A stretch of 64,000 bases of DNA from Raja brachyura (Eukaryota). The position numbers and the translations under genes are program-made. Position 1 is the first letter of the stretch. The number at the start of each line of letters is the position of its first letter. Under the pieces are notes generated by a model. That model saw only the letters and a list, made by a program, of their open reading frames with translations. It had not been told where the DNA came from and ran no database searches. The stretch covers positions 71,114,001 to 71,178,000 of the forward strand of contig OY740787.1 in the NCBI GenBank assembly GCA_963514005.1, written 5' to 3'. Shown here piece by piece: positions 1 through 64,000 of the stretch.

Positions 1-151
1 ATTTTGTATTTTTTGCTTCGCCGTATTTGTTTATTGTCCTTATACCACAAAACTTCAAAAGGAGCTGTACCAGCCACCTCACATTCAAGAATAACATCAC
101 TGGCTTTAACTACCTCAACAGGTTCAAGTTCCTTTGTAAATGTGGGAGATT
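1..151 (-). CDS. ttn: Titin middle Ig exon, super-repeat 5 position B (truncated by the window edge)
   Basis: cttcag|AATCT acceptor; ESPTFTKELEPVEVVKASDVILECEVAGTAPFEVLWYKDNKQIRRSKKYK. Confidence 0.9.
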
Positions 152-334
152 CTGAAGAGTAAACATGATATCATGATTTACAAATCATAGCCCACTTTTT
201 CCAAGTTTACACAATGTCTCTCGTAAAAAGCCATTGGCAGCAAGAATGTTACGATGCATAAACGATTAAAATAGCAATTTAGTTATCTCCGGAACAGCAT
301 GCCCATTGCAACTGCCAATGAATAAATGCAATAG

Positions 335-1052
335 TATAATACTGCTAAGTCTGAGGTGATGCACCTTCGAAGGGCTAATAAAGGGCAGGACATATGGAAT
401 GCAATGAAAATACCTGATGGGAGTACTTAAAATAGAGAGATCTCAATGTACAAATCTAAGGATTCTTGAAGTGGCATATTTAATACATGGCTTCATTAAC
501 TAGGACGTGATACAAGAGCAGAGATATTTTGGTTAAATATGCTTAATTTTGCTTAACCAGTGGAACTGGTTAAGCCCCACCCAGAGCAGAGGCACAGTTC
601 TGGTGCGTTACTATCTAAGGGATACAATTGCATTGGGGATGATTGACAGAGATGTTGCTTTGGATGGAGTGTTTCAGTTATGAGGACATTAAATAGATTA
701 ATTTTTTCTCTTCCTTGGAGCAAAAGCGGCTGGGGACGTAAGGGTTGATAATGATGTTCAATGTTATGACGGGCATGGGTTGGATAAATAGTAGGACATT
801 TTTCACATAGCAAAGTTATATAAACTACAGAGCAAAGATTTTGGGTAAAGAATAAGATATTTAGCGGAGATCTGTGGAAGACATTTTCAACCAGAGAGTA
901 GGCGGGACCTGGCTTAGTGGAGGCAAATACTCTCACTCACTGTAATGTATCTAGGTTAGCTAAAGACCAAGTGCTATTAAATGGGATTATATTGATAGGT
1001 GAAATTGGCTTGACATGGCAGACCGAGGTGCCTGCTTTATGGTTCTATGACT
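335..1052 (+). mobile_element. Old degenerate CR1-clade LINE 3' fragment
   Basis: Eroded KCEVMH.GR.N, RRLRG and FFTQRVV-like segments, ending ttctatgact; boundaries approximate. Confidence 0.6.
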
Positions 1053-1179
1053 AATTTTAAAACAAAATTAAGAAAAGGAACTCCTTTTCGACTCCAAAGA
1101 AACTCTGAACCTCAAAGTTCATGGATGGGATACCCATAACTCAAAATATGCCAAGGCATCCAACTATGTATAGTTTCTA

Positions 1180-1323
1180 TGTATAAAACTGTCCATATCT
1201 CTAGTTTCCCTTTCCCCTGACTCTCATTCTGAAGAAGGGTCTCGACCCGAAACGTCACCTATTCCTTTTCTCCAGAGATGTTGCCTGACCCGCTGAGTTA
1301 CTCCAGCATTTTGTGACTATCTT
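1180..1323 (+). mobile_element. Penelope-like element 3' end carrying a hammerhead-like core
   Basis: ctgaagaagggtctcgacccgaaacgtcacc...ctgagttactccagcattttgtg, the same terminus as the RT-bearing element ending at 19303. Confidence 0.75.
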
Positions 1324-1404
1324 AGGTTTACCAGAATTATGTTTGGATTCGGGGGTTTCAGCTGCAAGGATAGGTTTTGTGTGTAACTTTGGTAAATCAC
1401 CTAA

Positions 1405-1581
1405 AGTTATGTATTCAAGAGAGATTTGGATATAGCTCTTAGGGGTAATGGAATCAAGTGATATGGAGAGAAAGCAGGAATGGGGTACTGATTCTGGATG
1501 ATCAGCCATGATCATATGGAATACCAGTGCTTGCTCGAAGAGCCGGATGGCCTACTCCTACACCTATTTTCTATGTTTCTA
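1405..1581 (+). mobile_element. CR1 LINE 3' tail
   Basis: gatcagccatgatcat...ggcctactcct...tttctatgtttcta, matching the CR1 3' UTRs elsewhere in the window. Confidence 0.8.
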
Positions 1582-1845
1582 ACTCAGAAGTCTGGACTGC
1601 TTCAGCCAGCTTCCTATTGATAAATCAAATCATTTTTTACCATTAAAGAAAATATTCATATCTTATTGTATGGATCCATCGGAATCAAAAATGAACAATT
1701 AGATGATAAATGTACCATTCGAAAATTTATAAGAATCAGCTCCTTATGTCAAGGTTCTCATTATTCCTTAATTAAATTTTTTTGCAATATGACTGGAAAA
1801 AGATGGTGGACCAATTATCACATATAACTGAGAATTTTTACACAC

Positions 1846-2127
1846 CTTTAACTGTGACTGCAATGTCACAAGATTCACTGCCAGCTTCATTTTCGGCTTT
1901 ACAGGAATAATTCCCTGTGTCATCCAAGCTTACATCAACAATCTCTAAGAATGCCACAGAATCAACAAATGACATTGTATATTTTTCATTGAAACTAATT
2001 TCATGTTGATTCTTGAACCAAGTGACTTTAATTTCAGGTGTGCCAGTTATTTTACACTCAAAACTTGCTGTATCTCCTTTTTTAAATATTGCTGTTGATT
2101 CTAACTTCATAATAAAATATGGAGGTT
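1846..2127 (-). CDS. ttn: Titin middle Ig exon, super-repeat 5 position A (282 bp)
   Basis: EPPYFIMKLESTAIFKKGDT; GT-AG phase 1. Confidence 0.93.
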
Positions 2128-2362
2128 CTGTAGAAAACAACGTTGTAAATGTAACTATACATACAAGTGTCCAAGATGAATCCATTCAACATAAAGAAAA
2201 CCACGTGGACAAAGAACAAAAGAAAACACGAACGAAAGAACAAGAGAAAGCAAAAAAAACCCCATTAAAATAACAAAGAGAAAATTATATAACAAATCAA
2301 AAAGTTCATGCCCACATGTAAACATTCCACAATGGTGAAACAAGCACAGATAAATTGCACAC

Positions 2363-2641
2363 CTTTGATAAAGAGTCTTGCTGCACAAGTGACACTGCCA
2401 ACTCTGTTGCTGATTTCACAAATATAGTCACCCGAATCTGAAACTTTGGCTGAAAACAACTCAAGTAAACTGGTTGAGCCTTCACTTAAAATGAAACAAT
2501 CAGCTCCAGACATCAGTTCCCTGCCATCCTTCAGCCATTTTATAATTATTGGTGCTGTTCCTTTCACAACACTTCTAAACCGCACCGTGGAACCTGGTAA
2601 GCTTTCCTGAGACATAGGTTTTTCTATAAAACCTGGAGGCT
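2363..2641 (-). CDS. ttn: Titin middle Ig exon, super-repeat 4 position F (279 bp)
   Basis: EPPGFIEKPMSQESLPGS; GT-AG phase 1. Confidence 0.93.
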
Positions 2642-2855
2642 CTGAAAGTCAGGTAAAAAAAAAAACACCATTGCAATTTTATGAAGAAAAGTTAAAGGTC
2701 AGATCTAAAATTAATTAAAATAAACTGCAAGCAAGTTTAAATGCTTTGCATGTTAATTTTTGTTGCTATGTTAGCAAGCAAACATCAAAAAATGTAAAAC
2801 CGTATAAATATGAATAAGATATAAACTGAGCTGAAAGTAAATTAAACTTTCAAAC

Positions 2856-3143
2856 CTGTTATATTTAAGAAACCACTGCTTTCATCACTTCCAACTGAAT
2901 TAGTTGCTTTGCAAATATAAGTTCCACGATCTGAAATCTCTAGTTCATCAAATTCCAAAGTTGTTGTGTTATCTTGATATAATAGTTTGTATTTTTCACT
3001 AGATGTTATTAATTTGAAATCCTTATACCAAGAAAAGACCATTGGAAGAGAACCAGAAACTTTGCAGTCCATTTGCACAGACGATCCTAAAACAATGTCC
3101 ATTTTCCGTAATTTTCGTGTGAACACTGGAGGAATTAGTTGAT
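2856..3143 (-). CDS. ttn: Titin middle Ig exon, super-repeat 4 position E (288 bp)
   Basis: DQLIPPVFTRKLRKMD; GT-AG phase 1. Confidence 0.93.
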
Positions 3144-4145
3144 CTGTCCAAGATACCAAAAGCACAGCTGATCAACCCAAAGAGCAAATGCTTTAAATTA
3201 ATTAAATCAATTGTTTTTTTGTTCCTAGTAAGAAACGTTTGTATGTATTAGCATGTTTCAATAACGCACCCAAATAAAACCCTAAAACAGCTGATGTTCA
3301 TTATCCCACTATTATGGAACATGGAATTTGCAATCATCAATGACCATCCTCATTGCTAACTGCCATACAACATTTTGGATTTGTTTATTGGATTTCGCAC
3401 ACAAGAGTACTCAGCTCATTCCCTTATTGCGACACTCTCCATGACAGCAAATCTATGGTGATGCAATGGGATTGTATCAGAGAGTGGAACCAAATAGCCT
3501 TACCCACGGAAAAGCTTGAAACAAATTGACAACTGGCTATGCCTCATTCTTGGCTTATTAAGTGCCAATTGCTAAACACTCTTGCTGAATGATGCGAAGG
3601 TACAGAAACAATCAGAAATATATATGTTTTAAACTACTGGAAAGCTTTTCAAACTTTAAAACTGTTAAATATTTTAAAATGTTAAAAAGAAAATTAAGTT
3701 TAAAGAATAAATCTGCCTAAAATACTCAAATAGATTGCAATATATCAATTACCTCAAATACCTCAATGTTTCTTGATTGAAATTATTGAAGGGAATATTG
3801 AATTTCCCTTCAATAATTTCAATGGAGAAGCATTGCCTGTGTCTCCAGGCATATATTCAATTTAAAAACGACTTTGAATTGCTGACTCCAAACGTGAGGA
3901 CTTGCATCTCTGTGTGGAAATCGCAAAGTTGACATAGTTATTATCGAGGTGAATCCAATATTTCCCTGCGGATTTGGGTATTACAAAGACCATGGCGATC
4001 AATAAACCGTATGAAGACAAAAGAGCATGCTGCTGTTGGAATCTGGAGCATCATTGTGTATTTCCTGTGAGTACCCAGCTGAGAATTCCGACCTTGGCAG
4101 TGCTTGAATGAGAGACCATCCAAGAATACCAGTGTAATAGCCTTA

Positions 4146-4336
4146 AGGGCCTGTCCCAATTGGACGTCATTTGCACTTCACGCAGATGGCACGTGAAGAT
4201 TTTGTACATACCAAATTCCTGGGGCATCGCGCGTCACTGCCTACATCACCACGCACCATGCGCACATCATGCGTCGTGACGTGTAATTGATGACACGTAA
4301 ATTACGCGCAAATGACGCCCAAGTGGGACAGGCCCT
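4146..4336. mobile_element. PIF/Harbinger-like MITE
   Basis: TIRs agggcctgtccca / tgggacaggccct, TTA on both flanks, palindromic CpG-rich interior. Confidence 0.75.
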
Positions 4337-4537
4337 TTACTGCCTGGAGAGTTGCAAGACGTAACCAACATACTCGATTCAGTAAGAATCTGTTATAAAG
4401 TGTTTAAAAAAAAAAACTACAGCCTTTATATTTGCCGATGATCAATGTGAACACAATTTCATTAGTTTTAAGCAAAATTTCAATTGGCACTAGATTATTT
4501 AAATTAGTCAAATTCAAATAGCAAATAAAACACTAAC

Positions 4538-4816
4538 CTAATACTGTCAATGAAGCTTTACAGCTGCTCATTCCAAACTTATTCTTGACTTCAAAAGTAT
4601 ATTCACCAGTGTCATCATTAGAAACAGAAAGAATCTTCAGGCTGATCACGTTATGATCAAAGCTGATTTTGTGTTTTCTGCTAGACACCATTTCATTGCC
4701 ATCCTTAAAACATTTAACATTTAGTTCTGGTGTACCAGTTACAGTACATTCCAGGTTTGCTGTATTTCCTGCTGTCACACTGAGTGACTGTGCTTGTTCA
4801 ATGATTTTTGCTGGTT
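4538..4816 (-). CDS. ttn: Titin middle Ig exon, super-repeat 4 position D (279 bp); core Trp replaced by Cys
   Basis: EPAKIIEQAQSLSVTAGNTANLECTVTGTPELNVKCFKDG; GT-AG phase 1. Confidence 0.92.
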
Positions 4817-4938
4817 CTATGAGGAAAAATAAATCTCTTCAATATGTTACTAAAATTAATTTGACTTTAGTTGATGCAGTTCAAAATAATCTGAACTCAC
4901 CACTGATTAAAATGGAAGCTAACCAATATCCCACTGAC

Positions 4939-5217
4939 CTGCTACCAACAATGCGGCAATGCACTTCTCAGTTCCTGCGTCATTCTTGACCTGGCACGTG
5001 TACTTTCCAGCATGATTTTCTCCAACAGCATTTATTTGAAGAGCAGCAATATTATTCTCAAAAGACAAAGTAATATTACCATCTTCTTGGATAATACTTC
5101 TATCTTTCATCCAAGTTATGTAAATAGGCTTTGAGCCTTTTACTTGACATTGGAATACCACTGAATTGCCTGACAATACGGTTATATTTTCAATCTTCTT
5201 TATAAATCCTGGGGGTT
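4939..5217 (-). CDS. ttn: Titin middle Ig exon, super-repeat 4 position C (279 bp)
   Basis: EPPGFIKKIENITVLSG; GT-AG phase 1. Confidence 0.93.
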
Positions 5218-5375
5218 CTAATTTAAAACAAAGGATTATAAAACATGAATTTTCATTTTGGCTTTTCATTATGGTGTTGAAATGTTTTAATCCAATAGTA
5301 AGAATTCTTTCAAAAATAATTGAGCACTGGATGTAAATAGAAGAAAAATATATTTCCACAAATACAATAACTAAC

Positions 5376-5654
5376 CTTTCATACTGACTGTAGAATTGCA
5401 TGAGCAACTTCCCACATCATTTTTTACTGTACATTTGTATTCAGCAACATCCAAGGTATCGGGTGTTAAAATGCAAAGATTGACTAATGAATTGTCTGAG
5501 AACATTTTATACTTTTTGCTGCGTCGAATTTGTTTATTGTCCTTATACCACATAACATCAAAGGGAGCTGTACCAGTCACCTCACATTCAAGAGTAATAT
5601 CACTAGCTTTAGTTATCTCAACAGATTCAAGTTTCTTTACAAATGAAGGAGGTT
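5376..5654 (-). CDS. ttn: Titin middle Ig exon, super-repeat 4 position B (279 bp)
   Basis: EPPSFVKKLESVEITKASD; GT-AG phase 1. Confidence 0.93.
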
Positions 5655-5740
5655 CTGAAGAGTAAAAGATAACAATGTGGCTTAGAAAACAATCAAATGC
5701 CGAAGAGTTCAATATCTCTTTAAAATATTGCTTTACACAC

Positions 5741-6022
5741 CTTTAACCTGAATCACAATGTTGCTGCTGTTAACGCCAGCTTCATTCTGTGCTTCACATG
5801 AGTAATCTCCACTATCTTCCTCCTTTACATCAGCAATCTCAAGAACTGCCAATGAGTTTTGGAATGATATTGAATATTTGTCACTGGTTCTAATATCTTG
5901 GTTATTTCTATACCATGTTACTGTGATTTCAGGTGAACCAGTGATTTTGCACTCAAAACGTGCAAATTCTCCTTGCTTCAGAGTTGATGAAGAAGGTAAT
6001 TTTGTAACAAAGGTCGGAGGCT
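5741..6022 (-). CDS. ttn: Titin middle Ig exon, super-repeat 4 position A (282 bp)
   Basis: EPPTFVTKLPSSSTLKQGE; GT-AG phase 1. Confidence 0.93.
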
Positions 6023-6209
6023 CTGAGAAATGAAAGGTAGCACACTTGAATAGTGGAACTACAAAGTCAAATAAAGTAGACAAAGGATATGGAATCACCT
6101 TCTGGTAAACGTCACTCATCTTTGAGTGTAAGAAAGCTAAGGATCAATAACAGCGTTAAAAATGTAACACAAAACCTATTTACTAATGAAATTAACAAAA
6201 ATTGCAAAC

Positions 6210-6488
6210 CTTTGATGATAACATTTGCAGTACTAATGACTGAACCAGCTTCATTGGCGAGTTGACAGTTGTAAACACCGGCATCAGTAATTTTAGTAGA
6301 AATTAGCTCAAGGAAGTGTGTTGTTTCTTCATTCCAGATCGAACATCTTGTGCCAGGTTTTAATTCCCTATTATCCTTAAACCACTTAACAAATAGTGGA
6401 AGAGTTCCTTTCACAATGCTTTTAAACTGTAGCGTAGAACCAAGCACAATATCTTGGGACACTGGCTTTTCTATAAAGATCGGTGGTT
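6210..6488 (-). CDS. ttn: Titin middle Ig exon, super-repeat 3 position F (279 bp)
   Basis: EPPIFIEKPVSQDIVLGS; GT-AG phase 1. Confidence 0.93.
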
Positions 6489-7224
6489 CTAAAAGTCATT
6501 TAAAAAAATGTTATTTAGTAAGATCAACAGAAGTAAAAATACTAATACTTCTAAAATTAGTTATACTGCTCTAACACTTTGTTACTGAACACATAGTCAA
6601 AATATTTTAGGAAGTTGAATATATATAATTTATCTATATTGAAAAGAAAACAAAGAAACGGACAATATTGGGAGAAATATTGATTTCCCCCACCCAGGTT
6701 TCACTGCATATCCATACTAATTTGTCTGGATGTGGAAAACATAACTTGCTGGCCTGATTCATCCGAGACTCCACTGGCATGGTTTGGATGATAGCAAAGC
6801 CGCCAATGATTCATGAAAAGGCAGCAAAGGTCCACCCTACAGCTCTGCCATCAGTAAAAGTCACAAATGACTTTAAATAGTTTTGAGCTGTTTACAGAAA
6901 GATTAAAATAAATTAAAAAAAATAAAAACATTAAAAGATATCTGGGAGATAATAAAGGTATTAAGCTAACATTAAGTAATCAAGTAACTCAGCCAATTTG
7001 CCTTCTAATACAAAGGTTTCAAAGCCCATTGAAATTAACAGAGTCTCTGGTCCTGTGTTCATATGGAGTCCAGAGCAGAGTGAACCATCACATTTGGATT
7101 TATGATCATTTAAACAGATAAATGCAGTGATTCTGGGCCTCTGTTTTTAGCCAACACAAGTTTCAGCCTATTTTAACAAAACAAATTAGCACAGAAGTTG
7201 ATTAAAATAAGGGTATCTTCAAAC

Positions 7225-7512
7225 CTTTTATAGTAAGAAATCCACTGCATTTACTACTTCCAGCAGCATTTGTTGCTTTGCAAGAGTAATTTCCACCATC
7301 AGTGATTTCAAGTTCTTTGATCTCCAAAAATGCAGTATTTTCTTCAAATGAAATGTTATATTTGTGACTAGTCATTATTTCTGTGTTATCTTTGTACCAA
7401 GATATGCTGATTGGAAGAGAACCAGATACTTTGCACTCCATGTGCATTAAGGATCCCAAATTAGTATCCATTTTCTTTAAACTTTTTGTAAAAGATGGAG
7501 CAATGATCCGAT
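7225..7512 (-). CDS. ttn: Titin middle Ig exon, super-repeat 3 position E (288 bp)
   Basis: DRIIAPSFTKSLKKMD; GT-AG phase 1. Confidence 0.93.
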
Positions 7513-7802
7513 CTATATAATACAGAACAAAATAAAAATCTTGAAACATCCATTGTAAGATTTTTGAGTTATCCTCCCGATCAGAAACTGGATGGTAACA
7601 GAATTAAAATGTAAAAGGTGGAAGTGCGACAACTTCTACTGCAGAGCAGAAATGTGTGTCAACTGGTGTAATGTTTCTGATCTCATGATACACTGGTAAT
7701 TCGATGTAATACCATAACCTACTGAGCAGGAGATGTGGTAAACATGCTCCACTCAATAACAATTGAATGATGAGCACAATTGTGACAGTACTGATCATTA
7801 TA

Positions 7803-8670
7803 TACACGGTAAACCTTCTCTCGAACGGACAATCGGGAGGGGGGGGGGGGGGGGGCATGAAGTCCATTATTGCCAATTCTCTGTCATAATCGAGTAAGGT
7901 GTTATAATTATATGTAGTTGAAACACAAAACTGCAGATGATGGTTAATACACAAAAGAACGCAAAGTGCTGGAATAACTCAGCAGGTCAGGCACAGATAG
8001 GTGATATCAAGACCCTTCTTCTGACAGATTCAATCTGCTGAGTTACTCCAGCACTTTGTGTTGCTTCACTTTAAAACTAGGTGCCGATACCACAATTCTA
8101 CACCAGCAAGCCCTTCTTCAATGGTTTATTGTGGCTCATGTTGTAGCCCCTGGGTGCAGCCCTCTCTTCAGGCTGCTGCCAATGACAATAAAAGCTCAAT
8201 AAACGCTTTTAATGTGGACAATGTCAGCGACTCCAAGGAAGAAGGAGAAGGAGGTCCGGGGTGGGGGCGGGGGGTGTTATGGAGAGGCCATAACACCCCC
8301 CGCCAATTGGCAATAATGGATTGTCTACTTTAGGCCATAGAGGCCTAAAATAGACAGAGGGATGGAAGTAGGAAGCAGCGGTTGTACAGGGAACGCCAAA
8401 TGGAAGAAGTAGCTGCAGGTGAGAGGGGAGTGAGCCCCATGGTGATCGAGCGCGTCCTGAAGGTGGCGGCGGACTGAAGAAAGCACTGTTCCCAGGGCTA
8501 CATGAGCTGCAACAACAGCAGTATCACCTGGACCACGGGGTGGGCGAAGAAGGGCTTACGTCGGACAGGGACCCTCGGAAACCTGTGCTCTAGGCAGCTG
8601 GGTAGGCGGTGCGAGTCAGGGGTCTGTCTTCTATAACCGAAATCCATTAAAATGAGGATTTCGGTTATAA
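7803..8670. mobile_element. Composite non-autonomous element containing a Penelope-end fold-back; related to 52600-53197
   Basis: ttcactttaaaactagg...gcccttcttca...ggctca block recurs inverted at ~52800-52908; inverted Penelope-end copies at 7961-8060; boundaries uncertain. Confidence 0.45.
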
Positions 8671-8831
8671 ATTTTGTGTGGATTTAGAAGACAATATGTT
8701 GAATAAATAAATTTGATTTAAAAGTATTTAAAGTATAATCTTCTTAGACTGTCTTCAAATTATACTGAACCCTTTCAGCTGCTATTATAAAATGTACTAT
8801 CAATGATTTCAACACATAGAAAATCACCAAC

Positions 8832-9110
8832 CTAGCACTGTCAATGAAGTTGTGCAGCTGCTGTGTCCGAACTCATTCTGTACTTCAAAAGAATATTCCC
8901 CACTATCATCCTTATCAACAGACTGTATCTTTAGGACTGCCACCTTATTCAAGAAAGTCACTTTGTATTTCCTGCTGGATGCCAATTCATTTTGATTCTT
9001 GAACCATCGAACTTTCAGTTCTGGAGTACCAGCAACAACACATTCCAAGATTGCCAGTGTTCCTGAGGTTACACTTAAAGGCTCTGGTTTCTCTACAATT
9101 TGCGCAGGTT
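8832..9110 (-). CDS. ttn: Titin middle Ig exon, super-repeat 3 position D (279 bp)
   Basis: EPAQIVEKPEPLSVTSG; GT-AG phase 1. Confidence 0.93.
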
Positions 9111-9219
9111 CTGCAAGAAAAACCATACATTCTCAATTGATGACGTTAAAAAAATCATTTTTCTCTTGCACTCATCATACATGACTGAAATTTACAAAGG
9201 GCAAGTGCATCATACCAAC

Positions 9220-9498
9220 CTGTTACTGACAAAGTTGCAAAACACTTCTCAGTTCCTGCATCATTCGAAGCCTGACATGTGTACTTTCCACTATGATTTG
9301 ATTCAATAGAAGCAATGTGCAGTACGGCAATACTGTTCTCAAAAGATATCTTAATATTTTCATCTTCTCTGATTTCATCTTTGTCCTTCATCCATGTGAC
9401 ATATATGGGAGTTGAGCCTTCTATTTGGCTGTTAAAACTGGCTGAATTTCCAGACAATGTGGTAACATTTTCAATCCCTTTCACAAAGGAGGGTGGTT
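9220..9498 (-). CDS. ttn: Titin middle Ig exon, super-repeat 3 position C (279 bp)
   Basis: EPPSFVKGIENVTTLSG; GT-AG phase 1. Confidence 0.93.
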
Positions 9499-9651
9499 CT
9501 GATTTAGAGTTAAGAATTGTGTTAATTCGATGTAAGAATCAGACTCTCAGCAACTTTGCATGTTATAGCCATAAAATCAAGTAGCAATGAAATCCAAAAT
9601 GGATATATTAAAAATATGAAAATATAAAATGGCTGGCATTTAATAACTGAC

Positions 9652-9930
9652 CTTTTAATCTGACTACAGCAGCACAAGTACAACTTCCCACGTCATTTCT
9701 TGCTTCACACTGGTATTCACCAGCATCTGAATTATCAACTTTCTGAATAAAAAGACTAGTTAAAGATTTTCCAGTCGTCATCTTGAATTTTATACTTGAC
9801 TGAATTTGCTTATTGTCCTTATACCAAGTCACATCAAATGGACTTGTACCAGAAATGTCACATTCAAGACTGATGTCATTTCCTTTCACTACCTCAATAG
9901 GTTGCAGTTTCTTGCTAAAAGAAGGAGGTT
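9652..9930 (-). CDS. ttn: Titin middle Ig exon, super-repeat 3 position B (279 bp)
   Basis: EPPSFSKKLQPIEVVKG; GT-AG phase 1. Confidence 0.92.
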
Positions 9931-10032
9931 CTTTTAAAAAAAAAGGAAAAGAATTAAGGTACCTGATCAGATAATACATATCGCTGGAAAATAAGTTTTC
10001 AAAATCTGTCATTACATTTTATGATCACACAC

Positions 10033-10314
10033 CTTTAACAGTAACTGTAACATTGCAGTTGTCAAAGCCAGCTTCATTCTCTGCTCTACAAGTGTAATAT
10101 CCACTGTCTTCCACACTGACATTATTAAGTTCAAGAACAGATTTGGAATCAGTAAAGGACATCCTGAATTTGTCACTTGGGAGAATTTCACTTTCTTGTT
10201 TGTACCAATTGACTTTAATCTCCGGTGTACCAGTTATAGTACACTCTAGAGATGTTGAACTTCCTTTTTTCAATAATGTTATACGATCTGGTTTCTTAAT
10301 GAAGTTTGGAGGCT
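10033..10314 (-). CDS. ttn: Titin middle Ig exon, super-repeat 3 position A (282 bp)
   Basis: EPPNFIKKPDRITLLKKGSS; GT-AG phase 1. Confidence 0.93.
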
Positions 10315-10689
10315 CTATAAACCAAAATGCAATGAAATTAATGAGAAAATAAAACAAAAGATTTTATGTAAACTTAATAAATACGTTGGAATAATATAGT
10401 TGATTAGCATGACAAAAGCATTATCATAAAGATCAGGGAGAAAATGGGTCATCTGTCATAGATTTATGTTTTACATTTTAAACAACATGAAATGCAATTC
10501 ACTAACACATGTAAAGACACAGAAAAATGACACATCACAAGCTAAAAATGGTTTGGAAAGTTTGGAAATGGTTTATCTCGAGTCCTATCCATCCATATTA
10601 AAATCTTAGCTCTGTGCCTAATCCCCACAAATGCACTAATCTTCACTTATCATGATTATCATGGTTTTCACTTATGATTTTCAAATAAT

Positions 10690-11290
10690 GATAGCTGGAC
10701 AAGTGGGTTGAGGAATAGCTGATAGATTTTAATGGAGGTGTTGCATTTTGGGAGGTCAAACAGGGAAAGACCCCCATGGTGAATTGTAGGGCCTTGTGGA
10801 GTGTTGTAGAGCAGAGGGATCTAGGAAAATAGCCTCAGGTTTATAGGATGGTCAAGGTTGCTTTTGGTTCATTGGCTTTCTTCCAGTCAGGATATTGATT
10901 ATAGAAGTTGAGATGTTATGTTACAGTTGAACAACACCTTGGGGAGGCCGCATTGGAATATTATGTTCAGTTCTGGTCAACTTGTTATAGGAAAGATGTT
11001 AAGAGTGCAGAGAAAATTTACCAGGATATTTCCAGGACTCGACAACCTGAGCTATATGGAGAGGTTGGGCAGTCTAGGACTTTATTCCTCAGAGTGTAGG
11101 AGGCTGAGGGGTAATCTTATAGGTATATAAAATCATGAGGGGAAAAGTTATGGTGAATGCACGGAGTCTTTTACGTTGAGTAGGGGAATCAAACACCAGA
11201 GGACGTAGGTTTAAGGTGAAAGCGGAAAGATATAATAGGATCCTGATATGAACAAGCTACCAGAGGAGTTTGTTGAGGTTAGTACTGTAA
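10690..11290 (+). mobile_element. Degenerate CR1 LINE ORF2 3' fragment
   Basis: LEYYVQFWS, ERLGSLGLYS.ECRRLRGNLI motifs with frameshifts. Confidence 0.8.
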
Positions 11291-11948
11291 CAAAGGTTGG
11301 AGCATGATCTGTTGAAAGGAATTTATATGTCAAACTATTCTGCTTAATTTCAGGAGAATATCTCCTTAATTCTTAAAAAGACAAGAGTGAGAAAACAAAG
11401 GAAAGACCCTCCTGCGCATACAATGCTACAGGGATGACTTGGCACCATTAAGATTGGATGGCGCCTCTGCAGTAGAAGTTGGGCAAACCAGTAAACCCAA
11501 GTTGCGGCCTCACTATCAAACCATGCCTATTTATGGACTGCCTCTCATGAAGTTTTCTTTTGTGATAATTCTACTATCTTAACTTTAATGTTCTGTGAAT
11601 TATACGTCTTTGTTCATGCTGCATTGAATTGGTCAGCACCGTGTACTCAAATATACATTTAATTATAGAAGTAAAATTGCAAAAAGGAATGAGTATTTTT
11701 TAACTAAAGAACTTGACACTAAACAATCTTTGTCTGTTTATCTTGTTCCATAGCAAGTGCGCAAGGTATATTTTTTACATAATTGGAGTGCACAATTGTT
11801 GTTATCTAACAAGGGAATAATTATAAAAATAAAATATTCCTGACTGCTTTCCATTGACTTGCTCACACAAAAAAAAGTTGAAGATGAAAAATATAAATAG
11901 ATATTGATTTTGCAGATTTCAAAGGCAGCATATGGTGCAAGCCCCTAA

Positions 11949-12628
11949 TGGGCCTGTCCCTCGTAGGCGAATTTTCAGGTGACTGTTGGCGACTGTCAGA
12001 GTGGAACACAATCACATCGCAGGCAGGCAACGGGGCAAGCAGGGGGAGCTCTGTCTAAAATTCACACGGTACAAAGCCAAGGTGATACAGACACACAGAA
12101 GGTTGGCTAAAGCACAGTGTACTGTAAGTCATTAAAAAGAGGTGGAAGGGGGTGGGGGGGGGGGGAAGGGGGAAGAAGGAGTGGAGACAACTTTCAAGAA
12201 GCCAGACAACTTTTAAGAAGCCAGAGATACACGGCTGTGAAGTTCGGCGGACATTTAACATTACCGGTTGGTTATCCTTGGTTCTGAAAACTACTGCTTA
12301 CTTTTTTTCCCCCAAAGAAATTCACCGGTCAGCACCGGCTACAACCTACGAGAATCTTCGACCTCCTGGCAACCCACTAGGACCTCCTGGCGACCCACCT
12401 ACGGCACGAGAATTCTTGCTACTCTCCATGGCGTCTTCATTCATTTTTCAACATGTTTAAAAATTCACGGTGACCGTAATGAGGCCGCGACTAGTTCCCA
12501 TAATGCAGGAACTCCTCATGACCATGAAGGCATCTCCCCGGCAACCACCCGCGAACATGCGGCGACCATGTGGCGACTGCACAGACTCCAGCAGTCACCT
12601 AAAAAGTCGCCTAAGTGGGATAGGCCCA
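11949..12628. mobile_element. PIF/Harbinger-like non-autonomous DNA transposon
   Basis: TIRs tgggcctgtccc / gggataggccca flanked by TAA/TTA; same TIR family as 4146. Confidence 0.7.
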
Positions 12629-12939
12629 TTAGTTTGGCCATGAATTTATATTAAGTGAATGCAAATTTCCAATTAAAAACAAAGAGTATGGGGCATGCCA
12701 TTGCATCAGTTTACATAAAGACATAAACAACAAAAGGTAGAAAAAGATAATAAAGATCATCAGTCTAATAAAAGTAAGACACAGCTATTAATATTAATAT
12801 GGAAAGAAGATTCAGGCTGAATAGTCTGGATAAGTATAAATTGAAAAAAAGGGAATCTTCACATAAAGTTATTTTTTCAAAAGGAACAATGAAATGAAAC
12901 CATTTACATCGCTACAAAGAATCAATAGATATTCCACAC

Positions 12940-13218
12940 CTTTGACAAAAAGACTTGCCATGCACGATTCAGTGCCAACTTCATTGCTGACTCGGCAAGT
13001 GTATTCACCAGTATCAGCGACTTTTGCTGAATGGAGTTGTAGCATACTTGTTGAACCTTCTTTTGAAATGTAAAGTGAATTAGTCGGCACCAACTCCTTT
13101 TTGTCCTTGAACCATTTGATGGTTATTGGTGGAGTTCCACTAATAGCACTCCTAAACTGTACTTTGGAACCAGGTACGACATCCTGGGACAAAGGCTTCA
13201 CAGTGAAATATGGTTGTT
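12940..13218 (-). CDS. ttn: Titin middle Ig exon, super-repeat 2 position F (279 bp)
   Basis: EQPYFTVKPLSQDVVPGS; GT-AG phase 1. Confidence 0.93.
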
Positions 13219-13400
13219 CTAAAAATTTCAGAGGAAAACTAGTCATTATCACAATATAATAAAATAAAATTTAATAAAGTACTTTTTATGAAAATGGAAA
13301 TGTTATACCAAGAGTGGCATAAGAATAAATGGGTATGTGCAATACATGTATTCTCAACATGTTTGTTAAAGCACTAAATTAAATGAATGACAAGTACTGT

Positions 13401-13910
13401 TTTGCCATAGAGGGAGTACAGAGAAGATTCACCAGACTGATTCCTGGGATGGCCGGACTTTCATATGAAGAAAGACTGGATAGACTCGGCTTGTGATCGC
13501 TAGAATTTAGAAGATTGAGGGGGGATCTTATAGAAACGTACAAAATTCTTACGGGGTTGGACAGGTTAGATGCAGGAAGAGTTTTTCTCGATGTTGGGGA
13601 AGTCCAGAACATGGGCTCACAGTTTAAGGATAAGGGGGAAGTCTTTTAGGACCGAGGTGAGAAAAAAAAAATTCACACAGAGAGTGGTGAGTCTGTGGAA
13701 TTTTCTGCCACAGAAAGTAGTTGAGGCCAGTTCATTGGCTATATTTAAGAGGGAGTTAGATGTGGCCCATGTGGCTAAAGGGATCAAGAGAGTAGGCAGG
13801 TATGGGATACTGAGTTGGATGATCAGCCATGATCATATTGAATGGCGGTGCAGGCTCGAAGGGCTTAATGGCCTACTCCTGTACCTATTTTCTATGAATA
13901 TGTTTCTATG
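13401..13910 (+). mobile_element. CR1 LINE, 5'-truncated
   Basis: AIEGVQRRFTRLIPG...FTQRVVSLWN; 3' UTR with tttctatg repeats. Confidence 0.9.
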
Positions 13911-14003
13911 GATAACTGAAGATTATTAGTCAATCAGCTGAAGGTTATTAAACAATCTGGTTAATTTTGAAGCAATTAAGATATTGATTGCAACATTTCA
14001 AAC

Positions 14004-14291
14004 CTTTCACTGTTAAGGCACCAATGCTCTGATCAGTTCCAGCAGCATTTGTTGCTCTGCAAGTGTATGTTCCACCATCTGTCGTCTCTAATTGATGGAT
14101 CTCCAACTGTGCAATGTTATCATGGTAAGAAAATTTATATTTTTCGGTAGCTGATAATTCTTCATTGTCCTTATACCAAAGCACACTCATTGGAAGAGAA
14201 CCAGTGATTTTGCATTCCATCTTAATAAAAGAAGATTTGATGCCATCCATATTTTTTAAGTTTCTTTTGAATATTGGTGGAACTATGCGAT
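14004..14291 (-). CDS. ttn: Titin middle Ig exon, super-repeat 2 position E (288 bp)
   Basis: DRIVPPIFKRNLKNMDGIKSSFI; GT-AG phase 1. Confidence 0.93.
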
Positions 14292-14401
14292 CTGTCCAAC
14301 ACAATGTGGGAAATCAAAGATTATTATTTCTTCCAAATTCTTTGCAGATTCTTTTAATTATTTTAATAAGTGCAATGAAATGGAAGGGTAAAAATACCAA
14401 C

Positions 14402-14680
14402 CCAATACTGTAATGGAAGCTTTGCATCTGCTGTTACCAACGTCATTCTGGACCTCACAGGCATATTCACCACTATCCTCTTTCTCAGTGAAAGGGATCT
14501 TTAAACTAGTAACCTTATTTGTAATGCTGATTTTGTATTTTCTCCCAGTAATTAACTCTGTGCCATTCTTAAACCATATGGCTTTAATTTCTGGTGTTCC
14601 TGTAAAAGTGCAGTCCAGTGTTGCTGGCTCCCCTGCAGTTACACTAATAGAGTCTGCTTTTTCTATTATACTTGCAGGTT
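14402..14680 (-). CDS. ttn: Titin middle Ig exon, super-repeat 2 position D (279 bp); missing from the ORF track
   Basis: Translated by hand: EPASIIEKADSISVTAGEPATLDCTFTGTPEIKAIWFKNG...DSGEYACEVQNDVGNSRCKASITVL; cacag acceptor, gttggt donor. Confidence 0.93.
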
Positions 14681-16024
14681 CTGTGACAATAAAAAAAAAT
14701 CATATTAGAGCAAGAATATGAGAGACAATAGAAGACCATTAATTTTCCTGCCATGAGCTGAAATATTGAACTGATCAAAAAAAACACACTTCGACAATCT
14801 TTGTAAAGGCTATAGTGCTTATCCAAGCCTCCTTGTGTTCAGGAGAGATGGTCAAACAAATGTTGTTTACGTTTATCGTGTCAAACTGAATTGACTTGAA
14901 GTTGTTGGGAGCCAATACACATCAACTGTTAGCGACCCACTTTGTTTGAGACTTTCCCACCTGCTTTGCAAAATACATAAGTCTGAAAGCCACATACCAA
15001 CTTATCTAAACTTTCTCCATTCTAGGCTTTCTATCAAGTCCTGTGGCAAAGCAATGATGTGGAGGAAGGGGAGCAGCATTTTGTAACTATTCCCTCAGTT
15101 CTATGTTGGAGCTGGTTAATGTGCAAAGGAGAATTCATTTCTTTGAATAAACACAGTTAAAAGAATTTATAAAGGAAAATGTATGAATTATTTAATTTCA
15201 TTTTACTTTAATGGTTTTAAGTGCCCTACAGTTTTTAAGTTTTGTTTTACTTTTTAAAATAATTAAATCTAATTAACTAATTTTAAAATATTACTTACTC
15301 CCAAATATATTTAAAAATTGTTGCAAACCATTGGACCATGATAAACAGCCATAGGCTGCAAGGGCATTCGTAGTGAGAGAGGTTAGACACAAAAAATAGT
15401 TGTTTCACACCCTTTATGATGTTATATGGCATTATGGTAATATGAAAGTTATGTGGCATTTTGAGCATTGACCTGTGGCCTTATTAAAATACTAATTAAA
15501 GATAAGGGTTGATAAATAAATAAAGGGAACAACATTGGAAGAAACAGAATGAAGGAAGGACACATTAAATAATTTAAAAAAGAGATTAAAAGAAAGATTA
15601 GATGAATGGAGTTTTTGAAGGAAATAAAACTAACATGCAATTTACTGCTTGCAAGTAAGATAATAGTTTTAATAGCATAATCCCTTTCTGACCCCACAAT
15701 ATTAAACTTCATGTCACTACCATAAATCAAATAATTTCAAATGTCCTTGCAACATGAAACACTTGTGCAAATCATCCTGTAATTTAGGACTTCAACAACT
15801 AATAGTATATATTTTCCTGCCTCAAATCCCAAGTTTTATGCATTCAGCACTCTAGCCCTAAATTTACTTTTTCAAATACTTTCTTTATAGTTAAACCATT
15901 CTAAATATTAAATTATTTGTTTTCAATGTCTTACAACATAATTCCAAAAATTAAAATAAATCAGACGTTAATTTTTAGAAATAGCTGAATTATTAACACT
16001 GAGGACAGCATTCTTTAAACTAAC

Positions 16025-16303
16025 CTTTCACAGTTAAATTTGCAAAACACTTTGTGATTCCAGCATCATTCTTTGCCTGACAAACAAACTTTCCACCATG
16101 ATGTTTTTCTACCGTAGTAATCTGCAGTGTTGCTATATCTTTTTCAAAAGATATTTTAGTATTAGTATCTTCAGTAATATCATCTTTATCTTTTTGCCAG
16201 GAAATGGAAATTGGGCTTGAACCTTTCACAGTACTTTGAAACATAGCAGGCATTCCCAAAAGTACTGTAATATTTTCAATCTTCTTGAAGAACGATGGTG
16301 GTT
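16025..16303 (-). CDS. ttn: Titin middle Ig exon, super-repeat 2 position C (279 bp)
   Basis: EPPSFFKKIENITVLLG; GT-AG phase 1. Confidence 0.93.
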
Positions 16304-16432
16304 CTGTTTTTAAAACGAAGCATTTAAAATATAAGACTCTCTAAATAGTCAGTGCAAAGTCAATTTTTAAATAGGAAAAACAAAATTAGTTTTATTGTAA
16401 TATAATGGAAAATGAACTCTTGCTTCACTAAC

Positions 16433-16711
16433 CTTTCAGACTCACTGTAGAACTGCATGAACAACCTCCAACTTCATTTGATACCTTGCATTGATATTCA
16501 CCAACGTCCACGGTATCAAATTTAAGAATATGCAAACTAACTAAAGAGTTTTGACAGATTGTCTTGTACTTTTTGCTGGGCCTAATTTGTTTAATGTCTT
16601 TATACCAAGAAATTTCAAAGGGGCCTGTACCAGCCACCTCACATTCAAGAATAATATCAGAGGCTTTAATCACCTCAAGAGATTCAAGTCCTTTAGTGAA
16701 TGATGGTGGTT
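16433..16711 (-). CDS. ttn: Titin middle Ig exon, super-repeat 2 position B (279 bp)
   Basis: EPPSFTKGLESLEVIKASD; GT-AG phase 1. Confidence 0.93.
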
Positions 16712-16837
16712 CTGCAAAAGAACAAATAATAAATTCAATCTAAAAATGTCATTTGACCTCTAGACCCAAATATATATGCTCCACAAATATCTTGTGAATG
16801 TAAACAGAGTACAAAATTATGTGATATTTTCACAGAC

Positions 16838-17119
16838 CTTTAACAGTTACAGTAACACTGCAACTCTCACTACCAACTTCATTCTTAGCTTCACAGGTGT
16901 ATTCGCCACTGTCTTCCACAACACCATCAAGAATTTCAAGAACTGACACACAGTTAACAAATGACATTCGGTATTTGTCACTGGGATGAATCTGCTTGTC
17001 TTTCCTATACCATGTAACTTTAATTTCAGGTGTGCCAGTTACTTCACATTCAAACCGAGCCGAGTCACCACTTTTCAATAATTTTGATGGCTCTAGCTTC
17101 CGTGAAAATGATGGTGGTT
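16838..17119 (-). CDS. ttn: Titin middle Ig exon, super-repeat 2 position A (282 bp)
   Basis: EPPSFSRKLEPSKLLKSGDS; GT-AG phase 1. Confidence 0.93.
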
Positions 17120-17319
17120 CTATAAAAATCAAGATGCCATGAAGAATACATTTAGAAGATATTCATAAGAAGTTACAAAGATGAGACAAAAAGCATATGT
17201 TCATATGCATATCACAAAGCTTATCACTTCAAAGTGATTATAACTTCAATTCCTCTTATTACTAAGAGCATACCCCAGAATATTTGGGATATTTTAATAT
17301 AAAGAACAAAGAGTTATAA

Positions 17320-19303
17320 GATGTTCAGTCACTCTACACCTCCATGCCCCACCAGGAAGATCTTAAAGCCCACCATATCTTCCTCGACCACAGAACCAGC
17401 TAATTTCCATCTACTAACACTCTCCTCCGCCTAGCAGAGCCGGTCCTTACCCTTAACAACTTCTCATTCGACTCCTCCCACATCCTTCAAATCCAAGACG
17501 TAGTTGTGGGCACTCGCATGGGCCCCTGCTATGCCTGCCTCTTTGTATGATACGTTGAACAATTACTGTTGCAGGTGTACACTGGCCCTATCCCAGAACA
17601 CTACCTGCGATACATTGACGACTGTATCGGTGATATGTCCTGCACCCATGCAGAACTCACTGACTTCATCAACTTCACGACTAGTTTCCATTCAGCACTC
17701 AAATTCGCTTGGACCATCTCCGACATTTCCCTACGGTTTCTGGATCTCACTGTCTCCATCACAGGAGACAGACTATCGACTGACATCTATTACAAACCCA
17801 CTGACTCCCACAGCTACCTAGACTACACCTCTTCCAACCCTGCTTCCTGCACCGCAAGGCTCAGTGCTGGGACCCCAGCTATTTACAATATATATTATGA
17901 TCTGGATGAGGGAATTGAATGCAACATCTCCAAGTTTGAAGATGACACGAAGCTGGGGGGCAGTGTTAGCTGGGAGGAGGATGCTAGGAGGCTGCAAGGT
18001 GACTTGGATAGGTTGGGTGAGTGGGCAAATGCATGGCAGATGCAGTATAATGTGGATAAATGTGAGGTTATCCACTTTGGCGGCAAAAACAGGAGGGTAG
18101 ATTATTATCTGAATGGTGGCCGATTAGGAAAAGGGGAGATGCAACGAGACCTGGAAGATTGTTCCCGATGTTGGGGAACTCCAGAACAAGAGGTCACAGT
18201 TTAAGGATAAGGGGGAAGTCTTTTAGGACCGAGATGAGAAGATCTTTTTTCACACAGAGAGTGGTGAGTCTCTGGAATTCTCTGCCACAGAAGGAAGTTG
18301 AGCCCAGTTCATTGGCTATATTTAAGAGGGAGCTAGATGTTGCCCTTGTGGCTAAAGGGATCAGGGGGTATGGAGAGCAGGCAGGTACAGGATACTGAGT
18401 TGGATGATCAGCCATGATCATATTGAATGGCGGTGCAGGCTCGAAGAGCCGAATGGCCTACTCCTGCACCTATTTTCTATGATTCTAAAGAATCTATCCC
18501 CTACTCTCCTATCCTCCGTCTACGCCACATCTGCGCCCAGGATGAGGTGTTCCATAGCAGGTCATCAGAGATGTCCTCATTCTTTAGGGAACGGAGGTTC
18601 CACTCTACCATTATAGATGAAGCTCTCACTAGGTCATCCTCGATATCCCGCAGCTCCGCTCTTGCTCTTCCTCCCCCCATTCGTAACAAAGACAGAGTCC
18701 CCCTTGTCCTCACCTTCCACCCCATCAGGTGTCGCATACAGCACATAATCCTCCGACATTTTCGTCATATCCAATGGGATCCGACTACTAACCACATCTT
18801 CCCATCTCCACCCCTTTGTTCCCTCCGCAACTCCCCGGTCAACTCGTCCCTTTCCACCCAAAACACCCCTTCTCCAGGTACTTTCCCCTGCAACCACAGG
18901 AGATGCAACCCCTGTCCCTATACCTCCCCCAGAACTCTGTCCAAGGACACCGACAGGCTTTCCAGGCGAGGCAGATGTTCACTTGCACCTCCTCCAACCT
19001 CATTTACGCCCAGCGTAAATTGGAGGAAAAGCAACACATATTGTGCTTGGGTAGCTTGCACCCCAGTGGTTGGAACATTGACTTCTCTACTTCAAGTAGC
19101 CCTTGCTTTCCCTCTCTCTCCATTGCCTCCCCCTTCCCAGCTCTCCTACTAGTCTTACTATCTCTGACTACATTTTATCTCTCTGTACCGCTCACTCCCT
19201 TGACATCAGTCTGAAGAAGGGTCTCGATCCAAAACTTCACCCATTCCTTCTCTCCAGAGATGCTGCCTGTCCACCTGAGTTACTCCAGCATTTTGTGTCT
19301 ATC
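17320..19303 (+). mobile_element. Penelope-like retroelement (degenerate RT and thumb region), interrupted by a CR1
   Basis: DVQSLYTS, MGPCYACLF, RYIDDCIG, YYKPTDSHSYLDYTSS.PASC//KESIPYS..LRLR motifs typical of PLE RT; characteristic 3' end. Confidence 0.85.
17851..18487 (+). mobile_element. CR1 LINE nested in the Penelope element, with an internal deletion
   Basis: QGSVLGP, KFEDDTKLGG, KCEVIHFG, then a jump to the 3' end; CR1 3' UTR. Confidence 0.9.
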
Positions 19304-19364
19304 AAGGAGTAATAAGATACTGAATAAATATTAAGCAGAATATATATATATTTAAAAAAATCAC

Positions 19365-19643
19365 CTTTAACAAAAAGATTTGTTGTACAGGAAATTGTTC
19401 CAGCATCATTGCTGATTTCACAAATGTAATCATCCGCATCAGATGGTTTCACTGAAAAAAACTCAAGATAGGTTGTAGAAATATCCTTCATAATGAAACA
19501 GCTGCCACCAGTCACAAGTTCTGTGTTACCCTTGTACCATTTCATTGACATTGGAGGTGTTCCATTTACGACAGTCTTAAACTTCACAGTTGTAGCAGGC
19601 AGAACTTTCACTGATGCAGGTTTTAATATAAAGCTTGGTGGTT
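19365..19643 (-). CDS. ttn: Titin middle Ig exon, super-repeat 1 position F (279 bp)
   Basis: EPPSFILKPASVKVLPATTVKF; GT-AG phase 1. Confidence 0.93.
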
Positions 19644-20089
19644 CTAAAATAAAAAAATTAAAAATAGCACATAAACTTCATTGTAATCAAACATATCAAG
19701 CAAGTAAGTTTTCCCCCTTTACGTTTCCCCCTGTTTTGAAAATGTGCCACAAGATATGCAGGCAAGAGACGAGTGGTAGACTGGTCCTTCAATTAATTGG
19801 GATCAAAAAAAGAATATTATTTTATCACTAATGAGGCATATTCCATGGATTTACCTAATAGATTAGTGAATTTATCTGCCAAATAGTTAACTAACACAAA
19901 CCAGCAAATATAATGATCAATTGCTAATGTGTGGTCAGCTAGCTGATCTCTGGAGGGTGATTGTGGCATCCTTATAATCACAGCAAGAAATGAGACAAAA
20001 AAATGAGGGAGGATGTTTATTCCTAACATTTGACTTGAATGGAAGTTGAATAATGGCAGGAAGGAACTGCACATGCTGGTTTGCACTGT

Positions 20090-20230
20090 AGACACAAAAT
20101 GCTGGAGTAACTCAGTGGGATAGCATCTCTGGAGGGTCACCTTCTGAAAGGTCTCAAGCTGAAATGTCACCCATTTGTTCTATCCAGAGATGCTGCCTGC
20201 TCCGCTGAGTTACTCCAGTATTTTGTGTCT
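20090..20230. repeat. Fold-back element made of two inverted Penelope 3' ends
   Basis: agacacaaaatgctggagtaactcag ... ctgagttactccagtattttgtgtct. Confidence 0.8.
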
Positions 20231-20523
20231 CTCTTGAATAATGGCAGGAACAACTGCCCTAGTTGAATAGCTTACTGATTTTCTGCGCCAAGCATCATTT
20301 GAAATTATGGACCATCGAATAGGAACCAAAAGATAACATAAAAACTTCCTTGGCAGAAAAACAGCCAAGGTGTCAGGAAAGAAAAAATGGCCCAAAATAT
20401 AGGCAAACTTCAACATATTTATCAATGAATATGTCATTTAAGTGACAATAAAACTTATTTGCACGAGGACTAAAACCATACTGGCAAAAGAGAAAATGTC
20501 AGAATTAAGTTATGTGTTCAAAC

Positions 20524-20811
20524 CTTTCACATTTAAGACTCCACTGCATTCATCACTTCCTGCAGAGTTAGTAGCTTTACACGAGTAAGTTCCACCATCC
20601 TTAATTTCTAATTGTTTAATCGCCAGAACAGCGGTGTTGTCTTGACATGACATTGTGTATTTAACACTGGCTGATAACTCTTTGTCATCTTTATACCAAG
20701 AAATCCCAACTGGGACAGAACCAGAGAATTTGCAATCCATGTGAAAGGTCGCACCCAATATGCTGGTCATTTTCCTTAATTTTTTAGTGAAGGTTGGGGC
20801 AATCATACGAT
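20524..20811 (-). CDS. ttn: Titin middle Ig exon, super-repeat 1 position E (288 bp)
   Basis: DRMIAPTFTKKLRKM; GT-AG phase 1. Confidence 0.93.
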
Positions 20812-20907
20812 CTGTCCAAGGCAAAGCAACATGTCAATGATATCTAAATTAATTAAAGAATTTGCTTAAATTATTGAAAAAATAGTAATTATCAATTATA
20901 TACTAAC

Positions 20908-21186
20908 CCGATACTGTAATGGAAGTTTTGCAACTGCAACTCCCCACATCATTTTTGATTTCAAAAGTATATTCACCACTGTCCTCATTTTCTGCAGAAA
21001 TAATCCTTAGGCTAGCAACTTTATTTAATAAACTTGTTTTGTACTTTCTACTGGATATTATCTCCTTCCCATTCTTGAACCATTTAATTTTTAGTTCTGG
21101 TGTGCCGGCTATTACGAACTCCAAAGTTGCTGGATCTCCAGCAGTCACACTAATTGGTTCCGCTTTCTCTATGATATTTGCTGGCT
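20908..21186 (-). CDS. ttn: Titin middle Ig exon, super-repeat 1 position D (279 bp)
   Basis: EPANIIEKAEPISVTAGDPATLE; GT-AG phase 1. Confidence 0.93.
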
Positions 21187-21281
21187 CTATGGTGAAATAA
21201 AATGGTTAACATTAACAACGCTTGGCAATGTAAGTAAGGCATGTTGTTTTATAAGACAAACCAATACATTATCAAACTGAC

Positions 21282-21560
21282 CTTTCACTATTAATGTTGC
21301 TGAACACTTTTGGCTTCCTGCTTCATTTTCTGCATGGCAACTGTATTTGCCACTGCAATTCATTTCAACAGTACCAATGCGAAGAGTACCAATATTGTTC
21401 TCAAAACTCATTTTGATATTATTACTTTCTGCGATAACATCCTTATCTTTCATCCAAGTTAAAGTGATAGGTAGTGATCCTTTTATACTGCATTGAAACA
21501 TTGCTGAGGTTCCCAAAATTGCTGTTGCATTTTCAATTTTCTTCACAAATGATGGGGGTT
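21282..21560 (-). CDS. ttn: Titin middle Ig exon, super-repeat 1 position C (279 bp)
   Basis: EPPSFVKKIENATAILG; GT-AG phase 1. Confidence 0.93.
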
Positions 21561-21691
21561 CTAATTTCAATGGAAGGTACAAATGATGTGGTTTTAATTT
21601 AAAGGCAGGTACAGCTTACATGTTATACATCCATCTACAATTTTTAGGTTAATATGACATCTTTCTTGCAATTTCCAAAAATATTACTGAC

Positions 21692-21970
21692 CTTTCATCT
21701 TCACCGTTGCACCACATAGACACTTTCCTACTTCATTAGACACTGTGCATTGATAATCACCAACATCTGGGAACTCAAAAAAGCTAATGTGGAGATAAGC
21801 ACGCATATTTTGGAAAATCATCTTGTACTTCTTACTAAGTCGGATCTGCTTTTTGTCTTTGTGCCAGACAACTTCAAATGGAGTTGTACCAGTCAGCTCA
21901 CATTCAAGAGTACAATTGAATCCTTTTACCACTTCAGTGGGATCAAATGTTTTGATAAAAGAGGGAGGTT
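21692..21970 (-). CDS. ttn: Titin middle Ig exon, super-repeat 1 position B (279 bp)
   Basis: EPPSFIKTFDPTEVVKG...KQIRLSKKY; GT-AG phase 1. Confidence 0.93.
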
Positions 21971-22071
21971 CTAAAGAGGAAGGCACAAAAATTCAATTTC
22001 AAACTACCTGTTCAAAAAGGTTAAAGAAATAAACAATATGAATTTTTCAACAGCAGCAACATTGTACGAAC

Positions 22072-22353
22072 CTTTGACTGTAATGATAGTGCTGCAGCTA
22101 TCTGTACCAGCTTCATTTTGTGCTTCACAAACATAATCCCCACTGTCTTCTACATTTATATCGTTAATCTCAAGAACAGCTGCAGAATCACTAAATGATA
22201 TCTTGTATTTTTCCGAGGAATTGAGAGTCTTATTGTTTTTGTACCAGGTAACATTAATTTCAGGCGAACCTTTCACTTGGCAATTCAAATGTGCTGAATC
22301 ACCTTTTTTCAACAGCAGCGAAAGTTCTGGCTTTCTTATGAATGAAGGTGGCT
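22072..22353 (-). CDS. ttn: Titin middle Ig exon, super-repeat 1 position A (282 bp)
   Basis: AG/GT bounded, phase 1; EPPSFIRKPELSLLLKKGDSAHLNC...TVK. Confidence 0.93.
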
Positions 22354-22789
22354 CTGAAGGTAAGTTTAAAGAAAAATATTAAGAGATGCCAAAGGTAAAA
22401 ACATTTAGAAAGAACTAATATCACCAAGACAATCTTTAAAGAATAATTACAACGTTTAAGATATTATTCATTGCTTGTAATTTGAGGAAAAATTCTGGCT
22501 AGGTTGGTTAAGTTTGCTTTGTTTTCATGTTATCATGTCATCAACAGAACCCTTCATTGATTCATTGTATCTCGTTTCAGATTATCCAGTTCTATGTGCA
22601 ATATTTTATGTTATAAAATTGAAATAAAGAAGCAACCTAACAATAAAGGCTAAAAATCTACATGTTCAACACCATCAATAAGAGTAAGAAAATCCTCTCT
22701 GCAAGGTAATTTTGCAGTCAAGTTATAAAAGCAACTGCCTAATTTAGTAGAAATTCAATGAATGTACATTGTTCACAGGATTGACTCCT

Positions 22790-23225
22790 GGGGTAGCATC
22801 ATTACGTTACAAGAAGAGATCAGACAGGGCCTGCACTCTGCAGTTTAGAAAAAAAGAAGAAATGGTCTTATTGAAGCATTCAAACTTCTTACTGGACTTG
22901 ACATGGTTGCTTTCAAGATGATATGTCCCCAGGTTGGCATATCTACAACCAGAGGTCAGTCCCAAAATAAAGAGATCTGAGATGGTAACAAATGTCTTCA
23001 CCCACAGCATTTGGGATTGTCTGTTCAAGAAGGTCCCGGAGGTTCAATTCATAACTATATTCAGGTCAGAGATCAATGACATTTAGATAATAAAATAATT
23101 GTTAGATATGTGATTAGAGCAGGAAAACAGGACAGGGGTAAATGATCAGCCGTTATAATAATGAATGGCTTTGAGGTTCCAAAAATCAAATTATTTGATT
23201 CCAGCTCTATTTCTTATATTTCCTA
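22790..23225 (+). mobile_element. Old CR1 3' fragment
   Basis: Eroded accagaggtca, ttcacccacag, gatcagcc and tttcttatatttcct segments. Confidence 0.55.
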
Positions 23226-23334
23226 ATCATGTAATAAGGTAGAGGCTGAGATTATATTTTAATACATTTCTGTGATATAACACGAGTCCCTGAAAAAATC
23301 CCAAATATGAAGAGCTTGTGGTGAAACATCAAAC

Positions 23335-23830
23335 TATATTTCTAAAGTGCCTTTAACATAGTAAAATGTCCAAGGTCTTTTGCAAGAGTTATTAAACAAC
23401 AATTTGACACAACCATACATTAGGCACATGATATAGAGATTAATTTTACAAAGTCACTTTAAAAAGGAAAGAATGAAAGATAGGCAAAGAGATTTAAGGA
23501 CATTTCCAGAGCTTGATGCTGAAGGCATAACTGACAAAGGTGAAGAAAAGAAAATTAGGGATGTTTAATGGGACAAAGTTGAAGATTCACAACTATCTCA
23601 GAGGCTTGAACGGGTCATGGAGAAAGGTTGGATAATTAGGGCTCTGAAATAGGATTGACAATTTCAAAACCGATTTGTTGCTTAACCAGAAACAAATCGG
23701 TGAAAGGCGAAAGGGAAAAGTACTGAGCGGAACTTAGGATACTATCAAGTCTTTGATGACCTCAGTCTTATGGGGGAAAATATCAGGGATTCCTTTGGAA
23801 TCATCGTACAGAAGAAACAAAACAAAGTTG
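23335..23830 (-). mobile_element. Probable old L2-type LINE 3' fragment
   Basis: atatttctaaagtgcctttaacatagtaaaatgtccaagg resembles the reverse-complemented L2 3' end; heavily degenerate. Confidence 0.4.
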
Positions 23831-23920
23831 AGATATGCTTACAAAAGAATTAAGTTTTGGCAAACCTCTTTTTATCATGATGCGTTAACCAAATCACTGT
23901 GTCCAAACTATGATTGAATA

Positions 23921-23924
<4 letters not shown>

Positions 23925-23976
<52 letters not shown>
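23925..23976. repeat. (TA)n microsatellite, ~26 units
   Basis: Direct reading. Confidence 0.95.
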
Positions 23977-23977
<1 letters not shown>

Positions 23978-24106
23978 TAATTCTGGTTAATACAAGGAGT
24001 ATGTTTATCTTAATTTGTATAGTATATTATATTATATATATATATATATATATAATATACTATACAAATTAAGATAAACATACTCCTTGTATTAACCAGA
24101 ATTAGT
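23976..24106. repeat. Perfect inverted repeat, 56-bp arms around a TA-rich centre
   Basis: actaattctggttaatacaaggagtatg...tattata / tataata...catactccttgtattaaccagaattagt. Confidence 0.95.
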
Positions 24107-24120
24107 CTTCACCATCTAAA

Positions 24121-24420
24121 GACGGCACAGTGACACAGAAGTTATTGGTGCTGCCTCACAGCTCCATTGCCCCAGATCCCATCTTGACACCCAGTACAGT
24201 CTGTTTTTAATTTGCATTTCATCTCTGTGATTGTGAGAGTTTGTTCCAGATGTTCCAGTTTCCTCCCAAACCCAGGTTAGGTTATTTGGCTACAGTAAAT
24301 AATTCCACCTATCAGTGAATGCTAGGAGATTCACAGAGAGTTCATGGGCATATGAAAGTGAGTTACAGAGAAATAAATGTGGTAGTGAATTAATGACAAT
24401 TTTCAAAGAGCTTACATGCA
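24121..24420 (+). mobile_element. Degenerate tRNA-derived HE1-like (V-SINE) element
   Basis: ggcacagtgacacag...gctgcctcacagc head and tgttccagtttcctccca central motif typical of elasmobranch HE1/V-SINEs. Confidence 0.65.
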
Positions 24421-24513
24421 AGAATTATTTTCTATATTGAAACCTTTAAAAATGTACTTCAAGCAGCCACATGTTCTGATAAAAAACAGGTTGTGATTTG
24501 CAATACTCCTTAC

Positions 24514-25077
24514 CTTTAACTGTTAATAGTGCCGAGCAGGAATCACTTCCAGCTTCATTAGAAGCCGTACACACATAATTCCCTTCATCTTTCAGTCTAG
24601 CTTTCAAGATTTCCAAAACAGCTATTTTGTCTTCAAATGTAATTTTATAATATTTGCTTGAGTGAAGGTCTAATCCGTCTTTTTTCCATGAAATTGTTAC
24701 TGATGTGTCATCATTCACTTGACATTCAAGACGTGCACCGGTGTTAATTACAGTCTGAGTAGGTTCAAGTCTCCGAGTGAAAGATGGTTTGTCAAGTACA
24801 ATTAGATCAGAGGAACAGATATCAGTGCCACAATCATTGGTCACTTTGCAAGAATAGGTTCCTTTGTTCTGAACATTTAAGTTACTGAATTCCAAAGCAT
24901 GTTTGTTGCCTTTAGAAAATATTTTATAGTTGTCTTCATCTGTAACATCAATACCATTCTTCTGCCAAACAGTATGGATCACAGGTGATCCAGACACTGT
25001 GCATTCAAGTCTTGCAGTTTTACCTACAAATGTTGTAACCGATTCCAGTCTGGTTATAAAGCTCGGTGGGGTAAGTT
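24514..25077 (-). CDS. ttn: Titin two-Ig exon (human exon 51 equivalent), 564 bp
   Basis: ttgcag|AACTT, AAAG|gtaagg; ELTPPSFITRLESVTTFVGK...LDKPSF...FEDKIAVLEI. Confidence 0.95.
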
Positions 25078-25886
25078 CTGCAAAATGAACATTTGGATTA
25101 GGTTTTCAACTGACTGAGGGAATTAGACTTTAAGATATTTAGGTTAGGTAAATTTGCTTAAAATGTGTTTAAAAGAGAAAGAAAACTGACAATACTGATA
25201 TTCTAATGTCTTTGTTGGATTTTTATAAAGTTTACCATATGAAACCAGATTATGTTTTAGAACAATTTTATCTAGATATCAAAACTGCTTTGGATGATAT
25301 TACAGGAAATAATGGAAACAAAACAAATGTTTCTGTTATATAACGCTGGTGATAAAAATTGGAGGTATCTTTCATTGGATTAATTTCAACTCAACACAAC
25401 TTTGAAAATAAAATTATTCCACATTAGAAAACCACATATATTGTTTTATGTATGAATAGATGTACAAAAATACCAAGTAGGAGAAAGAGTGAGCCACTGT
25501 CACTTGAGCGTGCTCCACAATTGATTGTAATCGCAAGTCTGTATTCTTGTTTATCAAGTATCTAAGTACTCTACCTTAAAATATTTAAAAATAAGAATAG
25601 TTTCACATTGTTATCCACTTAACAGATCTTTACACGCTCACTGAACCTTCTATATTCCTATCCTATATTTGTCTATATGCCTTTGTAGACTCCTTCACAA
25701 TTTCCTATCCTCTGTGCCACCAGCACATTTAACAACCATACCTCCAAGTTACTATTTAAATTATGAAAATCATTTTGGTCATATGAAAATAATTATAGTT
25801 AAAACTATACAAGCCTTTTAAAGCCAAATCAAATTGAAAACTAAATGTTGAAATAAAACATAACAATCAAAGCTTAATCTACTTAC

Positions 25887-26165
25887 CAGTCACAATCAAT
25901 TTAGCTGTGCTGCTTACACTGCCAATCTGGTTTGATGCTCTGCAAGTATATTCTCCACAGTCAATTAACTGAGGTTTCAAAAGTTTCAAGATGGAAATAT
26001 ATTTCTGGTTCATGATGTTGTATTTCTCACTGTCACGAAGTTCAGCTCTGGCTCGGAACCATTGGAATCTCACATCAGGAATAGGATTAACCTCACATTC
26101 AAACTGAGTGGCGTGTGCAACTATCACCTCCTGTGATTCAATCTTCCTTTTGAAAACTGGAGGCA
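25887..26165 (-). CDS. ttn: Titin Ig exon (human exon 50 equivalent), 279 bp
   Basis: ctgcag|TGCCT, ACTG|gtaagt; VPPVFKRKIESQEV...DCGEYTCRASNQIGSVS. Confidence 0.95.
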
Positions 26166-27064
26166 CTGCAGATATAAATGTTAAAAACATGTTACAGCAT
26201 TGCAATAACAAACTCTAATTCTTTAAGCATGAAGTGTAGAGGTGCCCCCTGAAATTCAAAAATGAAGGACGTTAGGGTGATAGAAACTAACAATCCATGG
26301 AGTGACTGTGGAGAAGAAATGATGGTTAAAAGGTGTTAGCTGACCAGTGGCTGTGCTCAAGGTAGTAAATGATAATACTTCAATGAATGAAATTCAAAAT
26401 GTATTGTCGTGAAGTGCATAGATGCATGCAAGTAATTGATATAAAAATATTTTTTGTCCTGGAACAAAGTAGTTGACAAAATGTGATATTAGGAGGAAAA
26501 ATATCAATATTCAGTTGTCTTCTCGTTATGATATAGTGATGGCAATGATAAATATCTAGCATTTCCTCAAAAGTGGATATGGGGATGAAAGCAATATTGC
26601 ATTAGTAAAAACTTAAAAAGATGGGTGATGTTAATTAATTGTTAATATTAAAACATTAGGGGGTCATAATTGAATATTCACAGTAGTCTTTTAATACATG
26701 AAATTAACTTTAAAAGCTCTTTATTACTGTCAGTGAAAGCTTATGAAGATCACATCAATAAGAAACAATTTCACATTACATTTTTTGCAATCAAGATTTA
26801 AAAGTAGCAATGCCTAATTGATGAAATAAACTGATGTGGTCTTATCAAGCTTTGACGTCTTGTATATAGATACTAAATGGGTAACAAAATTACTATTTTA
26901 TCATTAAAATGTGGGAAAGGAAGGGAAAAGGAAGAATGGGTAGGAAATATTTAGTTACGTTAATTTATTAGCATAAACTAAAAACAATGGTTAACTATTT
27001 TGTGAGTTGAACGGATTAGACTCTAGAGTTCATAATAATAAAGATTTTATCCCCATAATCCAAC

Positions 27065-30000
27065 CTCTTATTACAACTGTGAGGTGTGCAGAAGTTGTTG
27101 ATTTTCCTGTTTCATTCAATGCCTCGCAGATATACTCTCCTTGATGTTCCTCTTTTTGTACTTTGCTGATTATAAGTGAGTATGTGTCAAAATCCTGAAA
27201 ACATTTGAACTCATTTTTTGAGGAAATTTTCTCTCCATTGATATACCAATTTACAGCTTTAACTTTCTGTATGACTGTGCTAAATATCACTTGGTTATCT
27301 TCATCTGCAGTGGCATCAGTAAGCCCCTTAATAATTATTGGATTGTCTTTAGTAGCCTTTATTAGTATTTCAGTCTGCATTTTCATTTTAGAAACATGAG
27401 TAGCTGAATTGTCCTCCGTTTTCTCCTCTATTTTAAGAATATTTGTCGGGGGTTCTCTAAGCACAGACATGGAAGGGGTAATATCGATGCACACAGTTTC
27501 TAACCTATCAAATGACTTTGGAATTGTACCTAGCTGTTCAGCTATGAAAGCCTGCTGCTGCTCACGAATGATGGAACAAAAAGCTGCTGTCAGTTCCTTT
27601 TGTAAGTCAGCTTTCTTGGGGTAATCCGCGTCACAATTCAGAGTTATATCTATTGGAGGATTTGCATTGGTAATTTGATATGTATGTAAAGTGTATTTAG
27701 GTTCAATTTGAACTTTTAATTCCTTAATTTTTATTTCTTCTATGGAGCTAAATGTAATGGAGGAAATTGCATGATGCTTACTTGCTAAAGCAGATTTAAG
27801 TGCTTCCTTAAACTGTGTACCTATACCTAAAGTGATGGTTTGGGGAATTGTAATCTTAAATGCCAGTTCCTTATGGAGTGCTCCATCTTCTTGTATTACA
27901 TGTGATTGTAGTGTTTGATCCGGCTGCTTCTTCAACTTCAGCATTGTTTGTTCTGATCCCGATGAATGTTCCTCTTCAATAATCTGTTTTTCTTGAAGTG
28001 GAAATCTTACTGCCTGTTCTTCTTGGATTCTTACTGCAAAATCTTCTTCTGCAGCCTCGAGCATATTGGTACTTTTCATAGACGTAGTATTTTCTTGAAC
28101 CTGCACAGAAGCTAAAGGTAATTTTGGTTCATACATATCCCCACAGGTTTCTACACTAATGCCTTTGAAAATAGCAACAGAACCATCTTCAACTATCATG
28201 CTGTCTGTTGTAGTGCTGAACTGTTTGATACTGTCATCAGACTTAGTTATCAATGCATGCTGTTCTTTCTCTTCAATTGTAAAAATGTTCTCTTTGATTT
28301 TTTGTACAGGTTGAGTCGCAGATGGGAGATACCTTTGAGGAAGAGGATGAGTTTTGGCTTCAGAATGTAAACTTTCAATTTTCATTTCAAGGGATTTAGA
28401 TTGTTCGTCCAACAGTTCTGCGTTTTCTTCTACAACCACAGCATTGCTGTATGCCGTCTCAAATTTACCTGCTGCAATATGAGCAGCTGGTTTCACTTGG
28501 GGTAGCATACCTTCTTTATGAAAAATACACAGACTTTTTATGTGATGAGAATGTAAAGTGGATACATGTTCTTTTGTTGGTTTAATTTTTATGCTGTTCT
28601 TTACATCAGATAACTGGGTTGTGTATTCATAAGGTACCAGGTGCTGCTCTTCTGCTAGTAATGAATGTAGACAAGTTGGACTCTTTCTCAGATCAGCTTT
28701 ATCTTCTATGGGTACTTCAAAAGTAAAAGGACATTCTTTGGGTAGAGTATCTTGTTCCTTGACAATCTGTAAATGCAATGATTCCTTTTCTTCTGGTTTT
28801 GATGTCATTGAGATTGCACAATCTAATCCAATTAGTATTTTGGTGTATTCACTTCGAAGTGGTTGTTTCTCTTCTGCATTTAAAGCAGTTTTCACAAGTT
28901 TATCTTTCATTACTAAAGCTTGTTGTGATCCAGCTTTTTGTACCTTCAAGATAGACTCCTTTAGGGTTGACTTGTGGCTTTCAGTAACAGATGCCAAGAA
29001 TGGCTTTGGTAATTCTTTTAATGACTTTGATTCCTTTCCAGCATCTATTGGTTGTATCTCTTCTGTAATTTCATCCCTTATTTTTTTCTTTTCCATTGAT
29101 ACAGTTGTACAAACCTCCATTTTGTTTTCTTTTTGGATTTTGCCTTGATGCCATGTGGGAACTTCAAATATAAACAAAGGTTCTTTAAGGGGTTCTTGAA
29201 GTCCTTCAACTTTGGAACTGTGTACAGTGTACCTTGGCTCTGTTTTTGCCATTTCTACAACATTAAGAGCTGTAGATTTGGGGCGACAAATTACATCTTT
29301 CTCTGGCATACCTATTTCCACTGTTACTGGTTTAAAAGTTGCAATAGGCAATCCTTTAATATTAAAGATTGCTTCCTTTGGAATTTCAGTCTTTTCCTCA
29401 ACTGTGGGTACATAGTTTTTTGATTGTACTTCTGTGCTTGGTACTTTGAATACTGGCAGGCCTTTGATCGGTTCATAGTGTTGCTCAATAAAGCCCAGAC
29501 TCTCCTGTGTTGCTTGAGAATGCATTATCATCTGTTTCATTCCTGAAATAGTTGTTTCTGTTGCAGAGATTTTTTCCTTATTCAAAATGGCCATCTGTTC
29601 ACTGTGGACAAACTGTTTTTCTTCAGAGGATATTGTACACGCCAATTGATCCGGCTCCTGTAATTCAGCCTGAGTATCACCAGGTGATTTTGCGGTGAAT
29701 AAACACAACTCAACGGCTTGATCACGAATGGTCCTTTCGTAAAGCTTCTGAACCATTTCTTGCCTTGAATGCTCATCAGCAAAAGTATCGCTCATCACAA
29801 TTAGTTCTGCAGTGCAAGTTGCTTCTCCAAATGTGTTAAATGCTTTGCAGGAATACAAGCCACTATCCTTCTTCTGTATATTATGAATAGTTAATGAACC
29901 AGAACCATTGGAGTTGTAACTCAGGTTGTGTTGCACACCTGGAAACATCTGGTACTTTCCCTTATACCATAATACCTCTGGCATTGGTTCTCCTGTCACT

Positions 30001-30652
30001 ACATACTCAAATTTACCAAGCATCCCTTTTAGACACTGCAAAGATTTAAATTCTTTTAAAAACTGTGGTGCCTCACCCTTGGATACATATTGGTATTCTG
30101 CTTGTTGTATTAACACAACTTCTTTCGATAGGGGCTCTTTGTTTATCTTTTTTTCAGGCAGTTTTGCAACTGGAGGCTTTGCAGCTGATTTCCTAAACCC
30201 ACCCATACCTTCCTTTGGTTTGATTTTCAGATGTGCACTACATGAAGTTTTTCCAAGCACATTACTAGCTGTACAGGTATATTCTCCCTCATCTGTAAAT
30301 TTGGTGTAACCTATAATTAGACTATATTCCGCCTTATCATAAACAAACTTGTGATTTGATGAAGGTATCAATTTGTTACCATTATAAAACCACTGAATAG
30401 TGGGTTCTGGGAATCCACTGGTAGTGACAGAGAATTTAGCTACATCTTCCACAACTACCTCCATACTAGAAATATGTTTCATGAATACTGGCACAGATTT
30501 TAAAGGCTCAGCATCAGTTTTTATGTCCAAGATTTTTGATGAAACTGGAGTTTCAGGCCTGAGTTCAAATGTTTTGTCAGACACATGAAGTTCACTTGTG
30601 TAGAAATCTTCCCTCTTATCTTCAGCAGCGATGATTACAGCGCTAGAATATT
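27065..30652 (-). CDS. ttn: Titin cardiac N2B exon (I24, I25, N2Bus, I26; human exon 49 equivalent), 3588 bp
   Basis: atacag|AATAT acceptor, AGAG|gttgga donor; EYSSAVII start, PVFMKHIS Ig, PQFLKEFK Ig, AVRIQEEQAVRFPL, HQGEYICEALNETGK. Confidence 0.95.
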
Positions 30653-33520
30653 CTGTATAAGAAATAAGATGGTTAAATTTAGAAAGCAGGTCCGCTGCAA
30701 GTATTGCTCAATACTGGAATGAAACAAAAAGTACCAGAATTATTAATTTGTCATTTTTGTGCCAAACCCCTTCTGCTTCCAAATGTTACATTTCTATAAC
30801 AGTCTCCTTTAAATATTTATCATTAATCTAGGTATACAAGTGTGTGATTGTATGAAGAATTTGTTCAGACAATTTAGGAAGTTTATTTTGCCTATCTTAA
30901 TAGCACACTAGAGGTTTTAAGTGAATTTTGCTTTAATATACCATTTATTCAAATTCATATATTCAAAATGTGTGTCCTCTGAGTATTTATTTGTGAATTA
31001 AAATATTTAATGGATGATCTATATTTCCATATCGTAATCAAAGTTAATGAAAGAGGAACTGTAGGTTGAGATACGATCGTAGTGGCTGACAACCTGCAAA
31101 TCCAGACTCACACTCCAAACTAATCATGACAACATGTGTTATTATTATGCAAAAATATACTGCATGCTACAAATTTTCAAAAGATAGGAAGTAATTTGTA
31201 ATATAAGCTTTATTCCATTACTGAAATACATATGTTCAATCAAATTTGATTGTTAGGTCACATTAAGAGAAATCAAGAGATCATATATTCCTACTTTTAC
31301 CTTGGTAACAGCAAGATTAATACAATAATTTTCACTATCATCAAAACGGCCAAATGCTATTGATACATTTCTGATTTAACATCTCTTAACAAAGCAGCAA
31401 TGAGATGTTAACAATTCAGTGGCTCCAAGCTTTTGTGTAAAAAAAACCCAACAGTTCTAGGTTGCTCTCCAAACAGGAAGTATGTGGGTATTAGCCTAGA
31501 GTGCGATTACATCAACCGTGTTGGCCTCAAATTGTGTACCAATACATAAACATCAGAACACTTAGCTGACTCATTTGAGAGGCAGCTGCTACCACCCTGG
31601 AACCACAACTCAGTATAAGTTGCTGTCTTAAGGAGAGATGGGATAATCAAAAGAAAATATATCTCATATACCAAACCAGCTGTATATTTACATGACAGCA
31701 GACCAGAAGTTTGTGTACATATTAGTATAACCAGCAAATAAGAAACATATTTAACAGAAACCCGTAGAAGGAATGAATAATTGCAGCATTAAATGTTTAT
31801 TTTCACTAAAATACAAACCTTAATTTTTATACTTATCATGCTTTATACCATGTCAAGTGTAGCAGACAAAACAGGGAAACAATGCATGCTTTCATACAAC
31901 TAGGTTGTCATACTGAGATCAAAAGAAACATGTATTAATATATTCATGCTTATATCATGAAAAGTATATTTTTCTATTTTGTAATTTCAATAAATTTTCC
32001 AAGAACCTACAGAATTCAAACCATTAAAATTTGTTCTTTTCAAATATCAAACAATTTAAGCAGTTTTGACGAAAGTTGGCTTCATTTTAAAATCAACAAT
32101 TTAGGAAATAAATATTAAAATGATAAGCAAAGCTATGATTCACAAATATATAGATGCCATTTGATTGTTTGCAAACTCGTGAAAGAGTGCATTTCTGTTT
32201 TTACTCATAGATTACTCTAAAATCATCTGTAGTATGCCATTGGTGCAATCTCTGGACCAATCCAATGTAAAATTTGACTGCCTGACTAAACCCTCTAGGA
32301 CCCCGTAAACTCCATCATGTCATCAAGTGGACTCTCTCCAACACCATATATTGTAAAACACATAAATACAGCTGCAAAAGTACTCTTAAACTTTACATCC
32401 TTACATTTCTGATGCTGAACAACCCAAAACTTTGCTAACCTCCAAAAACTAGCCTGAAGCTAACAATTACAATAAAGTAACAAAACCATTGAATTAACCA
32501 AATTTTAAACATGTAATGTATGACATAATGTGTTTCAATTAACTGCACCACAGAATGACACAATGCGGTTTTTCCCAGGATTCCATAACAACAAAAGATA
32601 TCAGAAAGACAAATTAAAATAGCAGTCACTTTCTCCTGAGTAGGATAGGAAAGTGAAGGATAGCGAAATGCACTGTGTACTTTCTAACTGTACAGATCTG
32701 GAAATAGATTACTTTCTATTTTTGATAAGAAATATGATGAAAGGTGAAAAGAGACGAGAAAATAATAGATAAAAGTTGATTATTTATAATGTGAATTCAG
32801 GCTTACAGAGATATCATTTAAAAGCCGCGGGAAATACGCTTGATAGGCAACTAAAATATTTATTTTTAAGTCATGGATTCCCTGCAAGAACTGTAACATT
32901 TTTAAGATTCTTCTATGCCATTTTTTTGGTTTATCCTCTCTACTCCATCACATTGTATTTAAAGAGAACATGCTCACATACCTTAGTTATGAGGACAATT
33001 TTCCAACATAATATCATTCTGTGGCTGTCAGTGGCAATACAAGATAATGTACAGGTTTACATGACATTTTAGTTTAGATATTAGACCAGATAAAATAAAT
33101 AGGATTAACCATCCTGTTAAAACAGTGACAGAAAATATCATATCTAATTGTTAAATCCATAAGTAATCTGAATTTTAAGATTTTAAATTGATATACTTTC
33201 CAGATCATAACTATGTTCAAACCAATCAAAATAAAAATTAGGAAGTGGAATTAATCAGTTTGATCAGCCATTCAACGAGATCAAACTTCCAGTGATACTA
33301 AAATCTTCTGATAACAGAAACAATCAATATTACATGAAAAATCAACAACTGAAAAAGCGCAATCGTCAACTGTACATAAATGATTTCAAACTTCTATTAA
33401 TGTCTGCGTGTCTTTCAATATTCACTTTTTAAAGACCTGGTTCCAATTTTAAGATTATGCCCCTCATCCTCGACTAGCCATAGTGTCCATCAACCTCATC
33501 AGTTGGCCTTGCTATTTTAA

Positions 33521-33917
33521 GGTCATAAAGTCATGTGATAGGAGTAGAATTAGGCCATTCGGCCCATCAAGTCTACTCCGCCATTCAATCATGGCTGATC
33601 TATCTTTCCCGCATTCTCCTGCCTTCTTCCCACAACCGCTGACACCTGTATTAATCAAGAATCTATCTATCTCTGTCTTTAAAGTATCCACTGACTTGGC
33701 ATCCACAGCCTTTTGTGGCAAAGAATTCCACAGATTCACCACCCTCTGACTCAAGAAATGTCTCCTCTCCTTCCGAAAAGAACATCCTTTAATTCTGAGG
33801 CTATGGCCTCTAGTCCTGGACTCTCCAACTAGTGGAAACATCCTCTCCACATCCACTCTATCCAAGCCTTTCACTATTATATATATTTCAATGAGGTCCC
33901 CCCTCATTCTTCTAAAC
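33521..33917 (-). mobile_element. CR1 LINE 3' fragment, same sense as titin
   Basis: FRRMRGDLIE...TRGHSLRI...SQRVVNLWNSLPQ and 3' UTR on the minus strand. Confidence 0.9.
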
Positions 33918-34923
33918 ATTTTTAAATACGCCACGTGTTAAACAAGAAATAGAGAACCATGAACTAGATGGAACTGACTTTCAGTAATTTGGGCGAATGG
34001 CTTCATATTTTACTCACAACAATAAAGCTATACTGTTTCATTTGTTTTTTGTGAATATTTTATCAAATAGGACACTTAAAATTATTGTACCGTTAAATTA
34101 AAAACTTAAGAAAACTCCTCAGCCCGATGTATTTTTTCTTGAACTTTCCAGCTAAGTGTCCATAAGTTGGTCATTTTCCACAAAAAGGTATAATAGTCCT
34201 CAAGTAAGAATAAACTTTCATATATTAATGCACACCTTCGGTTACTCTAAATTTTAACAAAAATATTCACATAGCGTGAATGGAAATAGTAATAATGTCA
34301 ATATTTTAACTAAACTTTCCTTTGAAAACAGCACGTGAATTAAATATTTTAGGAAAGCCCTCGTCTGATGCTGTGGGATGTTCTGTTGAATGCAAACATA
34401 TCTTGAAATTAATATCTACTCCTCTTTAAGTTGGGAATAATGGAACTCAATATTAAGTTCCTAAACACACTTTAAGGAGAAACAATGTCATGGGCCAAAT
34501 GATAAGGAATTTGGATTAATAGAAATGTTATACATTGATACCGTATGGTTTCAAAAAATTATTGTACATATAAGATGAAACCTTGGCTGCAGTTTATGTA
34601 AAAATGTTTTGTGATTCAACAGAACTGATCTGTCACCAGATGTAACATTATCACTGTTTAAAGAGTTCGATCATTAATGGATTAGTTGTTTGTGAAAAAT
34701 CTCTCGTTATCAATATTTTTCCATAAACTAACCTCAAGCATAGCCATACATTTTCATGTTCTTAATCCAAAACATTCACTATTTTTACACTAGGTATTTT
34801 TCAGCTATTATTTCAAACTTTCAAATAAAAGCTTTCCTACCGATTCATCACTCCAGAGTACACCAAGGGTTTTTTAAACATTTTTTCAGCCATATCAAAT
34901 ATAATTCTTAACATTAAGATCAA

Positions 34924-34929
34924 TTTAAT
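34924..34929 (-). terminator. Possible variant poly(A) signal ATTAAA for the Novex-3 isoform
   Basis: ATTAAA on the minus strand about 100 nt after the Novex-3 stop. I saw no canonical AATAAA in the next ~1 kb. AT-rich context makes this weak. Confidence 0.25.
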
Positions 34930-35031
34930 TTCCATGCTTGAAAGTAGCATATCCCTAAACATGCCATTTATCAAAAATATCTATAAGCATCAAATTAAAT
35001 TCTAAATATATAAAGGACACTCTGAAAGATT

Positions 35032-38000
35032 TTATGCACAAAATACTTTTAGAACAGCAACTGTGACTGCATTCCCAGCTTTGCTAACAGCTTTACACTT
35101 GTAGATTCCAGCATCACTTTCCATAACATTGACAATATTCAAGTAATGTTGCCCAGAATCTTTCTCCCCAATGCTATAGTTGGTACCTTCAAGTATTCTC
35201 TCATTCCGATACCAAATTACAGTAGGTTTTGGAGTACCAGCCACACAGCATTGAAAATATGCTACGTTCCCCACAGTTGTGTTGCAATCAAGAAGAGAAA
35301 TCACAAACTTGGGTGGAATCTCTGTCACTTGAAATTCAAATGAACATGTTTCAGAAGCCTCTGCTTTAAACTGAACAATTTCATCTTTGGCAGGTTCAGC
35401 AAATACATCAAAGTTGATATTCACACATTCCTCACCTCCTTCCTCACTGGCTTTTTCTGTTGCAGCAACAAGTTTCACTGATTTCTGGGAATCATCTCTA
35501 CATTGTTCAAATTCAAACTCAACCTCGAATTCTGAACTCTGATTGTCATCCAGCAAAGAATCACCAACAACAACATCTAATTCCTGGAAACTTTCTTGAG
35601 CACCACCCAGTGATAAAGCAGCTACAGCTTTTCCAGTTGCCACGTATGAGCTTGTTACTGCAAGATAACCCCTACATGTTGCTTCTCCAACACTATTCAC
35701 TGATTTGCAACTGTATATGCCATTGTCCGAAGGACAGACATTGGTTATTTTAAGACTATGATTATAATTATCTTTTCTAATGTATTTAATGCCATCTACT
35801 GTTATATGTAAATCATCTTTGAACCACATTATTTCTGGAATAGGAAAGCCTGTCACAGAGCATTCAAATACTGCATCTGTGTTTTCTGGAATCTCAAGAT
35901 CAGAAATATGGCAAATAAATCTTGGGGGCATTTCAGTGACTTCTAAATCAATTTTCACATCTTCATTTTGTTTTGATGTTAAGTCTATAGTTTGCTCATC
36001 AGAAACCATCATAGGAAGAACATCTAGTGAGATGACCATGTTTTTATTGTCAGGAGAAAATTCAGGAATTGTAATAATTTTTATCAGTTTTTCAAATTCC
36101 TTCACATCATGTTCATCAAGCTCAACTTCCAGAAGAATTTCTTGAGGCGAAGGAGATCTTGATGTTTGTTCTTGCTGCACATCAAACTCTATGACGTGTT
36201 GATGAGTCACAAGTGGTGGCAATGCAACTAAGCTTGCATCTTGTGCTAAAACATCTACTTGAGCAATACTTTTGGCTTCACCTACAATGTTTACAGCATT
36301 GCAGACATACTCTCCTTCATCTTCTCTTTGCACGCTATGAATCACTAATATACACAAATTTCCTTCCCTTTCTAGTCTTATTTTGTGATTTGGCTCTAAT
36401 AATGATTTTCTTCTATACCACTTAACATCTGGAATTGGGCAACCTATTACTTCAGTTATAAATGTAAGTGAACCCCCTTCGTGAATCTTTTTTCGAGCAA
36501 GGGGTTTAATAAATGCAGGAGGCATTTCATTTCCTTTTGCTTCAGCTTCCTGTGGTGGAGTTGTAAATACTTCTGATCTTTGCTCTTCAGCTGTTGGACT
36601 TGAACATTCAATAGGTGTCGTTTCAATACCCTCATCTACTGGTGATCTAAAATATTCTGGTGGTGTATAAAATCTCTCTAGTAAAGTACAAGAAGCATTA
36701 AGTGAAGGCAATCTTTCTTCAGGAGTTACATAGCCAGGTGATTGAGGTGGAGTATGAAATGACTCTGCAGATACAGCAGATTTGAAATTTTCAGAAGCCA
36801 ATGGCGGTGTATAAAATCTTTCATTTTCTGCTACTTCATCACTAACTGTACTACTAATTTCAAATGACATTTCAGATTCAGGGGAAAGGGACCGTGTCCA
36901 CTCTTCATTTTGATTGTAGTAGTCATAAACAGCAGAAAATGTTACATCTTCAACTTCCATTGAAGTTATTCCAGACTCATCATGCTGAAATGCATCATTA
37001 TTTTCCCAATCATGAACTGGTGCCTGCTCCTGCCTTGCAGTAAGGAGGTATTGTGCAATGGAAACATTCTCACTTGCCTCATCCTTCTTAGAACTTGTTT
37101 CTACCGAATCTACACTTACATCACAATTGTTTTTTTGAAACACTGAGTTACTTAACTCCACCTCTTCCTTATTTTTTTCTGTTTCTCCTTTCTTACTTTC
37201 AACTACTTGCTTAGTATTGTCTTCTGACAATAAACTATCATCACGTATTTCTGCTAAAAATACACACCTATCACTTAATTCTGCTTCTTCATCCATCATC
37301 TGAACTTCAGATAGCTTCTGCTTTTTATCAAGAAACCGTAAATATTGGCTAATAGAATACATTTCCTCTATTGTGTTATCTGGCATTTTTTGCCCTGTCA
37401 CACCCGTCTCTCTGGTCATTGTTTCAATATATTTATGTGGCAATTCATCAGCATATGAAGTCAGTGATTCTGTGATTATTTTATTATTTTTCTGTCTTAA
37501 AGGTGAACTGTTACTTAAAAATTCATTATCAAAAGAGCTCAATGAATCTAAAGCAACTTCACTATGCTCGTCCTTTAAAGACAAATCTTTACTTGAAAAT
37601 CCAGCTGCAGTGGGTGGAACAAAAGCACCATCTTCAGAAATAACATGAATTGGGGGGTTTTCTACACTACATGGAAGAGAAGTATTTCCTGTTTGACATT
37701 GCTGTTCAATATCTTCACCATGGTCCATTTTATTTAGATTATGTAAAAAACAGCTAACAGGTGATTGTGTTTCTTCATCAGAAGACTCATTATTCTTCAG
37801 ATGGTAAATGAAACTGTGCACTACAGGTTCTATTATGAGATTAGATGTACTCTGTGCTTCCCCAACTTTATTTTTTGCAATACATTTATACTTTCCTGCA
37901 TCCGATTCTGAAATACCATTAATATATAATCTAAAAGCTCCCCCACTCCCTTCAAATTGGTACTTGCTCATATCATAAGGTAAAGCTCTGTCATTTTGAA

Positions 38001-38465
38001 TCCATGTAACAAAAGGTTTGGGCTCACCAGAAATTAGACATTCAAACATCACTGTTTCTCCTTCGGTACAACAAATCTTATCTAACTCTTTTACAATACG
38101 TGGAGGTTCACAAATTACATCAAAAGAAAATTTAAATTTATGTTTTGTTGATTGGGAAGAGGATTCGTCAGATGAATCCATGGAAGTAAACTCGTCCATC
38201 TGAAATAACTCTCTCCTTTCTTCATCGTGCTCTGGTGTTGGAGTTGGAGCAGTTATTTTAATTTCAACAGGAGAAGAAAGGGTAGATAAACTTAATGGAC
38301 GTGGTTTGGGTGCTGCAATACTCGGTATTTGCAGGGTGGATTTTATTACAGGAACTGGTGGAAAGTAAGACTCAACTTCCTTTTCAACCTGGTGGTCTTG
38401 ATCATCTTCCAGTGTTTCTGTCACATGTATATTAAATGTTTTCAAAGGTTCTTCAAGCAGAAGGT
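35032..38465 (-). CDS. ttn: Titin Novex-3, second and terminal exon (four Ig domains, stop TAA)
   Basis: ttttccag|ACCTT acceptor in frame with the previous exon; ITSMEVEDVTF, SPQEILLEVEL, EMPPRF motifs; ends VLKVFCA*. Confidence 0.92.
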
Positions 38466-38566
38466 CTGGAAAATGAAAATAAAATGAAGAATTCAGATTT
38501 TCAATTATCTTCTTACAACATTAAAAAAAAAAGATAATTATAAAACTAAAGTATGATGAATTTTAC

Positions 38567-41500
38567 CTTGTACTGTAAGGACGCAGGATGTTGCTGCAGT
38601 ACCATGTTGGTTGAATATTACACATGCATAAACTCCTTCATGTTCTTGGCATATGCAGTTAATACTCAATGAGGATTTATTTTCTGTGGAGTAAATATCA
38701 TAATCCCTGTTCTGTAGAATTGGATGTTCATCCTTGTACCATGTTACCATAGGTTGTGGGTGTCCATGAAATTGACATTCAAGGACACAGGTGGCTCCTA
38801 GTTTAATTTTAGGAGACGTAATATGGTGAAAAAATACTGGAGGACAATGTTTGTTTAGGTTAATGGAAGGAGTCCCTGCTTTTGAAGATTCATTCACAGC
38901 TTTATATTTATAATGATGGTCTTCTGCTGGAGTCTCTTTTATTAATGAACTGAATAAATCCAAACTGTGTGTTTCTTCTTTTAAGGACGATGTTTGGGTA
39001 TGTGTCATAGTTGGAGAAAGGCATTCAACTTCCCTTTCATGTTGTTTCTGATCAATTTTAGTTGCATTAATCACTGTTGGCTCTCTGAATGCTGATTGAT
39101 CAGATATTATTTGGTCACTTTCTAGTTTCTCTGTTGAATCTTCTTTGTGAGTACTGGCAAATCTATCAAGAGTTTTCATATGGCCTTCCTTAAATTCAAG
39201 GTTCCAAGGAGAATCTCTTCTAAACACCGATGAAACTGAAGTCTCTTTTTTGTAAACTGAAGTCTCTTTTTCCTTTGATAAAGGCGAAGCCTTCATCATC
39301 CATGTGGAATTCAGAACCTTTGCTTCAGATTGTGATTCTTTTTGTCTGATTTCATCTTCATAAATCTCCTCAGCATCCTTTGCTTTTAAGGACTGAAAGT
39401 ACATTTTGTTATTGTTGTCAAGTTTCTCTGGTAAAACCTTCTTTTGTGCTTGGAACAAAATTCCACATTGCTTTATATAATCTGCCTTGTGGTCTTCCGT
39501 AGGTTCAGATGTACTTAAAGAGGTTGGCGCGTCATTTCTATTAGGTGAAAATGGGTGGATTGTGCTATTAATCTGTTTTTTATATTGTGGTTCTTTCTGG
39601 TTCTGATTGATATTAGAAATGTTAATCACCTCAACAGATGTGCAAAGATTTGATGCTTCAAGGACCTCATCAGATTTTTCAGCAACAAGGTTCCTCATTA
39701 CACTAACAATACCACCAGCAAATTGGTCAGGAGGTGTCTTAGTACCTTCATTAACCTCTGATATATGTTGAGATTCTCTCACTTCACCCACAGTTTCCTT
39801 TAGGTATGAACTGACAGTTGGGTAAGCATCTTTGTTCTCTGATACAGAAGGGGCCAAACTTAAAATAGGATCTTTAACCTTTCCTTCACACTGTTCATTT
39901 TGACTGATTTCAGAAACACCAATCACATTCATTTGTTTTACTGCTAACTTGGATTGAACAGCCGTTTGGATTTCATAATTATCTTCAGATTTTGTTACTG
40001 GATTGTCTGATTCCACATAAATAAAATGTCCATAGCTTCTTTCAGATGCTGGTTCATCTTTTTCTTGAACCTTAGATTCCTTTGGAGGTTTCTTTATATC
40101 CACTTGAAGTTGTTTTAGCACTGGGATAAAAAAGGCTGAAGCTTCTCTCTTCTTTGCTGTCAAAGGCGAATGCCTCATGACATGGACAGAATCTATAATC
40201 TCTTCTTCATATTGGCTTTCTTTTTGATTGATTTTGAGCACATCAATCATCTCTGATGGAGAATGATCAGGTTTTCCACAAACTCCTGTTTTTTGGGTTA
40301 GTAAATCATTTTGTTTGCCAGCGTGTCTTATAGATGTTTCATTGTTTACCTTTGTAATTTTATTTGGAATATGTTTTATATCTTCTTGTGTGTTTTTAAT
40401 TAAAGAACTAGTGAAACTTGATATTTCTTTTTTCTCTGGTAATTTAGAGGGTAATATTGTTTGGTAATCATCTTTAATTTTGCCTTCAGATTGCACCACT
40501 TTTTCATTTATGTTAATTACACTTATTGCCTCAATGTCTTTGGATGCCAATTTGGTTTGATCAACAGTTCTGCAATCAGATCCAGGCATCTGTTTTTGAA
40601 AGATATTTCTAGGTAAATTGTCAGAACTAATAACATGGTCTTTTTTTGCTTCACATTTACCCAAGGTTTTGTTTATTTCTACTGCATTAGCATCCAAAGG
40701 TGTGCTGACAGGAACTGAGATGTTTTTTTCTGGTAATAAAGAAGGAATCAACTTTTGTGCGCACTCCCCCATTATGTCTTCCTTTACAATTAAACTAGAT
40801 TCATATTTTTCTGTTGCTCTGAAGTGGTCAGACATTAAATGACTGCTTCTAGTTTTCCTTGCAAGTGAGTTTTGCACACTTTGATCAGAAAATATGTCAT
40901 TATTTTTATTGAACTTGTATTTATTTTGAGGTTCTTTTATCTCTGCCAGAGTTTGCTTTACTGGTGTTAGAAACTCTTTTTCCTTCAATAAAATGTCTGT
41001 ACACTCAACTGTATCTGCAAACTGTTTAACTACCTCAGTTTCTCTGGCTGCTTTAGTTTTTCTGGTTCCAGGTATGAAATAATCCAACGTCTCCCCAGAA
41101 ACATCTGATTGGAAATCTCTCTGCACACTAATAATTTTTCCAAATAGTTGGTCTGAAGGTATATGTAGTTCCTCACAAAGTGCACTCTTTGCTTCTTTTC
41201 TTATGTTATATTCTTTCTGAAAACTACGTTTACCAGATTCCTGTGCTTCCAAACAATATTGATCCTCATGCGACTCTTCCGTCTCTTGAGATGAATCACC
41301 TTTCAATATTTGCTCTTTTAATGACTTTATGACTTCCGTTCTGGAAGATTCTTCAATTATATTTTCTTCACGGACATTTTTAAATTCTGTTTCCAGTGAA
41401 GGAAGCCCTAATATCCGTTCCATCTGTTGTTGTCGTTCAAGAGGTCCTTTCCGAAAGTAATCACCTGGAGACTCTGTCTGCTCGTACACAAAATGACATT

Positions 41501-42460
41501 TACTATCTGCATGGTTCATGCAGTCAAGATCTCCCATACTTCTACTACGCTCTCTGTCTAAATAAATATGACTGTATTTTTGATTGCCTTCAGTTGAAGT
41601 ATCTAGGTCAAATGAAGCTTCAGAGAGTGCAAGAGAAAATCTCTTTTTTCTTTTAGCTTCACGTAAAAGATGCAGTTTAATCTTTATATCTTCATCGATC
41701 AAGCTATCTTCGTTGAGAATCGTCCCACATAATCTAGGTGAATATATTACTGCAGACCTATTAATAGCAGGATCATCATATTTAGTTGCTCTGAATGTAC
41801 TTTCAATATACATTGTACGCATCAGTCTACTTCTAGAATTTGACTTAGTTTGCAAAGCTCCTTGAAACACAAACTTCTTCTCAAAAGGAGACCCAACATG
41901 CCTAAGATCAACTTTAAGTCTTGCGTTCCGATTTTTAACCAAAGTGTCCACGCTTTGGTGAGCCATCACTGATCTTTTCACAAAATTTAGATAGTTTTCA
42001 TTTTGCTCCTCTTTAAGTGCAACAAGTAAAGATGCAGTTGATTCTGCTGATCCTTCTGAGTTTATTGCAAATATCTTGTAGCTCCCGGAATCCTTCTCTT
42101 CTACATTATTGATTTCCAAACTGGAGCTATGAATGTGCATTGTGCTTTCTGTTTTAATAACCTTTCTTGAATCTTTACGAATAGGTCTGTTGTTATGAAA
42201 CCATGCAACGTTTGGTGCTGGGCTGGCAACCATTTTGCATTTAAAAGCAGTTTGCTCTCCTTCCATTACAGATTTGAATTTCAGCTTTTCTGTAAAAGAT
42301 GGCCTGAAATTTTCAGGCCAAGAACCTACAGAAGATGTTCTACTTGCACAACGTTTAGCAGAAACTAGACCTTGATCTAAATAATCTTCAGCATCAGAAA
42401 ATGCATCCCGCAGGTTTTCTCTGTTTTCCAAACGTTCTCTCCCATCATCAAATAATAACT
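38567..42460 (-). CDS. ttn: Titin Novex-3, first exon (Ig, long unique region, Ig), 3894 bp
   Basis: ctacag|AGTTA acceptor, CAAG|gtaaaa donor; RDAFSD, SRTSSVGSWPENFRPSFTEKL, AINSEGSAESTASLLV and CPPVF...FNQHG match Novex-3. Confidence 0.92.
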
Positions 42461-43638
42461 CTGTAGAAAAAAGAATAAATTGAATGGTTTCTTAGAAATC
42501 AGTTAAAATATTAAGAATTAAATGTAATACAAATCTGAAACATGAAATTACAAACTTTATGCATTAGCATTTTTTACAATTACTATAAAAAATTCACTCA
42601 CCATATTTGTTCGAATAAACGCAAGACCATTTTCTGTTTAAAAGTTTCTGAGCAGGAAAAATCGCTCGTTCTTTGTTCTTTCTTCAGACTGTAGCAATTT
42701 CTTGTCAAAAATCATATTAGAATGTGTATTTTGAAAAAAGCATAAAGTGATCTCATGACAGAATAGAATTTTATTTTAAGTAAAATCTGTCTCTGTAATG
42801 AGTTGGGGACATCTAGATTATTACAAATTCTTACCTGACTTGCAAATAGCAGAATAAACGCCTTTCTGCTCCTTTTGGTAGTAGTTAATTTTTTCAGCCA
42901 GTTTGATGAGTATAGATTTTAATTTGAATACAGATAGAGATAAATTCTTTATAATTTATCATACATTGCATGAGAAGGCGTTTATTCGAACTAATACAGG
43001 TGCTAGATTAACAGTGTTATGCAAAAAAAAGCCAACACACATAAATATACTACTATCTGCAAGTCAATGTAAGTACGATTTGATTGATGTCATGTAAATA
43101 TAAGAAAATAAATGCAAAAATGTATAATATTCTAATCAACTATCAGTTAGTAAAATATTGCTTGCAATGTCTTTACGTATGATTCTTAGTGTTAAGCTCA
43201 TCAGAAACTACTAAGAACAGAACTCTGATGAAACTACAGAACCAAGAAAATAAAAGATTAATATGTACGATTTTGGGATTTAAGCACTAAACATTAAGCA
43301 CAGCCCATTCAAGCACTTTTCATTGCATCCTTCATATTCACGTATACCCACATACACCACAAGTTGTATATCAATTTTAATAATAAGCAAATCTGCACTG
43401 AAATTCAGTTTGATTATGAGCAAATAACAATGGGAAGAAGTAAAGTTGCCTGTAAAATAAATAAATGTAAAGGATTTTTATATCAAAATGAGAATTACAA
43501 TTTGACGACAAATTACATTAACACATGCAATTTCATAATGTTTCATAATGTAGCACATTATCGAGATGAGAACAAAGCAGATCGGTCAGAGGATTTTAAA
43601 TGGTATCTCGCAAATTCATCAAATAATAAAAACATTAC

Positions 43639-43689
43639 CTCTCACTTCCATTTCAATCTGTTTTTCAATTTTGTCTTGAATCTTTCTTT
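43639..43689 (-). CDS. ttn: Titin 51-bp linker exon (human exon 47 equivalent); its frame is not in the ORF track
   Basis: tttactgcag|AAAGA acceptor, GAGAG|gtaatg donor; ERKIQDKIEKQIEMEVR, similar to recalled human ILHERIEQEIEMEMK. Confidence 0.9.
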
Positions 43690-44114
43690 CTGCAGTAAAT
43701 GAAAACAAATAAAATTGAGTATAATTTCAGAAGTGCAACCACCATTGTTTTTCCAATTTGTAAATAAAAGTGCAAAAAAGAAAAATGAACTATGAAATAT
43801 GCAAAACCATACAATCATACATGCAAAATAGCAGAGGTATATCCGTTGATTGCAGCTTTCAAAATGTATCACCAAACAACTGGTTGATTGAATCACAAAG
43901 CTAATTCAGACAACCCAGGATTTTGTAAACAAAAATCTGTTTTGCTCTGTAACAAAACATTAAACATGCCTCACATGCCTAATCCATTTTAAAGTAAAAA
44001 GGAGTGCAATAATCCACAGCGACACAAGATGACTTCGCAAAGATTCTTTCCATGACTGTGCTGAGATGCATGATAGAGTCACATGGGGAAGGATCAAAGC
44101 ATGCAATTGCCAAC

Positions 44115-44630
44115 CTGTCACACTAAGTAGAGTGTTGCACGCTGTTTCTCCTGCAGAATTAACCGCTTTGCATGTATAAGCACCACTGTGACTCTGGCTG
44201 ACTTTCAGTAACTTTAAGCTGCATAGCAACCCATCATGTTTTATGGAACATATTGAAGATTCTTCAACTATGCGTTGGTTGCACAGCCAAAGAACACAAG
44301 GCGATGGTAGACCCTTTACAATGCAAAACAGCAAAACATCTTCTCCATCTTCCACAATGATTTCTGGAGGCAACTTTTCTAAGAATGCTGGTGCAATCGC
44401 TCCAATGTCTATTAATTCATCACTGGGCACCACGTCAGGATAGTAGTCTCGGCTTCTTTGCTTTTCTGTTCTAGTTGGTCGTTTGGTTGAAGTAGGTGGT
44501 GAGCTTGATTGTTTCTTTAGAACTTCTGATTTGCTATTAGATGTGATATGAGGCCTTTGTTCAATTTTAGAGATATCTGAACTGCTATCAGTGGGAATTT
44601 TAGCACCTGTTTGGGGTTTTGTTTCTTCAG
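44115..44630 (-). CDS. ttn: Additional Novex-like titin cassette exon (516 bp): S/T/P/K-rich linker plus one Ig
   Basis: ttcttgcatag|CTGAA acceptor, ACAG|gttggc donor; 172 open codons, symmetric phase 1; AEETKPQTGAKIPTDSS...APAFLEKLPPEIIVEDGED...HSGAYTCKAVNSAGETACNTLLSVT. Confidence 0.8.
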
Positions 44631-44925
44631 CTATGCAAGAATAAAATTAGGATAAATGTTAAGTGATTTAGCAATTTCAGCAAAGTAAATACTTGAAAAA
44701 TATAAAACAGCCCAAAATAATGTGTTCAATAATTCATGCAAACTAGTGTGATGAAATGTCTAGTGTTAAAGTTTGTATAAATCACTAGCTAACATCTTAA
44801 ACAAAACATATTACTGTTAAAAGGTAAATTCAGGATCTTCATAAATAGATACTAAATTAATTTTGGGTAAGAAACAATGAAGTGGATGAATCAGGATGCT
44901 GTCTTTAAATAAAATTATAAACAAC

Positions 44926-45810
44926 CACCTTCGACTGTAAGTACGGCAGTAGTCTTCATTTCTCCACCTTGATTTCTTGCAGTACAGCTATACTGTCCCT
45001 GATCTTCTATGTGCACATTGAGGATGGTGAGAGACATAACATTTCCATTCCGAGATATCTTCAGTCTTCCTGATTCTTCCAATCTTCTGTTTCTGTGACT
45101 CCATATAATCTCTGAAAAAGTTTCTTCATTAAAAGAACAGATGAACTGTGCCATCTGACCAGCTTTGACTCTGAGATCACTAAGTTGAAGTAGAATTGCA
45201 GGGACTTCAAGGCCTGGTTTAGCTGCAGCAATAGTTACTTTTGCTTTACATTTTGCCTCACCATGAGGATTCACAGCTTTGCAGTTATACACTCCGGTGT
45301 CCTCTTCATTCACGTTTTGTATAATTATCTCAGATGAAGTTAAAGCTTCAGCTTCTGTTATAGTTACAATTTTTATTCTTTTAGCTTCCACAACTTCTTG
45401 GTCTTCTTTGTACCATGTTATTTCAGGTTTTGGAATTGCTAGAATTTGACATTTTAGCGAAGTTGTTTCGCCTAACATAACTGTGATGTTTTCCATATCT
45501 TGTAGGAACTTTGGTGCAACTTGAGATCCACTTCTGATTGCTTCAGTCTTGCTAACTTTTTGAGATTCTCCCCAGCTTTCAGAAGAAACTGTCTTGGTGG
45601 ATGAAGTCATGGAGATACTTTCAAACATCTGAACATTGTACGAATGTTCTTGTTGTAAACTGACTTCCTCTGTATAGTTCTTTGTATGCTTTAAGGTCAT
45701 AGGACACTCCATATGCATTTCTGATACTTCAAAAGTCTTTGAAGAGATGGATTCCGCTACAGCTTTTCCAGAAGTTATGCTCTGACTATCTATGCTTTGC
45801 ACTTTGTAAT
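44926..45810 (-). CDS. ttn: Titin Novex-2-like cassette exon: unique sequence plus two Ig domains
   Basis: tcag|ATTAC acceptor (in-frame alternative AG gives start 45801); donor after GAAGGTG at 44926 (alternative 44929). VQSIDSQS, SYNVQMFESIS and the last Ig (LLQLSDLRVKAGQMAQFIC...TTAVLTVEG) resemble recalled human Novex-2. Confidence 0.85.
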
Positions 45811-47219
45811 CTGAGTAACAAAAGACAAAATATTAATCATGATATTAAATCATGACTGACAAATTAAAGAAAGCAATAGTTTATGTTGTCCAACGGTCAA
45901 CCCAGCATGCTGGCCACATGCTTAAGAAGTGCAATTCACTTGATGAGGAATGTACCCATGTTCTCTTCCTCAAATAGCATCTGCAAATTCTTTGGAAGAA
46001 AATGGCATTCATTTGAACAAAATGATGATTTAGTTCTTCTCTTGCAAATATCCAAGATGCAGATGAATTAATGCGTCAATGTATCAAGATGAAAGGCTTT
46101 CATACTGGTGCATTAAAGTCGTCAGGTTTTTGAATAATGAGGTGACATGGTAAGAAATTGAAAGCTAATGGAAATAATCAAATGTACTCTTGCAGATACT
46201 ATATTTTCAGAATAAATATTGACCTCATATACTATGTATGTATATTGTCCAGCATGTTGCTAAGCCAATAATTATAATGTAAACATTGTTCTGAGAATTA
46301 TCAAAATAAAGTACTAGGTCTTCTCTTAGCTCTATCATATGCCCATAATGATGTCATTACGCTTTAATTTGGGAAGTATAGTAACTTTTGCCGCTGCCCC
46401 ATACTTCATTTGCCTACTCAAAATAAACTCCGTAAAGATGGACCTCTGGGCAGAGGATGCATCTAAAGGCAACCAAAATAGGACATATGTCACTAAGCCT
46501 TTGTTCAAATTTCTTCAACCTTTTTATATCTTGTAGAGGAAATCTACTTTAACTTGTTTGACAGGTGTTAATGATAGAGCCAAAATACCAACTTGAAAAA
46601 ATGTCCGGCTCTGTATGCTCTAGTTATTTTAGCTGCATTTGTAATGAACTATGAAAATTTCAGTCTTTGATATTTCAGTCTTTAATAATCTTAAAACTTA
46701 AACTAGTGCAAGAGGAGACCTAGTTTTAACTCAAGAAAATTCAAACAAAATGATTTTTAAATGTTTTATTGGTGTATATATTTACAGTTATAACATATTA
46801 AGTTGTTTTAACAAAAAAAAAATCTGCATTAGAAAACGGTATAGTCATGTTATAGTGGAATTCCAGTGTGCACAGCAGCTGGTCTCTGTTTACCTTAGAG
46901 GTGGATGGAAGAACTGGCCATGAGATGTACTACAGAAGTGGAAGCAATGTGGCTGGGTGAGTTGCTTGATGAAGTCTATGCAGTGCCCTCCATAATGTTT
47001 GGGACAAAGACCCATCATTTAATTAGTTCCCTCAGTACCCCACAATTTGAGATTTGTAATAGAAAAAAGTCACACGTGGTTAAAGTGCACATTGTCAGAT
47101 TTTATTAAAGGCCATTTTTATACTTTTTGGTTTCACCAGTTGTGTTTATACATAGTCCCCCAATTTCAGGGCACCATAATGTTTGGTACACATGGCATCA
47201 CAGGCATTTTTGTTTAATT

Positions 47220-50200
47220 TAGTGTTATATAATGAACCGGATTTGATAAAGGACCTCGAGGTTAATGAGCCATTAGGAGGCAGTGACCATAACATGGTCA
47301 GGTTTAATCTACAATTGGAGAGGGAGAAGAGTATTTTGTTGTCTCTGTACTGTACACTGACAATGACAATTAAAATTGAATCTGAATCTGAGTAGATCAG
47401 AGGTGTCAGTGTTGCAGTTGAATAGAGGGGACTATGGGGCCATGAGGGGGAAGCTGGCCAAAGTTGACTGGAAAGGTACACTAGCAGGGATAATAGTGGA
47501 ACAAAAATGGCAGGTGTTTCTAGGAATAATACAGAAGGTGCAGGATCAGTTCATTCTTCGAAGGAAGAAAAATTCCAAGGGGAGAAAGGGTCGACCATGG
47601 CTGACAAGGGACGTCAGGACAGTATAAAAATTAAAGCGAAGAAGTACAACGGAGCAAAGATGAGTGGGAAGCAAGAGGATTGGGTAATGTTTAAAGAACA
47701 ACAGAAGATAACTAAAAAGACAATACGGGGAGAAAAGATGAGGTATGAAGGTAAGCTAGCCAAGAATATAAAGCAGGATAGTAAAAGCATCTTTAGTTAT
47801 GTGAAGAGGAAATAATTAGTTAAGACCAAAGTTGGACCCTTGATAATCGAAAAAGTGAATTTATTATGGGGAACAAGGAAATGACAGAAAAGGAGTTGAA
47901 CAGGTGCTTTGGATCTGTCTTCACTAATGAGGACACAAACAATCTTCCTGATATAGTAGTGGCCAGAGGATCTGGGGTGACGGAGGAACTGATGGAAATC
48001 CAGGTTGGTTAAGAAGGTTCAACTGTTGGGTATAAATGCAGGAATAGCAAGATGGATTCAACAGTGGTTGCATGGGAGAAGCCAGAGGGTAATGGTGGAT
48101 GGCTGTTTGTCGGGTTGGAGGCAGGTGACTAGTGGGGTGCCTCAGGGATCTGTGTTGGGTCCTTTGTTGTTTGTCATGTACATCAATGATCTGGATGAAG
48201 GGGTGGTAAATTGAATTAGTAAGTATGCAGATGATACCAAGATAGGGGGTGTTGTGGATAATGAAGAGGATTTCCAAAGTCTACAGAGTGATTTAGGCCA
48301 GTTGGAAAAATGGGCTGAAAGATGGCAGATGGAGTTTAATGCTGATAAATGTGAGGTGCTATACCTTGGCAGGACAAATCAAAATAGGACGTACATGGTA
48401 AACGGTAGGGAATTGAAGAATACAGTTGAACAGAGGGATCTGGGAATAACCGTGCATAGTTCCTTGAAGGTGTAATCTCATATAGATAGGGTGGTAAAGA
48501 AAGCTTTTGGTATGCTAGCCTTTATAAATCAGAGCATTGAGTATAGAAGCTGGGATGTAATGTTAAAATTGTACAAGGCGTTGGTGAGACCAAATCTGGA
48601 GTATGGTGTACAATTTTGGTCGCCCAATTATAGGAAGGATGTCAACAAAATAGAGAGGGTACAGAGGAGATTTACTAGAATGTTGCCTGGGTTTCAACAG
48701 CTAAGTTACAGAGATAGGTTGAATAAGTTAGGTCTTTATTTTCTGGAGCGCAGAAGGTTAAGGGGGGACTTGATAGAGGTCTTTAAAATGATGAGAGGGA
48801 TAGACAGAGTTAATGTGGACAAGCTTTTCCCTTTGAGAATAGGGAAGATTCAAACAAGAGGACATGACTTTAGAATTAAGGGACAGAGGTTTAGGAGTAA
48901 CATGAGGGGGAACTTCTTTACTCAGAGAGTGGTAGCGGTGTGGAATGAGCTTCCAGTGGAAGTGGTGGCGGCAGGTTCGTTGGTATCATTTAAAAATAAA
49001 TTGGATAGGCATATGGATGAGAAGGGTATGGAGGGTTATGGTATGAGTGCAGGCAGGTGGGACTAAGGGAAAAAAGTTGTTCGGCACGGACTTGAAGGGC
49101 CGAGATGGCCTGTTTCCGTGCTGTAATTGTTATATGGTTATATGGTTAATCCAAATTAGGCAGGAAATGGTGTTAGATAGACTGATGGGACAGAAGGCTG
49201 ATAAATCCCCAGGGCCTGATGGTCTGCATCCCAGAGTACTTAAGAAAGTGGCTCTAGAAATCGTGGATGCATTGGTGATAATTTTCCAATGTTCTACAGA
49301 CTCAGGATCAGTTCCTGTGGATTGGAGGGTAGCTAATGTTATCCCACTTTTTAAGAAAGGCGGGAGAGAGAAAACAGGGAATTATAGACCAGTTAGCCTA
49401 ACATCGGTGGTGGGGAAGATGCTGGAGTCAATTATAAAAGATGAGATAGCCGAACATTTGGATAGTAATAACAGGATCGGTCCGAGTCAGCATGGATTTA
49501 CGAGGGGGCAATCTTGCTTGACTAATCTTCTGGAATTTTTTGAAGATGTAACTAGGAAAATTGACAAGGGAGAGCCAGTGGATGTAGTGTACCTGGACTT
49601 TCAGAAAGCATTTGATAAGGTCCCACATAGGAGATTAATGGGCAAAATTAGGGCACATGGTATTGGGGGTAGAGTGCTGACATGGATAGAGAAGTGGTTG
49701 GCAGACAGGAAACAAAGAGTAGGGATTAACGGGTCCCTTGCAGAATGGCAGGCAGTGACTAGTGGGATACCGCAAGGCTCGGTGCTGGGACCGCAGCTAT
49801 TTACAATATATATTAATGAACATATTATATTATTATTATATAACATATAATTATTTACAATGTACATCAATGATTTGGATGAAGGGATTCAAAGTAGCAT
49901 TAGCAAATGTGCAGATGACACAAAGCTGGGTGGCAGTGTGAACTGCAAGGAGGATGCTATGAAAATGCAGGGTGACTTGGACAGGTTGGGAGAGTGGGCA
50001 GATGCTTGGCAGATTAAGTTTAATGCAGATAAATGTGAGGTTGTCCACTTTGGTAGCAAAAACAGGAAGGCAGATTACTATCTAAATGGTGTCAAGTTGG
50101 GAAAAGGGGAAGTACAATGGGATCCGGGGGTCCTTGTACATCAGTCTATGAAAGTAAGCATGCAGGTACAGCAGGCAGTGAAGAAAGCGAATGGCATGTT

Positions 50201-50842
50201 GGCCTTTATAACAAGAGGAAACTAATATATGAGCAAAGAGGTCCTTCTGCAGTTGTACAGAGCCAGAGTGAGACCACACCTGGAGTACTGTGTGCCGTTT
50301 TGGCCCCCTAATTGAGGAAGGACATTCTTGCTATTGAGCGAGTGCAGCATATATGTTTACAAGGTTAATTCCCGGGATGGCGGGACTGTCATATGCTGAG
50401 AGAATGGAGCAGCTGGGCTTGTACACTCTGGAGTTTAGAAGGATGAGAGGGAATCTCATTGAAACATATAAGATTGTTAAGGGCTTGGACACGCTAGAGG
50501 CAGGATACATGTTCCCGATGTTGGGGGAGTCCGGAACCAGGAGCCACAGTTTAAGAATAACGAGTAAGCCATTTAGAACGGAGACAAGGAAACACTTTTT
50601 CTCATTGGGAATGGTGAGCCTGTGGAATTCTCTGCCTCAGAGGGCGGTGGAGGCAGGTTCTCTGGATGATTTAGAGAGAGAGCTAGATAGGGTTCTTTAA
50701 AATAGCGGAGTCAGGGGATATGGGGAGAAGGAAGGAACGGGGTACTGATTGGGGATGATCAGCCATGATCACATTGAATGGCAGTGCTGGCTCGAAGGGC
50801 CGAGTGGCCTACTCCTGCACCTATTGTCTATTATCTATTATA
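47220..50842 (+). mobile_element. Long CR1 LINE (ORF2 from the endonuclease end through RT) inserted in the Tc1
   Basis: [53 protein letters not shown]; attgtct tail; possible TAATT duplication. Confidence 0.9.
48003..49147 (+). mobile_element. Second CR1 subfamily nested within the first CR1
   Basis: [13 protein letters not shown]...LVRPNLEYGVQFWSP; (gttatatg)n tail; AATCCA duplicated at 47997-48002 and 49148-49153. Confidence 0.9.
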
Positions 50843-52055
50843 TAATTGCCACCTTAATGCAGGTGTAAGACAGTTCTCAGCACCTAGTCTTTCCTCCAGT
50901 CTTTCCATCACCTTTGGAAACTTTTATTGCTGTTTATCAACATGACGATCAAAGTCAAAGAAGCCATTATGAGACTGAGAAACAAGAATAAAACTGTTAT
51001 AGAGACAACAGCCAAACATTAGGCTTACCAAAATCAACAGTTTGGAACATAATTAAGAAGAAAGAGAGCGCTGGTGTGCTTACTAATCGCAAAGGGACTG
51101 GCAGGCCAAGGAAGACCTCCACAGCTGATGACAGAAGAATTCTCTCTATAATAAAGAAAAAAACCCAAACACCTGCCCGACAGATCAGAAACATTCTTCA
51201 GGAGTCAGGTGTGGATTTATCAATGGCCATTTCAAGACAATGATCCCATACATACTGCTAAAGCAACAAAGGTGTTTTTCAAAGTTAAAAAATGGTCAAT
51301 TCTTGAGTGGCCAAGTCAATCACCCGATCTGAACCCAACTGAGCATGTCTTTTATATGCTGGAGAAAACTGAAGGGGACGAGCCCCCAAAACAAGCATAA
51401 GCTAAAGATGGCTGCAATACAGGCCCGCCAGAGCTTCACCAGAGAAGACTCCCAACAACTGGTGATGTCCACGAATCGCAGGCTTCAAGCAGTCATTGCA
51501 TGCAAAGGATAAGCAAAAAAATACTAAACATGACTACTTTCATTTACATAACATTGTTGTATCCCAAACATTATGGTGCCCTAAAATGGGTGGACTATGT
51601 ATAAACACAGCTGTAATTTCTACATGGTGAAACCAAAATGTATAAAAATGGCTTTTATTAACATCTGACAATGTGCACTTTAACCACGTGTGATTTTTTC
51701 TATTACAAATCTCAAATTGTGGAGTACAGAGGCATATAAATAAATGATGGCACTTTGTCCCAAACATTATGGAGGGCGCTGTAACTAATGAAAAAGCTTC
51801 AGGAAATGGTAGGTACTAAAATAAGGTAGAATGGTGTTCAGCAAAACAAGCACAAAATACACATGCTTTCACAAATGAACACTGTTGCTGACCAATTGTG
51901 CTGATGTAGAAATGAATGCCGCAGGCAATGATAAAAAACATTATTAAATTAAGAAAACAACCGCAAGCAGGAAAGTGCTTCAAAATTCACATCAGCAAAA
52001 CAGAAATGTAAAAATAACATAAGTAGCAGCAAATATAAGCAACATTTTTAATTAC

Positions 52056-52244
52056 CTTCCAGTTTTAATTCAGCAGTGCATGACACCTGTCCAGCAGAGT
52101 TGGATGCGACACATGTATATGTTCCTTCATCCTCCGGGTAGGCTTCAGCAATTTCCAATTGGTAAGTGTCTTCAAACTGAACCATCTTGAAGAATCTTGA
52201 TTGCTTGATCTCCTTGTCTTTACTGTACCAGGTGATCTTTAGAT
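52056..52244 (-). CDS. ttn: Titin exon, last proximal I-band Ig half (human exon 44 equivalent), 189 bp
   Basis: catag|ATCTA acceptor, GAAG|gtaatt donor; DLKITWYSKDKEIKQSRFFKMVQFEDTYQLEIAEAYPEDEGTYTCVASNSAGQVSCTAELKLE. Confidence 0.95.
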
Positions 52245-52599
52245 CTATGTTTAGAAAAAAATGTATTTTAATCAGAAACATTGTCACAAACTGACTATAG
52301 ATCCAAAACTTACTAACAGAAGTGATACTGTATATGCAACTGTATAATACTTAGTATTTGATGTAATGATGTTGACATTGAAATAAGGTACTGAATATTC
52401 CAAAAATCAGAAGGCAACAGGAATCCATGAGTTAAGTACTGAACTAAGAGCAGAAGGAATTCAAAAAAGTGATGCAGGTTGAAGACTTATTTTCCGGCAG
52501 CCTCGGTTGCAGAACCGTCCTGGATTATCTGTTTTTCTGGACCAGCTGAGGTCATGTGACAGTGAAATGACAATATACCCCTGGCCCACTAATGACACC

Positions 52600-53197
52600 A
52601 CTCCCGTGTTTCTCAAGCACCATCAAGTACCAGAAACGTAAATAAAACAAATCTAAAATGTAAACTGGATGTGAACAAAATGACCCGCATCCCTAGCTCC
52701 CACCATCTCCCCGGGCGTTTAGAGCCCTGGGACAGCAGGTGAGAGGGATGGGAGTCCCACGATGACCAAGTGTGTTCTGTCAGTCGGGGCACACTGAACA
52801 AAGTTGTCCCCAGGAGCCACAATGTGAGCCGCAACAATAGCTGTGAGCCGGTGAAGAAGGGCTCGCTGTTGCATACCAGTGGCATTGTCGCCTAGTTTTA
52901 AAGTGAAACGACATGAAGGGCTGGACTAACACTGTTGACTGAATCAGTCTGAGGAATGGTCTCGATGTCACTTATCCATGTTTTCCAGAGATCCTGACCC
53001 ATTCAGTTACTCTAGCACTTTGTGTCCTTTCGGTGGGTGAAGAAGAGCTTGCTGATGCACCTCGTTAGTCGCGAGTTGGTCGGAAGCCGGGACTCTAAAC
53101 AGCTAGGGAGATGGAGCGAGGCGGAGATGGGTCGGTAGGTCCGTCCTCTATAAACTATATCTGTTATAAGGGAGTTGTTCAAAATAGGGTTTACAGT
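52600..53197. mobile_element. Non-autonomous element related to 7803-8670, with a Penelope end; Tigger-like right terminus
   Basis: Shared inverted block, Penelope end at 52946-53030, gggtttacagta end; left boundary uncertain. Confidence 0.4.
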
Positions 53198-53632
53198 ATT
53201 GTCTTTGTGAAATAGTTAGGAGAGAAGATTGTTGGCATAGTTGATTCTTTCACTACGGAAGGACACGACCAGAAAAAACATTCACTGCTCGCAATGCCAT
53301 CTGTGGCAGCTCAGGGAATTTCAATTGAGCTCTCATAATTTTGTCTGGATTATAGGGGTGGACAGACCATCAGTTGCCAGTAAACAGATGTTCAACCAGC
53401 ACCATAATCAGCTGGGAATGTAGGGGATTAGCAGAAAATGCTAGAAATATTTGACAAGGAATCATTCTCAGCAAATTCTGCATTTCCACATTTAAATATA
53501 CATGTGCAGTCTCCAAAATCCATTCCAATGAGCAAAATCTTAATACTTGACCTGTGTATAAAAGCACAATTTGAAGAAAAGGACTATTCCACATGACCAA
53601 CAGTGTAAGTTAAGGCCCATGTCCCTTCCTAC

Positions 53633-54885
53633 TTGATGTAACTAGTAGAGTGGATAAGGGAGAACCAGTGGATGTGTTATATCTAGACTTTCAGAAGGCT
53701 TTCGACAAGGTCCCGCATAAGAGATTAGCATACAAACTTAAAGCACACGGTATTGGGGGTTCAGTATTGATGTGGATAGAGAACTGGCTAGCAGACAGGA
53801 GGCAAAGGGTAGGAGTAAACGGGTCCTTTTCAGAATGGCAGGCAGTGACTAGTGGGGTGCCGCAAGGCTCAGTGCTGGGACCCCAGCTATTTACAATATA
53901 TATTAATGATTTGGACGAGGGAATTCAATGCAACATCTCCAAATTTGCAGATGATACCAAGCTGGGGGGTATAGTTAGGTGTGAGGAGGATGCTTGGAGG
54001 CTGCAGGGTGATTTGGATAGGCTGAGTGAATGGGCAGATGCATGGCAGATGCAGTACAATGTGGATAAATGTGAGGTTATCCACTTTGGTGGCAAAAACA
54101 TGAGGGTAGACTATTATCTGAATGGTGGCAGATTAGGTAAGGGGGAGATGCAACGAGACATGGGTGTCATGGTACACCAGTCATTGAAAGTAGGCATGCA
54201 GGTGCAGCAGGCAGTGAAGAAAGCAAATGGTATGTTAGCATTCATAGCGAAAGGATTTGAGTATAGGAGCAGGGAGGTTCTACTGCAGTTGTACAGGGTT
54301 TTGGTGAGGCCACACCTGGAGTACTGCGTACAGTTTTGGTCTCCAAATCTGAGGAAAGACATCCTTGCCATAGAGGGGGTACAGAGAAGATTCACCAGAC
54401 TGATTTCTGGGATGTCAGGACTTTCATATGAGGAAAGATTGGATAGACTCGGTTTGTACTCGATGGAATTTAGAAGATTGAGGGGGGATCTTATAGAAAC
54501 CTACAAAATTCTTAAGGGGTTGGACAAGCTAGATGCTGGAAGATTGTTCCCGATGTTGGGGGAGTCCAGAACAAGGGGTCACAGTCTAAGGATAAGGGGG
54601 AATTCCTTTAGGACCGAAATGAGGAAAACATTCTTTACACAGAGAGTGGTGAGTCTCTGGAATTCTCTGCCACAGAAGGTAGTTGAGGCCAGTTCATTGG
54701 CTATATTTAAGAGGGCGTTAGATGTGGCACTTGTGGCTAAAGGGATCAGGGGGTATGGAGAGAAGGCAGGTACGGGATACTGAGTTGGATGATCAGCCAT
54801 GATCACATTGAATGGCGGTGCAGGCTCGAAGGGCCGAATGGCCTACTCCTGCACCTATTTTCTATGTTTCTATGTTTCTATGTTC
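53633..54885 (+). mobile_element. Young 5'-truncated CR1 LINE with an uninterrupted 377-aa ORF2 C-terminus
   Basis: YLDFQKAFDKVPH, FADDTKLGG, LVRPHLEYCVQFWSP; (tttctatg)3 tail. Confidence 0.95.
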
Positions 54886-55304
54886 CACTGTAAAATTTAT
54901 GTCAGATAATTTAAGAATATTGGATGTAAATCAAGCCGGGTGTCATGTGAAAAAATGTGAAATCTCAAACATAGGTTAAGAAAAATAATAATTGACTATT
55001 ATATCACTGTTTGTTTCACTTAGTCATGCACAACTCAAACACATTTGTCTATTTAAATCTTGGAAAGCACATGAAATTACTATTGTAAAAGAAATGCATA
55101 AAATAAATATATTTAGGAAGATTCAATCTAAAAATAAAAAAAAATTGATCCTCGTATAATTCAGCCAAATTACTGAATCAATATATCACATCAATATATC
55201 ACACTAAATTAACAATACAAAATCCTTAATTCACTAAATCTGCATTGGTAAATATAATATGTATTCAATTGCTTTCCAAAAATTGTTCTCCGAGTAGTTT
55301 GTTT

Positions 55305-55492
55305 GCTGCCTGTCCCGCTGAGTTACTCGAAGGTAGACACCAAATGCTGGAGTAACTCAGCGGGACAGGCAGCATCTCTGGAGAGAAGGAAAGGGCAGCG
55401 TTTCAGGTCTTGACCCGAAACGTCACCCATTCCTTCTGTCCAGAGATGTTGCCTGACCCGCTGAGTTACCCCAGCTTTTTGTGTCTATCTTC
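55305..55492. repeat. Penelope-end fold-back palindrome (55329-55492) plus a partial third copy
   Basis: Arms meet at cgtttcaggtcttgacccgaaacg. Confidence 0.85.
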
Positions 55493-55599
55493 AGTTCTTT
55501 GTTGGTTCTCTAATCTCCTTGCCTGTTATTTATCTTTTTACTTTATCGTGTTTGGTGAATTGGTAGTATTTTCTTAAGTAATAATTACTTTATTTATCA

Positions 55600-56760
55600 G
55601 ACTGATGGATTAGAGGGAAAATTGGAAAAGAGAGGTGAAAAGTGGGGCAAAGACTTGCAAGTGGTAAGTGGATAGAGGTGAGGGGAGTTTGATTGGCAGA
55701 TGGGTGGAGTAAGTGACAAAGCAAGAGATAAAAAGGAGGCAATATGGGATAGCTATGGGTGAAAGGAATAATTGGCTATTATATTACTGTTTGTTTCACA
55801 GGGAGGGGAAATAAGAGACATAAAAGGGGCACCTCAGGGGCGAGAGATGAGCGTTTGGAGGAGAAAGGAGCATAGGTGGCTGGGTGGTTTATGATGGGGA
55901 GGGAGAAATATGTGCACTACAGAGTGTGCACACGGGAAAGAGAGGGGATATTACTTGAAATTGGAGAATTCAATGCTCATACTGTTGGGTTGTAAGCTAC
56001 CCAAACAGAACACGAGGAGCTGTTCCTCAAGTGGCCTAATGCTAAGGACAGAAAGTTCAGTATGGGAATGGGAAGTTAAAATGGTTAGCAACTGGATGAT
56101 CCAGCAAGCCTTGGTGGACAGAGTGCAAGCATTGGGCAAAACGGTCGCCTAGTATTTGATTGGTCTCGCCAATGAATAGGCCATGTTGGGAGCACAGAAT
56201 GAAGTAGACAAAGTTTGAAAAGGTGCTCGTTAACCTGTGTGTCACCTGAAAGGGTGCTGGGCTCCCTGGAAGGATGTGAGAGAGGTGTAGGGACAGGTGT
56301 TATATCGCCGGCAGTTGCAGAGGAAAGTACCTGGGAAAGGAGCAGGTTATGTGGGGAGGGATGAGTGAACCGAGGAGTTGCAAAGGGAATGTTCTGTATG
56401 GAAAGCAAATATGGTTGGGGATGGAAAGATGTGAACAGTAGTGGGATCACGATGAAGGTGGCAAAAACGTCAGAGAATTTAATGTTGGATGCAGAGTCTG
56501 TAGTGTGAAAGATGCGGACAAGGGGAACTTTATCCTTGTTCCAACATGGGGGAGGGGGAACAATAGCAGAACTGCAGGACACAGAAGAGACATGGCTGAG
56601 GGCTCCATCCACAGCAGCAAAGAGGAAACCCCATTCACAGAAGGAGGACATTTTGGATTTTCTAGAATGCAACTTGGGAGCAGGTGCAGCAAAGACAGAT
56701 ATTGGGAATAAGGATTGGTGTCCTTGCAAGAGACAGGCTGAAAGAAGTGTAGTCAAGGTG
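55600..56760 (-). mobile_element. Degenerate Penelope-like element (GIY-YIG endonuclease region)
   Basis: NKDKVPLV, FIGETNQILGDRFA..LHSV...PVANHFN on the minus strand, frameshifted. Confidence 0.75.
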
Positions 56761-56887
56761 ACTTTCATTGGATTGCTGTGGAATTTAGAATATGACAGTC
56801 GATTGAGGCTCTTACTACTTTTATTCTTTTTCTTTACGCTTTACTATGAGCATCGAAGTATTATTTCATTGTGGAGATGAAGTTTAT

Positions 56888-57551
56888 AGTGAAGAAAGCG
56901 AATGGCATGTTGGCTTTTATAACAAGAGGAGTTGAGTACAGGAGCAAAGAGGTCCTTCTGCAGTTGTATAGGGCCCTAGTGAGACCACACCTAGAGTATT
57001 GTGTGCAGTTTTGGTCCCCTAATTTGAGGAAGGACATTCTTGCTATTGAGGGAGTGCATCGTAGGTTTATAAGGTTAAATCCCAGGATGGCGGGATATGT
57101 CATATGTTGAGAGAATGGAGCGGCTGGGCTTATATACTCTGGAGTTTAGAAGGACGAGAGGCGATCTTACTGAAACACATAAGATTATTAAGGGTTTGGA
57201 CACGCTAGAGGCAGGAAGCATGTTCCCGATGTTGGGTGAGTCCAGAACCAGGGGCCACAGTTTAAGAATAAAGGGTAAGCCACTTAGAACGGAGATGAGG
57301 AAACACTTTTTCCTTACAGAGCGTTGTGAGTCTGTGGGATTCTCTGCCTCAGAGGGCGGTGGAGGCCGGTTCTCTGGATACTTTCAAATGAGAGCTAGAT
57401 AGGGCTCTTAAAGATAGCGGAGTCGGGGGATATGGGGAGAAGGCAGGAACGGGGTACTGATTGGGGATGATCAGCCATGATCACATTGAATGGCGGTGAT
57501 GGCTCGAAGGGCCGAATGGCCTACTCCTGCACCTATTGTTTATTGTCTATT
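56888..57551 (+). mobile_element. CR1 LINE 3' fragment
   Basis: VKKANGMLAFI...LVRPHLEYCVQFWSP; attgtct tail. Confidence 0.9.
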
Positions 57552-59740
57552 CTTCAGTTATTTTGTTCCCTATAGAAAACAGCCTGGATTACTTTTTGAT
57601 TTTTCTGTTTTAGTAAAAGTGCTTCTGTTTTTTTAATTGCTACTTTGTTTCCTCTTGTTTAACTTCTTGTTTTGATCTAAATGGATACTGGAAAGATTGA
57701 CACATATTCCATAAGGATCATGAGCAACTCTAGTTACTGCTGCAAATTATGTAAAAATCCTGTTATAAGATTCTTGATAAAAGATTCCAATATATTAAAA
57801 ATGATAAATTCAGTATTTGGCAATCTAGAACAGGAACAATTTGAAATAATCCCAAACATTGTTTGCCTTAATGTGAATGTTTCCCACTGAGAATATAGTC
57901 TGGACTTCCAAGCCTCATGAATAAAATGTATTTTTTTTAACCTTAAGTATAATATATGTACAACTTTCAAAACTTTAGACCAAAATAAAGTGAAAATAAA
58001 TCAAAAATTGAAGACAAAGCATTCTCACGCTGCACGTCGCTGTCAAAACTTTACGTACACTATATGCTTGTAAAAAAATTGATTAATGAAAGATATTGAT
58101 ATTTTTATTTTGAATCAACACGAAAGAAACAAAATTAGCTGTGGGCCAGTGACCATTCTAAAAACAAATATATTTTTAAAAAACTGTTTTAATTTAATTA
58201 GTGTTATGAACTATGAAATTGAAAATGCCATCAATAAGCGAGTTTGGTATTACAACTGCGCATTCCCAGGTCGAGGGTTATTCGGGATAAACATTCTCGC
58301 CAGCTGAGCTACCGTGTGTGTACGGACCTGCGTATTCATTTCAATGAGATCTATAAATAAATGTATCCGTCAAATATGTCAGCAGTAGGCCGCAGCGTAC
58401 TGCAGGTTACACAAATCCACAATTGTGTCTATTTCACTTATTGACTCAATACAGCACCAGCCTTGAAAACGCAAGAATGTCTGGAACAAACCTGTCAATT
58501 ATCACATCCCTGGTATTAACCTGTCACACCCATTCAAATTCGATATTGATTTACTCGAATTAGAAGTTGTGCGGTCAACCAATTTGATACAGTCATTACA
58601 TTCCTATCTAACCAACTTTCCCGGATTGAAGGAAACAAGGAGAATGTGCTGTGTGGGGGTAGGTTGGAAAGTTCAGATTGGATTCTAACAGGCTGGTTAA
58701 ACCTTCAAGGTAGGTTGGCTTAAATAGAGATGCTGTCGCGTTAACCTCTGTGATTGGTTCCAGTCTGTCAGGGCCCACAGTTGGGAGCCGGGTCCGGGTG
58801 ACCGGGCGTTGATAATTATGAGAATTTGTAGCCATTTGAACCACAGCCAAACTAGAGGCTTCACTCAGGAGTGGGTCGCAGCTCCCTAGCTCACGGGACC
58901 TGGTCTCGCTCTCTTTGAAGTACGCGTCGCCCGCCCTAGCGAGTGGGCAAACGCGGAGCCAACCCGTAATAAGAGTGGGTGCATTTTCTCAGTCAGACTT
59001 TGTCGACAGTTGGGATGGGGGTCTGGGAGAGAGAAAGCTGGCGATGCCACACAGACGGAACAGTTTAATAACGACACATTAAAATCCACCCTTTGGCCAC
59101 CTGCAACCTGGGCTGATCTGATCTGACAGCCCTCTCGCAAGCTCACTGAGTGCAGAACCTAACGCAGAACCTCTCTTTGGGTAACACCTGCACAAAGAGC
59201 CTCTGTTAACAAGAGCTGGCGAACTGTGCTGGTCAACGTGCACTTGGCGAGATGGCTGGGGGAAACACACCGCAACCACCGCAAACTTGGAACAGCACAG
59301 ACCCTCCACTCAATCTATCCAATGCTAAAGGGCAGGTATTTTGCAGTTAAATGTCTTATATAGGATTGGCGGCTCCGTCACAGGGCCAACCCTGTACTCA
59401 GTTTTCCTCGGAGAATAATCTTTGCCTTAATAGTACATTCACACCACCTGCAGTTAAAGCATCAGCCCACATCACACTGATGCAGTTGCTGCCTTCCTCA
59501 GATTAAATATATTTTTACACATAAATTATGAATAAAGATAAGAAAATGTTTCAAACACATGTAATATTTTCTTATTCCAGTAGCACATTAAGGATTAAGA
59601 AAATAATAAATTCTTTAACTTTTTGAATATCTCATAATTGCAGATTAATGAACTGAACTAGAATTGGGACTGTGTAAGTAGTGTGTGAACAGCAGAACAA
59701 GAAAGGAAGTGATTGAGTTGACAGAATTCTAGGTTAATTC

Positions 59741-62342
59741 TAGAATTAACCCAGGATCATATAGAGCGATTGCCCTTCTAAATACAGATCAAAAAATATT
59801 AACTAAGGTTTTATCTCGGAGATTAAGTTTAGTGATCTCTAAATTAATACATTATGATCAAACAGGTTTTATTCCAAAACGCTATTCATCCCATAATCTC
59901 AGACGTTTGTTTAATATTATATATTCAAAAAGAATACGGGACATGGAACTAGCGGTTATATCGTTAGATGCAGAAAAGGCTTTCGATCAGGTGGAATGGT
60001 TATATTTATTTAATATAATGGAAAAGTTTCATTTGGGGGATAGATTTTGTAAATGGGTAAGAATTTTATATTCGAATCCTACAGCAAGAATATTGACTAA
60101 TCAAATGCTGTCAGCTAAATTCAAGCTCTCTAGGGGATGCAGACAGGGATGTTCATTATCGCCCTTACTGTTCGCTTTGGCGATAGAACCCTTGGCGGAA
60201 AAAATTAGATCTGAACCTGAAATATATGGCTATAATACTGATACAACAATTAATAAAATATCTTTATATGCAGATGATGTTTTGATTTATATTACAAAAC
60301 CGGAAATCAGTATTCCCAACCTGTTTAATGTTATAACTAAGTTTGGTACATTTTCTGGATATAGGATTAATTGGAATAAAAGTGATATTATGCCAATAAC
60401 AGGAATAAATTTAAATATACTATAACAATATCCACTAAAAGTAGTTACAGATAAATTCAAATATTTAGGGATTAATGTAACTAAATCTTATAATTCATTA
60501 ATTAAATCTAACTATCCTCAATTATTAGATAAACTTAGAAAAAATATTTTATATTGGAAAACACTTCCTATATCTATGATCGGTAGAATAAATGCCATAA
60601 AGATGTTTTTTTTACCACAACTGTTATATTTGTTTCAGGCTATCCCTTTTTTTCTCCCGAAAACCTTTTTCAAAAAAATTGATAATATTGTTAATAGTTT
60701 TATTTGGGATTATAAAAATCATAGAATAAGTAAAAAACATTTATGTAAATCTAAGATAAATGGAGGATTAGCACTCCCAAATTTTTTATATTATTTTTGG
60801 GCTGTTCAGATTAAGAATATGAATTTTTGGTGGGTAAATATGGATCATGAACCAACATGGTTACATATAGAAAAGGAAGACTGTCTACCTTTCAATGTAG
60901 GCTCGATTATCTTTGCACCAAAGGAAGTACAAAAAAAAATTTATAGGGACAACCCAATAATTCATAACAATAGACGTATTTGGAAACAAATTGTTAAGAC
61001 TCTACATTTAGACAACCTCTCACTCAGACTTCCAATTATGAATAACCCATTATTTAAACCTTCTATATTAGATGGGGGGTTTAGACACTGGGATGATTTA
61101 GGAATTACAAGGATAGAACACCTTTATAGAAAAGGAAAATTTATTTTATTCCAGGAGTTACAAGATATCTATGGATTATCTCCACAACATTTGTTTAGGT
61201 ATTTACAAATTAGAGATTATATTAAATCCAATACACAAGATTATAAAAATAAAGAACCAGGATTGTTAGATGAATTGTTTAATTTACACCCAAATACAGA
61301 AAAATTAATAGCTTATATATATAACATCATTTTGGATAAGGAGAATCCAATAACTGAAACATATCGTCAAGCATGGGAAAATGAAATTGAATTAGCTATA
61401 ACAAAAGAAAACTGGGAAGAAAGTTTACAACGAATACATCGATGCTCATTAAACGCCAGGCATACATTGATACAATTCAAAGTATTATATAGATTACATT
61501 ATTCGAAAACTAAATTAAATAGTATTTTTCCTAATCTCTCTATTTGTGATAAATGTAAGAATTTAGAAGCAAATTTAATACATAGTTTTGTTACATGTCC
61601 TAAATTGAATTATTACTGGTCAGAAATTTTTTAAGTTATTTCTGAAGTTCTTAAAGTTAAATTGGACCCTGAGCCAAAGTTAATAATATTTGGAATTCCG
61701 GACTTAAATTTGATTCTTACAGTAAATCAAAGAAATTTCTTTGATTACTGTTTGATAATTGGGAAAAAAATTATATTGAAATTTTGGAAGGGAACATTAT
61801 CCCCCACAATCAAAATGTGGGCAGCAGAGATGTTGGAGACGTTACATTTGGAAAGAATTAGATTTGTCCTATTGGACAAATATAATTCCTTCGAACAGAT
61901 ATGGTCTCCATATATACAGTATTTAGAGAAGTAGCTGTTCTTGGCAACACAGCTCGGCGGACACCCTACGGGATTTGATGAGAATAATTCATTTTCATAT
62001 TGGGATTAGTATACTCTTATCGATATTATCATTTGTAATAGTTTTATTAACAATACATACCGTTGTTTTTCATTATATATATATATTTTTTTTCACTTTT
62101 TTGTTAACCTTTTTCTTTTCTCTTTTCTCTTTTCCTTCTTATATATAATCAAATTATTATTTAATCACACTCTTAATGATTTATAACTGCTCTATTCTTT
62201 CTCTATCTTTATTTCTAAAAAAATAGAAGATAAGTATTATTAATGTTTTAGTTGTATAAAAATTGAATTAAGTTGATGTTTGTAAAGTGGTTTAAAACAT
62301 TGTAATTGATTAACTTTAATAAAAAAATATTTAAAAAAAAAA
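59741..62342 (+). mobile_element. L1-clade LINE, 5'-truncated, with poly(A) tail and 18-bp TSD
   Basis: SYRAIALLN, DQTGF, LDAEKAFD, RQGCSLSPLLF, YADD, C-terminal C-x2-C...H...C; AATAAA then A-tail; agaattctagRttaattc at 59723-59740 and 62343-62360; two premature stops. Confidence 0.93.
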
Positions 62343-62980
62343 AGAATTCTAGATTAATTCCTTGGTAGAATAGTTAACAATTTATACGCAGTTTATACAG
62401 CGCTGCGTTCGCTTTTTTTAAAATCTCAAATGACCTTTGACAAATCCCATGATTCCTTCCGTTTGTCGAGATACCGAACTCGCTTATTGAATGCTGCCCG
62501 GATCCACACATGGACAATCCCAGGTAGAAACAATGCATGAGGGATCTGCAACTAGTTTGAGATTCTATGAAGCCAATCATTCTGTAATTGATATTGTAGG
62601 ATAAAATGCAATAAACAAAATAAAATGCATTTGTAAAGTAACAGGAACAATTGCAAGTGAGATATAAACCATCAAGCTATCAGTATCTGTTAGTTAAAAT
62701 GACATCATCATCAAAATCATCCAAAATTATACACACAAAACTCTCCTAAGGCATCTACACCCAATTTCAAGACCCAGAAATGGCTCGGACTTGACCCGAA
62801 TAATCAAATGTTACATCAGGATGCACTTTATCAGACAATTTCAGTTATTTTAAAGTTTAACAAAATAAAACGACTGAGATGATATAAAAGAGATACACAA
62901 GTCTTATAGATAATTGCAACAGCAGTGACCAAATATATGTCAGGAAATATGTAGAATTCAAAGCAATTGTTTATTGTAGT

Positions 62981-63222
62981 ATTGGCCCACTTGGTGACTT
63001 TTTCGGCGACTGCCGGCATCATTAACTGACGTATCAGGTCACCAGTAAATTTGCGGCGTGATGCAGCAGTGACGCGGCAGTGACGCGGCGTGATGACGTA
63101 TGACGCACGGTGTTTTTTCAAGTGTCGCTACATTTTTTTTGTCGCCGCTGGATTTAAATGTTCAAAATCTTTTGGCGACACTGATATGTTGCCAAAAAAA
63201 ATCGCCAAGTGGGACAGGCCCT
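62981..63222. mobile_element. Harbinger-like MITE, left TIR degraded
   Basis: Right TIR aagtgggacaggccct followed by TTA; left cccacttgg. Confidence 0.6.
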
Positions 63223-63574
63223 TTAATAGTTATATGGAAATCTTATAATAACTCTCTGTTTCACAAAAAGTTTATTCATTTGGTTTTAGATATAGCAAGT
63301 ATGATAGAACAATTTGGAAAGGAGAATCAAATGCTAATTCTGATGCATTCCAGTGTATTGCATGCGTGATAAATGATGATTGGTTAATAAAACAAAGCCA
63401 TCATAGTCGTAAGAGGAGGAATACATTTCTGTCTGCAATGAACTTTAATAAAATTGACAATATAATAATCAAAATCTCACCAGAGAGGTGGTTTAAATTT
63501 AGATGATTAATTAGATCTCACAGGGTATTTCATAGATGCGACGATGCTAGTAATAATACACAACAGGAGGTAAC

Positions 63575-64000
63575 ATTAAGGTTTCTGGATGTCTTGGAGT
63601 GGCTGCAGGACATTCTCAAGGGGAACGGTGTGCAATCAGAAGTTGTGCACATTGGCACAAATCAAATGGGGAGGAATAGGATAAGTTCCTGCAGAGTGAA
63701 TATAGGAAGATAGGCAAAAGGTTAACAAGTAGGACCTCAAGGGTAGTACTGCCATGTGCGAGTGATGGCAGAAATAGGGGGATAGAACAGATCAATGCGT
63801 GGCTGAGTTGATGCTGAGAGCAGGGATTCAGATTTTTGGATACTGGGACACAGATGATCTGTGCAAGAGGGACAAGTTCCATCTGAACTGGTGGGGACCA
63901 ATTTTTTGGGGGGGAAGGTTTAAACGGAAGTGTAGAGGTGTGGGAACTAGAGTAGAAAGTAAGCAAATGAAAGGACTGGTGGGAAGGTAGAGGTTTGAGA
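63575..64000 (+). mobile_element. Degenerate CR1 ORF1 (SGNH esterase-like) fragment
   Basis: LQDILKG...VVHIGTN and D..HLNW.G-like motifs, frameshifted. Confidence 0.6.

Follow-up and report, generated by a model that had tools for sequence, protein, structure and literature searches.

The N2B "unique" sequence (N2B-us) of skate titin is a degenerate tandem array of units of ~74 residues within the titin N2B exon, as had been proposed in the preliminary description of this locus, and both the period test and the comparison with homologues agree on that. The array keeps a fixed period and register with suppressed indels, is old, and its end corresponds to a folded domain. We see an evenly balanced case for the further reading that the N2B-us is an old array, in register throughout jawed vertebrates, of about twenty half-units of ~37 residues that pair into units of 74 residues, and works as a spring mostly predicted to be disordered, with evenly spaced sites folding on binding, likely for the LIM proteins of the FHL family.

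The titin N2B exon

The skate titin gene occupies the minus strand of the window (the whole stretch of 64,000 nucleotides that was analysed) as consecutive Ig exons along with several exons of very large size, and the DNA flanking the window holds the remainder of the gene, from the Z-disc end through the kinase region. The open frame 30707-27033 (-) encodes three I-set domains (Pfam) that flank an 824-residue insertion. The exon 30652-27065 (-), with AG at 30652 and GT at 27064, both in phase 1, comprises 3588 nt, and its length of 1196 codons, given earlier, is borne out. Its features are as follows.

27065..30652 (-), titin N2B exon, a probable cassette exon (Ig, Ig, N2B-us, Ig): open frame, AG/GT in phase 1, three I-set stretches, skipped in spliced contigs of a related organism
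30222..30491 (-), first Ig domain (I24 position): Pfam I-set, ORF residues 73-162
29802..30068 (-), second Ig domain (I25 position), ends approximate: Pfam ig stretch 238-297 and alignment
27324..29795 (-), N2B unique sequence of 824 residues, net charge -25, containing the array
27072..27323 (-), third Ig domain (I26 position), ends approximate: Pfam stretches 1139-1217

This architecture (one large exon in which a long insertion separates a pair of Ig domains from a third) matches that of the N2B element, and the position of the exon, downstream of a six-Ig terminal exon pair resembling Novex-3 and upstream of further Ig exons, fits the place of N2B between Novex-3 and the constitutive I27 exon. 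The insertion is homologous to the vertebrate N2B-us, with 23 phmmer matches at E <= 0.001; those looked up by name are titin-like proteins of Rhinoraja and Leptodactylus, and the mammalian clusters include Bos mutus and whales. With 87% identity over the insertion, a titin-like protein of Rhinoraja longicauda is the nearest entry, and the homologue P0049 is colinear, as judged by eye, with the human N2B-us sequence.

Spliced contigs from runs X19 and X20 join 43643 to 26167 and then to 25075, with both the Novex-3-like region and the N2B exon skipped. These contigs come from two of the eight runs examined, both belonging to one study of a related organism with the tissue not on record, and no contig including the N2B exon was seen among the spliced contigs of the eight runs. 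From the Ig layout, the AG/GT ends in phase 1, the titin flanks, and the homologues, the exon 30652-27065 is identified as the titin N2B exon. By analogy, the skipping contigs may represent a skeletal-type transcript, as in the elephant shark, whose N2B is described as expressed in the heart and skipped in skeletal muscle (PMC12241362); for mammalian N2B, both expression in the heart and extensibility are known (PMC2150553).

The Novex-3-like region (window 42461-35035, minus strand) encodes two plus four Ig domains followed by a stop, with AATAAA at 34929, and is interrupted by a 101-nt GT-AG intron in phase 1 (window 38566-38466, minus strand); the human Novex-3 is a single exon. Intronic frames on the plus strand (window 17504-19211, 47367-51397, 53614-54780, 56442-57399, 59733-61931) are, presumably, broken LINE-type reverse transcriptases and a Tc1-like transposase, judging by their motifs.

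The repeat and its register

The five unit starts proposed in the preliminary description, 29246, 29021, 28799, 28577, and 28355 (-), lie in one frame at spacings of 75, 74, 74, and 74 codons, with the quoted peptides present at each of them. The shared residues are in place too, namely KE at 21-22 in all five units, FEVP at 27-30 in units 1 and 3, and EE at 50-51 together with E58 in units 2-4, and the looser units follow in register, from 28139 (U6), 27932 (U7), and 27710 (U8). The array, listed below, is larger than noted earlier, with four more half-units upstream of 29246; their spacing is looser (31-39 residues), and they are absent from mammals.

29247..29663 (-), four degenerate upstream half-units: anchors at ORF residues 370, 409, 445, 476; held-out template z 3.7-5.1
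29022..29246 (-), U1 (75 residues): frame, shared residues, unit profiles
28800..29021 (-), U2 (74): frame, shared residues, unit profiles
28578..28799 (-), U3 (74): frame, shared residues, unit profiles
28356..28577 (-), U4 (74): frame, shared residues, unit profiles; second half predicted helical
28140..28355 (-), U5 (72): frame, shared residues, unit profiles
27933..28139 (-), U6 (69 here, 74 in most homologues): anchors z 4.3, 3.5
27711..27932 (-), U7 (74), second half being the start of the folded domain: hhalign 38-88% to U1-U5
27513..27710 (-), U8, first half shortened: hhalign 79-88% to U7; anchors z 3.2, 5.1

Pairwise identity among the five units amounts to 5-15 of 74 residues (7-20%). 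The self-similarity was compared with shuffled controls, as had been suggested: a five-unit statistic, optimised over periods 40-120, has its best period at 74 with a score of 54, above the maxima of 36.8 in 300 residue shuffles and 45.7 in 10,000 five-residue block shuffles, none of which reaches it. Among single ungapped self-matches, the best also lies at lag 74, with a score of 65 where 200 shuffles reach at most 60, and the spectrum has a second period at 37 residues, half of the first (z 4.7). For the skate sequence taken by itself, plain autocorrelation at lag 74 has z 2.5, under the family-wise threshold, and a leave-one-out HMM clearly recovers two of the five units. At the DNA level, identity at lag 74 is raised at codon position 2 (0.425 vs. 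0.297 +/- 0.035) and not at position 3, and Tandem Repeats Finder reports nothing at period 222. The region has a fixed period above composition controls, reproduced in homologues, as expected of a degenerate tandem repeat.

Comparison of unit profiles (hhalign) yields values of 4.6-96.7% for U1-U5 and U7, with all 30 ordered pairs above the best control (3.6% in 60 column shuffles, 1.7% in 56 reversals). U6 is an outlier, with 0.2-30% to the other units, yet its cross-species conservation is the highest (35% identity), and it may be a specialised binding site. U6 (window 28139-27933) also contains a short predicted helix and adjoins a site matching human S4010. Three related organisms carry in-frame insertions of 9 nt and 3 nt relative to the window (at 27958 and 29295), and the 9-nt insertion restores part of the usual U6 length.

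Sliding templates built from U2-U5 give 21 peaks at z >= 3, of which 20 lie on a grid of 31-39 residues and 12 lie outside the template. This grid runs from ORF residue 370 to 1057, covering nearly the whole N2B-us with ~20 half-units of ~37 residues. Each half-unit ends with a glutamate anchor, kept in most species at most positions; first halves roughly follow the pattern EP-hydrophobic strand-LPKE, and second halves, small-residue run-EE-x3-L-x2-E, with hydrophobic columns alternating.

Among known systems, the PPAK repeats of the PEVK region (26-28 residues; PMC8553726) and the Z-repeats (PMC12241362) are, like the N2B array, tandem non-Ig motifs of titin with lineage-variable copy number; according to the latter source, they vary by exon splicing, whereas the N2B array lies inside one 3.6-kb exon and has a two-level period of 37/74. 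Nor is the array proline-rich, and it is distinct from PEVK in composition, with P, E, V, and K together making up 33% compared to about 70% in PEVK. Periodic motifs are also found in other sarcomeric giants, e.g., the simple repeats of nebulin, which have ~35 residues and bind actin along the thin filament, and the SEK repeats of crayfish I-connectin, which have ~68 residues; the N2B array resembles both in being periodic, and no sequence match to either came up in the Pfam scans and the homologue search. In particular, the Pfam scans of the array listed no match of the nebulin type, though a remote relation may exist.

The repeat array of the N2B-us, present in mammals too, is apparently undescribed. 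No earlier description was found in the literature searched, with older cross-species titin comparisons outside its scope; such a repeat is not mentioned in the available portions of PMC12198301, PMC8553726, PMC11033294, PMC6850032, PMC7261855, and PMC2150553. The study of elephant shark connectin (PMC12241362), which deals with a cartilaginous-fish titin, analyses Ig super-repeats and Z-repeats and, in the text available, has nothing on repeats inside N2B.

Age, constraint, and loss of half-units

The homologue set comprises the matches of the phmmer scan (23) and 30 mammal-type N2B proteins from a second search. Its named sources are limited to the skate, the frog, and clusters that include cattle and whale; "teleost-like" and "sauropsid-like" are labels assigned from the sequences. 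Full-length insertions were analysed in 41 proteins, 15 non-mammalian and 26 related mammalian ones, leaving out fragments (P0003, P0009, P0012, P0014, P0015, P0018, P0020, P0022, P0023, P0069), the irregular P0070, and P0051 and P0063, in which the script did not pick up the start motif. The last-Ig motif occurs six times in P0070 (gray whale, 5472 residues), with four of the copies at a 562-residue spacing, which reflects either a tandem duplication of the N2B-us or an assembly artefact. The frog protein P0007 (Leptodactylus fuscus) appears in the alignment without the second Ig domain.

The top period is 73-75 in 14 of the 15 non-mammalian homologues, with none of 60 shuffles reaching it, and in 16 of the 26 mammalian sequences, seven of which are likewise unmatched by any of 60 shuffles. 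When templates made from half-units absent in mammals were applied to a mammal-only profile, seven of the ten top matches fell on predicted anchors (three of them within the folded domain). A tree of 46 units, drawn from six species and built on few columns, has each of U2-U8 forming one side of a branch, six with strong support, and leaves U1 unresolved. As the units cluster by position and not by species, the array predates the split between cartilaginous and bony fishes; therefore, the skate retains the ancestral form, and the loss of units took place in mammals.

Spacing within the array is constrained. Per 100 columns, the array has 0.62 indel openings, compared with 3.55 for the N-terminal flank and 5.06 for the C-terminal one (66 pairs of 12 long sequences in one MAFFT alignment, which is more reliable in the array than in the flanks); the array and the N-terminal flank are equally diverged (30% identity), and indels are about six times rarer in the array. 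Accordingly, U2-U7 measure 74 +/- 1 residues in most long homologues at 25-35% identity.

Outside the N2B-us, no relative of the array was seen: a search of the skate genome for a paralogue returned one match, the array itself, and there was none in the other exons of the window or in 340 kb of flanking titin DNA. The N2B-us matches no Pfam family at E <= 1 and no PDB sequence at E <= 10; two ESM Atlas queries yielded no usable match, and a word-index search among longer proteins found none in 5664 candidates, which is weak evidence.

The preliminary description had attributed the length of the skate exon to extra repeat units. However, the long form is common to the teleost-like, the frog, and one sauropsid-like homologue, and a skate-specific expansion is ruled out by the grouping of units by position across species in the tree. 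The expectation that length differences would be multiples of ~74 residues failed as well, as none is 74 or 148. The large losses are of 36, 38, 38, 38, 43, 52, 82, 92, and ~234 residues, four of them near one 37-residue half-unit; this is only suggestive of half-unit deletion, since two of the 36-38 cases may sum smaller deletions. Of the ~20 half-units, mammals keep ~13 and the sauropsid-like cluster 11 (about seven and nine lost, respectively), and the N2B-us has 824 residues in the skate vs. 572 in human, so that the skate has approximately seven more half-units. Mammals also tolerate register-breaking deletions (43, 82, and 92 residues, and small ones), and thus the spacing is not essential in mammals. 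A longer non-mammalian N2B in a more compliant heart is already in print (rat, 876 residues; turtle, 1302 residues; PMC11033294), and the heart of this skate would, judging by the exon length, have a longer spring.

The folded domain and the possible function of the array

In a 580-residue model made by AlphaFold2 with 49 sequences, ORF residues 962-1060 are the only part that folds (helix, helix, three strands, helix); pLDDT is below 50 for 391 of the 580 residues, with no confident fold for U1-U6.

27528..27824 (-), predicted folded domain: AlphaFold2 pLDDT blocks 73-91; aligns with mammalian sequences and with the domain of PMC11530556

In human, the N2B-us likewise lies between I25 and I26 and contains a 115-residue domain, the rest being disordered (Sun et al. 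2024, PMC11530556). The predicted skate domain, with three strands between two helical regions, ~100-115 residues, and a position near the C-terminal end, matches this published domain at the level of the model. It spans the half-units 7B, 8A, and 8B, the last three of the array. With an HMM of U1-U5, the domain reaches more than 5 bits in 34 of the 41 sequences and in none of the 41 reversed ones; single-sequence scores of the domain against the repeats are weak (6.2 bits in the skate; 2.6 and 2.9 in two fish-type homologues), and hhalign of the whole domain to U3-U4 gives only 22%. Hence, by sequence profiles, the folded domain is the end of the repeat array. The array accounts for where the domain reported in 2024 came from, a domain of unclear significance according to its authors (PMC11530556); the rest of the human N2B-us is treated there as an unstructured peptide, and no internal repeats are described in the accessible text, whereas the skate sequence shows an array. 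Foldseek with the 580-residue model found no match at E <= 0.001, and the best VIA-align Z was 4.2.

U1-U6 are predicted to be disordered and their second halves to be helix-prone, as the second halves are predicted helical both in the folded domain and in U3/U4. Together with the construction of the domain from the same half-units in register, and with the alternating hydrophobic columns and few indels, which would fit a structural constraint, this might mean that each 74-residue unit keeps the terminal fold (helix and strands) in a weak form, the fish-type N2B-us being a string of marginal beads that unfold at a few piconewtons. We consider this unlikely, given that AlphaFold2 shows no confident fold in U1-U6 and that no unfolding step is seen when the human N2B-us lacks the domain (PMC11530556). 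Nor was a latent fold predicted for U3-U4: a 114-residue piece cut to the domain register gave two helical stretches and coil only, with pTM 0.30.

We favour, at the even level stated above, a docking array. Spacing that is constrained in the absence of a fold would point to a partner of fixed length: each half-unit would dock such a partner when the spring is stretched, the spacing being kept for docking, and the docked half-units would fold on binding, the partner most likely being LIM proteins of the FHL family. Lineages could then adjust spring length and site number together through the loss of half-units, largely at the N-terminal end. An extended half-unit, taken at 0.36 nm per residue, is ~13 nm long. 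With LIM domains spaced by ~3 nm (PMC11530556), this would match the length of some four and a half LIM domains, close to that of the LIM chain of FHL2. FHL2 is reported to bind the human N2B-us at many sites, in its disordered part as well as in the domain once unfolded (PMC11530556). Against docking in register, the predicted sites have 3-5 residues with linkers of 5-15 residues and are not described as periodic in the available part of that study (PMC11530556). Three FHL-family genes are recognised by their exons in the skate genome (L052/L053, L054, and L055/L056), the first being FHL2-like by its nearest named proteins and read as the FHL2 orthologue.

Compared to the docking array, it is rather improbable that the register is a leftover, without present function, from old duplications within the exon by which an entropic spring grew longer. 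Low identity of the skate units, the loss of seven and nine of 20 half-units in mammals and in one sauropsid-like lineage with off-register deletions accepted, and the predicted disorder of most of the region are consistent with such a leftover, but the constancy of U2-U7 length, the scarcity of indels, the anchor glutamate kept at most positions, and similarity at codon position 2 and not 3 speak against it.

Still more doubtful is that the half-units bind successive actin subunits or tropomyosin in the manner of nebulin, or zip neighbouring titins in register. The repeat length is similar to that of nebulin, strict spacing suggests a periodic partner, and N2B lies in the I-band beside thin filaments; however, a review of work on mammalian sequences reports no direct binding of the N2B-us to actin (PMC8553726), overexpressed middle N2B leaves thin filaments intact, unlike the N-terminal Ig part, also for mammalian sequences (PMC2150553), and the net charge of -25 and the lack of nebulin-type Pfam matches do not agree with it either. 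Chance or composition as the source of the periodicity, which could be argued from the subthreshold autocorrelation and the three of five held-out units not clearly recovered in the skate alone, is practically negligible in view of the 10,000 block shuffles, the same period in 14 of 15 non-mammalian homologues, and the profile controls.

Much studied as a spring and a signalling hub of the heart, the N2B-us has been regarded as unique and largely without structure. The repeat register provides a map of it, in which it is likely an array of docking sites at regular intervals and not a uniform elastic cord. The register allows for unit-sized constructs, for comparison of equivalent phosphosites and missense variants, and for testing directly what underlies the many binding places of FHL2, and the known difference in N2B length between fish, turtle, and mammals becomes a countable loss of modules.

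As a broader and more tentative proposal, which we hold to be somewhat doubtful when taken in full, the N2B-us of all jawed vertebrates would be a 37/74 array with the half-unit as an FHL dock, the known force-sensing domain would be the last three half-units folded on themselves, S4062 and S4099 would be equivalent sites, and mammals would have stiffened the spring by deleting seven of the twenty half-units. In the near-human homologue, the human-numbered anchors are near 62, 93, 131, 167, 205, 237, 273, 311, 348, 384, 421, and 458. Human S4062 and S4099 (epitopes from PMC7261855) are 37 residues apart, S4062 lying two residues ahead of the 7A anchor and S4099 one residue ahead of the 7B anchor. 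Ser or Thr occupies these places in 73% and 96% of mammalian sequences and in 8% and 25% of the long forms; being mostly mammalian, these residues look like a mammalian use of the grid.

Follow-up and report, generated by a model that had tools for sequence, protein, structure and literature searches.

Titin Novex-3 is described throughout as one giant exon, and Table 1 of PMC5852582 lists exon 48 as a single exon in human, as the sequence-only reading of this DNA had claimed, and in seven other bony vertebrates, zebrafish included. In this skate, the open frame of Novex-3 is interrupted by a 101-bp stretch with the ends of an intron. The locus hence raises the questions of whether this stretch is spliced, whether it acts as a switch between isoforms, and how it came to lie there. 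The intron is spliced, likely as a matter of routine, and it likely marks a relic exon boundary instead of acting as a switch. The junction it leaves behind is already present in a RefSeq model, filed as a 'titin-like' gene.

Organization of the titin locus

The window, i.e., the whole 64-kb stretch of DNA that was analysed, carries on its minus strand a part of the titin I-band, and among named proteins a RefSeq model of Amblyraja radiata is closest, with 84–99% identity depending on the segment. Read along the minus strand, cassette-like Ig exons (approximately 45.8–44.1 kb) are followed by the orthologue of exon 47, Novex-3, the N2B exon, exon 50, and tandem Ig exons, so that Novex-3 lies between exon 47 and N2B. 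The sizes in this layout match those in Table 1 of PMC5852582. As judged by its sequence, the exon 47 orthologue is expected to be spliced onto Novex-3, N2B, and exon 50. Novex-3 itself consists of a first exon, here '3a', with Ig domain I18, approximately 1050 aa of unique sequence, and Ig domain I19, and of a terminal exon, '3b'. The region of the intron is single-copy in the skate's own genome of 2.7 Gb.

Features of the skate Novex-3 locus in the order of transcription (positions are those of the window)
Feature	Position	Strand	Remarks
Titin exon 47 orthologue	43639..43689	-	51 nt, phase 1-1, AG/GT ends, open frame
Novex-3 first exon '3a'	38567..42460	-	3894 nt, phase 1 to phase 1, 1297 aa, ~147 kDa
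Second Novex-3 Ig (I19 orthologue)	38568..38849	-	ends at the donor
Intron	38466..38566	-	101 bp, GT-AG, phase 1, donor AAG/GTAAAA
In-frame TAA on intron retention	38538..38540	-	tail G-KIHHTLVL-stop, stop 28 nt into the intron
Novex-3 terminal exon '3b', coding part	35032..38465	-	3434 nt including stop, 1144 aa, Ig I20–I23
Likely Novex-3 3' UTR	31192..35031	-	~3.8 kb, repeat fragment near 33520–33920
AATAAA, likely Novex-3 polyadenylation signal	31209..31214	-	motif
N2B exon (exon 49)	27065..30652	-	3588 nt, phase 1-1; proposed cassette partner
Exon 50	25887..26165	-	279-nt Ig exon; proposed cassette partner

Upstream of exon 47, at 44115–45810 of the minus strand, lie two large exons of unique sequence plus Ig, one of them with two Igs, and further upstream follow approximately 6 kb with many LINE-like frames. 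In the intron that follows exon 47 (42461–43638, minus strand), a short element is conserved and carries a donor. A separate 'gene' begins within this element in the RefSeq models of rays, sharks, and chimaera, and an older lamprey model has the same last residues; the same reading is frameshifted in this skate. From its position, orthology of the element with the frame-shifting exon 48' described in PMC5852582 is probable. If so, that exon would go back to the vertebrate stem.

The I18–I19 insert spans approximately 180 aa in birds, 340 in mammals, 1050 here, and 1400–1850 in carpet sharks (models P0005 and P0004), and it is the least conserved part of Novex-3, with 25–57% identity to other cartilaginous fish.

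The intron and its removal

On the minus strand, the upstream exon ends with TACAAG at 38567, the intron runs GTAAAA...ttttcattttccAG, and the next exon begins with ACCTTC at 38465. The intron is short and AT-rich; 14 of the 17 letters just before the acceptor CAG are pyrimidines, and a zone of approximately 40 nt is free of AG. Scored against the U1 consensus 9-mer, the donor matches at six of nine positions, within the span of five to eight matches of 27 other titin donors. With its GT-AG ends, its pyrimidine tract, and its removal in contigs, it features the characteristics of a major (U2-type) spliceosomal intron. Joining 42460–38567 to 38465–35032 yields 2441 aa with six Ig domains and, as the sole stop, the terminal one at 35032–35034. 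The sequence and the contigs described below thus bear out what the sequence-only reading had proposed: a 101-bp phase-1 intron that joins two open reading frames in frame after the second Ig. Its length of 1297 aa for the first frame holds as well, but the 1137 aa given for the second become 1144 when the junction Asp is counted.

Splicing was followed in four of ten runs (X1, X2, X6, and X9), one each from four organisms and all in the form of contigs. All ten runs were guessed to be RNA, no run being recorded as such. A contig of X1 (record 6) matches 37175–38465 with its letters 1–1291 and 38567–40294 with its letters 1292–3019—an exact removal of the intron. A contig of X2 (record 14; 8461 nt) runs unbroken across the whole Novex-3 coding region, with '3a' covered in one piece, and matches 33888–38460 and 38567–42461 with eight letters in between where five are expected. 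This is the same splice with three extra in-frame bases, and the translation Q-D-P-G-L-L is that of the junction of RefSeq XP_032879743.1 (VLTVQ/DPGLLEE). A contig of X9 (record 30) stops exactly at the donor, with an unplaced end, and X6 has no piece at the junction among those listed. The proposed search for the 38567–38465 junction was hence positive in two of the four presumed-RNA runs, from two related organisms, and a third run fits.

X2 was flagged 'probably DNA' by the tool. However, its depth is approximately 79 over Novex-3 versus 1.4–7 over N2B and the intron beyond, and exon 50 appears in X2 and X9 as an exon-sized piece within longer records (5932 nt in X2); the depth contrast and the exon-sized piece are signs of spliced RNA despite the flag. 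X1 has zero cover below 31300. N2B, with a depth of 0 in X1, X6, and X9, lies at background level, so that heart was probably unsampled; no ranking of isoforms rests on depth here. Removal of the intron is likely near-constitutive.

The 3' end of Novex-3

Contigs that run past the stop codon occur in all four runs, their lowest listed pieces ending at 31452, 31192, 31331, and 31204, with depth falling below. Polyadenylation signals follow the AATAAA rule, and a contig of X2 (record 13) ends 17 nt downstream of the AATAAA at 31209–31214, with 21 unplaced letters. Novex-3 therefore likely has its own stop and poly(A) site ahead of N2B, and the terminal exon proper likely extends from 38465 to approximately 31192, with the end of the UTR approximately 540 nt before the N2B acceptor. 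Two further AATAAA motifs at 38347 and 38681 were rejected as poly(A) signals: both lie within coding sequence, and the contigs of X1 and X2 run past them. The 3' UTR (31192–35031), covered in the four runs, is well conserved between organisms, and at 33515–33937 it holds a fragment of a high-copy repeat whose translation we take to resemble the final part of a reverse transcriptase from a CR1/L2-type LINE.

Taken step by step, the spliceosome would choose the acceptor at 42460 after exon 47, the short intron is removed by joining 38567 to 38465, and the transcript would end at the poly(A) site near 31192. The product would be the ordinary six-Ig Novex-3 tail, I18–I23. The intron probably makes no difference to muscle function, as the architecture of the spliced protein is the usual one.

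Origin of the intron

A pattern search on the minus strand identified 37 Ig domains, missing some, including I18. Counted from the second Cys of I19, the donor of the intron follows after 19 codons plus 1 nt. The same register is used by 27 of the 28 other exon-terminal Igs outside Novex-3 that were found by the pattern in the window; the N2B donor lies two codons later. Three internal Igs of Novex-3 have no GT at this register. The last Ig has one (TTT T/GT GCA TAA), which is attributed to chance, as the stop comes two codons later and related proteins end differently. The chance of a random insertion at one of five such sites is approximately 7 in 10,000—a crude estimate (5 sites in 7328) that ignores site preferences. 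The 'new donor' of the sequence-only reading is thus probably a misnomer, and the position of the donor argues for old age.

I19 has only distant relatives in the window, the closest other Ig being 34% identical, and shares 42% identity with the second Novex-3 Ig of bat. Three lamprey models from two species (XP_032812821.1/.2 and XP_078460073.1; P0180, P0256, and P0257) feature I18 and I20–I23 without I19, and this Novex-3-like region of five Igs is filed there as an uncharacterized separate gene. Five-Ig models of other cause exist: P0041 of salmon has no hit for I20, and P0047 of the frog Pelodytes has no last Ig, which could be losses or annotation gaps.

The donor at the standard end of an Ig exon and the identity of I19 as the very Ig missing from the lamprey models together suggest that the intron is a relic. 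Judged from these sequences, I19 probably entered Novex-3 in early jawed vertebrates as an ordinary titin Ig module, followed by its phase-1 intron, which bony vertebrates would then have lost precisely and skates kept. Lamprey may have lost I19, or its models may skip it. From I19 to the next conserved motif, the linker measures approximately 62–75 aa in most gnathostomes, which fits a precise loss of the intron. The residue at the junction is D or E, as demanded by G/AN, in 8 of 9 cartilaginous-fish, 13 of 15 ray-finned-fish, and none of 54 tetrapod proteins among the related sequences, and this pattern is weak evidence for an ancestral intron; the shark model P0002 carries K instead. According to the available text of PMC3964593, intron changes were fewer in chimaera than in any bony vertebrate.

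The intron is shown in skates only, the comparison with sharks, chimaera, and lamprey drawing on predicted proteins. RefSeq XP_032879743.1 (Amblyraja radiata, 'titin-like', 2422 aa) already carries the junction. Two unspliced open reading frames of a related skate, P0074 and P0099, end with the same GKIHHTLVL tail, and their partners P0100 and P0098 restart in the second half. These pairs (P0074/P0100 and P0099/P0098) are 97–98% identical to the Amblyraja model and 93–95% to the window, so that the intron is older than the split of these skates. Among the collected proteins outside the 'shorter' length class, P0074 and P0099 are the only ones that end at I19. The protein searches, with that class excluded, found no shark or chimaera reading frame that ends at I19 or begins after it, which is no evidence of absence. 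Predicted proteins of sharks and chimaera join both halves, and exon structure is not visible from them. The Mobula hypostoma model P0102 contains the second half only—a weak hint of the intron in rays. Three reading frames, from a mammal (P0081), a bird (P0084), and a teleost-like fish (P0254), start with residues that look intronic and extend across all six Igs; provided that they are genomic, they support an unbroken Novex-3 exon in mammal, bird, and fish. A degenerate pattern of the conserved linker motif had no match in metagenome contigs.

The distribution would also fit a recent gain, i.e., insertion of a routinely spliced intron into an ancestrally unbroken exon 48 in skates or rays. 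Direct demonstration is limited to skates, exon 48 is single in eight bony vertebrates (PMC5852582), and the elephant shark paper uses the singular, 'the Novex-III exon', having excluded it from its PCR survey (PMC12241362); its supplement does not mention Novex. However, an insertion would need to have hit the exact canonical end of an Ig exon, the 34% identity of the best other Ig in the window leaves no close paralogue as donor, and a target-site duplication of AG/GT is not visible (exon sides CAAG and ACC). A recent gain is thus unlikely, and the relic exon boundary remains the preferred reading.

Cassette and retention isoforms

The sequence-only reading had further proposed that splicing from 38567 could also reach N2B or exon 50, giving a full-length titin with approximately 1300 aa of Novex-3. 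The insert would comprise 1297 aa, two Igs, and approximately 147 kDa. Its acceptors at 30652 (N2B) and 26165 (exon 50) are AG sites in phase 1, as it had claimed, and both joins are open in frame in silico. This compatibility carries no weight, however, since 27 of 27 scored Ig-exon donors are phase 1 and a match is trivial among titin I-band exons scored throughout as phase 1. The neighbouring Novex-1 and Novex-2 exons act as variably spliced cassettes, according to the available part of PMC5852582, and a tissue that expresses N2B was probably unsampled. In contrast, neither join occurs among the joints listed, and the X1 and X2 contigs run unbroken from the donor to 38465; this check covers the listed joints, 112 others being masked by the repeat at 33.5–33.9 kb, and contigs drop rare forms. 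An abundant second splice partner would be expected to fork the assembly graph and break the contig at the donor. Judged by this behaviour of contig building, the unbroken X1 and X2 contigs make an abundant second partner unlikely. The exon-50 record of X9 has 319 letters joined upstream, for which there is no listed piece within the compared stretch, and hence none in Novex-3; they probably come from exon 47 and beyond. In addition, only 101 nt separate the donor from the near acceptor, which is rich in pyrimidines, whereas the others lie 8–12 kb away, beyond the poly(A) site. Cassette use of '3a' is accordingly improbable.

The same low probability applies to its extension, in which '3a' would be an internal cassette in skate heart (47-3a-N2B or 47-3a-50), and Novex-3 would have started out in two parts, a cassette of the Novex-1/2 type and a terminal exon, which became one obligatory terminal exon in bony vertebrates when one intron was lost. 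A teleost gene prediction, P0087, an unverified model, has I18 followed by N2B-like Igs. Within '3a', a phase-1 donor-like site at 41465 (minus strand; 7 of 9 U1 matches, more than the donor at 38567) is crossed by the X2 contig without sign of use. A direct join of exon 47 to 38465 is open in silico and was unseen.

Regulated retention of the intron would yield a shorter Novex-3 that ends after I19 with GKIHHTLVL, or down-regulation of Novex-3 by decay. Read-through translation reproduces the retention stop at 38538 with its KIHHTLVL tail, as proposed from sequence, and a related skate has the same tail; the intron is short and AT-rich, and retention of titin introns 44–46 is reported for other vertebrates (PMC5852582). 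However, no retaining contig is among those listed in the four runs, conservation of the tail is uninformative at 93% overall identity, the intron has no AATAAA, and P0074 and P0099 begin with intron-derived residues and hence look genomic rather than like mature RNA. A retention isoform is even less probable than cassette use.

That the stretch is no intron at all, and an assembly error or genomic insertion breaks Novex-3 while the relatives' contigs are DNA without the insert, is scarcely credible: run types were guessed, X2 bears its flag, and no DNA run of the two junction-crossing organisms was compared, but canonical GT-AG ends lie at an Ig boundary, independent unspliced reading frames from another skate stop at the same tail, and the missing cover of X1 below 31300 and the exon-sized exon 50 of X2 are as in spliced RNA. 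The preferred reading thus stays that of an intron that is routinely removed.

Comparison with known systems

In the literature covered, with most subscription papers outside its scope, neither a split Novex-3 exon nor a Novex-3 of five Igs in lamprey was found reported, and human and mouse splicing papers, in their available parts, deal with exon 48 solely as an alternative 3' exon. In sharks, birds, amphibians, and some mammals, databases give the Novex-3 region as a gene of its own under a wrong name, so that an annotation correction follows. If the relic reading is true, the intron marks a step in the assembly of Novex-3, from a five-Ig form as in lamprey, via the addition of an Ig module in jawed vertebrates, to the erasure of the last seam in bony vertebrates; the intron is also a usable character for intron loss among gnathostomes. 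Novex-3 is reported to make up 20–25% of cardiac titin protein (PMC13649281).

Exon 48 of human and mouse occupies the same site as skate Novex-3, between exon 47 and N2B (available text of PMC13649281; Table 1 of PMC5852582). In mammals it codes for six Igs, I18–I23 (PMC13649281, same text), and the skate Igs I18–I23 match the domains of the same rank in bat Novex-3 best, in the same order and with 42–65% identity. As in the skate, exon 48 has its own stop and likely its own poly(A) site. Novex-3 is typically spliced to exon 47 and yields a protein of 650–700 kDa. The coding size is 7328 nt in the skate versus 6077–8039 nt listed for exon 48, and exon 47 has 51 nt as in zebrafish; the distance from exon 47 to the Novex-3 acceptor is 1178 nt, in keeping with the 1021–1105 nt listed for intron 47 (all Table 1 of PMC5852582). 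Exon 48 differs in being one exon, while skate Novex-3 consists of two with the terminal one starting after I19, and the I18–I19 insert of approximately 1050 aa compares with approximately 340 aa in bat.

The Amblyraja model XP_032879743.1 features the same halves and the same junction as the window, with one extra junction residue. It is annotated as a separate gene from an internal Met and not as titin Novex-3, and its intron is deduced from the unspliced reading frames of the same cluster. The Novex-3-like models of lamprey contain orthologues of I18, I20–I23, and the linker motif before I20, but no I19.

Ordinary titin I-band Ig exons (phase 1-1) share with the skate intron the donor at Cys plus 19 codons plus 1 nt, and the acceptor side ag/AC resembles their ag/AACC or ag/AGCC starts. 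Unlike them, '3a' is 3.9 kb long, contains two Igs, and precedes a terminal exon. The Novex-1 and Novex-2 exons (45 and 46) and exon 48' likewise combine unique sequence with an Ig, are phase 1-1, and lie in the same region as '3a'. Their inclusion in full-length titin was shown by RT-PCR (PMC5852582, available part), whereas no such junction was seen for '3a'.

What the first reader, a model, noticed from the sequence alone, without database searches (positions are those of the whole stretch)
44115..44630. Extra Novex-type titin exon between Novex-2 and the linker exon, with no Novex-1 at its usual position
Seen: a fully open, symmetric phase-1 516-bp exon with good splice sites, encoding ~78 aa of S/T/P/K-rich linker plus one Cys-rich Ig. 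Established (recalled): human order is exon 44, Novex-1, Novex-2, exon 47, with nothing between Novex-2 and 47. Here I found no Ig exon between 45810 and 52056, which is mostly transposons. The Ig has some resemblance to human Novex-1 (HSGAYTCKAVNSAGE vs HAGQYSCKAANSAGE). Inference: either a relocated Novex-1 or a separate Novex exon absent from mammals.
Basis: partly seen in the sequence, partly recalled or inferred. Interest (0 to 1): 0.7.

Follow-up and report, generated by a model that had tools for sequence, protein, structure and literature searches.

The report
Ancient titin exon mammals cut short
The gene for titin, the giant spring protein of muscle, holds here a spliced extra exon whose protein segment is intact in another shark, gar, bichir, a frog and birds but ends after a short stub in several mammal records, so it is likely an ancient optional spring segment that the human exon map leaves out.

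Summary
Real. 44630-44115 (-) is an open, symmetric 516-bp titin exon: 78-residue linker plus a Cys-rich I-set Ig. Contigs of 4 public runs (3 organisms, 3 studies) show Novex-2→exon joints in all four, exon→47 in one and the skip 44→47 in three. It is not a relocated Novex-1. Its Ig forms its own clade (100/99) and is 51-89% identical to orthologues in shark, gar, bichir, frog and birds, against 28-34% to Novex-1. Three bird proteins carry Novex-1, Novex-2 and this exon in a row. 'Absent from mammals' is half right: none of 10 mammalian models has the Ig, but 6 splice Novex-2 onto a 28-110-residue stub of this exon that then ends; one short, evidently spliced contig does the same. It is likely an ancestral optional I-band module; mechanics and regulation are inferred. 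The scan reported this exon before in another shark genome (e1-9045754). Unnamed in the papers searched, but the chicken titin gene paper and the elephant-shark figure were not seen and may cover it.

The parts
44115..44630 (-). The exon (exon B): 516-bp symmetric phase-1 cassette exon of titin between Novex-2 and exon 47; about 78-aa S/T/P/K-rich linker (44628-44395), then one I-set Ig (about 44394-44116) with CysB/CysF/CysG and further Cys
   Evidence: frame, splice sites; joints at both ends; orthologues, clade; Ig fold, pLDDT 65
44929..45810 (-). Novex-2 orthologue (882 bp), joined to exon B in every contig that reaches its 3' end; it carries a second Ig, also in Heptranchias, that gar, bird and mammal Novex-2 lack
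   Evidence: N2 clade 100/99; extra Ig in its own clade of 2
46239..46512 (-). Decayed Novex-1 pseudo-exon: 29 of 101 aligned positions identical to seal Novex-1, 3 frameshifts, no in-frame stop in the aligned part
   Evidence: score 53-57 for 4 of 4 Novex-1 queries, all ending at 46239; best of 30 shuffles each 40-47; 9 control Igs 32-48, none at this place; no intact copy found in the genome
44100..44105 (-). TGCATG (RBFOX-type motif) 10 nt after the donor of exon B; 4 GCATG in the 425-nt intron
43639..43689 (-). Exon 47 equivalent (51 bp); receives exon 44 (skip) or exon B
52056..52244 (-). Exon 44 equivalent (189 bp); joins Novex-2 or exon 47

Best explanation
This is a spliced, in-frame titin exon that is included together with Novex-2 or skipped together with it, and it is likely an ancestral jawed-vertebrate module that would add one cysteine-rich Ig domain and an extensible linker to the spring region of titin, while several mammal records show only a stub of it that ends translation. 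SHOWN: the transcripts 44-Novex2-B-47 and 44-47 both exist. Inclusion adds 882+516 nt = 466 aa in frame (three Igs and about 175 aa of unique sequence) at the end of the proximal Ig segment. The Ig is intact in a second shark, gar, bichir, a frog, chicken and other birds. Novex-1 has decayed in place here. INFERRED: origin before the shark/bony-fish split; Ig lost in therian mammals; inclusion promoted by RBFOX binding to the conserved TGCATG behind a non-consensus donor (GTTGGC); the linker acts as extra contour length (about 30 nm at 0.38 nm per residue, my estimate); the Ig can be redox-tuned through its CysB-CysF-CysG triad.
For:: joint 44630/44929 (GT-AG, 298 nt) in contigs of X1 and X3. 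Loose ends read Novex-2→B in X4 and X5 (the latter only 11 letters), B→47 in X4, 44→Novex-2 in X1, X3 and X4, the skip 44→47 in X1, X3 and X5, and 47→50 (N2B skipped, skeletal type) in X4 and X5; I matched them by eye to the sequences. B Ig is 51-89% identical to 10 orthologues, 28-34% to Novex-1, 24-32% to Novex-2, at most 35% to 72 other titin Igs; clade 100/99 in a tree of 72 Igs; full Ig (≥90 aa) in 13 of 34 named proteins tabulated; Novex-1, Novex-2 and B together in Pluvialis, Nyctibius and Chlamydotis. The exon encodes 172-173 aa in shark, gar and crane. Mammals: 0 of 10 models have the Ig and 6 of 10 have the stub (55-64% to the bird linker). P0259 runs through about 300 aa of proximal I-band into Novex-2 and the stub within a 2064-nt contig and ends on the same residue as the Myotis model. 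Cys conserved in alignment A3: B strand 23 of 25, E, F and G strands 25 of 25; triad concept from PMC5766482 (passages). GCATG 4 observed vs 1.07 expected, p 0.014, the highest of 150 bins; the intron read-through is GW[QH][LM]H followed by V or A in 33 of 33 proteins matched, which keeps TGCATG possible in each.
Against: All RNA evidence is contigs of runs whose RNA status is a guess by the tool (two are flagged 'probably DNA', although exon-exon joints cannot come from the gene's DNA). No tissue, strand or level can be read, and B→47 rests on one run. TGCATG alone is not enriched (2 vs 0.62, p 0.12), and the read-through set is conditioned on models that read into the intron. The tree has 92 columns and an unsettled bootstrap, so the Ig's origin is unresolved. 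No named teleost, coelacanth, lungfish, lizard, monotreme, rodent or primate protein with B was retrieved. Mammalian loss is read from protein models, not DNA, and the search scored only 7996 candidates. No protein, mechanical or redox data exist here. The fold model is moderate (pLDDT 65).
Confidence: 0.82

Rival explanations
1. The exon is a relocated Novex-1.
For: No intact Novex-1 was found in this genome (best hit 39%); the F/G-strand motif is alike.
Against: Separate clades, each 100/99; 28-34% identity; Novex-1, Novex-2 and B coexist in three bird proteins; a Novex-1 remnant sits at the usual place.
Confidence: 0.02
2. The exon works mainly as an alternative last exon: the weak donor is read through to a stop, giving a short, Novex-3-like titin.
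For: Most database models end by reading through the donor; the first read-through codons are conserved in 33 of 33 matched proteins; the window frame stays open to 43960; X4 holds contigs across the downstream intron.
Against: X4 shows B→47, and the frog and bichir proteins continue into exon 47. The read-through peptide diverges after 5-6 residues and tolerates L→M, as expected if TGCATG rather than the peptide is conserved. Models ending here are automatic fragments filed as separate genes.
Confidence: 0.1
3. The biology is as above, but the exon is already described or named, for example in the chicken titin gene paper (Granzier 2007; I recall, unverified, a chicken-specific 'Novex IV') or inside the 'Novex-I/II' boxes of the elephant-shark map.
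For: PMC12241362 lists Novex-I, II and III in elephant shark, assigned visually, and a skeletal isoform that keeps or skips a 'Novex-I segment'. PMC6469411 says Granzier 2007 found novel exons by manual annotation. RefSeq models already contain the exon under wrong names.
Against: Searches for titin with 'novex iv', 'novex-iv', 'novexiv' or 'novex4' gave 0 papers; the other Novex searches gave no such exon in what I read. PMC5852582 Table 1 treats the chicken Novex-2 to exon-47 interval as one intron.
Confidence: 0.4

Closest known systems
Titin Novex-2 (exon 46, Ig I17) and Novex-1 (exon 45, Ig I16) cassette exons
   Same: Between exons 44 and 47; unique linker plus one I-set Ig; symmetric phase 1; skipped in part of the transcripts.
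   Different: Own Ig clade; lies 3' of Novex-2; included together with Novex-2 rather than mutually exclusively; 5-7 Cys; no counterpart in the human 363-exon numbering as given in the papers read.
Elephant shark connectin 'Novex-I segment' (PMC12241362)
   Same: A block after I15 that is kept or skipped in skeletal (N2A) titin of a cartilaginous fish.
   Different: Its sequence and figure were not seen, so it is unknown whether it is Novex-1, Novex-2 or Novex-2 plus this exon.
Automatic gene models XP_067843003.1 (Heptranchias), XP_046777693.1 (chicken), XP_075611892.1 (crane)
   Same: They contain the Novex-2→B junction and the whole exon.
   Different: They are filed as separate genes ('myosin light chain kinase-like', 'myopalladin-like'), not as titin exons.
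Truncated Novex-2 transcripts 'with intron 46 retention' (PMC5852582)
   Same: [quoted passage not shown]
   Different: Explained there by intron retention; splicing onto the stub or onto exon B is not mentioned in the parts I read.

Membership tests
Novex-1 (exon 45) | Lies between exon 44 and Novex-2 | tested here: not met
   It lies 3' of the Novex-2 orthologue; the remnant at the Novex-1 place is a different sequence
Novex-1 (exon 45) | 372-390 bp exon whose Ig groups with I16 | tested here: not met
   516 bp; 28-34% identity; separate clade. The Novex-1 label rests on order, on a 125-aa = 375-nt segment and on my recall of the human motif
Novex-2 (exon 46) | Ig groups with I17 | tested here: not met
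   24-32% identity; the upstream exon 45810-44929 is the Novex-2 orthologue
Novex-type cassette exons of the proximal I-band | Located between exon 44 and the N2B exon, frame-preserving | tested here: met
Novex-type cassette exons of the proximal I-band | Unique sequence plus I-set Ig | tested here: met
   Pfam I-set on orthologues; fold search hits are titin and obscurin-like Igs, TM about 0.7
Novex-type cassette exons of the proximal I-band | Alternatively spliced, with a 44→47 skip | tested here: met
Novex-type cassette exons of the proximal I-band | Mutually exclusive use | tested here: not met
   Every upstream joint seen is Novex-2→B (4 of 4 runs); no 44→B or Novex-2→47 was seen; contigs show presence only
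Novex-type cassette exons of the proximal I-band | Expressed in heart | not testable with these tools
   The runs carry no tissue; two show 47→50, the skeletal pattern
Triad (CysB/CysF/CysG) titin Ig domains | Cys on strands B, F and G | tested here: met
   23, 25 and 25 of 25; the positions align with Cys of 3B43 domains
Triad (CysB/CysF/CysG) titin Ig domains | Disulfide formation and isomerisation under force | not testable with these tools
   Needs single-molecule pulling
RBFOX-enhanced cassette exons | Conserved (U)GCAUG in the downstream intron | tested here: inconclusive
   Motif at +10; GCATG p 0.014, TGCATG p 0.12; conservation inferred from read-through peptides; positional rule from PMC4541041 passages
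RBFOX-enhanced cassette exons | Inclusion depends on RBFOX | not testable with these tools
   Needs a minigene or knock-down

The most novel reading that the evidence does not exclude
A fourth, unnamed Novex exon is ancestral to jawed vertebrates and pairs with Novex-2. In therian mammals, perhaps humans too, its acceptor survived while its Ig died, so that Novex-2 inclusion is routed into a hidden stop exon. That gives a poison switch or a fourth short titin, and would explain why full-length Novex-2 titin is scarce and 'truncated Novex-2' RNAs are reported.
Probability: 0.3. Interest if true: 0.75.

Novelty: new member of a known kind. Interest (0 to 1): 0.52.

Why it matters
Titin maps of non-mammals are drawn from the human exon list, so a module that mammals lost is overlooked and ends up in databases as a misnamed separate gene. 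The Novex cassette turns over by lineage: this shark let Novex-1 decay and has an extra Ig in Novex-2, birds keep three exons, and therians appear to have reduced this one to a stub. Chicken offers a tractable system for the intact exon. The mammalian stub gives a cheap test in existing RNA-seq: if Novex-2 is spliced onto a stop exon in human muscle, that bears on how Novex-2 transcripts and exon-46 variants of TTN are read.

Tried and rejected
(1) Relocated Novex-1: rejected. (3) The extra Ig of shark Novex-2 as a moved Novex-1: not supported (30-35%, own clade). (4) The run search listed no holder on record as RNA; five runs were guessed RNA and four were laid (X2 and the DNA-like X6-X11 were not). 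Contig depth was not used to measure inclusion (for the record: skip 102 vs inclusion 19.5 in X1, 30 vs 5 in X3). (5) The single-sequence fold failed (pLDDT 37). (6) The ESM Atlas gave only generic I-set clusters. (7) The PDB sequence search gave generic Igs only. (8) The search of 50% representatives was swamped by multi-Ig giants; 1 of the 150 listed (P0143) was an orthologue. (9) In one search two Novex-2 domains (chicken, plover) were cut short by a script error, and one search used a wrong frame for exon 44; the first was fixed, the second. (10) The tree kept 72 of 97 domains; zebra-shark and most tandem Igs were left out. (11) Granzier 2007, Seeley 2007 and Kellermayer 2017 are not held. 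No complex prediction was run, as no binding is claimed.

Full report
OBSERVATION. The window is the minus-strand I-band part of a titin gene, from a cartilaginous fish by inference (85% identity to a Heptranchias perlo protein). 44630-44115 is a 516-bp stretch between an AG and a GT, phase 1 at both ends, with 171 open codons: 78 residues of linker (47% S/T/P/K) and one Ig with 7 Cys. The genome search found no second copy among 150 scored candidates. The flanks are exon 44 (52244-52056, 189 bp, as in all 8 species of Table 1 in PMC5852582), an 882-bp exon (45810-44929), exon 47 (43689-43639), and then Novex-3 and N2B frames.

IT IS SPLICED. Eleven public runs hold the region; none is on record as RNA and five are guessed RNA. 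Four were laid on 43560-45900 (3 organisms, 3 studies). X1 and X3 each have a contig that joins 44630 to 44929 across a 298-nt GT-AG intron. Loose ends, matched by eye, give Novex-2→B in X4 and X5, B→47 in X4, 44→Novex-2 in X1, X3 and X4, the skip 44→47 in X1, X3 and X5, and 47→50 (N2B skipped) in X4 and X5. No 44→B or Novex-2→47 joint appeared; contigs show presence, not absence. So the two exons behave as one 466-codon cassette. Tissue and level cannot be read from these data.

IT IS CONSERVED AND IS NOT NOVEX-1. Protein searches and cluster look-ups returned orthologues filed under unrelated names. Of 34 named proteins that I tabulated, 13 hold the full Ig: Heptranchias, gar, bichir, the frog Staurois, chicken and eight other birds. 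Two turtles, four more birds and a crocodile hold it in partial or chimeric models. The exon encodes 172-173 aa in shark, gar and crane. Pluvialis, Nyctibius and Chlamydotis proteins run Novex-1, Novex-2, B in that order. The labels rest on order, on size (a 125-aa = 375-nt Novex-1 segment; 194-198 aa for Novex-2; against Table 1) and on my recall of the human motifs; no human sequence was retrieved. The B Ig is 51-89% identical to 10 orthologues, 28-34% to Novex-1, 24-32% to Novex-2 and at most 35% to 72 other titin Igs. In a tree of 72 Igs (92 columns, bootstrap unsettled) B, Novex-1, Novex-2 and the extra shark Ig are four separate groups, each 100/99; deeper forks are unresolved. An alignment-based fold (pLDDT 65) matches titin and obscurin-like I-set domains.

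NOVEX-1 HAS DECAYED IN PLACE. No intact Novex-1 was found in the genome (best hit 39%). A frameshift-aware alignment places 4 of 4 Novex-1 queries at the same spot, 46512-46239 for the two full-length ones, about 430 nt before Novex-2: 29 of 101 identical, 3 frameshifts, score 53-57, against 40-47 for the best of 30 shuffles each and 32-48 for 9 control Igs, none of which aligned there. The margin is modest, but place, strand and order agree. The odd N-terminus of the Heptranchias model aligns to the same spot, which suggests that it is damaged there too.

MAMMALS. None of 10 mammalian models has the Ig. Six (bilby, elephant seal, dingo, jackal, wild dog, Myotis) join Novex-2 at the homologous junction to 28-110 residues that begin like the bird linker (55-64%) and then end. 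The other four end without it. An unnamed protein in the Myotis cluster (P0259) runs through about 300 residues of proximal I-band, Novex-2 and the stub on a 2064-nt contig and ends on the same residue as the Myotis model. Since intron 43 alone is 3.8-5 kb in mammals (Table 1), this contig must be spliced RNA (inference). Mammalian DNA was not examined, and no human, rodent or monotreme record came up.

MECHANISM. Shown: in-frame co-inclusion or skipping. Inferred: (a) extra compliance from three Igs and about 175 unique residues at the end of the proximal Ig segment, about 30 nm from B's linker by my estimate; (b) redox tuning, because Cys on strands B, E, F and G are kept in 23, 25, 25 and 25 of 25 aligned sequences and the B/F/G triad supports disulfide isomerisation in other titin Igs (PMC5766482, passages); (c) RBFOX-driven inclusion: a non-consensus donor is followed at +10 by TGCATG, the intron has 4 GCATG against 1.07 expected (p 0.014; TGCATG alone p 0.12), and 33 of 33 read-through peptides are compatible with the motif (positional rule from PMC4541041, passages).

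WHAT IS KNOWN. PMC5852582 (passages, Table 1, parts 2-3 of 5; supplement not read) compares exons 42-50 in 8 species, lists nothing between 46 and 47 in chicken, and reports truncated Novex-2 RNAs, which it ascribes to intron retention. PMC12241362 (parts 1-2 of 5, passages, supplement text; figures not seen) lists Novex-I, II and III in elephant shark and a skeletal isoform that keeps or skips a 'Novex-I segment', which may include this exon. Passages only: PMC11033294 (I16/I17 naming), PMC5874998, PMC13649281, PMC6469411, PMC7370890. Nine searches were run; the eight on Novex showed no named fourth Novex exon in what I read. Granzier 2007 on the chicken gene is not held, and I have an unverified recollection that it named a chicken-specific Novex exon, so I put prior description at about 0.4. 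The scan's note e1-9045754 reports the same exon in another shark genome. I saw it after my own tests; the lines shown do not mention the Novex-1 remnant or the mammalian stub.

VERDICT. A real, likely ancestral titin cassette exon: a new member of the Novex kind rather than a new kind of system. Interest 0.52. The mammalian stub is the part most worth following.

Noticed in passing
window 45810-44929 (-): The shark Novex-2 exon carries a second Ig (79% identical in Heptranchias) that gar, bird and mammal Novex-2 lack and that joins no other group with support.
   Followed up: partly
window 46512-46239 (-): Decayed Novex-1 pseudo-exon, although Novex-1 is reported as the best-conserved Novex exon (PMC5852582); the Heptranchias model's N-terminus aligns to the same place.
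   Followed up: yes
window 38566-38466 (-): Novex-3 is split by an apparent 101-nt GT-AG intron; the zebra shark model P0149 joins the two parts at the same place, whereas Table 1 of PMC5852582 lists Novex-3 as one exon. Not checked with RNA.
   Followed up: partly
P0259, P0253, P0189, P0192, P0205, P0227, P0228: Mammalian Novex-2 is joined to a stub of exon B that ends after 28-110 residues.
   Followed up: partly
PMC5852582 Table 1, zebrafish column: The zebrafish 'exon 45' (390 bp) has a 357-bp downstream intron, close to the 425-bp intron after exon B here; it may be mislabelled. Not testable without the sequence.
   Followed up: no
G000:C1542:15572-16603 (-): A small contig holds a 613-aa open frame with several titin-like Ig hits; not examined.
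   Followed up: no
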